Of a stretch of 38,410 bases of DNA, positions 1 through 38,410 are shown in pieces; positions within the stretch are counted from its first letter, which is position 1; the number at the start of each line of letters is the position of its first letter. Below the pieces are notes generated by a model, which was given only the letters and a program-made list of their open reading frames with translations, was not told the DNA's origin and made no database searches. The position numbers and the translations under genes are program-made. Location: the NCBI GenBank assembly GCA_001872945.1, contig MNYC01000049.1:1-38410 (forward strand), written 5' to 3'. The stretch comes from a bacterium CG2_30_37_16. GTDB lineage: Bacteria; Patescibacteriota; CPR2.

Positions 1-1
1 G

Positions 2-193
2 TATAATGACTATATGCCTCCTTACGAGAAACTGAAATCTCTTCCTAATGCCAGCCAGTATTTAAAGGATGGTAACACCTTTGAGGAGTTGGATAAAACA
101 GCCTACCAAGCGAGTGATAATGAGGCCGCCAAAGTAATGCAAAAAGAGAAAGAAAAGTTATTTAAAATAATGAAAAGAAAGGAGAATTTCTAG
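2..193 (+). mobile_element. C-terminal fragment of an integrase-core/DDE transposase (runs off the window's left edge)
   Basis: Frame 2 is open from the edge to TAG at 191-193: YNDYMPPYEKLKSLPNASQYLKDGNTFEELDKTAYQASDNEAAKVMQKEKEKLF. This resembles the PYEKLKSLP..YLK.G.TF..LD..A...SDNEAA C-terminus I recall from integrase-core IS transposases. Not in the ORF track. Confidence 0.7.
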
Positions 194-220
194 TAAGAAT
201 TTTCCTGCACCAAAACACTC

Positions 221-251
221 CGTTTAGTCCGATTATTGGATTAGAATTGAC
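221..251 (+). repeat. Possible right terminal inverted repeat of the IS
   Basis: CGTTTAGTCCGATTATTGGATTAGAATTGAC lies just after the transposase stop and resembles ends of this IS type. The partner end is outside the window. Confidence 0.3.
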
Positions 252-269
252 TTGTTAACAAGGTATTAT

Positions 270-1184
270 TTAAACGTTTAAAATCTTGCCATCTAACCGC
301 TTGTAGCCGTTTGCAAAAGCTGCATGGTCCATTTCTTTTCTGCCGGATGGCTGGATAAGTAAGATCCTTAAATAGTAGTCACTTGCAGAAACAAAAATCT
401 CATTGCATTTTATTGTAATTTGACCAGGTTTGTTTGAAGGAATATTCGACATTTCCGCTTTCTTAATAATTAATTTAAGGTTATCCATGTTAGTAAAACA
501 TGTTGGCCAATTGGCGAAGGCTTTAATTTTAGCGTTAATAAGGTGGGCTTTTTCATTCCAATTAATTAGACCGTCATTTTTAGAAATAATTGATGTCCGG
601 CTTGCCATTTTTTCATTCTGTAATAAGGGCTTAAGTTTTTCAAAATCTTGCATCACTTCTTTTAATAACTTACCGCCATCTACGGCTAATTTGTGACTTA
701 ATGTGGTATAGTTATCATCTGAAGATATTTCTATTTTCGATTGTTTAAATATGGGGCCGGAATCGAGTTTACTCGTAATTTTAATTACCGAATTTCCGGT
801 TACTTTGTCTTCGTTTAGAAGAGTTTGTTGAATAGGCGAAGGGCCGCGATATTTGGGGAGGAGAGAAGGATGTAAATTTAGTGACTCCGAGCGCGGCATT
901 TTTAAAATATCATCAGAAATAATTTGTCCGAAAGCTGCTACCACAAAAAAATCGCAGGGTAACTTTTCCAGCTTTTCTTTATCCGAGTTAATTTTGGGAC
1001 TTTTTATAATTTTTAGGTTGGCATTATTTGCAAAAGTGGCTACCGGATTGGGAGATAAAGTTAAAGATCTTCCTTTGGGCTTGTCCGTCTCCGTAATGAC
1101 AGCCTCAATTTTAAAATCTTTTAGCAAAATTTCTAAAACAGTCTTTGAAAAATCACTAGAACCGAAAAAAATGATAGATTTCAT
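270..1184 (-). CDS. fmt: Methionyl-tRNA formyltransferase
   Basis: FFGSSDFS, AFGQII and NLHPSLLPKYRGPSPIQ motifs; downstream of def. Confidence 0.97.
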   Translation of the reverse strand: MKSIIFFGSSDFSKTVLEILLKDFKIEAVITETDKPKGRSLTLSPNPVATFANNANLKIIKSPKINSDKEKLEKLPCDFFVVAAFGQIISDDILKMPRSESLNLHPSLLPKYRGPSPIQQTLLNEDKVTGNSVIKITSKLDSGPIFKQSKIEISSDDNYTTLSHKLAVDGGKLLKEVMQDFEKLKPLLQNEKMASRTSIISKNDGLINWNEKAHLINAKIKAFANWPTCFTNMDNLKLIIKKAEMSNIPSNKPGQITIKCNEIFVSASDYYLRILLIQPSGRKEMDHAAFANGYKRLDGKILNV

Positions 1185-1185
1185 G

Positions 1186-1707
1186 TTATAGCATCTTCAT
1201 TTGTTTATTAATTAGTGTTCCATCCTTTGACAAGGTGTATATTTTATCTTCGTCTGTAATATAATCTATGAATAAAATTCCATTTAGATGGTCAATCTCA
1301 TGTTGTAAAATTCTGGCCATTAGTCCATCCATGCTTAAGATTAAATTTTCCCCTCTAAGATTTTGAGCACTAACTTTTACTTTTTTAGGCCTCATTACGA
1401 ACCCGTATTTTTGAGGCACGCTCATGCATCCTTCTAGGTCCTCTTCCGCCGTTTTTGACTTTTTTACAATCTTCGGATTAGCAAGGGCAATGTATTCGTC
1501 ATCTTCCTTAAGCACAATTAGTCTTACCGGATAGCCAATTTGAACTGCCGCCAAAGCTACGCCCGCTTCATTTTGATTGCCATAAGATCCAATCGTATCA
1601 GCCATATCCAAAGCAATTTTTTCTATGTCCTTATTAAAAACCTTAATTTCTGAAGATTTGTTTCTTAATGTGTCGTCTGGAATTGTGATAATTTGTTTTT
1701 TTGGCAT
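1186..1707 (-). CDS. def: Peptide deformylase
   Basis: GVALAAVQIG, EGCMS and QHEIDHLNG motifs. Confidence 0.97.
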   Translation of the reverse strand: MPKKQIITIPDDTLRNKSSEIKVFNKDIEKIALDMADTIGSYGNQNEAGVALAAVQIGYPVRLIVLKEDDEYIALANPKIVKKSKTAEEDLEGCMSVPQKYGFVMRPKKVKVSAQNLRGENLILSMDGLMARILQHEIDHLNGILFIDYITDEDKIYTLSKDGTLINKQMKML

Positions 1708-1709
1708 AA

Positions 1710-3671
1710 TTAGTTAAGTAAATTTGTTGGATCAACATCTACAGAACCAGAAACGTTCTTTAAGAAATCCCAATCGGTTTTGGTGTATTTGTCAAATTTT
1801 AATATTAGTATATATCTATATTTATTATTAACTCTGGGAATAAATGACGGTACGGGTCCTTCAACATTGATCCCACTACTTTGCAGATAATTAAAATCTT
1901 TAAGGGCACTTTTGAGTGCAATGTTTTTATCCTCATCATTATATGATATTTTGACAAATTTAGCAAAAGGCGGGTAATTGTGTTTTTTCCTGTTTGAAAC
2001 CTCGAAGTTATAAAAATTTTCAGTATCATATTTGGCGCTTGCTATTATGGCCAAATTGTCCGGACAATAGGTCTGAATAACAACTTCGCCTTCATCTCCC
2101 TTTTTTCTGCCGGCCCTACCTGATACCTGCACCAATAATTGGTGGGTTTTTTCCTCAGCTCTAAAATCCGGCAAATATAATGCATTGTCTGCATTAATGA
2201 CACCTACAAGTGATACGTTGCCGATATCCCATCCTTTAGCGATCATTTGAGTTCCTATTAAGACGTCAATTTTGTGATTTAAAAAATCATGATAGATTTC
2301 CCCATGTGAGCCTCTTTTTGACGTAGAATCTTTATCCATTCTCTTAATTATCGCATCGGGAAATAATTTATTTAGTTCATATTCGATTTTTTGGGTTCCT
2401 TTGCCGTAATATTTTATTGAATAGCTCTTACAAATTAAACATGAGGACGGAATATTTTGAGTAACCCCGCAGTGATGACAAATCAGCTTATTTGAATCGA
2501 GATGGTATGTAAATGGTATGTCGCAAGCGGGGCATTTATAGACCCAACCGCAATCTTTGCATGAAATATATGTTGATGCGCCGCGTCTGTTTAAAAAAAG
2601 CATTATCTGTTTTTTGGAGCCTAAGGCTTCTTCCATTTTTTCTTGAAGAATTGATGAAAATGGGCCATAATTTTTGTTTCGAAATTCATCTTTTAAGTCC
2701 ACGACGGTAATTTTAGGCGGTTTATTTTCGGTTACCCGCTTGGGAAGCTTTAATAATTTATATTTACCGCTGGTAGCTTCGGAATATGTGTCTATGCTTG
2801 GAGTGGCCGAACCCAACACCAAAGTTGATTTTGTTATAGAGGCAATCTTTTCGGCAACTGTTCTGGCATGATAGCAAGGAGCTTGATCCTGCTTAAAGGA
2901 ACTTTCTTGTTCTTCGTCAATAATTATGATTCCCAAATTTTCCAGCGGCGAAAAAATGGCTGATCTGGAGCCAATTACTATCGTTTTCTTACCGGACTGT
3001 AGTTCCTGCCACATTGAGTGTTTTTCAGTTTCTTTAAGGTCGGAATGCCAAAGGGCAACTTTGCCTTGAAATCTGTTCTCGAAATAATTAAATGTTTGGG
3101 GGGTTAAAGAAATTTCCGGTACTAAAACAATGGCTTTCTTGCCCTTCTTTAGCGTTTCGCTAATTAAATGAGCATAAATTTCAGTCTTACCGGAACCGGT
3201 AACTCCAAAAATTAGAAACTTGCTTTGTGTATTACTGTTTAAACTTTCGTTAATTGTGTTAAAAACAGCCGATTGATCCGGAGTAAGTTCTTTTAAATCT
3301 ATAATCTTCTTTTCACCTTTCTTTTTATCGGAAATTGCTCTTCTGTTTTTTGTAAAAAGATTAAGGGGAATAACGGATGATAGCGCAGATCCGTATGAGG
3401 TTATATAATATTCGCTAATGAAATCAATGATTTTAAGTAAATGGTCAGGAACCTTATCGTTTAAGAGAACTTTCTCCAATTTTTTTGTTGTGAAAGGAGG
3501 TTTTGTCTTTGTAACCTCTAGTACCAGGCCGGCAATTTTTTTATTTCTAAACGGAACTAAAACAATTTGTCCGACATTAATTTGACCGAACAGTTCTTTC
3601 GGAATTTCGTAAGTATAAGAACCGCCCGAGCTCTTTATGTTAACACCAACAGCAACTTTAGCAAAAATCAT
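1710..3671 (-). CDS. priA: Primosomal protein N' (replication restart helicase)
   Basis: GVTGSGKTE, DEEQ box, LNRRG, four CxxC pairs, QVSGRAGR, C-terminal DVDP. Confidence 0.97.
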   Translation of the reverse strand: MIFAKVAVGVNIKSSGGSYTYEIPKELFGQINVGQIVLVPFRNKKIAGLVLEVTKTKPPFTTKKLEKVLLNDKVPDHLLKIIDFISEYYITSYGSALSSVIPLNLFTKNRRAISDKKKGEKKIIDLKELTPDQSAVFNTINESLNSNTQSKFLIFGVTGSGKTEIYAHLISETLKKGKKAIVLVPEISLTPQTFNYFENRFQGKVALWHSDLKETEKHSMWQELQSGKKTIVIGSRSAIFSPLENLGIIIIDEEQESSFKQDQAPCYHARTVAEKIASITKSTLVLGSATPSIDTYSEATSGKYKLLKLPKRVTENKPPKITVVDLKDEFRNKNYGPFSSILQEKMEEALGSKKQIMLFLNRRGASTYISCKDCGWVYKCPACDIPFTYHLDSNKLICHHCGVTQNIPSSCLICKSYSIKYYGKGTQKIEYELNKLFPDAIIKRMDKDSTSKRGSHGEIYHDFLNHKIDVLIGTQMIAKGWDIGNVSLVGVINADNALYLPDFRAEEKTHQLLVQVSGRAGRKKGDEGEVVIQTYCPDNLAIIASAKYDTENFYNFEVSNRKKHNYPPFAKFVKISYNDEDKNIALKSALKDFNYLQSSGINVEGPVPSFIPRVNNKYRYILILKFDKYTKTDWDFLKNVSGSVDVDPTNLLN

Positions 3672-3677
3672 AGGCTT

Positions 3678-3705
3678 ATTTTAACAGGTTGGCACAATTT
3701 TCCAA
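3678..3705 (-). promoter_or_regulatory. Sigma70-type promoter for priA-def-fmt; predicts a leaderless mRNA
   Basis: Minus strand: TTGGAA-16-TAAAAT (extended -10, TGt) followed by 6 nt and the ATG. Confidence 0.55.
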
Positions 3706-3770
3706 GATTAAGCTTTACTTTATACCCTTTTTTACCTATTATTATGGAGATTAAAAATAGGTAGAGTTAC

Positions 3771-5075
3771 ATGAAGAGAAAATGGTTAAAATTGTTTCTT
3801 ATTTTTTTATTGGCCTCAGGCTGCCTTATTGCTGTTGTGCCGAAAAAATATAGAGATAAAACTAGGATCAAATTGCCCAGTGATGTCAAAATTAAGCTCG
3901 GCTTGGATTTGCAGGGAGGCTCTCATATAGCCTATGAAGCTGATTTGGGTAAATACAATGCGGCGAACGATAAAGATAAAGCTATGGAAAGCTTGCGCAA
4001 TGTAATTGACAAAAGAGTCAACGCGTTGGGAATTGCAGAACCCAATATTTACACAACGGCTTTTGGAAATACGAGAAGAATTGTAATTGAGTTACCCGGT
4101 GTTGACGTGAATCAGGCTAAGGATTTAATTGGAAAAACAGCCAATTTAGAGTTTAAAGTTCCTTCTACCGATAGTTCGGCATGGGTAACGTCTAGTCTTA
4201 CCGGGAAAAACTTAAAAAAAGCGAATGTTGTTTTTGACCCGCAAACTAATGCGCCTCAAGTTTCGATTCAGTTTGATTCTGAAGGTGGTAAAATGTTTGC
4301 CGATATGACAAAAGCGAATGTTGGTAAAAATATTGGTATATTTCTTGATGGAGAGCTTGTTTCCGCGCCGACGGTTCAAACAGAAATTGTTGACGGTAAT
4401 GCTGTTATCACCGGCGGTTTTGACTACAAAGAAGCTAATAATTTAAAAATACAATTAAATGCGGGAGCTTTGCCGGTTAACGTCAAGCTTGTTGAAGAAC
4501 GTACGGTAGGAGCTACTTTGGGGCAGGAATCAGTCAAAAAAAGTTTATTTGCCGGTTCTTTAGCTTTGCTGTTCGTTTTCTTATTCATGACAGTTTACTA
4601 TCGTTTGCTGGGCTTCATTGCTTCAATTGCTCTTATAATATATACCTTAATAGTCATAGCCATTTTTAAAGGGGCATTATTTATCTTTCCGCCGGTTACT
4701 CTAACTTTGGCCGGTATAGCAGCATTTATTTTGTCAATTGGAATGGCGGTAGATGCTAATATTTTGATTTTTGAAAGGATGAAGGAAGAATTTAGATCCG
4801 GCAAAGGTTATGCAGCGGCTCTTGAGTCCGGTTTTAAAAGAGCTTGGCCATCTATTAGAGATTCAAACACCTCAACGCTCATTACCAGTGTGATCTTAAT
4901 TGCTTTTGGTACTACCGCAATTAAAGGCTTTGCTTACACGCTACTTATTGGTGTTGGCGTCTCAATGTTCACGGCAATCATAATAACCAGAACGCTTCTT
5001 AAGTCGATAATTAATACCCGTTTTACTAAAATACCAAAGCTGTTTGGGTTTCATGTTTTAGGAGGTGACAAATGA
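3771..5075 (+). CDS. secD: Protein translocase subunit SecD
   Basis: KLGLDLQGG, IGMAVDANILIFERMKEE and IRDSNTSTLI motifs; transmembrane segments. Confidence 0.97.
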   Translation: MKRKWLKLFLIFLLASGCLIAVVPKKYRDKTRIKLPSDVKIKLGLDLQGGSHIAYEADLGKYNAANDKDKAMESLRNVIDKRVNALGIAEPNIYTTAFGNTRRIVIELPGVDVNQAKDLIGKTANLEFKVPSTDSSAWVTSSLTGKNLKKANVVFDPQTNAPQVSIQFDSEGGKMFADMTKANVGKNIGIFLDGELVSAPTVQTEIVDGNAVITGGFDYKEANNLKIQLNAGALPVNVKLVEERTVGATLGQESVKKSLFAGSLALLFVFLFMTVYYRLLGFIASIALIIYTLIVIAIFKGALFIFPPVTLTLAGIAAFILSIGMAVDANILIFERMKEEFRSGKGYAAALESGFKRAWPSIRDSNTSTLITSVILIAFGTTAIKGFAYTLLIGVGVSMFTAIIITRTLLKSIINTRFTKIPKLFGFHVLGGDK

Positions 5076-5965
5076 ATATCATAGGTAAAAGAAAGTATTT
5101 ATACTTGCTGTCTCTTATAGTAATTATTCCCGGCGTAATTTCTTTATCAATTTGGAAGTTAAAACTTTCAATAGATTTCACGGGTGGTTCAGTAACGGAA
5201 GTATCCGGAACTACTAACCAAGATAAGGTTCGAGCTATCGCCGATAAGAATGGTTATCAAAATATTATAATTGCTGCCTCTGACAAAGTTCTTATTATGA
5301 AGACTAAGGAAATTCCCGATGCAAATCACAGGAAATTTATGGCTGAACTAATTAAAGAAATACCGACTGCTAAGGAAAACCGTTTCGAAAGTGTTGGCCC
5401 GTCAATTTCTAAGACTTTAGAGCGAAATGCTTTTTATACGGTGGCACTCGCTTCAGTCTTTATCGTGATTTTTCTTTCAATGGCTTTTAAAAAGGTTTCA
5501 AAACCATTAAATTCATGGGAATTTGGTTTGATGGCCGTAGTTGCATTGATTCATGACGTAATTGTGGTCGTGGGAATCTTTTCCATGCTTGGCCATTTTT
5601 TCGGTATAGAGATTGATAGCATGTTTATTACGGCTATATTAACCATTATTGGATTTTCGGTTCATGACACCATTGTTGTGTATGATAGAATTAGGGAAAA
5701 GGCTATAAAAGAGGGTGTGGATAATTTTGAACAACTGGTAAACAAAAGTTTGCTTGAGACTCTCACCAGATCAATTAATACTTCATTAACGGTAATTCTA
5801 ACTCTTCTTATTTTATTCTTGTTTGGCGGCGAATCAATTAAAATTTTTGTTCTGGCATTGCTCGTGGGCATAGCTACGGGGACTTATTCATCAATATTTG
5901 TGGCAAGTGCATTACTCGTAGACTCCTTTAAATTGAAAGGTAAATTAAAGACTAAAAATGCTTAA
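5072..5965 (+). CDS. secF: Protein translocase subunit SecF
   Basis: SIDFTGG, IHDVI, GFSVHDTIVVYDRIRE and GTYSSIFVA motifs; ATGA overlap with secD. Confidence 0.97.
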   Translation: MNIIGKRKYLYLLSLIVIIPGVISLSIWKLKLSIDFTGGSVTEVSGTTNQDKVRAIADKNGYQNIIIAASDKVLIMKTKEIPDANHRKFMAELIKEIPTAKENRFESVGPSISKTLERNAFYTVALASVFIVIFLSMAFKKVSKPLNSWEFGLMAVVALIHDVIVVVGIFSMLGHFFGIEIDSMFITAILTIIGFSVHDTIVVYDRIREKAIKEGVDNFEQLVNKSLLETLTRSINTSLTVILTLLILFLFGGESIKIFVLALLVGIATGTYSSIFVASALLVDSFKLKGKLKTKNA

Positions 5966-6632
5966 TAATTTGGATGGATGCGATAAGGGTCAGCTGTATC
6001 ACAACTTAAAGCCGGACGAAATATCGCATGTGCTTTCGAGTTTAATATCTAAAGAATATAAAAAAGGGCAAACAGTTTCTTCTTCGGAAAATGCGCCAGC
6101 TAAAATTTTTATTCTAAAAAAGGGAATGATAGAAATCTCTCAGCTCTCCAAAGAGGGTAAAAAGGTAATCATAGAGATTGTCAGGCCAGGAGGCATATTT
6201 GCAAATACTTCTTTTTCCTTTGAGGAAGATGAGGAATACAGCGACTTTGTTGAAGCGACATTGCCCTCGATTGTTTGTGAAATATCCAAAGATGATTTTA
6301 AAAAACTTGTTTCAAAAATTCCTCAACTGGCTATTAATTATATCAATATCATAGGCTTAAAATTGACAATGTCCGATGTTAGAATTAGGGATTTGGCTTT
6401 GCTGGATATTAAGAGTCGTTTAAAGCATGAATTAACTCACATGGCCAGGACTGTTGGCTTTGATAAGGGTGAATACTATGTTATACGGGGAAAAGTAACT
6501 CACGAGGACCTAGCTTCAATTATTGGAGCTTCAAGGGAGACCGTAACTAAGGCACTTCACAAATTAAAAGATGAGGGCTTTATTGACCACGATAAACTAA
6601 ACAGATTAATAGTAAGAATAAAAAAGATGTAA
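5958..6632 (+). CDS. Crp/Fnr family transcriptional regulator
   Basis: cNMP-binding-type N-terminal domain and C-terminal HTH THEDLASIIGASRETVTKAL; overlaps the secF end. Confidence 0.93.
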   Translation: MLNNLDGCDKGQLYHNLKPDEISHVLSSLISKEYKKGQTVSSSENAPAKIFILKKGMIEISQLSKEGKKVIIEIVRPGGIFANTSFSFEEDEEYSDFVEATLPSIVCEISKDDFKKLVSKIPQLAINYINIIGLKLTMSDVRIRDLALLDIKSRLKHELTHMARTVGFDKGEYYVIRGKVTHEDLASIIGASRETVTKALHKLKDEGFIDHDKLNRLIVRIKKM

Positions 6633-6636
6633 TTTT

Positions 6637-6679
6637 TGTGATATTTCTCATAGACTAAACTTAATTAATGCCCTATTAT
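6637..6679 (+). promoter_or_regulatory. CRP-type box plus sigma70 promoter in class II geometry
   Basis: TGTGA-tatttc-TCATA at 6637-6652 (9/10 to TGTGA-N6-TCACA); -35 TAGACT 6651-6656, 17-bp spacer, -10 TATTAT 6674-6679. The box centre is at -41.5 for +1 = 6686. Confidence 0.75.
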
Positions 6680-6685
6680 GATCTT

Positions 6686-6888
6686 AACTAATCTTTACTA
6701 GGGGTTTTAAAAGATCCGTCAAATAAGGATAGAAAGATTCGATCTTCTTGGGCCGTCGTGGCGACTCAGGGGTAGAAAAAAAGTGCTTTTAAGGGGTCTT
6801 AACTAGCTCTTAGGAAGATTGGTATGTAAAAAATATCCGAAAGGAGGGGGCTCAAAGCTTCGGCTGGACTACATGCCGGGGCTTTTTT
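6686..6888 (+). ncRNA. Putative ~200-nt structured ncRNA (6S RNA-like long hairpin with central bubble)
   Basis: Own promoter and terminator, no credible ORF. 6687-6717 pairs with 6794-6823 using G-U pairs, around a purine-rich bubble and an apical stem at about 6743-6776. Confidence 0.6.
6854..6888 (+). terminator. Rho-independent terminator
   Basis: AAAGCTTCGGC-10 nt loop-GCCGGGGCTTT followed by a T tract. Confidence 0.8.
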
Positions 6889-6890
6889 GT

Positions 6891-6919
6891 TTGATAAAAA
6901 AAATATTAATGGTTATACT
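6891..6919 (+). promoter_or_regulatory. recJ promoter; predicts a leaderless mRNA
   Basis: TTGATA-17-TATACT, then 6 nt to the ATG at 6926. Confidence 0.65.
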
Positions 6920-6925
6920 TACGAT

Positions 6926-8626
6926 ATGCAAAAAATAAAAGCGAAAAAATGGATAGTAAAGCTGAGGCCTTCCATAAACAAGTTAGCTAAAAAATACGAT
7001 GAAATTACCGCAATGCTTCTGTATAACAGAGGAATCGAGTTAGAGGAGCTTGCACAAGAGTTTTTAGATCCTGATTTCTATAATATACCCAATCCCATGA
7101 TTATTCCCGGTATGAAAAAAGGAACAGCTAGAATTATTCAGGCAATAGATAAAAAGGAAAAAATTTGTATTTATGGCGACTACGATGTGGATGGTGTAAC
7201 GGCAACAGCGCTTCTTATGAGTTTGTTTTCTAAAATAGGGATGGAAGTCGAATATTATATCCCATCTCGTATTGATGAAGGCTACGGCTTGAGTAAAAAA
7301 GTAATTCAAGAATTGGCAAAGAGCGGGGTCAACCTAATTATTACTGTTGATTGCGGTATCACAGCAGTTGATGAGGTTGGGGAGGCTAATTCTCTAGGTA
7401 TAGATGTTGTTATAACCGATCATCACGAACCTCCAGCAAAGCTTCCACAAGCAGTTTCCATTATTCATCCGGCGCTAAAGGGTAGTAAATACCCAACGAA
7501 AAATTTAGCCGGCGTGGGTGTTGCTTATAAGTTCGCCCAAGCTATTATGGAACAAATTAATTATTCAAAAAAGGTTGAGTTTTTAAAGTGGTCGCTTGAC
7601 TTAGTTGCTTTGGGAACGGTAGCAGATTTAGTGCCCTTACTTGGCGAAAATAGGGTGCTCGTTTATTACGGTTTAGTCGTTTTATCGAAGACAAATAGAA
7701 TCGGACTAAGGAAATTGTTTGAAGTTTCTTCAATTGACCCCATGGAGATGGACAGTTATAAAATTGCATTTCAACTAGCGCCAAGGATAAACGCTGCCGG
7801 AAGACTTTCTCACGCAAAAGAAGGATTAGAGCTTCTTTTAACGGATGACGAAGAAAGAGCAAAAGTATTAGCGGAGCATTTGTCAAAGCTAAATAGCGAG
7901 AGGCAGAAAAAAACTGAAAAAATTTTAATGGAGGCTTTTGGCAAAATTGATAATTTACCCGAAGACATGAAATTTATTGTATTACATTCGCCATTATGGT
8001 CCAGCGGAATTATTGGAATAGTCGCATCAAAAATTGTTGAGGCTTATGCTAGGCCGGTAATATTGCTTGAGGAAAACGGAGATGTATTTCATGGCTCCGG
8101 CAGGTCTATAGCAACCGTTGACCTATATAAAATATTGTCCAAATTGGAATCTCATTTTGTAAATTTCGGCGGTCATAAAATGGCAGCAGGAGTAACAATA
8201 AATAAAGCAAATTACGAAAATTTTCTTGAGCAACTGCATAAAATATGCAGCCAATCGATTAATAACGAAGACTTGGTTAATTTGGTTAAGATTGAGGCCC
8301 AGATAAACTTCAATCAAATTGATTATTCATTGCTTAAGACGATAGATAAGTTTAAACCCTTTGGAAATGAAAATCCGGCTCCAATTTTTATGACCGAAAA
8401 ACTGTTTGTAAAATATTTTGATTTAGTCGGTAAAAATAAGAACCACATTAAGCTATCATTGGTTGATGAATCAGGACTATCTTTTCATGCTATTGGTTTT
8501 GGCATGGGCGACGTCGAAATATCGTCCGGGGACGTAGTGGATATTGCATACAAACTCCATTTAAATGAATGGAACAATATGAAAAATATCGATTTAGTTA
8601 TTGAAGACATATGTGTAAAGAAATAG
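6926..8626 (+). CDS. recJ: Single-stranded-DNA-specific exonuclease RecJ
   Basis: GDYDVDG, TVDCG, TDHH, GTVAD, PRINAAGR and GGHKMAAG motifs. Start moved to ATG 6926 because the track's TTG 6887 lies in the terminator tail. Confidence 0.96.
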   Translation: MQKIKAKKWIVKLRPSINKLAKKYDEITAMLLYNRGIELEELAQEFLDPDFYNIPNPMIIPGMKKGTARIIQAIDKKEKICIYGDYDVDGVTATALLMSLFSKIGMEVEYYIPSRIDEGYGLSKKVIQELAKSGVNLIITVDCGITAVDEVGEANSLGIDVVITDHHEPPAKLPQAVSIIHPALKGSKYPTKNLAGVGVAYKFAQAIMEQINYSKKVEFLKWSLDLVALGTVADLVPLLGENRVLVYYGLVVLSKTNRIGLRKLFEVSSIDPMEMDSYKIAFQLAPRINAAGRLSHAKEGLELLLTDDEERAKVLAEHLSKLNSERQKKTEKILMEAFGKIDNLPEDMKFIVLHSPLWSSGIIGIVASKIVEAYARPVILLEENGDVFHGSGRSIATVDLYKILSKLESHFVNFGGHKMAAGVTINKANYENFLEQLHKICSQSINNEDLVNLVKIEAQINFNQIDYSLLKTIDKFKPFGNENPAPIFMTEKLFVKYFDLVGKNKNHIKLSLVDESGLSFHAIGFGMGDVEISSGDVVDIAYKLHLNEWNNMKNIDLVIEDICVKK

Positions 8627-10743
8627 AAAGAAAATTAAATCAAAAAAAAATTGCATACGATCCAAACGTTTTAGCGAAAGCTTGTGATTTTGCGGGAAAG
8701 GCGCATGAAGGTCAAAAAAGAGCAACCGGAGATCCCTATATTGCTCATCCTTTAGCTGTTGCTGAGATACTGGCGGATATGGGCATGGAATTTCATACTA
8801 TTATAGCGGCACTTCTTCATGACACCGTTGAAGACACCTCAATTTCACTAGATGAGATAGAAAAGCAGTTCGGCAAAGATATTAGAAGTTTAGTTAACGG
8901 CGTTACTAAATTAAGCGAAATTGAGTTTTCCAGGCAATATCAATTAGAATCACTTACTGAGCGTCAGGAAATGGAAGTAGAGAATTTTAGAAAGTTTTTT
9001 TTAGCAATAGCTGAGGATTTAAGAGTGGTTTTAATAAAATTGGCCGATCGTTTGCATAATTTAGAAACCTTAGGTGCGAAATCGCCTGCTAGTCAAAAAA
9101 GGGTTGCCCAAGAAACGCTGGAAATATATGTTCCTCTTGCGGACAGGCTCGGTATTGGTCAATTAAAGGTTGATTTAGAAGACTTGGCATTCCGATATTT
9201 TATGCCGGACGAATATCAAAAAGTCCGTTTACTGGTTTCTGAAAAAATTGATGATCGCAAAAAAAATGTGAATATACTGCAAAAAAGTATTCCTCGACTT
9301 CTAACAAAAAATCAAATAAAAGTCATTAAAATAGAGGGCAGAGCAAAGCATTTTTACAGCATTTATAAAAAATTAAAAAAAAGCGATGGGGATATCGATA
9401 AAATTTATGATTTGATGGCCATACGTATTATCGTGCCGGAAGAATCTGACTGCTACAAGGTTTTGGGGGTTATTCATCAACAATACAAACCGTTAATTTA
9501 CAGGATAAAGGATTATATCGCCGTGCCCAAACCTAATGGCTATAAATCGCTTCATACGACCGTTTTTGGTTTGGATGGTAGAATAACGGAAATACAAATC
9601 AGAACTCCCAAGATGCATGATGAGGCAGAAATGGGAATTGCCGCTCATTGGCATTACAATCAGTCAAAATCAAAAATATTTTCGGTTTTTACTCGTTCTT
9701 CGTATGCACCGAAAAATGATTTGGAATGGGTTAAGCAACTTGCAGAGGCCCAAAAAGGCTTTAATGATAAAGAACTGATAGAAAATTTAAAGATAGATTT
9801 TTTTCATAATAGAATTTTTATTTTTTCCCCAAAAGGAAATATTTTTAATCTTCCGGAAGGAGCAACTCCGATAGATTTTGCGTATCTAGTGCATACCGAA
9901 ATTGGTAATCATTATGTTGGCGCCAAGGTAAATGGTAAGATCGTAAATTTAAACTATAAATTAGAAAATCGAGATATAGTAGAAATATTGACTTCTCCTA
10001 AAGCAAAACCTAGTAGGGATTGGCTTAATTTTGTTAAAACTAGTGGCGCCTCCCAAAATATAAGAAGTTGGTTTCGAAAAGAGTCTAGAGAAGATAATTT
10101 AAAATCGGGCGAAGAAACGTTAGTTTCAAAATTAAAAGCTGTCGGCTTGACGTTGTCTGACATCGACGAAAGAATTTTATCTTTTTTTAACGTCAAAAAT
10201 ACAGATGACCTCTTTGTTCTTATCGGAGAAGGCCAGATAACGTCTAGGCAAGTAACTAATAGGATTCTAGATCCGGGAACGGAAAAACAAAAAAGACCGT
10301 CAAAAACAAAAAGAACTGAGTTGGTTATAAAAGGAACGGAAGGAATGCCGTATCGGCTCGCAAAATGCTGTCAACCTTGTTACGGCGATAAAATTACCGG
10401 TTATGTTACTCAGGGCCAAGGAATAACAGTTCACAGGACAAACTGCGCCAATATTATAAGAAATAATCCAAATAAATTGACGGAAGTTAGCTGGCAATCG
10501 GGTAGTGCTATCTATCAAATACCGATTTTGGTTAAAGCCAAAAACAGAATCGGTCTCTTAAAAGATATTACATATTTGCTTACAGATAAAAAAATTAATA
10601 TAGGTTCAATAAAAAGTAAGCATGAGGGAGATATGACTGTTATTGAGATGCTAATCGAAATTGAAAAGATGGTATTATTACCGATTGTAATTAATAATCT
10701 TTTGGGCATTAAAGATGTCTATGAGGTTAAGCGCTTAAGATAA
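8611..10743 (+). CDS. rel: Long RSH bifunctional (p)ppGpp synthetase/hydrolase
   Basis: HD hydrolase (PYIAHP, LHDTVED, KLADRLHN), synthetase (GYKSLHT, EIQIRT), TGS, zinc-finger (AKCCQP, HRTNC) and ACT domains. Confidence 0.96.
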   Translation: MCKEIERKLNQKKIAYDPNVLAKACDFAGKAHEGQKRATGDPYIAHPLAVAEILADMGMEFHTIIAALLHDTVEDTSISLDEIEKQFGKDIRSLVNGVTKLSEIEFSRQYQLESLTERQEMEVENFRKFFLAIAEDLRVVLIKLADRLHNLETLGAKSPASQKRVAQETLEIYVPLADRLGIGQLKVDLEDLAFRYFMPDEYQKVRLLVSEKIDDRKKNVNILQKSIPRLLTKNQIKVIKIEGRAKHFYSIYKKLKKSDGDIDKIYDLMAIRIIVPEESDCYKVLGVIHQQYKPLIYRIKDYIAVPKPNGYKSLHTTVFGLDGRITEIQIRTPKMHDEAEMGIAAHWHYNQSKSKIFSVFTRSSYAPKNDLEWVKQLAEAQKGFNDKELIENLKIDFFHNRIFIFSPKGNIFNLPEGATPIDFAYLVHTEIGNHYVGAKVNGKIVNLNYKLENRDIVEILTSPKAKPSRDWLNFVKTSGASQNIRSWFRKESREDNLKSGEETLVSKLKAVGLTLSDIDERILSFFNVKNTDDLFVLIGEGQITSRQVTNRILDPGTEKQKRPSKTKRTELVIKGTEGMPYRLAKCCQPCYGDKITGYVTQGQGITVHRTNCANIIRNNPNKLTEVSWQSGSAIYQIPILVKAKNRIGLLKDITYLLTDKKINIGSIKSKHEGDMTVIEMLIEIEKMVLLPIVINNLLGIKDVYEVKRLR

Positions 10744-10784
10744 ACTTGTTTTACATGTAAAAGTGTGTTATTTTTTTAAACGTA

Positions 10785-12065
10785 ATGGCAAAAAAAATCA
10801 TTCAAAAACCAAGAGGAACTCAGGATATTCTTCCAGCTGACCAGAAATACTGGAATTTTGTAGTTGATAATTTTAGGAACGTTTTGGAGGGTTGCGGTTT
10901 CGGCAGAATTATTACTCCAACATTTGAAGATACGGCATTATTTGAAAGGGGTATAGGAACATCTACGGATATTGTTGAAAAAGAAATGTATACTTTTAAA
11001 GACAAATCCGATAATTCGATAACATTGAGGCCGGAGGGTACGGCTTCCGTGGTAAGAGCATATTTAGAGGATGGTATTTCATCATGGCTGCAACCGGTCA
11101 AATTATATTATATTAATGCATTATTTAGGTACGAACGGCCGCAGGCAGGACGTTTTAGGGAGCATCATCAAATAGGAGCGGAAATTATTGGTGATCCCAG
11201 TCCGTTAAGAGACGTTGAAATGATTGCGTTAATAAGTAGATGCCTAAAGAGGCTTCATTTGGACAACGTTTCTCTTCAGCTTAATTCAATTGGTTGTCAA
11301 GTTTGTCGTCCTCAGTATATGCGTTCTCTCAAGGCTTATTACAAGGAGCACTTAAATAGCGTTTGCGAAGATTGCACCCGAAGATACGACAAAAACCCCT
11401 TGAGGCTACTTGATTGTAAGGAGAAGGCTTGTCGTTTAGTGGCCGATAATGCTCCTCAGCTGATTAATACTCTTTGCCCCGATTGTCACGAACATTTTAG
11501 AACAATATTAGAATTTTTAGACGATTTGGGGGTTTCTTATGAATTAAATACAAAGTTAGTAAGGGGCCTTGATTATTATACGAGAACAGTTTTCGAATTT
11601 TGGTATGTTGATGATAACTTTGGTTCGCAAAATGCAATTTGCGGTGGTGGGCGTTATGACATGCTTGTAGAAATATTGGGCGGAAAACCAACTGCAGGTA
11701 TCGGCTTTGGCGTGGGAATAGAAAGGTTAATGCTAGTTTTAAAGAATGAAGAGAGCGTTTTAGTGCCGGAACTGAATGCGCCCAAAATTTACCTTGCTCA
11801 GTTAGGCGGAGCGGCTAAGAAACAGGCATTTATGCTTGCACAGTCTCTTCTAGATAACGATATACCTATTGCTTCCAGATTCGATAAAAAGTCTGTTGGT
11901 GAGCAGCTAAAAGAGGCAAGCGACCTGAAGGTTCCTTATGCAATTATTATTGGACAGAAGGAAACTATTGATGGTACTGCCATAGTTAAAGATATGTATA
12001 CCGGTTTTCAGGAAACATTACCACAGGAAATGTTGGTTAGTGAAGTAATCAAGAGGCTTAGTTGA
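10785..12065 (+). CDS. hisS: Histidine--tRNA ligase
   Basis: PRGTQD, LRPEGTA, FRYERPQAGRFREHHQ, LVRGLDYY and GGGRYD motifs. Confidence 0.98.
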   Translation: MAKKIIQKPRGTQDILPADQKYWNFVVDNFRNVLEGCGFGRIITPTFEDTALFERGIGTSTDIVEKEMYTFKDKSDNSITLRPEGTASVVRAYLEDGISSWLQPVKLYYINALFRYERPQAGRFREHHQIGAEIIGDPSPLRDVEMIALISRCLKRLHLDNVSLQLNSIGCQVCRPQYMRSLKAYYKEHLNSVCEDCTRRYDKNPLRLLDCKEKACRLVADNAPQLINTLCPDCHEHFRTILEFLDDLGVSYELNTKLVRGLDYYTRTVFEFWYVDDNFGSQNAICGGGRYDMLVEILGGKPTAGIGFGVGIERLMLVLKNEESVLVPELNAPKIYLAQLGGAAKKQAFMLAQSLLDNDIPIASRFDKKSVGEQLKEASDLKVPYAIIIGQKETIDGTAIVKDMYTGFQETLPQEMLVSEVIKRLS

Positions 12066-12501
12066 CGAAAATCTGTTTTATAAACTATGGCTGCCGGCTA
12101 AACACTGCCGAGAGCGAAGAACTAAAAAGGGATTTAAACCCTATTGAGCAAATATTTAATTCAAGAATATGCGACTAAAAAGATTGTTGCTGGTTCGTAT
12201 CTAAGCATTTATAAAAGACCCCTAATTAAGATTCAGGATGGATGCAAGAACTATTGCAGCTATTGCATTGTTCCTTATTTACGAATGAAAGAATATAATA
12301 GGCCGCTAAAAGATATAGTTGGAACGGCAAAGAAATATGAACAAAATAATTATTCGGAAAAATAAAGACAATTATTATATTGGAACTGCTTCTAACTTTT
12401 CTGAAGTGAGAGTAAAAACAAACCAGCCGCTTGATCGTCAGATTTGTGATGTACAAATCCTACAAGCGGCTGATTCTTATTTACTAGGGAATTTACTTTA
12501 G
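12062..12501 (+). pseudogene. mtaB: Collapsed MiaB/MtaB-type radical SAM methylthiotransferase pseudogene
   Basis: Three fragments in order in separate ORFs: TTG 12062 MTKICFINYGCRLNTAES (UPF0004-like N-terminus), KIQDGCKNYCSYCIVPYLR (CxxxCxxC) and a TRAM-like C-terminus. Only 440 bp in total. Confidence 0.85.
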
Positions 12502-13134
12502 TCCAAGACTATTTGCGATGCCTAATACGTGATTAACATAGGATAATGAATGGTTATATCTGTATAGGGCATTTACAACGTTACCGTTGGCTGCACCGTT
12601 AGCTCTTAGGTAGTTGGCACCGGTATAGACCGCATCATAAACGTTGTTTATAGCGGAATTACCATCATTGTTACCGTCTTGACTGTAGGCCCTATAGGTA
12701 CTCGGTAAGAACTGCATGGGGCCAACTGCACCGGCATAAGAAGTGACATTGGTGGTATTTGATTGATGGGATTCAACTACGTGAACTGCAGCAATTACCT
12801 GCCAAGGTACCTGATATTTCTCTGAAGCCTTCTGGTAAAGAGTAGCAAATTCAGTTTTATATCCGGCTTTCTTAAGCGCCTGTTCGATCGAAAGACTTTT
12901 TTCGATGGTTACTTGGTGCTGTTCAATTTTACCCTTCATGTTGTCAAGGGATTGTTTCTTGAAGATTTGAAGTTGGTAGTTGTAACGCTGTTCAACTTCG
13001 GTTTTTCGATCCACAACATTTATTATTGATATTGGTAATTTCAAGTTTTTTTGTCTGGAAGAACTAGCAGCTTCAGCATAATTCCCGTTAGTGATTAGGC
13101 CCAAGATTATTAGGACCATTACTAATTTCTTCAT
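12493..13134 (-). CDS. Secreted lytic transglycosylase (SLT/lysozyme-like domain)
   Basis: Signal peptide; PWQVIAAVHVVES, SYAGAVGPMQFLPST and ALYRYNHS motifs. Confidence 0.9.
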   Translation of the reverse strand: MKKLVMVLIILGLITNGNYAEAASSSRQKNLKLPISIINVVDRKTEVEQRYNYQLQIFKKQSLDNMKGKIEQHQVTIEKSLSIEQALKKAGYKTEFATLYQKASEKYQVPWQVIAAVHVVESHQSNTTNVTSYAGAVGPMQFLPSTYRAYSQDGNNDGNSAINNVYDAVYTGANYLRANGAANGNVVNALYRYNHSLSYVNHVLGIANSLGLK

Positions 13135-13199
13135 TGTTTTAAATCCTCTCTTTTCACCCTCTTAAGGGTCAAATTACTCTAACCCTCAGATCGAGAAAC

Positions 13200-13228
13200 A
13201 TTTTATCATAAAAACGTTCAAATGTCAA
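13200..13228 (-). promoter_or_regulatory. Near-consensus sigma70 promoter of the lytic transglycosylase
   Basis: Minus strand TTGACA-17-TAAAAT with extended -10 (TGa). Confidence 0.75.
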
Positions 13229-13239
13229 GTACTTTTTGA

Positions 13240-13380
13240 GTATGTACTCACTAGGTCCATCAATTTGTCATCCCGCACTTAGATGCGGGATCCATTCTTC
13301 CTGGATTCCAGATCAAGTCTGGAATGACACTGTAGTCACATAGAAATCTTACATAAAATAGGGGTCTAGTGAGTAAATAC
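13240..13380. mobile_element. 141-bp MITE-like element with 19-bp imperfect TIRs and an 8-bp target site duplication
   Basis: GTATGTACTCACTAGGTCC (13240-13258) and GGGTCTAGTGAGTAAATAC (13362-13380) are inverted, 16/19 match. CTTTTTGA directly flanks both ends (13232-13239, 13381-13388). Confidence 0.8.
13266..13329. repeat. REP-like palindromic repeat (GTCAT...ATGAC type), copy 1
   Basis: TGTCATCCCGCACTTAGATGCGGGATCCA...TGGATTCCAGATCAAGTCTGGAATGACA; related copy at 33765-33827. Confidence 0.8.
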
Positions 13381-13432
13381 CTTTTTGATGAAACCACTAT
13401 CATCCAGGCGGTTTATGCAGTATAATTGATCC

Positions 13433-13780
13433 ATGAATAACTGTATATTTTGTCAAATCGTAGAAGGAGAAGTTCCGGCTAAAAAAGTCTTCGAGTCAGA
13501 AGAAATTTTAGCTTTTTGGGATATAAATCCGGTTGCCCCAATTGATATTTTGATAATCCCTAAAAAGCATATTGGAAATTTATTTGACGCAAAAGAAGAA
13601 GACTTGATAGCGTTAGGGTATCTATTAATGGCTGCAAAGGAAGTGGCCATTAGTCATGGTCTTTTGAACTCCGGTTTTCGCTTGGTCATTAATAATGGTA
13701 AAGATGCTGATCAAATAATTCCTCATCTTCATGCGCATGTGCTTGGCGGGAAAAATTTGGGCAGCAAAATAATCGCCTAA
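13433..13780 (+). CDS. HIT family nucleotide-binding protein
   Basis: CIFCQI, DINPVAP and HLHAH triad; TATAAT ends 6 nt before the ATG. Confidence 0.95.
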   Translation: MNNCIFCQIVEGEVPAKKVFESEEILAFWDINPVAPIDILIIPKKHIGNLFDAKEEDLIALGYLLMAAKEVAISHGLLNSGFRLVINNGKDADQIIPHLHAHVLGGKNLGSKIIA

Positions 13781-13855
13781 GTTAAAACAGTCTTGAAAAA
13801 TATAATTAAATATTATATAATCATATTGAAATTTCCATAAAAGGAGGTGAGTTTT

Positions 13856-14065
13856 TTGGCTGAAGTTACTAGAAAAGAACAAGAGTCATTCGAGAATCTG
13901 CTTCGAAGATTCAACCGAAAAGTTCAGCAATTTGGCATTCTGCCGGTCGCAAGAAAAAAAATGTATTTCAATAAACCGCTTTCCAAACGGGAACAGCGCG
14001 AAATTGCTATAAGAAAAAAGATCAAAAAAGACGCTAAGCTAAAACAGTTAATTAGGGGTTTCTAA
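13856..14065 (+). CDS. rpsU: 30S ribosomal protein bS21
   Basis: ESFENLLRRFNRKV...YFNKP, basic; SD AAGGAGGTGA before TTG 13856; upstream of yqeY. Confidence 0.9.
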   Translation: MAEVTRKEQESFENLLRRFNRKVQQFGILPVARKKMYFNKPLSKREQREIAIRKKIKKDAKLKQLIRGF

Positions 14066-14500
14066 TTGATTAAAGAAACTATCGACAAGGAGCTGGTAAG
14101 TGCTCTGAAAAATAGAGATACGCTAAGATTAGGCGTTTTTAGACTGCTTAAGGCAGCCTTCAAAAATGAGGAAATTGCAAAAAAGCATCCTTTAGCCCTC
14201 GAAGAGGAAATTATAATCCTTGACCGTCAGGCGAAGCAAAGAGAGGATGCTATTTTGATTTATGAGAAGGCGGGAAGAAACGATTTGCTTTTGAAGGAAA
14301 AAGACGAGTTGTCAGTTATTAATGAGTTTAGACCCAAAAAAATGACCGAAACTGAAATTAGAACTTACGTAAAGAATCTTATCGGTAAGGCTGAAGATAA
14401 GACCTTTGGTTCAATTATGAAGCAGGTCATGAGTGATTTGAAGGGTAAGGCCGATGGATCAATCGTATCTAAGGTTGTAAAAGATGAGATTGGGGAATGA
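14066..14500 (+). CDS. GatB/YqeY domain protein
   Basis: KQREDAI..YEKAGR.DL and G.IMK.VM..LKGKADG motifs. Confidence 0.92.
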   Translation: MIKETIDKELVSALKNRDTLRLGVFRLLKAAFKNEEIAKKHPLALEEEIIILDRQAKQREDAILIYEKAGRNDLLLKEKDELSVINEFRPKKMTETEIRTYVKNLIGKAEDKTFGSIMKQVMSDLKGKADGSIVSKVVKDEIGE

Positions 14501-14922
14501 TTGAATATATAATAAATGATTCTTCAAAAAAAATTGATCATTCAATTATCAAAAGAATAGGTGAAAATTTAGAGACTGAAAACAATAAGCTTAATATTGA
14601 GCTTAATTTTATTTCTAGGGAAGAAATTAGGAAACTAAATTTAAAATATCTAAAAAAAAATAAGCCTACTGACGTTTTATCATTCAATTCCACAGGCGAT
14701 GTTATTGTTGGTCAAATCTTTATATGTTACGATATAGCTGTAGAACAAGCCAAAGAGTACAATTGGACACTAGAAAATGAGGTTGCATTGCTAGTCATTC
14801 ACGGAACGTTACATATTCTAGGTTGGGATCACGAAAATATGAATGATGCTCGAAAAATGATCGAAAAAGAAAACGAAATTCTAAATACATTGAATTTAAA
14901 GGAGTATGATGCAGAGGCTTAA
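14497..14922 (+). CDS. ybeY: rRNA maturation endoribonuclease YbeY
   Basis: PTDVLSF and HGTLHILGWDH motifs. Confidence 0.95.
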   Translation: MIEYIINDSSKKIDHSIIKRIGENLETENNKLNIELNFISREEIRKLNLKYLKKNKPTDVLSFNSTGDVIVGQIFICYDIAVEQAKEYNWTLENEVALLVIHGTLHILGWDHENMNDARKMIEKENEILNTLNLKEYDAEA

Positions 14923-15544
14923 TTTAATAATTTTTGGCCCTCCCGGGGCCGGTAAAGACACTCAGGTTGAGAAAATCCTAGAGCATTTTAATACTGATCC
15001 AATTGAAACCGGTGCAATTATAAGGGATCTCGTAAAAAGTGACACTCAAATTGCCAGGCAAATCAAAGATACTATTGCAAGAGGCGATTTGGTTAATGAT
15101 TCCATCATGGAAGCCATTATTAAGGATAGATTGAAAAAAGTATCAGCGCAAAGTGGTTTGATCATGGATGGATATCCCAGAACTATCAAGCAAGCCGAAA
15201 CATTCAATTTGCTTCTTACTTTTATGGATAGAAAACTTGACTATGTTGTTTTTCTTGATGTTCCTGAAGATGTTTTGGTAAGTCGTCTTTCTCAGCGAAA
15301 GATTTGCTCTATTTGCGGCAAGACAGCGTTTCCTCAAGAGGAGAATTGTTCAAGTTGCGGAGGCGCATTGGAAAAGAGAATTGATGATAACTTGGAGTCA
15401 ATTAAAAAAAGAATAATCAATTATAACGAAAAAACGGCTCCAATCATAAATTTTTATAGAAAAAGAGGGCTGCTTCTTCATATAGATGGAAATAAAAGTC
15501 CGGATGAAGTTACAAAAGAAATTTTTGAAGGTCTAAAGTCTTGA
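14906..15544 (+). CDS. adk: Adenylate kinase with a zinc-binding lid
   Basis: GPPGAGKDTQ, DGYPRT..QA and CSIC...CSSC lid. Confidence 0.95.
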   Translation: MMQRLNLIIFGPPGAGKDTQVEKILEHFNTDPIETGAIIRDLVKSDTQIARQIKDTIARGDLVNDSIMEAIIKDRLKKVSAQSGLIMDGYPRTIKQAETFNLLLTFMDRKLDYVVFLDVPEDVLVSRLSQRKICSICGKTAFPQEENCSSCGGALEKRIDDNLESIKKRIINYNEKTAPIINFYRKRGLLLHIDGNKSPDEVTKEIFEGLKS

Positions 15545-16281
15545 TTCCTTTAAAAAATGCAAGCGATGTAAATAAAATGAAAGAGGGCGGCAAAATATTA
15601 CACGAAGCCCTTAAATCTTTAGAAAATGAAGCTGTTGTAGGAATGAGTTTATTAGAACTTGACAGGCTTGCTTCTGATTTTATATTAAAAAATAATGCAA
15701 AACCGTCTTTTTTGGGGTATGAAAATTTTCCCAATTCAATTTGCACGTCGGTTAATAGCGTTGTTGTCCATGGAATTCCAGATGAATATATATTAAAAGA
15801 TGGTGATATTATTTCTATAGACGCGGGTGTGTTTTATAAGGGTTTTCATACAGATTCGGCCATTACTTTTGGTATCGGAAAAATTGATAAAAAAGCTCTA
15901 GATTTGATAGATACTACTAAGAAATCCCTTAATGAAGCTATAAAATTAGTTCGTCCCGGTATTCGTCTAGGAGATATTTCCTTTTGTATCCAAGACTATG
16001 TTGAAAAAAAAGGATTTGGAATTGTGAGAGAACTTGTTGGTCACGGGATAGGGCACAATGTACACGAGTTACCACAGATACCCAATTACGGCAAAAAAGG
16101 AAGTGGAATTGAATTAGAAGAAGGTATGGTTTTGGCTATTGAACCCATGGTTACAGAGGGAGATCATCATATTAAAATGTCTGATGATGGCTGGGGAGTA
16201 GAAACTAAAGACGGTAAACTTTCTGCTCATTTTGAGCATACTGTAGCTGTTGTAAAAAATGGCAGCATAATATTAACTTGA
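15541..16281 (+). CDS. map: Type I methionine aminopeptidase
   Basis: VVHGIP, GHGIG..VHE, AIEPM and SAHFEHT motifs. Confidence 0.97.
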   Translation: MIPLKNASDVNKMKEGGKILHEALKSLENEAVVGMSLLELDRLASDFILKNNAKPSFLGYENFPNSICTSVNSVVVHGIPDEYILKDGDIISIDAGVFYKGFHTDSAITFGIGKIDKKALDLIDTTKKSLNEAIKLVRPGIRLGDISFCIQDYVEKKGFGIVRELVGHGIGHNVHELPQIPNYGKKGSGIELEEGMVLAIEPMVTEGDHHIKMSDDGWGVETKDGKLSAHFEHTVAVVKNGSIILT

Positions 16282-16296
16282 AATTACTAAATTGTC

Positions 16297-16325
16297 TTGG
16301 CATTTTACTATAAAATGTCTATAAT
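16297..16325 (+). promoter_or_regulatory. ftsA promoter with a dyad in its spacer
   Basis: TTGGCA-17-TATAAT; CATTTTA-cta-TAAAATG palindrome at 16301-16317. Confidence 0.6.
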
Positions 16326-16346
16326 TTAGATTAAAGGAGTAATTTA

Positions 16347-17567
16347 GTGACGCCCAAAGAACAATCATACGTCGGCATCGATGTTGGTAGCACAAAAATT
16401 AACGTGGTTGTTGGCATAATTGAGGAACCCGGAAAACCTTCCGTAATTGGAGTTGGTTCTTACCCGACAAGCGGTCTAAGAAAAGGCGTTGTTATCGATG
16501 TCGAGGAGACGGTTAGCAGTATTTCAGGGGCAGTTGAGCTTGCCGAGAGAAGCGCAGGCGTTCATATTTCCAATGCGACTATTAATATTGATGGTTCCCA
16601 CGTAGCGTCTTTAAATTCTAGGGGCGTTATTGCTGTTGGGCGAGCGGATTCCGAAATTACTTTTGAAGATACAATTAGGGCAACTGAGGCGGCGCAAGCA
16701 ATTTCCTTGCCCTCAAATAAAGAAATTATTCATGTTATCCCTAGGGAATATACAGTTGATGGTCAGATTGGTATTAAAGATCCAATTGGAATGAGTGGTG
16801 TTAGACTGGAAGTAGAAACTCATATAATAACCGGTTCGCAGCCTGCAATTAGAAATTTATATAAATGTTTTACACAAGCAGGATTGAATATTGATGATCG
16901 AATTGCGACTCCGCTTGCTGCGGCCAAAGCTGTTCTAACCAAAAGGCAGAGAGAACTTGGTTGTGTTCTAATTGATATAGGTGGTGGAACAACCTCCATA
17001 GCCGTATTTGATGAAGGAAATGAGCTCTATACGTGTATATTGCCGATAGGTTCGGGTCATGTTACTAATGATATTGCTATTGGACTTAGAAGCTCAATAG
17101 ACATAGCGGAAAAAGTAAAACTTAAATATGGATATGCTTCGCCCATTGAGATTCCGGAGAAAGAAAAGATTGATTTAGCAGAATTTGGTGGCGAAGGAAC
17201 GACATTTAAAAGGCAAGTTGCTAAAATAGTAGAAGCGCGTCTTAAGGAATTATTTGACTTAGTGAGAGACGAGCTAAGAAGAGTCGGTAAAGATGCTATG
17301 CTTCCCGGAGGGGCAGTTATATCTGGGGGCGGAGCAAACATGCCGGGAATTGTTGGGCTTGCCAAATCTATTCTTAAGTTACCTTGTGAAATTTCCAGTC
17401 CTAAAGGACTTCAAGGCTTGGTTGAAAAAGTATCAGCGCCTGAATATGCAACTGCTTTGGGTTTAATGCTTTATTCTATGGACAAGCAACGGACGCTGGG
17501 CGGCAATGAGAAATTAGCCAAGGCCTTTGAGAGAATAAAAAAATTAGTCAGAATATTTTTACCTTAG
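16347..17567 (+). CDS. ftsA: Cell division protein FtsA
   Basis: GIDVGSTK, DPIGMSGVRLE, IDIGGGTT and C-terminal amphipathic helix. Confidence 0.97.
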   Translation: MTPKEQSYVGIDVGSTKINVVVGIIEEPGKPSVIGVGSYPTSGLRKGVVIDVEETVSSISGAVELAERSAGVHISNATINIDGSHVASLNSRGVIAVGRADSEITFEDTIRATEAAQAISLPSNKEIIHVIPREYTVDGQIGIKDPIGMSGVRLEVETHIITGSQPAIRNLYKCFTQAGLNIDDRIATPLAAAKAVLTKRQRELGCVLIDIGGGTTSIAVFDEGNELYTCILPIGSGHVTNDIAIGLRSSIDIAEKVKLKYGYASPIEIPEKEKIDLAEFGGEGTTFKRQVAKIVEARLKELFDLVRDELRRVGKDAMLPGGAVISGGGANMPGIVGLAKSILKLPCEISSPKGLQGLVEKVSAPEYATALGLMLYSMDKQRTLGGNEKLAKAFERIKKLVRIFLP

Positions 17568-17711
17568 TTATTCAGGATATCCACACAATCCCTGAATAAT
17601 TATATATAATTGATCTCAAATTGAATAAATCACTTACTCTAACAAAATGCTATTTACATTTGAACAAATATTATATACGATTATCTCGAGATCTTAAGCA
17701 AGGAGGTCCTC

Positions 17712-18806
17712 GTGGAAATAAAACCACAAGTTGAGACTTTTGCCAGAATAAAAGTCGTTGGCTTAGGTGGAGGTGGTTCGAATGCAATAAACAGAATGAT
17801 CGCCGCCAACTTAAAAAGCGTTGAGTTTATTGCAATTAATACTGACGCGCAAGCGTTGCATTATAGCGATGCTTCAAAAAAAGTTCATATCGGAAAAACA
17901 ACGACTCGTGGACTAGGTGCTGGTTCTGATCCTGACGTAGGACGAAAGGCCGCCGAAGAATCTTCTGAAGAGATTTATGAATCTCTAAAGGGGGCTGATA
18001 TGATCTTCCTAACTTGTGGCATGGGTGGTGGCACAGGTACGGGAGCCATAACAGTTGTTGCCAGCCTGGCAAGAGAGGTTGGTGCATTAACGGTAGCCAT
18101 CGTTACTAAACCGTTTTCATTTGAAGGTCAAAAAAGAATGCGGATTGCCGAAGAAGGAATGGATCTTTTAAAAGATAAGGTAGATACCTTGATTACTATT
18201 CCAAACGATAGGTTGCTCGCGATGATTGACAGAAAAACTACAATGCTGGATGCCTTTAATGTTGTTGATGACATTCTAAGACAGGGAGTGCAGGGAATAT
18301 CTGATCTTATTACCGTTCATGGTGTCATTAACGTTGATTTTGCAGATGTTAAGGCAATTATGTCAAATGCCGGATCGGCTCTTATGGGGATTGGAAGAGG
18401 AACGGGAGAAAGTAGGGCAGTTGAAGCCGCAAAGATGGCCATAAACAGCCCTCTCTTAGAAGTTTCTATTGATGGTGCAAAGGGAGTATTGTTTAACGTT
18501 GCCGGTGGCCAAGATCTTGGAATGTATGAAATTGATGAAGCGGCCAAAATCATTACTCAGGCAGTAGATCCTGATGCTAATATAATATTTGGTTCCGTTA
18601 TCGACCCAAATATTACCGGTGAGATCAAAATAACCGTAGTGGCAACCGGATTTACATCGGACAAGCCATCCACACCCCTTGTTGAGACAAGAAGAATTGA
18701 GCCCGAACCTGTAAGGTCATATTCTACATTTAATAAGCCAGAGGAGACAAACGAAAAAGATGAAGAATTAGACATCCCGGCATTTATTAGACACAGAGTG
18801 GAATGA
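17712..18806 (+). CDS. ftsZ: Cell division protein FtsZ
   Basis: GGGTGTG tubulin signature, NVDFAD and C-terminal LDIPAFIR; SD AAGGAGG. Confidence 0.99.
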
Positions 18807-18832
18807 CGTTGTTAAAAAATTGTTGATATCTT

Positions 18833-18871
18833 AAAAAGTGGATAATTCCATGTGGAATTAACACTTTTTTT
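18833..18871 (+). terminator. Terminator hairpin after ftsZ
   Basis: AAAAAGTG-ga-TAATTCCA-tg-TGGAATTA-a-CACTTTTT followed by further Ts. Confidence 0.7.
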
Positions 18872-18914
18872 GTATTGTAAGCCTAAAAATATTGTGGACA
18901 AAAAAACGATTGAC

Positions 18915-18963
18915 ACGCTATATGTAGTGGCCTTAATCTAGTATATACCGCTACATATAGCTT
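18915..18963 (+). promoter_or_regulatory. Tandem NrdR boxes overlapping the nrdR operon promoter
   Basis: ACGCTATATGTAGTGG (18915-18930) and CCGCTACATATAGCTT (18948-18963) fit acaCwAtATaTwGtgt and lie 33 bp apart; TTGACA at 18910-18915. Confidence 0.85.
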
Positions 18964-18983
18964 AGGAGGAATTGGATGATTGG

Positions 18984-19457
18984 ATGAAATGTCCCGAATG
19001 TAAAAAATCTGAATCAAAAGTGATAGAATCGAGAGAGCTTTATGATGGGGAATTGATTAGGAGAAGAAGGGAATGCCTTAAATGCCAAATGCGTTTTACT
19101 ACTTATGAAAGAATTGAACAGCCGGTAATTATGGTAATAAAAAGAGATGGTAAAAGAGAGCAGTTTTCTAGAAATAAGATCGCCAACGGTGTGTACAGGG
19201 CCTGCGAAAAACGAAATATACCGGAGACGGAAGTTGAAGAAGTGGTAAGTTCGATTGAAAAGAAAATACGGGCGAGGGGAGAAAATGAGATTTCGTCGAT
19301 TGAAATTGGGGAGCAAGTCCTTAAAGAATTGTCAGGCTTAGATGATGTTAGTTATATCCGTTTCGCGTCTGTATATCAGTCTTTTATCGATATAAACAGC
19401 TTCCATGAGATTATTAAAAATATGAAAAAGAAAGATAAGGGGAGTGAAAATGAATAA
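18984..19457 (+). CDS. nrdR: Transcriptional repressor NrdR
   Basis: MKCPEC, IRRRREC..C..RFTTYE, ATP-cone and YIRFASVY. Confidence 0.97.
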   Translation: MKCPECKKSESKVIESRELYDGELIRRRRECLKCQMRFTTYERIEQPVIMVIKRDGKREQFSRNKIANGVYRACEKRNIPETEVEEVVSSIEKKIRARGENEISSIEIGEQVLKELSGLDDVSYIRFASVYQSFIDINSFHEIIKNMKKKDKGSENE

Positions 19458-21054
19458 TGAGGACGCAAAGGTGGAAAACAATATTTCAGATCCTAAATTT
19501 AATAGCTTATATAATAGCAAAATCGAGCCGGTTGCAATTGATAATGCTATCAATCTCTTAATTGAAAAAGCAATAAAACAGGAAAAATTTTATAATACTA
19601 CATTAAATTTAGATAACATTAAAAGAGAGTTTGTCAGCATAATAAACAGGTTAAATTTTCTTCCTTCAAAAAAATTCTTGGATCGGGAGCTGGGAATAGA
19701 GACAAAAGAGGAAAATACTCAGATGACAGAGTTAACGTATGAAGACGTTGGTATGAGTACTTTACAGAATTCGTATATGTCCGTCAGCGATGAATATCTT
19801 CAGAAACTTAGCTTAAATGATTTTATTTTACTAAAAAAAGATGATGGAACGGAGCAAAAAAAGAAATCCGAAGAAGTGGCAAGGGAGCTACTTATCGAGG
19901 CTAAGAAATATAGAATTAAAGGTTTTGTATTTATAGACGAAGTTGAAAGATTCAATCCTTTAGGAAAAAAGTTTAAGCTTTCAGAAATTTTGTCATCAAG
20001 CCAGTTGGCTACCGAAAGAGAGGAGATTGCTGAGGGGTTTATTAATTTAGCAAACTTTATAAACGACAATAAAGTTAACTTTGACGAATTAAAACATACT
20101 ATATATATCGCTGTGCGCTTTTTAGATAACATAATTGATATTTATGACTACCCCACCCTAGAAATTGAAGGTCAAACAAAAAAAGCCAGAAAAATTGGTC
20201 TTAGTATTTGCGGGTTCGGCGATGCCATTGGTAAATTGGGTATTAGCTATGAGTCCAAAGAGGCCATTAAGCTTTTAGGAGAAATCTCTAGGTATGTAGA
20301 TACAGAAGCTAAAAATGCCAGTTCTGAGCTTGCAAAAGAAAGAGGCGTTTTTCCATTATTTAATGAGGGTATTTTTGATAACACAAAACCCTTAAGAAAT
20401 GCTAGTCTTACTTGTTTAAATGAAAATTCTGAGATTGCCAAATATTTTGACGTTTCCCCCGGCATCAAGGAAATAAATAAAGAGGCTTCTCCGGAATGGC
20501 AAGTTAGAATGCAAAGAGAATCACAGAAATATACGGATCTTGTAAGTATTAAGAACATCTTAATATCTCCGGAAGTTGATGGCGATGAAATGCTGAGTAT
20601 TTTTAGGCTTGCATCCGGGCTTGGTATTAAAATACTAAAGTTTAAACTGACAAATGCTGTTTCTATTAGGATGAATGGCAGCGAGAAGGATGAAGCCGTG
20701 GAAGAACAAAAATTAAGCGAAAGGCCATTAATTTTAAATGGTAAGACTGTTCGTTTTCAGTCGAATGGCAGTGATATCTATATAACAATAAATTATTCTA
20801 GTGACCTAAAACCAGTAGAAGTCTTGCTAAGTAAGGCTACCGTTTCCAACTGTGAAGCAATTATTATAAATTTAGTTAATATTATGCTAGGAAAAAACAT
20901 TTTGCTATCGGAAATCATAGAAATATTAAAACAAAATGTTGTCAGTGATGAATGCGCATGCGGGTGTGGGAACATTTTAAATGTCGTCGAAGCATATGAA
21001 ATTTTAAAAAATGATAGTTTAGACGAAAAAGAAAAGAAAATACAACTTGGATAA
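19450..21054 (+). CDS. Degenerate class II (NrdJ-like) ribonucleotide reductase homolog with a TSCPD-like C-terminal domain; lacks catalytic motifs
   Basis: AVRFLDNIID..YP, RKIGL, S.ELAKERG.FP and RNA are retained; NPCGE, ESCNLG and IAPTGT are replaced. Confidence 0.8.
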   Translation: MNNEDAKVENNISDPKFNSLYNSKIEPVAIDNAINLLIEKAIKQEKFYNTTLNLDNIKREFVSIINRLNFLPSKKFLDRELGIETKEENTQMTELTYEDVGMSTLQNSYMSVSDEYLQKLSLNDFILLKKDDGTEQKKKSEEVARELLIEAKKYRIKGFVFIDEVERFNPLGKKFKLSEILSSSQLATEREEIAEGFINLANFINDNKVNFDELKHTIYIAVRFLDNIIDIYDYPTLEIEGQTKKARKIGLSICGFGDAIGKLGISYESKEAIKLLGEISRYVDTEAKNASSELAKERGVFPLFNEGIFDNTKPLRNASLTCLNENSEIAKYFDVSPGIKEINKEASPEWQVRMQRESQKYTDLVSIKNILISPEVDGDEMLSIFRLASGLGIKILKFKLTNAVSIRMNGSEKDEAVEEQKLSERPLILNGKTVRFQSNGSDIYITINYSSDLKPVEVLLSKATVSNCEAIIINLVNIMLGKNILLSEIIEILKQNVVSDECACGCGNILNVVEAYEILKNDSLDEKEKKIQLG

Positions 21055-21078
21055 ACATAAAAATAAAAGGAGGAAAAA

Positions 21079-23193
21079 TTGAGTGATCGTTCTGAAATGC
21101 AGCAAGAGCCTTTAAAGTTGGATAAGGAGAGTTTACAGAAAAAAACATTCACCCATATCATAAAAAGAAATGGTGATTTGGAAAAATTTGATACCTTAAA
21201 AATAGACGAGGCCATACTTAAGGCCGGAAGTGCAACGGCTGAATTAAATGAAAAGCTGGCCCATAAACTTTCCCTAAAAGTTGTCTCAATTCTTTATAAA
21301 AAATTTGAAAATATTTCTCCGAATGTGGAGCAAATTCAAGACATTGTGGAACATGTTTTAATTGACTCTGTGTTTGAAGAAACTGCCAAAGCTTATATTA
21401 TTTACAGAAGAAAAAGAGCAGAAATAAGAGAAATAAAAAAAATTCTCGATGTTGAAGGATTAATGGAGGATTATTTAAACGAAACCGACTGGAGAGTTAA
21501 AGAAAATAGCAATATGAGTTATTCTCTCCAAGGGCTTAACAACTATATTAGTTCGTCGGTAACAGCCAAATATTGGCTAGAAAAAATGTATCCCGATAAT
21601 ATCAAAAAAGCTCATATTGAAGGCGATATCCACATTCATGACTTATATTTACTCGCCGCTTATTGTTCTGGGTGGGACTTAAAGGATCTCTTGCTTAGAG
21701 GCTTTGGAGGTGTAAGAGGAAAAATTGAAAGCGCTCCGGCAAAACATTTCCGCGTCGTTTTAGGCCAAATAGTTAATTTCTTCTATACTTTGCAGGGTGA
21801 GGTTGCCGGTGCTGTGGCTTTTTCTAATTTTGATACATATCTGGCCCCTTTCATTAGATACGACAAGTTAACTTACGATGAAGTTAAGCAATGTCTTCAG
21901 GAGTTTGTATTCAATATGAATGTACCAACAAGGGTTGGATTTCAGACACCGTTTACTAATATTACGATGGATTTAACTCCATCAAAGCTCATTGGCGAAG
22001 AAAATGTGATAATTGGTGGTGAGCTGAAAAAAGAAAAATACAAGGATTATCAAGAGGAAATGGACCAGCTAAATAGAGCATTTGCCGAAGTAATGATGGC
22101 AGGCGACTCTAAGGGAAGGGTTTTTACTTTTCCAATACCAACCTACAATATTACGAAAGATTTTAATTGGGAGAATCCGGTTTTGGATCCGGTTTGGGAA
22201 ATGTCGGCTAAATATGGTATCCCGTATTTTTCAAATTTTGTAAATTCCGACATTGATCCTGATGACGCAAGAAGTATGTGCTGTCGCCTTAGAATTGATA
22301 ATAAGGAACTCCGAAAAAGAGGCGGCGGATTATTTGGCGCTAATCCTCTTACCGGAAGTATTGGCGTTGTTACCATTAATTTAGCTCGTGTTGGATTTCT
22401 GTCTAAAACAAGAAAAGAATTCTTCGAAAGGCTCGAATACCTAATGAATGTTTCTCATGAAAGTCTGGTTTTGAAAAGGAAAACTGTGGAAAAGTTTACT
22501 ACTGAGGGGTTGTATCCATATGCGCGAGTTTATTTGGATAACGTTGCTAAAAGGTTCGGCAAATATTGGCAGAATCATTTTTCCACAATTGGTATTCACG
22601 GCATGAACGAAGCCATGATCAATTTTATGGACAAAGACATGGGAGACGTGAAAGCGCGAAATTTTGCCATAGAAGTCATGGATTATATGAATAAGAGAAT
22701 ATTGGATTTTCAGCACGAAACAGGAAGCCTATATAATTTAGAGGCTACTCCGGCAGAAGGAACCACATACCAATTTGCCCGAGCCGATAAGAAAAAATAT
22801 CCCGAAATTAAAGTTGCCAACGAAGCAGCCTTTAAGGATGGAGCCGAACCATACTACACTAACTCATCATGGCATCCGGTTGGATATACCAGCGACATAT
22901 TCGAATTATTAGATGCTCAGGAAGAATTCCAGATACGCTATACGGGAGGAACGGTTCTACACAATTATCTTGGTGAGAGAATTAATGACCTCAAGGCCTA
23001 TAAGAAACTGGTTAAAAAAATTGCTGAAAGCTATAAGCTCCCGTATTTTACGCTTACTCCAACTTTTAGCATTTGTCCCAAACATGGCTATTTGGCTGGC
23101 GAGCATAAATTCTGTCCCAAATGTGATGAGGAAATAGGGTATAAGGAGCAGCTAAACATAAATTTAAATACAAAAAGCAAAGTAAAGGTATAA
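21079..23193 (+). CDS. nrdD: Anaerobic (class III) ribonucleoside-triphosphate reductase core with ATP-cone; lacks the C-terminal glycyl loop
   Basis: IIKRNG ATP-cone, HIHDL, FTFPIPT, RSMCCRL, NLEATPAE and CPKH...CPKC. Confidence 0.95.
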   Translation: MSDRSEMQQEPLKLDKESLQKKTFTHIIKRNGDLEKFDTLKIDEAILKAGSATAELNEKLAHKLSLKVVSILYKKFENISPNVEQIQDIVEHVLIDSVFEETAKAYIIYRRKRAEIREIKKILDVEGLMEDYLNETDWRVKENSNMSYSLQGLNNYISSSVTAKYWLEKMYPDNIKKAHIEGDIHIHDLYLLAAYCSGWDLKDLLLRGFGGVRGKIESAPAKHFRVVLGQIVNFFYTLQGEVAGAVAFSNFDTYLAPFIRYDKLTYDEVKQCLQEFVFNMNVPTRVGFQTPFTNITMDLTPSKLIGEENVIIGGELKKEKYKDYQEEMDQLNRAFAEVMMAGDSKGRVFTFPIPTYNITKDFNWENPVLDPVWEMSAKYGIPYFSNFVNSDIDPDDARSMCCRLRIDNKELRKRGGGLFGANPLTGSIGVVTINLARVGFLSKTRKEFFERLEYLMNVSHESLVLKRKTVEKFTTEGLYPYARVYLDNVAKRFGKYWQNHFSTIGIHGMNEAMINFMDKDMGDVKARNFAIEVMDYMNKRILDFQHETGSLYNLEATPAEGTTYQFARADKKKYPEIKVANEAAFKDGAEPYYTNSSWHPVGYTSDIFELLDAQEEFQIRYTGGTVLHNYLGERINDLKAYKKLVKKIAESYKLPYFTLTPTFSICPKHGYLAGEHKFCPKCDEEIGYKEQLNINLNTKSKVKV

Positions 23194-23204
23194 GGGAGAG
23201 TATT

Positions 23205-23372
23205 ATGTCAGAAGAAGTTAACAAAATTGAAGCATTGCGTCAGCCTTGTGAAGTTTTTTCCAGAGTTGTTGGCTACATAAGGCCGGTTCATCAATGGAAT
23301 AAAGGCAAACAATCAGAGTATAACGACCGAAAAATGCTTAACTTGAGGCTTGAGAATGAGGAAGCCTGTTAG
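23205..23372 (+). CDS. Stand-alone NrdD glycyl-radical domain peptide (55 aa; missing from the ORF track)
   Basis: MSEEVNKIEALRQPCEVFSRVVGYIRPVHQWNKGKQSEYNDRKMLNLRLENEEAC; own SD (AAGGGAG); lies between nrdD and nrdG. Confidence 0.92.
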   Translation: MSEEVNKIEALRQPCEVFSRVVGYIRPVHQWNKGKQSEYNDRKMLNLRLENEEAC

Positions 23373-23374
23373 AA

Positions 23375-24067
23375 ATGAAAATAGGGGGATTCCAGAAAAC
23401 TACGCTTATCGATTATCCGGGTAAAATTGCAGCCTCAATATTTACAGTGGGCTGCAATTTTCGTTGTGGATATTGTCATAATCCTGATTTAATTGATGGT
23501 AGAAATATCATTTTAGAGGATGAAGCGAAGGTTTTGGAGTTCTTTAAAAAAAGAAAGAATACCCTAGAGGGAGTTGTCATATCGGGCGGAGAACCTCTGC
23601 TGCAAAAAGACTTGCAAGATTTCATTATGCAAATTAAAAATCTGGGGCTTTTGGTAAAACTAGATACTAACGGCTCGAATCCGCAAAAACTAAAAAAATT
23701 ACTTGACCAGAAATTAGTGGATTATGTAGCCATGGACATAAAAAATAATTTAAGCAGCTATGACCAAACAACAAATATTAAGGGAAGCGGCAAGAATATT
23801 GCGGAAAGTATCGATTTAATTATAAACTCATATATAAATTACGAATTTCGGTCCACAGTTTTGCCGGATCTGCATAATGAAAAAAATATCGAAGAAATTG
23901 GAATAATGATCAAAGGCGCCAGGAAAATGTATCTGCAAAGCTTTAGATCAGGAGTTACTTTAGATGAAAAGTATGCCACGAAAAGAAGCTTTGCTGAGAC
24001 CGAAATGGAAAATCTAAAAACACTGGTATTAAAAAATGTCCTGAGCTGTGATATAAGATTTTATTAA
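23375..24067 (+). CDS. nrdG: Anaerobic RNR activating radical SAM enzyme
   Basis: DYPG, CNFRCGYCHN, SGGEP and KLDTNG motifs. Confidence 0.95.
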   Translation: MKIGGFQKTTLIDYPGKIAASIFTVGCNFRCGYCHNPDLIDGRNIILEDEAKVLEFFKKRKNTLEGVVISGGEPLLQKDLQDFIMQIKNLGLLVKLDTNGSNPQKLKKLLDQKLVDYVAMDIKNNLSSYDQTTNIKGSGKNIAESIDLIINSYINYEFRSTVLPDLHNEKNIEEIGIMIKGARKMYLQSFRSGVTLDEKYATKRSFAETEMENLKTLVLKNVLSCDIRFY

Positions 24068-24104
24068 GTTTAATTGCGCATCAATCCATGATATAATTAT
24101 TTAT

Positions 24105-24368
24105 ATGAAAATTCTTGTGTTTTCAAAAAAGGACATATCGGTTATTGAAGAAAATTATTTGAAAGATTTTTATGATACCCTTCAAAGAGATAATTACGAA
24201 GTTGTACCCGTTGATACCGAAGAAGTTGATGGCATCGCCAAGGCTGAAATATACGATATTTACTCTACGCCTTCCGTGGTCGTTACCACAAATGACGGTA
24301 CCTTTATTCAGGGATGGAAGGGCGAAATTCCTCCATTATCAGAAGTTAAATATTATCTACTCACTTAA
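24105..24368 (+). CDS. Thioredoxin/glutaredoxin-fold-like small protein without cysteines
   Basis: D.EEVDG...AE.YDI.STPSVVV...WKGEIP pattern; follows nrdG; extended -10 TGaTATAAT 7 nt before the ATG. Confidence 0.6.
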   Translation: MKILVFSKKDISVIEENYLKDFYDTLQRDNYEVVPVDTEEVDGIAKAEIYDIYSTPSVVVTTNDGTFIQGWKGEIPPLSEVKYYLLT

Positions 24369-24378
24369 ATGAAACTAA

Positions 24379-24636
24379 ATGAAACCATTTTTACATAATT
24401 TTTTAGACGTATCAGCCTCAAGCTTAATTGTACTTATGTTTATAAGAGCTATCCTGTCGTGTTTGCCGAATGCCAGAGGCAGAATAAGCGATTTTATCGT
24501 CCAAATAACAGATCCCATGCTTAATCCAGTAAGAAAATTTGTACCCGTAACCGGTGGAGTGGATTTTTCACCTCTAGTATTTTTCTTTTTAATAAAAGTA
24601 TTGCATGAGATTTTGGCAGCTTTAATCGGTACCTAA
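24379..24636 (+). CDS. YggT family membrane protein
   Basis: R.ILS, TDP.L.PVRK.VP..GGVDFSP motifs. Confidence 0.92.
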   Translation: MKPFLHNFLDVSASSLIVLMFIRAILSCLPNARGRISDFIVQITDPMLNPVRKFVPVTGGVDFSPLVFFFLIKVLHEILAALIGT

Positions 24637-24641
24637 ATTAA

Positions 24642-24875
24642 ATGAGAATTAATGTTAAGGCTTATCCAAAGTCGCATACTAATTTAATCTATGAAAAAGA
24701 CGGAACTTATATTGTCAGAACAACAGCACCGGCAGCGGGCAACCTGGCTAATAAAGCAATTATAAAAATGATTTCCGATAAATTTAGCATAGGTATAAGT
24801 AATATTAAAATAATTTCAGGTCAAAATTTTAGGGAAAAAATTTTAGAGCTTAAGGAGACTAAAAGTGACCAATGA
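24642..24875 (+). CDS. DUF167 (YggU-like) protein
   Basis: V.A.P.S, APA.G..AN..I and I..G...REK pattern; adjacent to yggT. Confidence 0.8.
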   Translation: MRINVKAYPKSHTNLIYEKDGTYIVRTTAPAAGNLANKAIIKMISDKFSIGISNIKIISGQNFREKILELKETKSDQ

Positions 24876-25872
24876 AAGGCCAGTCGGCCTTAAAAGTGTT
24901 TTGTCGGCCGTAATTGGAAATTTTTTGGTTGCATCACTTAAAATAGTGGGTTTTGCCTTCTCGGGTTCAGCGGTTATGCTTTCAGAAGGTATACACTCGA
25001 TTGCTGATACTGCAAATCAAGCCTTGCTGATGGTTGGTATTAAACGGGGCGAAAAGCCGGCTGACGATAAATTTAATTATGGCTATAGGCAGGAAAGATT
25101 TTTTTGGGCGCTTATTTCGGCTTGCGGAATATTTTTCCTTGGCGCCGGCGTTACCACTTATCATGGTATAAATGCTTTAATTCTCCACGAAAAAGCCCAT
25201 CTATCCTCATGGTTATTTTTGATTCTCTTTTTATCTTTTATTTTTGAATCTTACACCCTATATGTTGCTTTTACCGAACTTAAAGCTCATGGGAGAAAGG
25301 GTTCTTTAATCAAGCATCTAAAAAATTCAGCTGATCCGACTATCCTAGCAGTAATTTGTGAAGACTCGGTTGCATTAATCGGTATCGTTATTGCCTTTAT
25401 GTCTTTGATTCTAACCGAAATAACCGGAATCTATTATTTTGATGGGATTGGTTCCGTTCTTATTGGTTTGTTACTCGGATTTATGGCGATAATGCTTATT
25501 AAGCTTAACAGGGATTATCTTTTGGCTAAAGCGGTACCCAAACATGTACAAAAAGAGATATCCACAATTTTAAAACGACAATCTCTCATTGAATCTGTAC
25601 ATGATTTAAAAACTGCGGTAATTACTACGGATGGTTATAGAATAAAGGCGGAAATAGAAATAGATGGCAGGGTTTTGGCTAAAAAAATACTTAGATCGAG
25701 GGATTTTAAGAAAGAATTTGATGAAATCGATACATATCATGATTTCGTAAAGTTTTGCTCGGAGTTTGCCGATGAAGTAACAAGAACTCTCGGCAAAGAA
25801 ATTGACAGCTTGGAATGCACTATTTGCGCGGAGGTTCCGGCTATAAAACACATAGATTTGGAGACAAATTAA
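24865..25872 (+). CDS. Cation diffusion facilitator family transporter
   Basis: SEGIHSIAD, F.YGY..ERFFW and EDS.A motifs; C-terminal cytoplasmic domain. Confidence 0.92.
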   Translation: MTNERPVGLKSVLSAVIGNFLVASLKIVGFAFSGSAVMLSEGIHSIADTANQALLMVGIKRGEKPADDKFNYGYRQERFFWALISACGIFFLGAGVTTYHGINALILHEKAHLSSWLFLILFLSFIFESYTLYVAFTELKAHGRKGSLIKHLKNSADPTILAVICEDSVALIGIVIAFMSLILTEITGIYYFDGIGSVLIGLLLGFMAIMLIKLNRDYLLAKAVPKHVQKEISTILKRQSLIESVHDLKTAVITTDGYRIKAEIEIDGRVLAKKILRSRDFKKEFDEIDTYHDFVKFCSEFADEVTRTLGKEIDSLECTICAEVPAIKHIDLETN

Positions 25873-25890
25873 AATGTTTTTTCAAACTTA

Positions 25891-25967
25891 TTGATTTTTC
25901 TCTTTTTCCCTACTATACTATCTGTGGTTAAAAATTTGGGTACCACCTTGTCCAAGATGGTATTTTT
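25891..25967 (+). promoter_or_regulatory. atp operon promoter and leader hairpin
   Basis: TTGATT-17-TATACT (25891-25919), then hairpin GGTACCAcCTTG-tc-CAAGaTGGTATT with a T run (25939-25967). Confidence 0.55.
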
Positions 25968-25984
25968 AGATTGGTTTCTTGAAG

Positions 25985-26206
25985 ATGAGTGGAAATAATA
26001 AAGAAAACTTGGCGCTAACTCCAATTTTTATCGAAATTGGATGGAGAATTAGTTTGCCGCTTGCCTTAATGGTTATTGCTGGTAACTGGATAGACACAAA
26101 GCTGCAAACTAAACCAACATTCATATTTGTTGGTATTTTTTTATCGCTTTTTATGTCTTCTTATTCCATTTATAGGATGATTAAAAAATTTACGAAAGAA
26201 GATTAA
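25985..26206 (+). CDS. AtpZ/AtpI family small membrane protein
   Basis: Two TM segments and G.WID..L.TKP.F pattern; first gene of the atp operon. Confidence 0.85.
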   Translation: MSGNNKENLALTPIFIEIGWRISLPLALMVIAGNWIDTKLQTKPTFIFVGIFLSLFMSSYSIYRMIKKFTKED

Positions 26207-26956
26207 GTGCATATTTCAATTTCTGCAGAACCGATATTTCATATAGGATCATTTCCTTTTACCAATAGCATGCTTGCGGCATGGTTAGTATTCGGGATTT
26301 TAAGCATTTTGGCGTATTTTGCAACAAAAAGAATGGAACAGGTGCCTAAAGGCATTCAAAATATTTTTGAATATATTATAGAAGCGTTGTTTAATTTAAC
26401 TAACGGCATCATGAAGGATAGAAAGTTAACCAAGAAAATCTTTCCTTTAATTGCTACATTTTTTATTTTTATATTATTAAATAACTGGATGGGGCTTATT
26501 CCGGGATTCGGTTCCATCGGGTTTCATGAAACAAATGCTGAAGGAAAGAATGTATTGGTTCCCCTGCTTAGAGCCGGAACAGCCGATTTAAATACAACTA
26601 TAGCTCTAGCCGTAGTTACTGTCATTACTGTTCAAATCCTAGGAATTACCGCAATTGGAATCAGAAAATATGCTGGAAAGTTCATTAATTTTTCGTCACC
26701 TGTAAATTTCTTTGTTGGGATTATTGAGCTGGTATCGGAAGTATCAAGAATCATTTCATATTCCTTTAGGTTATTTGGCAATGTTTTTGCGGGAGAAGTT
26801 TTACTTGCAGTTATGTCAACATTGGTTCCATATGTTATTCCGTTACCCTTCTATATAATGGAGATTTTTGTTGGGGCTGTTCAGGCGCTTGTTTTCACGA
26901 TGTTATCTATAGTTTTTATGTCTATGGCAACAGTTGCTCATAGTGAGAGTCATTAA
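26207..26956 (+). CDS. atpB: F0F1 ATP synthase subunit a
   Basis: NNWMGLIPG, TADLNTT, SFRLFGN.FAGE and QA.VF motifs. Confidence 0.97.
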   Translation: MHISISAEPIFHIGSFPFTNSMLAAWLVFGILSILAYFATKRMEQVPKGIQNIFEYIIEALFNLTNGIMKDRKLTKKIFPLIATFFIFILLNNWMGLIPGFGSIGFHETNAEGKNVLVPLLRAGTADLNTTIALAVVTVITVQILGITAIGIRKYAGKFINFSSPVNFFVGIIELVSEVSRIISYSFRLFGNVFAGEVLLAVMSTLVPYVIPLPFYIMEIFVGAVQALVFTMLSIVFMSMATVAHSESH

Positions 26957-26964
26957 ATAAATAA

Positions 26965-27213
<249 letters not shown>

Positions 27214-27222
27214 GGAATATAT

Positions 27223-27726
27223 ATGGACGCATTACACAACTTGGGAGTTGATCCTAAGTTACTCATTGCTCAAGGTATTAATTTTGGTCTTCTGCTTTTT
27301 ATTTTATATAAATTACTATATAGGCCGATTTTAAAGATACTTGAGGATAGGTCAAAAAAAATTGAAAAATCACTAGAGAATGCTGAAGAAATCGAAAAGA
27401 AACTAGTAGATATTAAAGAAACGGAAAAAGAAGTAATAGGAAAGGCAAAAGGGAAAGCAACCGAGATAATAAGCGAAGCCAGAGAAGCGATTGAAGAGAC
27501 TAAAGCCTCTATGATTAAAGATGCTGGTATTAAAGCAAAAAAAATTATCGAGAATGCAGTAGACGAGGCTGAAAAAGAGAAACTAGCAATACTTGCAGAA
27601 GTCAAAAACGAAATAGCAGGTGTTGTGGAAAAATCTGTGATAGCTTTTATGGAAGCGGATTATAAAAATGTTAATCTAAAATTAACTGAAGATGCACTTA
27701 GCGATGCAAAAAAGGTTGGGATTTAG
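27223..27726 (+). CDS. atpF: F0F1 ATP synthase subunit b
   Basis: N-terminal TM (Q.INF..L), P....L..R and coiled coil. Confidence 0.95.
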   Translation: MDALHNLGVDPKLLIAQGINFGLLLFILYKLLYRPILKILEDRSKKIEKSLENAEEIEKKLVDIKETEKEVIGKAKGKATEIISEAREAIEETKASMIKDAGIKAKKIIENAVDEAEKEKLAILAEVKNEIAGVVEKSVIAFMEADYKNVNLKLTEDALSDAKKVGI

Positions 27727-28104
27727 ATGCTTGGATCAACAGAAATTGCTAAGGTTTTAATTAGAGAATCGTTCGGAAAAGATGCTGCTGATTTAAAAGG
27801 ATATGCAGCTAGGATCGCCAAGCTTTATCCAAACAAAATCAAATCAATTATAGGCAGCATCAAAGACCAGAACGAATTTGACTTGAGTTACGTCGAAATT
27901 ACAAGCGCTAAGGAACTTTCCGAATCCGAAAGAAGTGAAATTATCAAGTCCCTGAAGATTAAAGACCCTATAAATGTAAAATTTGGGGTTAATTCTGAAA
28001 TTATTGCGGGCATAATAGTAAAAATTGGCGAAACGGTTGTGGATGGTAGCGGCAGGGAAAGAATTAATCAAATAATAGAAAGAATCATAAATACGAAGCT
28101 TTAG
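27727..28104 (+). CDS. atpH: F0F1 ATP synthase subunit delta (short)
   Basis: EITSA.EL and IIAGIIVKIGETVVDGS; between atpF and atpA. Confidence 0.88.
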   Translation: MLGSTEIAKVLIRESFGKDAADLKGYAARIAKLYPNKIKSIIGSIKDQNEFDLSYVEITSAKELSESERSEIIKSLKIKDPINVKFGVNSEIIAGIIVKIGETVVDGSGRERINQIIERIINTKL

Positions 28105-28112
28105 GAGCATAA

Positions 28113-29615
28113 ATGATAAACAGTAAAGAATATTTAATAAAAAAACTTGAAGAAGAATTATCCGGAATTAAGACTGATCCCAAAACATATAAAACCGGAA
28201 AGGTAATTTCGGTCGGTGATGGAATTTGTAAGGCTATCGGCTTGTCGGAAGTGATGTCCTTTGAGATGGTTCAATTCAAATCCGGAGTTTACGGCATTGC
28301 TCTAAACCTTGAGGAAGATGCTGTAGGCATAATGATTATGGGAGAGGGTAATAGTGTTAATGAGGGGGATGAGGTAAGAACAACAGGAAGAATCTTAGAA
28401 ATTCCGGTTTCTGATGAGCTAAAAGGACGAGTAGTAAGTCCTCTTGGAGAATCTATCGATGGCAAGAGCGAATATAATGCAAAAGAATTTTATCCGGTAG
28501 AAAAAATTGCTCCGGGCGTTATTTCTAGAAAATCGGTCACCGAACCGTTGCAAACAGGCATTAAGGCAATAGATTCTGCGATCCCAATCGGCAGAGGGCA
28601 AAGAGAGCTTATTATCGGCGACAGGCAAACGGGGAAAACTGCCATTGCCATAGATGCCATAATTAATCAAAAAGATTCAGATGTAATCTGTGTTTACGTG
28701 GCTATCGGTCAAAAAAGATCAAAAGTGGCTAAAATGGTTGCTATTTTGGAAGAAAATGACGCCTTAAAAAATACAATTATTGTCGTGGCAAGTGCTTCCG
28801 ATCCGGCGCCATATCTATACATTGCTCCATATTCGGGCGTTACTATCGCCGAATACTTTATGGATCAGGGCAAAGACGTTCTTATAATTTACGATGATTT
28901 GTCAAAGCACGCTTGGTCATATAGACAAGTTTCTCTGCTGCTTAGAAGGCCGCCGGGACGAGAAGCCTATCCCGGAGACGTTTTTTATCTTCATTCAAGA
29001 CTTTTAGAAAGAGCTTGTAGAAGAGATGAAAAGTATGGCGGCGGCTCAATTACCGCATTTCCAATTATAGAAACTCAGGCCGGCGATATTTCGGCCTATA
29101 TTCCTACAAATGTAATTTCTATTACTGATGGTCAAATATTCTTGGAAAGTGATTTATTCTATCAGGGCATAAGGCCAGCGCTAAATGTTGGCTTGTCAGT
29201 TTCCAGAGTTGGTTCTGCGGCACAAAAAAAATGTATGAAAAAAGTTGCGGGAAAACTACGATTAGAACTTGCTCAGTTTAGAGAATTACAGTCATTTGCC
29301 CAATTTGCTTCCGATTTAGACGAGGAAACCAGAAAACAAATTGAAAGAGGAAAAAGGCTGGTGGAAATATTAAAGCAGGATCAATATGTGCCACTTGCAG
29401 TTGAAAAGCAGGTTGCCATTATATATGCCGGAACAAACGGATTTCTAGACGACACGGAGTTAGATAAGGTTAAATTATTTGAGAATAATCTTTTCGATTA
29501 TTTAGACGGTAAGGGTAAAGATTTTGCGGGAAAACTAGCTAAAGAAGGCGATCTAACAGAAGAAATAGAGAAAGAATTAATAAATATTCTTAAAAAAGTG
29601 ACAGAGGAGTTTTAG
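28113..29615 (+). CDS. atpA: F0F1 ATP synthase subunit alpha
   Basis: GDRQTGKT and [24 protein letters not shown]. Confidence 0.99.
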
Positions 29616-30463
29616 TGGCTTCAGCAAAAGAGGTTAGAAGAAGAATCAAGTCAGTCGTTAGTACCAAGCAGATAATTAAGGCGATGGAACTTATTTCGGT
29701 TATAAAAATGCAAAAGGCGATTGCCATAAACGCAGCATCTAGAAATTACAGCGAAGCGGCTGAGGCTATTCTTTGGAATTTAGTAACTGATATAAATGAG
29801 GCTGATCATCCCTTTTTATTACCCGACAACGAGGCAACAAAACAATTGGTGGTTATAATTACCTCCGATAGAGGTTTATGCGGGGGTTTAAATTCGAAAG
29901 CAATTCGAATGGTATTAGATTTATCGAAAGATAGAGATACGGACTTTTTAACCATAGGAAGAAAGGGTCGGGACTTGCTTAGGGTTTTGGGAAAAAATAT
30001 AATCGCTGATTTTACAAAAATTGAGGAAAAACCAGAAATTAAGGATATTTTACCAATAAGCAAAATAATTACAGACGATTTTGTTTCCGGAAAATATAAG
30101 GGAATTAAATTGGTTTACACGCATTTTGTGTCAACTCTTGCTCAAGAGCCAACAGCAACTAAGCTATTGCCGCTTGAAAACAAACAAAAGAGTTTAAGTC
30201 AGGAAAGAATTGTTTTTGAGCCGGAAAAGCACGCATTACTGGACGATTTGATTCCAAGGCTCATGGAAATTAAAATTTGGCAATCAATGTTGGAATCAAT
30301 AGCGTCAGAACATTCGGCCAGAATGATGGCCATGAAAAATGCCAGCGAAAATGCGGTTGAATTAATAGATGACTTAACGCTTGCCTATAATCAAACAAGG
30401 CAGGCAACCATTACCAGAGAAATTGCCGAAATTTCCGCAGGCAAAATGACGCTAGAAGGGTAA
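29615..30463 (+). CDS. atpG: F0F1 ATP synthase subunit gamma
   Basis: SDRGLCGGLN, SEHSARMMAM and RQATITREI.EI. Confidence 0.98.
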   Translation: MASAKEVRRRIKSVVSTKQIIKAMELISVIKMQKAIAINAASRNYSEAAEAILWNLVTDINEADHPFLLPDNEATKQLVVIITSDRGLCGGLNSKAIRMVLDLSKDRDTDFLTIGRKGRDLLRVLGKNIIADFTKIEEKPEIKDILPISKIITDDFVSGKYKGIKLVYTHFVSTLAQEPTATKLLPLENKQKSLSQERIVFEPEKHALLDDLIPRLMEIKIWQSMLESIASEHSARMMAMKNASENAVELIDDLTLAYNQTRQATITREIAEISAGKMTLEG

Positions 30464-30469
30464 GGAGGG

Positions 30470-30544
30470 AAATGTCAAATTACAAATTTCAAATGCCAAA
30501 TGAAATCCTAATTTTAAATTTTCTAAATTTGACATTTGGATTTA
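30470..30544. repeat. AT-rich heptad-repeat inverted element between atpG and atpD
   Basis: TGTCAAA TTACAAA TTTCAAA TGCCAAA heptads; AAATGTCAAAT (30470-30480) is the exact reverse complement of ATTTGACATTT (30527-30537). Confidence 0.7.
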
Positions 30545-30577
30545 TTAATTAAGGGAATAGAACAAATTTATAATTAA

Positions 30578-31954
<1,377 letters not shown>

Positions 31955-31974
31955 GGGATTATAGGTCAAAATAT

Positions 31975-32400
31975 ATGAAGAAATTTAAAATACAAGTTAC
32001 GACGCCCGAAAGAGTTATTTTTGAGGAAGAAGTTGAAGAAGTCACATTGCCTACCAAAGACGGGGAAATTACTGTTTTAGCAGGGCACGTTCCTTTAATT
32101 GGTGAAATAATTCCGGGCGAAATGATTGTAAAAAATGGCGAAGAGAAAAGAATCACCCTTCTTCTAGGCGGATTTGTTCATGTTGAGGAAGGCGGAAAAG
32201 TAATAGTTATAGCAGACAGCGCCGAGCATCTGCACGAAATTTCTGAAAAAGAGGCAATAGAAGCGAGAAAAAGGGCTGAAAAACTCATGCAGGAATCAAT
32301 TGATGATGCGGAAGGCTTTGCTGAAGCCGAAGCAGAGCTTATAAGAAGCTTAGCCAGGCTCAAAATTGTTAGGAAGCATCGCTCAGAATATAAAAATTGA
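31975..32400 (+). CDS. atpC: F0F1 ATP synthase subunit epsilon
   Basis: VTTPE, GEI.VL.GH.P, GGF and C-terminal helical hairpin. Confidence 0.96.
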   Translation: MKKFKIQVTTPERVIFEEEVEEVTLPTKDGEITVLAGHVPLIGEIIPGEMIVKNGEEKRITLLLGGFVHVEEGGKVIVIADSAEHLHEISEKEAIEARKRAEKLMQESIDDAEGFAEAEAELIRSLARLKIVRKHRSEYKN

Positions 32401-32469
32401 TTAAATGCCAATAATTTGATAAAATACCACCTGAAATTAAGCACATTAACAAAAGGTGGTGTTTTTAAA

Positions 32470-32898
32470 ATGAGTGAAAAATGGCCGAAAGATGTGACCC
32501 ATCATTGTAACGTATGCGGAGCGAAATTAGATTCATTAGAAGAAGCGAATAAGCATTTTGAGGAAACAAGCAAGAGACAGGAAGGCGTGCTCAGTATCAA
32601 GCTATATGACATTATATTTGAGGAATTTTGGGGCAAAATAGGATTAACAATAGATATCCAAAAAGAAAGATTTACAGGGAACCATAAAAATATTCTAAAT
32701 TACGTTATAGGTATATTCGATCTATTTCTATTAAGCGTTGAGGATGATTTTAGGGATGATGTAACATTTGATGAGAGAGATATTAAAATTAATGATAAAT
32801 CTGTAAATGTCCTTGATTGTCTTTATAATTCAGAAAAAGAAATTGTTGTTGACGGTAGATGGCTGGAAAGTATTGTTGCGAAAAGTACAATAAAATAA
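32470..32898 (+). CDS. Hypothetical protein with an N-terminal C2H2-like motif
   Basis: ATG 32470 follows SD-like AAGGTGGT; HHCNVCGAKLDSLEEANKH. Confidence 0.55.
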   Translation: MSEKWPKDVTHHCNVCGAKLDSLEEANKHFEETSKRQEGVLSIKLYDIIFEEFWGKIGLTIDIQKERFTGNHKNILNYVIGIFDLFLLSVEDDFRDDVTFDERDIKINDKSVNVLDCLYNSEKEIVVDGRWLESIVAKSTIK

Positions 32899-33172
32899 AA
32901 GGATGGTGTTAGAAAGTGGGAAAGAAATGGACGAAGACTTAAACATCTCAAGTAAAAATAAATGATGGAGAGCAATCATTTAGAGCAATCGAGTTCAGTT
33001 ATGAAAATGTCGATTGGAATGAAGGAGATGATGATGAAGATAAAATCATCTTGCTACATGTTGAGGAAATAATTAGAAAGATAATTTGTCTTTCTAAAAC
33101 ATATCTTGCCAAGTTATGTAAGCAGACAGAAGCCTAATAGAAGTCTAATAGATAACGATAAATTAATTTATC

Positions 33173-33206
33173 AATAGGATTGCAACACTTGCAGTCCTAT
33201 TTTTTT
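33173..33206 (+). terminator. Rho-independent terminator
   Basis: AATAGGATTGCAA-cac-TTGCAGTCCTATT followed by a T tract. Confidence 0.85.
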
Positions 33207-33222
33207 GTGTTAAATTAATTAT

Positions 33223-33627
33223 ATGAAGGGAAAGAAGAAAAAAATATTATTATTGGTACTTACTGTTTTTGCGATATGGTATGTTGCGCAAGTCATTGAT
33301 AACAATTACAGCGGCTCTGTTATGGATGTAAAAGTAGAAATAAAGGACGTCAAAAAGGAAGAAATTGGTCCGGAAGCTTTAACTCCGATTATCGATTTGG
33401 GCGAAAGAGGAGCGACACTTCCTTTTATCTTTACATTCAGGGAACCTAAGGGATACGATTATTCAGCACTTTCTGTAAAAATGGAAGATAGTGATACTTT
33501 ACGACTAACCCCGATTTCAAAAAGATGCTTCCTGTGTAAACCTAAAAAGTATACTTTAAAGGCTGAGATTTTAGACTTACCGCCCGGAAATTACAAACTT
33601 ACAACAAATTATGGCGGGGGTTTGTAA
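33223..33627 (+). CDS. Hypothetical membrane-anchored or secreted beta-rich protein
   Basis: Basic N-terminus plus hydrophobic segment; CFLC and LPPGNY.L; extended -10 TGtTAAATT 6 nt before the ATG. Confidence 0.65.
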   Translation: MKGKKKKILLLVLTVFAIWYVAQVIDNNYSGSVMDVKVEIKDVKKEEIGPEALTPIIDLGERGATLPFIFTFREPKGYDYSALSVKMEDSDTLRLTPISKRCFLCKPKKYTLKAEILDLPPGNYKLTTNYGGGL

Positions 33628-33675
33628 ATTGGCCGATAGATAAATGGGTTTATTGGTTATTAGTAGGAACAATTC

Positions 33676-33704
33676 TTGATATCTAAGTTATTTTTAGATA
33701 TAAT
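33676..33704 (+). promoter_or_regulatory. ileS leader promoter
   Basis: TTGATA-17-TATAAT. Confidence 0.8.
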
Positions 33705-33764
33705 ATCATTATAAAAGCGTTCAAGTCCGGCCATCACCGGATTAGCTGCCGGAAGAACCCGTTC

Positions 33765-33827
33765 TGTTATTCCGAGCTTTGAACCGGAATCCGTATGAAT
33801 GGATTCTGAATCAAGTTCAGAATGACA
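33765..33827. repeat. REP-like palindromic repeat, copy 2, inside T-box Stem II
   Basis: TGTTATTCCGAGCTTTGAACCGGAATCC...TGGATTCTGAATCAAGTTCAGAATGACA; related to 13266-13329. Confidence 0.8.
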
Positions 33828-33901
33828 AGATAGCACTAGAACCGGTCGGATAAGCCCGTTAAAGCTGTAATCAAGTTGTCCCCAGACATAAAGAGACGAA
33901 G

Positions 33902-33956
33902 TCCTGAGCTTGTCGAAGGAAATTAAGGTGGTACCGCCCTGAGCATAGCCGAAGGG
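33902..33956. repeat. Two short CCTGAGC-n-CGAAGG hairpin repeats inside the T-box
   Basis: TCCTGAGCTTGTCGAAGGA (33902-33920) and CCCTGAGCATAGCCGAAGGG (33937-33956). Confidence 0.7.
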
Positions 33957-34005
33957 GTCCTTAAGAGAATTCTTAGGGATATTTTTATATAAAAAGAGAA
34001 CTTTG

Positions 34006-34112
34006 AAATTCTAATATCTAAGCATGAAATGCTAAACAAATTCAAATATCTAATGTTTAAAACCTTTGAATTTAGATATTGTTTAGTATTTAGATATTAA
34101 AATTTAGGATTT
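34006..34112. repeat. AT-rich heptad-repeat long inverted repeat upstream of ileS
   Basis: Nested pairs AAATTCTAA/TTAGGATTT, TATCTAA/TTAGATA, ATGCTAAACAA/TTGTTTAGTAT and ATTCAAA/TTTGAAT, with 7-nt periodicity. Confidence 0.75.
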
Positions 34113-34129
34113 AAAAAAAGGGAGTCATT

Positions 34130-37024
34130 ATGTTGAAACCAGTAAGTCCAAGACCAAATTTTCCGGAAATGGAAAAAGATATTTTAAAATTTTGGAATAA
34201 AAATAAAACATTCGAAAAAACGCTTTCTAAAAGGTCACATGAAAAATCGTTCTCTTTTTATGATGGCCCTCCATTCGCTACAGGTCTTCCGCACTATGGT
34301 CATTTGCTGGCTGGTACTATAAAAGACGTTATCCCCAGATATAAAACCATGCAAGGCTACAGAGTTGATAGAATTTGGGGTTGGGATACGCATGGCTTAC
34401 CAATTGAAAATATTGTTGAAAAGGAATTAGATATTAAAACTAAACTTCATATTAAAGAGATGGGCATTGATAAGTTTAACGAAAAATGCCGGGAAAAAGT
34501 TTTGGAATTTGCTCATACCTGGGAAAAAATTGTAGAAAGAACAGGTCGCTGGGTTGATATGAAAAATGCTTATATTACCATGGAGCCGGAGTATATGGAA
34601 TCGGTTTGGTGGGTATTTAAGTCTCTATGGGATAAAGACTTAGTTTATTCTGGTCATAAAGTAATGCCATATTGCCCAAGATGTGCTACCGGACTTTCGG
34701 CTTTTGAAGTGGGTATGCCCGGCACTTACCAAGATAAGCAAGATAAAGCTATCACCGTAAAATTCGAATCGTCAGATGAGCCAAATACTTTCTTTTTAGC
34801 TTGGACCACAACGCCATGGACGTTACCGGGAAACTTGGCTTTGGCAGTTGGTGGAAATATTGATTACATAAAAGTTCAAAATGAAAAAGAGAAATTTATT
34901 ATCGCAAAAGATCGTTTAGAGCATTATCAAGATATAATTGGAAATAATGTTGTAGAGACGTTTAGTGGACAAAACCTAAAAGGTAAAAAATATAAACCAA
35001 TATTTGATTATTATAAAGGCGAAGAAAAAGCTTTTGAGGTCATAACCGGCGATTTTGTAACCACCGGAGATGGCACCGGAATTGTCCACATTGCACCTGC
35101 TTTTGGTGAAGATGACTATAAGGTGGCTAAAGAAAACGACATTGCTTTTTTTATGCCGGTGAACGATATGGGGGAATTTGAAATTGAGGTGTCGGAATGG
35201 GCCGGTGAAAGTGTCATAAAATCAGAAACTAATTTAAAAATAATAGAAAATCTTGGCAATAAAGTTATAAAAGTTGAGGATTATAAACATTCTTATCCAT
35301 TTTGCTGGAGATGTGACACGCCTCTAATTTATAAGGCAATCGATAGTTGGTTTGTTAAAATGACAAATCTAAAAGAGCAAATGGCTAAAAATAACAATGA
35401 CGTTCATTGGGTTCCAGAATTTGTTGGGAAGGGCAGATTTGCTAATCTTATAGAAGGAGCACCGGACTGGAACATTTCTAGAAACCGTTTTTGGGGTGTG
35501 CCAATTCCCATATGGCGATGTAAGGATTGTGGCGAAAGTCAGGTTATGGGAAGCATTAAGGATTTAGAAGATAAAACGGATAGGAAAATTGGGGATATAC
35601 ATTTACATAAAATAATGGATCTAGAATTAAATTGCTCATGCGGCAGTAAGGCAAAATTAACCGGAGAGGTATTGGATGTATGGTTCGACTCCGGAAGTGT
35701 ACCTTATGGATCCATCCATTATCCCTTTGAAAACAAAGAAAAATTTGAGCGTGATTTCCCAGCCGATTTTATTGCCGAAGGTATCGATCAAACAAGAGGC
35801 TGGTTTAACTCTCTAATGATTTTAGGAACGGCGCTTTTTGGTAAGTCGCCATATAAAAATGTGGCAGTTAACGGAATCGTTCTAGCAGAAGATGGCCAGA
35901 AGATGTCTAAAAGACTCAAGAACTATCCCGATCCGACCGCTATTATGGATAAATATGGCGCTGATGCCATGCGCTTTTATCTTTTGTCCTCACCAGCCGT
36001 AAAAGGAGGCGATCTAAATTTTTCAGAAAAAGGCGTAGATGAAGTTATTAAAGGTCTTGTTTTAAAATTATGGAATTCATATTCTTTCTTTGTAACCTAT
36101 GCCTTAATCGCCAATTTTAAACCGGAGAATGTAGAAAATAAGGATATTCTTGATAAATGGGTTTTATCGCGGCTAAATAATACTATAAAAACGGTTACGG
36201 AAGAATTGGATAATTATGAATTGCCAATCGCCGCTAGAGCTATTGGAGATTTTATTGACGATCTTTCTAACTGGTACATAAGAAGAAACCGAAAACGTTT
36301 TGCAGCTCGGGATAAGGAGGCTTTAAATACCCTTTACGAAGTTTTGGTTAAACTTTGTCAATTGCTGGCGCCATATATGCCATTTGTAACAGAAGAGATA
36401 TACCAGAATCTGGTTTTAAATTTAGATTCCAAAGCAAATGAATCAATTCACTTATCGGATTTCCCCCTAGCTAGTAAGGATGTTATTGATAATAAATTAG
36501 AAGAAGACATGGACGTCTTGAGAAAATTTGTAGAAATGGGACTTTCTATTAGAGATAGGTCAAAAATAAAAGTCAGACAACCATTATCAAAAGTTTGGGC
36601 CACCTACGGTAAGGATCCCATTGTAAAAGACATGCAAAGGATTCTTCTTGAAGAGCTAAATATTAAGCTCTGCAGCTCTGATAATAAAAGCTATGTGCGT
36701 AAATCAGCCGAATCTTTGAATTATAAAAAAGGGCTAGATATTGTAATTGATATCAATATTACTAAAGAACTAGAGTCGGAAGGTTTAGCTAGAGAGCTTC
36801 TAAGGAAGATTCAGGTTTTAAGAAAAGAGATCGGTCTATCAATAGAGGATGAAATTATTTTAAGCTACGAGACTGACGATGAGGATTTAGTTAAGGCCAC
36901 GAACCATAAAGTTTTTATAGATGGAGCTAAAGTTAAGTTATTAAAAGAAAGTGATTTGGCTGATGAGGGAAAGAATTTAACTGTAAATGATAAAAAGATA
37001 AAAGTTGAAATAAAAAAAGCCTAA
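34130..37024 (+). CDS. ileS: Isoleucine--tRNA ligase, type 2
   Basis: DGPPFATGLPHYGH, WTTTPWTLP, WNISRNRFWG and KMSKR; lacks the type 1 C-terminal zinc finger. Confidence 0.98.
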   Translation: MLKPVSPRPNFPEMEKDILKFWNKNKTFEKTLSKRSHEKSFSFYDGPPFATGLPHYGHLLAGTIKDVIPRYKTMQGYRVDRIWGWDTHGLPIENIVEKELDIKTKLHIKEMGIDKFNEKCREKVLEFAHTWEKIVERTGRWVDMKNAYITMEPEYMESVWWVFKSLWDKDLVYSGHKVMPYCPRCATGLSAFEVGMPGTYQDKQDKAITVKFESSDEPNTFFLAWTTTPWTLPGNLALAVGGNIDYIKVQNEKEKFIIAKDRLEHYQDIIGNNVVETFSGQNLKGKKYKPIFDYYKGEEKAFEVITGDFVTTGDGTGIVHIAPAFGEDDYKVAKENDIAFFMPVNDMGEFEIEVSEWAGESVIKSETNLKIIENLGNKVIKVEDYKHSYPFCWRCDTPLIYKAIDSWFVKMTNLKEQMAKNNNDVHWVPEFVGKGRFANLIEGAPDWNISRNRFWGVPIPIWRCKDCGESQVMGSIKDLEDKTDRKIGDIHLHKIMDLELNCSCGSKAKLTGEVLDVWFDSGSVPYGSIHYPFENKEKFERDFPADFIAEGIDQTRGWFNSLMILGTALFGKSPYKNVAVNGIVLAEDGQKMSKRLKNYPDPTAIMDKYGADAMRFYLLSSPAVKGGDLNFSEKGVDEVIKGLVLKLWNSYSFFVTYALIANFKPENVENKDILDKWVLSRLNNTIKTVTEELDNYELPIAARAIGDFIDDLSNWYIRRNRKRFAARDKEALNTLYEVLVKLCQLLAPYMPFVTEEIYQNLVLNLDSKANESIHLSDFPLASKDVIDNKLEEDMDVLRKFVEMGLSIRDRSKIKVRQPLSKVWATYGKDPIVKDMQRILLEELNIKLCSSDNKSYVRKSAESLNYKKGLDIVIDINITKELESEGLARELLRKIQVLRKEIGLSIEDEIILSYETDDEDLVKATNHKVFIDGAKVKLLKESDLADEGKNLTVNDKKIKVEIKKA

Positions 37025-37057
37025 AGATTTTGGGATCTCGTGGTAGAATGAATAAAC

Positions 37058-38155
37058 ATGATCAATAAATATCTCAAAAATTTTGATTGGATATTATTTT
37101 CTGTTGTTATATTGTTGTTTAGTTTGGGAATATTGACGGTTTACAGTGCAACTTTTTCCATATCCGGCGGAGAAAATAAAGCCTTATCCCAACTGATGTT
37201 TGGTGCTATCGGACTATTTTTTTTCTTTATCTTAACCAGAGTTGACTACCGGCTTTTTAAAAGATATAGCGGTCTTATATACGTAATAATGCTCCTACTT
37301 CTTCTGGCTGTAGATCTTTTTGGTACGCAGGTTTTAGGTGCAAGAAGATGGATAGACCTTGGATTTTTTAGGCTACAGCCATCTGAAATTGCCAAAGTTT
37401 TTTCTATTCTTTGTCTCGCCAAATACTTTGCCGAGCATAATGAAGAAATGTGGAAAATAAGACACATTCTTATTTCGGCCATTTATATTTTAATTCCGGT
37501 AATTATGGTTATAATGGAACCGGATCTCGGGACGGCCATTATTTTATTTCTAATTTGGGCAGGAATGCTGTTTGTTTCTAATATCAAACGGTCCACTTTA
37601 CTAAAAATTTTTCTGATAATCCTCGCCATGCTTCCTCTTATGTGGTTTACCTTGCACGATTATCAAAGAAATCGAATTTCAACTCTTTTTAGTGGTTCTG
37701 CGAGCGACCCTTTAGACAAAGGTTGGAATGTTGAGCAAGCTCTAATTGCAATTGGGTCCGGGCAAGTTTATGGTAGGGGAATGGGTTACGGGCCACAGAG
37801 TCATTTAAATTTTCTACCGATGCAGCATACGGACTTTGCTTTTGCTGTACTAGCCGAAGAAATGGGATTTTTGGGCGCCGTCATTTTGCTTATGTTGTTT
37901 GCGGTCTTACTGTACCGCATGATTATAATTGCCAAACTTTCCAGAGATACTTTTGGCATGTTTATTGCTTCAGGAACGGCAGTAATGTTTTTTGCTCACG
38001 TTTTTATTAATATTGGCATGAATATTAGGATTATGCCCGTTACGGGTATACCCTTGCCATTTATTAGTGCCGGTGGAACAGCAATTATTGTGAACCTTAT
38101 TGCAGTTGGCTTACTAGAAAGCATTTATATCAGGCATAAAAAAATTGATTTTTAA
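37058..38155 (+). CDS. rodA: SEDS family peptidoglycan glycosyltransferase RodA
   Basis: GARRWI, QPSE..K, EPDLGT, IAIGSG, HTDF.F...AEE.G and PVTGIPLPFISAGG. Confidence 0.93.
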   Translation: MINKYLKNFDWILFSVVILLFSLGILTVYSATFSISGGENKALSQLMFGAIGLFFFFILTRVDYRLFKRYSGLIYVIMLLLLLAVDLFGTQVLGARRWIDLGFFRLQPSEIAKVFSILCLAKYFAEHNEEMWKIRHILISAIYILIPVIMVIMEPDLGTAIILFLIWAGMLFVSNIKRSTLLKIFLIILAMLPLMWFTLHDYQRNRISTLFSGSASDPLDKGWNVEQALIAIGSGQVYGRGMGYGPQSHLNFLPMQHTDFAFAVLAEEMGFLGAVILLMLFAVLLYRMIIIAKLSRDTFGMFIASGTAVMFFAHVFINIGMNIRIMPVTGIPLPFISAGGTAIIVNLIAVGLLESIYIRHKKIDF

Positions 38156-38184
38156 AAGAGACCGTTGAAAAACAATTTATTTAA

Positions 38185-38207
38185 ATCAAACTATCTCTAG
38201 TTTTGAT
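38185..38207. terminator. Weak hairpin downstream of rodA, possibly a bidirectional terminator
   Basis: ATCAAACTA-tctc-TAGTTTTGAT with a one-base bulge; AT-rich flanks. Confidence 0.4.
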
Positions 38208-38410
38208 AAGAGTGTTAATTAAGTAAGGAAAAGTTTGTTTTTAGGGCGGTTAGCCCTTCTAATTTGCTGTTTTTTTTGAGCTTTTTTTGATTTTAACCTT
38301 ACTTTCTCCTTTCATTAATTTTTCCTTAATGCCGAAATACCCGTTAAGAAGTAATTGGACCACTCTTAAGGCGTATCCCCGCAGTTATCTTTAATATCTC
38401 TTTTAGATTT

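Follow-up and report, generated by a model that had tools for sequence, protein, structure and literature searches.

Genetic context of the crp locus

The genetic context of the crp gene was examined in the 38,410 nt stretch of DNA analysed here (the window; contig MNYC01000049.1) from the small groundwater bacterium CG2_30_37_16, designated G000 in the comparisons below, and three elements were found after crp, in the order CRP-type box, promoter and predicted rod-shaped non-coding RNA, all on the + strand. The crp gene (coordinates 5958 to 6632) encodes a 224 aa transcription factor of the Crp/Fnr family with Pfam cNMP_binding and HTH_Crp_2 domains. Its start overlaps the secF stop, and its own stop codon, TAA (6630–6632), is separated by 4 bases from the box TGTGA-tatttc-TCATA (6637–6652; centre 6644.5), as the initial annotation had claimed. 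The box is a palindromic site with 9 of 10 matches to TGTGA-N6-TCACA. A -35 remnant, TAGACT (6651–6656), which overlaps the box, and a -10 sequence, TATTAT (6674–6679), separated by a 17 nt spacer, make up the putative promoter (6651–6679), and each element was present where it had been reported. The pair scored 9 of 12 in a promoter scan, a scan that alone is at chance level (5 sites found versus 4.9 expected). If transcription starts at 6686, a position derived from the -10, the box is centred at -41.5, in agreement with the class II register proposed for it.

Nine sites with at most one mismatch to the box were found in the 895,686 bases of the G000 genome versus 13 for a control pattern, which means no genome-wide enrichment of the box. 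The chance of one of these nine landing in the 54 nt gap is ~5 in 10,000.

Beyond the RNA, recJ (ATG at 6926–6928) has a separate candidate promoter, TTGATA-17-TATACT (6891–6919; 10 of 12 in the promoter scan), which had also been noted previously. The recJ product contains DHH, DHHA1 and RecJ_OB domains; recJ and its promoter (6891–6928) are treated here as context outside the module. The gap between hisS and the SLT gene (12066–12492) was checked as a possible second RNA site and gave no Rfam match. The 24 sequencing runs listed for the locus are all DNA, with no RNA run among them.

Predicted structure of the RNA

The predicted transcript is ~203 nt long (6686–6888) and would comprise a 142 nt rod that is joined by a spacer to an intrinsic terminator; its existence, start and ends are all predictions. 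The minimum-energy fold of 6686–6888 (-61.9 kcal/mol; z-score -3.05) was equalled by none of 200 shuffled sequences and contained all three stems named in the initial annotation, and the z-score of the minus strand was -0.07. The earlier description of a terminated, rod-shaped RNA without an ORF, read from the + strand, is therefore supported.

In the rod domain (6686–6828), which scored 156.7 bits with model R1 and is also supported by folds, architecture and apical-stem covariation across genomes, a closing helix is formed by ~6687–6717 with 6794–6823, with an A/U-rich bubble beyond it and, at the apex, a hairpin (6745–6772) whose loop is CGUG (6757–6760). The spacer (6829–6853) contains a small UCC-GAAA-GGA hairpin and the G-rich run GGAGGGGG (6843–6850), features seen in the three closest genomes only. 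AAGGGGG is common to the spacers of G000, G001 and G002, and inspection by eye revealed no start codon at a usable distance beyond it. The terminator (6854–6888) is a GC-rich hairpin (6854–6885; -20.3 kcal/mol, z-score -2.8) with a U-rich tract (6883–6892) and has the features of an intrinsic terminator; a simple terminator scan missed this hairpin. Across three genomes, four pairs of its stem (columns 181–191/202–212) have changed on both sides, the compensatory changes being those in G001 and G002.

Conservation of the cassette

The locus was compared in eight sequences representing about six lineages and two CPR classes (G000, G001, G002, G004, G042, G093, G116 and G137). The order crp, box, GAC(A/T), -10 and rod RNA, on the same strand, was found in all eight genomes with a close Crp ortholog, whereas the neighbouring genes change, which upholds the earlier proposal of a Crp regulator with its own target cassette. 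The orthologs share 32–84% identity (G116, with its split gene, was left out of the alignment), the box, promoter and RNA follow crp within 4–118 nt, and the rod is 138–160 nt. Upstream of crp lies a gene for SecF, LexA, Macro, HisRS or MPG, and downstream of the RNA one for RecJ or a Zn-ribbon protein, an unknown gene or a convergent SLT gene.

In all eight loci, the box has no more than one mismatch, keeps its register and is abutted by GAC(A/T), with a -10-like hexamer, read by eye, 19–21 nt past it. The sole perfect box in each of the G001 and G042 genomes is that of the RNA promoter. In several genomes the RNA-promoter box is also the only good intergenic one, the other near-boxes examined being mostly within ORFs. 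Second boxes in G000 (C12) and G004 (C58) precede small ORFs, which are candidate conserved partners. The idea of a new sRNA under the control of its own sensor fits. That Crp would activate rather than repress is what we infer from geometry alone, and as the GACA -35 remnant is kept in the promoter, a box at that place could repress instead.

The same comparisons bear on a possible role in cis, in which the RNA would be a 3′-UTR stabiliser or terminator of secDF-crp or would serve recJ-relA as leader or attenuator, with the box serving crp autoregulation or as a roadblock. As the 4 nt gap between crp and the box in G000 is not followed by any terminator ahead of the RNA, crp transcripts must enter the RNA, and recJ follows on the same strand in G000, G001 and G002. 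However, the -10 and box register conserved between crp and the rod in all eight loci point to an internal promoter, recJ has a promoter-like site of its own past the terminator, and the folds revealed no alternative anti-terminator pairing. In G042, G137 and G116 the gene after the RNA is a convergent SLT transglycosylase gene, and elsewhere it is different again; the RNA is not a leader where the next gene is convergent. A 140 nt rod with a covarying apical hairpin and a separate terminator also exceeds the needs of termination, and a role in cis is considered very unlikely.

Conservation of the RNA fold

The architecture common to the set is a closing helix of 24–33 bp, an A/U-rich bubble of 11–32 nt by 7–23 nt, and an apical arm of 7–13 bp with a YGWG loop, a motif defined only after the sequences were seen. 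Sense z-scores ranged from -1.8 to -8.1 in all eight and were below the antisense values in six, the antisense fold being the stronger in G002 (-1.78 sense versus -2.30) and G093 (-3.91 versus -5.01). A MAFFT alignment of all eight RNAs left the arms unaligned and predicted only three pairs, and arm-duplex energies and a loop-anchored alignment were therefore used. Cognate 5′ and 3′ arms gave duplexes of -22.7 to -34.7 kcal/mol versus -6.0 to -22.1 kcal/mol for cross-lineage arms and, although the arm sequences have diverged, the best partner of every 5′ arm was its own 3′ arm. At the apical hairpin, 85.4% of cells were paired versus 63.2% in shuffles and 34–52% in slid controls, and 7 of 12 pairs of the stem had changed on both sides, with the observed covariation score reached by none of 500 shuffles.

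A model built from G042, G137 and G116 only found, as its best non-training matches, the crp-downstream RNAs of G093 (30.9 bits, E 3.8e-4) and G004 (23 bits, E 0.013). In the other class, G002 scored 12.5 bits (E 1.3) and G001 10.9 bits (E 2.8), and the RNA of G000 was not among the matches at E≤10. With cross-class scores marginal or absent, the case for homology between the two classes depends on position, architecture and the loop motif.

Further relatives were sought in several ways. At the DNA level, the RNA was recovered from only G001 and G002 among 41 relatives searched, and model R1, run over 32 genomes of the class, matched four at E≤0.01 (G000, G001, G002 and G025); the G025 match (21.8 bits), which falls within a phage-like ORF, was rejected. 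Model R2 matched three of four genomes in the order of G042 and three of five in its class, and missed G093. Pattern scans gave at least 11 genome-contig and at least 9 metagenome-contig loci, and among the matches listed only copies of the G000, G001 and G002 RNAs were found, the rest being chance matches.

The conserved features can also be set against a base-pairing function, in which the RNA would supply the Crp regulon with a non-coding arm and pair with mRNAs via its single-stranded bubble or apical loop, like FnrS, CyaR, OxyS, GcvB and SgrS. Cassettes are known in which a transcription factor gene lies beside an independent sRNA with its own terminator, as here, and the bubble offers 11–32 unpaired nt. 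More distant CPR Crp homologs carry the same box before redox genes located immediately 3′ of crp (FMN_red, AhpC/TSA-thioredoxin-like and glutaredoxin), which hints at a stress regulon, where an sRNA arm would be ordinary. However, no conserved single-stranded seed was found, the bubbles sharing A/U richness only across lineages, and the sole RNA sequence conserved between lineages is an 8 nt apical motif that is half buried in the stem. A closing helix of 24–33 bp is also unusual among seed-type sRNAs. Base pairing is accordingly regarded as possible, though somewhat doubtful.

Relationship to 6S RNA

The initial annotation had also raised the possibility of a divergent 6S RNA, that is, an ortholog of ssrS/bsrA that would bind sigma-A holoenzyme and template pRNA. 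The overall shape would fit, since the ends are paired around a central bubble and an apical stem in an RNA of ~140–200 nt; a general outline of closing helix, bubble and terminal stem was seen in all eight genomes, but with a terminal stem of only 7–13 bp and a bubble of 11–32 nt by 7–23 nt. Membership of the 6S family found no support, however, as RF00013 gave no match at E≤10 on 6550–7000 or anywhere in the G000 genome, nor any in six related loci searched at E≤1. A scan of the whole window at the gathering threshold returned no Rfam match, RF00013 (cut-off 46.4 bits) included, and the RNA matches no Rfam family and belongs to a family not yet catalogued. Matches on the region at E≤10 (SpR08, 20.6 of 80 bits; BSnc120; RMST_10; pan) were at chance level and far under the cut-offs. 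In the six related loci, the only matches at E≤1 were MicX (29.6 of 75 bits, opposite strand) and a toxic-sRNA match on a terminator, both likewise far under the cut-offs. SRP RNA was considered only because none was detected anywhere in the compared genomes, and no SRP family (RF00169, RF01854) matched 6550–7000 at E≤10, so the idea was dropped for this locus.

A canonical 6S RNA (63.3 bits) is present in G004 and a probable one (45.5 bits versus the 46.4 cut-off) in G093, each on another contig from the crp-linked RNA and downstream of an M50 peptidase gene. The crp-linked RNA is therefore not the only candidate for the 6S role in G004 and probably G093. RF00013 had no match anywhere in G000, G001, G002 or G042, so by that test the role is unfilled there, but as RF00013 matches a single genome among the 32 of the class, its absence from the closest genomes says little. 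In G000, a 6S motif regex matched coding sequence only, nhmmer with the 6S sequences of G004 and G093 as queries had a single match (E 0.18), inside a coding region, and tblastn for the M50 peptidase found nothing.

In B. subtilis, bsrA lies near secDF-recJ-relA-hisS. The G000 RNA is in a secDF-recJ-relA-hisS neighbourhood and that of G042 adjoins hisS. The argument from synteny is nevertheless weak, because the RNA accompanies crp rather than recJ, as G042, G137 and G116 illustrate. A true 6S RNA of this lineage is improbable.

The Crp-family protein

The predicted Crp protein has an N-terminal cNMP-binding-like domain and a C-terminal Crp-type helix-turn-helix, as expected of the Crp/Fnr family (cNMP_binding 5.3e-15, HTH_Crp_2 1.9e-12; PF00027 55.6 bits, PF13545 47.4 bits and PF00325 26.6 bits, all above cut-offs). 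It had 45 relatives in the PDB at E≤1e-5, the nearest solved structure being the Crp/Fnr-family regulator 3d0s_A (E 1.6e-16), and reached no equivalog cut-off in NCBIfam. With this one query, it was the sole Crp homolog found in the G000 genome.

The recognition helix, SRETVTK, is kept in the seven aligned orthologs and resembles that of TGTGA-reading CRPs, on the residue roles that we take to apply in E. coli. The Glu and Arg that bind the cAMP phosphate are not conserved in the orthologs, which keep D-F-(A/V)-E-A where these residues would stand, the positions of the Glu and the Arg-Ser/Thr of the binding cassette being those of E. coli CAP. In the alignment with 3d0s_A, its 'fgelsi...prtssa' faces 'fantsf...ysdfvea' of the G000 protein. 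As the phosphate-binding residues are missing, the signal sensed is unlikely to be classical cAMP binding.

Proposed function of the module

On balance, crp and the RNA probably form a two-part module in which a dedicated activator of the Crp family controls a structured RNA that is new and stands alone; this RNA would be a protein-binding decoy, possibly of RNA polymerase. A Crp dimer, responding to a signal other than classical cAMP, would bind the box centred at ~-41.5 and recruit RNA polymerase in the class II manner, thereby switching on the RNA. As there is no terminator between crp and the RNA, basal RNA may also arise by read-through from secDF-crp. The RNA would act in trans, a step that is put forward more cautiously, and since its shape is conserved rather than its sequence, a protein-binding decoy is the most likely role.

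RNA polymerase is the leading, if tentative, candidate for the target of such a decoy, by analogy with 6S and Ms1. The bubble of 6S RNA is smaller than that of the crp-linked RNA. Against a polymerase decoy are the lack of RF00013 similarity, the coexistence of canonical 6S in G004 and probably G093, and the apical arm of 7–13 bp. For it, a 6S-1 RNA truncated to short arms is reported to cycle on polymerase all the same (PMC8876501). In a more specific and rather unlikely version, the rod would be a decoy of RNA polymerase that is induced by a signal and represents a second family of open-promoter mimics, distinct from 6S, with its own Crp-type sensor, possibly for redox or oxygen stress. A global transcription or dormancy switch, as was suggested in the initial annotation, is speculation.

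Genomes of CPR bacteria (Patescibacteria) are very small and encode few regulators, and almost no regulatory RNAs have been described in them as far as the literature was searched; in that search, no publication on Crp-linked 6S or sRNAs from CPR came up. Retention of the crp-RNA pair across two classes amid reshuffled surroundings suggests that a conserved signalling pathway has the RNA as its effector. At this locus, a structured RNA would be the main, and in some genomes the sole, recognisable target of a transcription factor, and the RNA would be a new family for the catalogues. If the decoy idea is correct, it would be a new class of polymerase-binding RNA, and an inducible decoy would give these tiny genomes a global transcription brake made of one gene and one RNA, beside or replacing canonical 6S. 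An ordinary base-pairing sRNA would still be among the first regulator-linked sRNAs proposed for the CPR radiation. Though the organisms are uncultured, the regulator, operator and RNA could be tested by reconstitution in E. coli or in vitro.

Comparison with known systems

The RNA resembles 6S RNA (RF00013; ssrS, bsrA/bsrB) in its length of ~140–200 nt, ends paired in a long interrupted helix, large central bubble, apical stem-loop and own promoter and terminator, but differs in the absence of covariance-model similarity, its short apical arm (7–13 bp), its larger, A-rich bubble and its dedicated Crp box. Promoters of 6S genes are housekeeping or growth-phase promoters.

Ms1 is ~300 nt and binds core polymerase. 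Like Ms1, the crp-linked RNA is related to 6S by shape and not by sequence family, and Ms1 shows that a lineage can have a second polymerase-binding RNA of its own. Actinobacteria have Ms1 and other '6S-like' RNAs (PMC4191392, PMC9130861, PMC8539372). Unlike for Ms1, polymerase binding is only proposed for the crp-linked RNA, and the two were compared through Rfam scans alone.

The E. coli sRNAs FnrS and CyaR have Crp/Fnr-dependent promoters with the site near -41.5, and are Hfq-dependent seed sRNAs of ~90–120 nt that are unlinked to the regulator gene. The crp-linked RNA shares with them a Crp/Fnr-family site close to -41.5 and the potential to be a stand-alone, non-coding arm of a regulon, but is a 140 nt rod directly 3′ of the regulator gene and the sole good target in some genomes. 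OxyR-OxyS, GcvA-GcvB and SgrR-SgrS are divergently arranged pairs from proteobacteria with regulators of the LysR or other families. As in these pairs, a dedicated transcription factor lies beside the sRNA that it is predicted to activate and the two are inherited together, but the crp-RNA pair is in tandem, involves a Crp-family factor and an RNA with a different fold, and is found in CPR bacteria.

Genetic context of the crp gene and the adjacent predicted RNA

The crp gene (5958-6632) follows secD (3771-5075) and secF (5072-5965) in the window, and a gap of 294 nt separates it from recJ (ATG at 6926, end at 8626), relA/spoT (8611-10743), hisS (10785-12065) and a convergent SLT transglycosylase gene (12493-13134). 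The secF stop and crp start overlap by 8 bases (5958-5965), thus it is probable that crp is co-transcribed and translationally coupled with secDF in this family. In other genomes, unrelated genes lie 5' of crp.

The initial annotation had placed a Crp-driven, 6S-like RNA at 6686-6888, and every feature that it named was found in the window sequence where it had been placed. The Crp-type box (TGTGA-tatttc-TCATA, 6637-6652) lies 4 bases 3' of the crp stop, and is followed by a promoter (TAGACT at 6651-6656 and TATTAT at 6674-6679, 17 nt apart), the three stems of the annotation, and a terminator hairpin with a U-run. A separate promoter-like sequence for recJ (TTGATA-17-TATACT) is present at 6891-6919. 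The terminator alone folds at -20.3 kcal/mol (z -2.8) and received no call in a simple terminator scan, and a promoter scan returned 5 sites versus 4.9 in shuffles, which is no excess. The box was not enriched across the source genome (G000; 61 contigs, 0.9 Mb), with 9 sites at up to one mismatch versus 13 for a control pattern. The evidence from this genome alone is modest, and the argument rests on comparison.

With the last base of its -10 element TATACT at 6919 and its ATG at 6926-6928, recJ has a predicted transcription start on or beside the start codon and looks leaderless. The sequence from 6891 to 6928 is identical in the relative G001.

Conservation of the arrangement in related genomes

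Homologues of Crp were encoded in 4 of 32 genomes of the class (E<=1e-5) and in 29 of the 401 genomes sampled from the phylum (E<=1e-10), and at least one box (up to one mismatch) was located near the crp homologue in 18 of 31 fetched loci. All eight loci with the closest orthologues have the same arrangement. G000, G001 and G002 form one family, G004 belongs to the same class, and G093, G042, G137 and G116 belong to a second class; the six aligned orthologues share 84, 54, 36, 42, 35 and 32% identity with the G000 protein. In each locus the crp stop is followed by a short gap, a box of the form [T/A]GTGA-N6-T[C/T]A[C/T][A/T], GAC[A/T] immediately 3' of it, a -10-like hexamer 19-21 nt 3' of the box, and a region without ORFs that folds into a rod. 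The crp stop was located in seven loci, and 4-118 nt lie between it and the box; in G116, with its split crp, the RNA begins ~95 nt past the crp match. This split gene (L044:1483-2168, minus strand) consists of two overlapping frames of 144 and 92 aa, due to a frameshift, a pseudogene or an assembly error, with the box and RNA 3' of it intact.

The neighbouring genes vary, encoding SecF, LexA, a Macro-domain protein, HisRS or methylpurine glycosylase upstream, and RecJ, a protein with no Pfam match, a Zn-ribbon protein or a convergent SLT transglycosylase downstream. As the downstream SLT gene is convergent in G042, G137 and G116, the RNA is not a 5' leader. A purely cis-acting element is considered highly improbable. 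The elements from crp through box, promoter and rod to terminator keep their order and register, the shape of the RNA is conserved too, and it is quite likely that crp, box, promoter and RNA constitute a single module.

The crp-RNA pair lies between hisS and the convergent SLT gene in G042, and 4-6 kb upstream of them in G000, a remnant of synteny that fits vertical descent with rearrangement. The pair in G042 fills the equivalent of the 427-nt hisS-SLT gap of the window (12066-12492). This gap has no Rfam match and, by eye, includes a short frame (G-C-K-N-Y-C-S-Y-C-I-V-P-Y-L-R) with a CxxxCxxC motif, possibly the remnant of a radical-SAM gene.

Structure and covariation of the rod RNA

The plus strand of 6686-6888 folds at -61.9 kcal/mol (z -3.05), a value reached by 0 of 200 shuffles, and the minus strand folds no better than shuffles (z -0.07). 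Sense-strand z-scores range from -1.8 to -8.1 in all eight loci, and the sense strand is the better folder in six, the exceptions being G002 and G093. The rods are 138-160 nt long. Their two ends pair in a closing helix of 24-33 bp, and the bubble that follows has 11-32 nt on its 5' strand (37-58% A) and 7-23 nt on its 3' strand (60-87% A+U). Beyond the bubble lies an apical hairpin of 7-13 bp, with CGUG, CGAG, UGUG or UGAG as its cap. For G000 and G001 the bubble figures are minima, as the duplex routine extends weak pairing into this region. In G000, G001 and G002, rod and terminator are 25 nt apart, with a GGAGGGGG run in the spacer. In the second class the terminator is directly 3' of the rod, and the G004 rod has a U-run at its own end. 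By eye, another long inverted repeat, CCAGATCGGGGTAATTGGTTGGGAAA ... TTTCCCCTAACTAATTCCCCGATCG, is visible 3' of the G004 RNA (L036:2430-2580), within a gene-free stretch of ~530 nt.

The arms can hardly be aligned across lineages (12-23 of 36 positions), and cognate 5' and 3' arms pair at -22.7 to -34.7 kcal/mol versus -6.0 to -22.1 with the arms of other lineages. When the apical hairpins are aligned on their loops, 85.4% of cells are paired, versus 63.2% in shuffles and 34-52% in slid registers. Both sides have changed in 7 of the 12 pairs, and the covariation score was reached by 0 of 500 shuffles, a test that related sequences may pass without structure. RNAalifold gave 63 pairs, 8 of them double-changed, for G000, G001 and G002 with the terminator counted in, and 32 pairs, 5 double-changed, for G042, G137 and G116.

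A model trained on G042, G137 and G116 only had its best matches outside the training set in the RNAs of G093 (30.9 bits) and G004 (23 bits), both at the expected position. The scores for G002 (12.5 bits) and G001 (10.9 bits) were low and the G000 RNA was not listed at E<=10; the RNAs of the two classes are therefore linked by their position, their architecture and an apical motif (G-Y-Y-G-W-G-G-Y) that was defined after the sequences were seen. The link to the closest family (G000, G001 and G002) is the weak point.

Relationship to 6S and other known RNAs

No Rfam 15 family matched the RNA in the window, the region or the related loci. Membership of the 6S family, which the initial annotation had offered beside a new sRNA, is not borne out by the covariance model. 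Canonical 6S RNA is encoded in G004 (63.3 bits, RF00013 cut-off 46.4; L064:119-274, minus strand), and a candidate at 45.5 bits, against the same cut-off, in G093 (L065:1501-1697, plus strand), each on a different contig from the rod RNA. The rod RNA is thus not the sole 6S-type RNA in at least one carrier, and it is very unlikely to be a true 6S orthologue. RF00013 was not found in G000, G001, G002 or G042, which is uninformative because only 1 of 32 genomes of the class matches at all.

The G004 and G093 6S genes have ordinary promoters lacking the box and lie immediately 3' of a gene for a Peptidase_M50 protein of ~210 aa, a possible synteny marker for 6S in CPR. No match to this protein was found in G000 using tblastn, and three separate searches of that genome (motif, nhmmer and the Peptidase_M50 tblastn) revealed no canonical 6S. 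SRP RNA was matched by RF00169 in 0 of 1 and 0 of 5 genomes (G000; also G001, G002, G004, G042, G093, G137) and by RF01854 in 0 of 5 of the same group, and the same searches match 13 and 11 of 14 control genomes. Either the SRP RNA of these lineages has diverged beyond the reach of the models or the first-look filter, or it is unassembled.

The Crp regulator and its potential targets

Both Crp-family domains are present in the Crp protein, which has no equivalog-level name; among solved structures, it is closest to Crp/Fnr regulators and CAP. Its recognition helix, S-R-E-T-(V/A/I)-T-(K/R), is kept among the aligned orthologues and resembles that of CRPs reading TGTGA. Other residues stand in place of the Glu and Arg by which CAP holds the phosphate of cAMP, so that classical cAMP binding is not expected.

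This is the only Crp homologue detected in G000 with the query used, and its regulon looks tiny. The sole perfect box in G001 and G042 is at the rod RNA promoter, and the other near-boxes examined are mostly within ORFs. One exception is a good intergenic box, AGTGATATTTATCACA, just 3' of dnaE in G000 (C12:684-699, L004), which is kept in G001 (C27:3713-3728). It lies ~71 nt upstream of the start predicted for a promoter (TAGACA-17-TAAAAT) of a 116-aa acidic ORF with no Pfam match, and may be a second, class I-type target of this Crp. The other, in G004 (C58:1724-1739; L074:1501-1516), is a perfect box, TGTGACTTAGTTCACA. GACA, a -10 and a ribosome-binding site lie between it and a basic ORF of ~50 aa, which would be driven from the promoter layout seen at the rod RNA. 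In G093, 27 near-boxes versus 11 for the control were spread over many contigs, about a dozen of the form TGTGA(Y)A(Y)-N4-TGACA, which are more suggestive of a repeat, or of a motif recurring upstream of promoters, than of Crp sites.

Distant Crp homologues (~30-35% identity) have the same layout of crp followed by a boxed target, with a redox gene as the target. At L040, L041 and L042 (G323, G377 and G295), a TGTGA-N6-TCACA-type box directly 3' of crp precedes genes for FMN_red/flavodoxin-like, AhpC/TSA-thioredoxin-like and glutaredoxin proteins, which is a hint, but no more, that this Crp clade may respond to redox or oxygen stress.

Proposed mechanism and comparison with known systems

In class II CRP/FNR promoters, the activator binds near -41.5. 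As this geometry is established, Crp would be expected to bind the predicted box at ~-41.5 and activate the rod RNA promoter, and since there is no terminator after crp, read-through from secDF-crp may supply a basal level of the RNA. As the shape of the RNA is conserved and its sequence is not, it may bind a protein. For protein binding, RNA polymerase would be the first candidate given the 6S and Ms1 precedents and a truncated 6S-1 reported to remain functional with short arms (PMC8876501). A decoy mechanism is put forward only tentatively, with a low probability that hardly exceeds that of a base-pairing sRNA.

Full-text literature searches found no paper that links 6S or sRNAs with Crp in CPR, and their few matches were unrelated. 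A transcription factor beside an sRNA under its control, or an sRNA dependent on Crp/Fnr, is an already known kind of system; the present one is alike in kind, and what is new in it is the family of RNA, the tandem order of regulator and RNA, and the radiation that hosts them.
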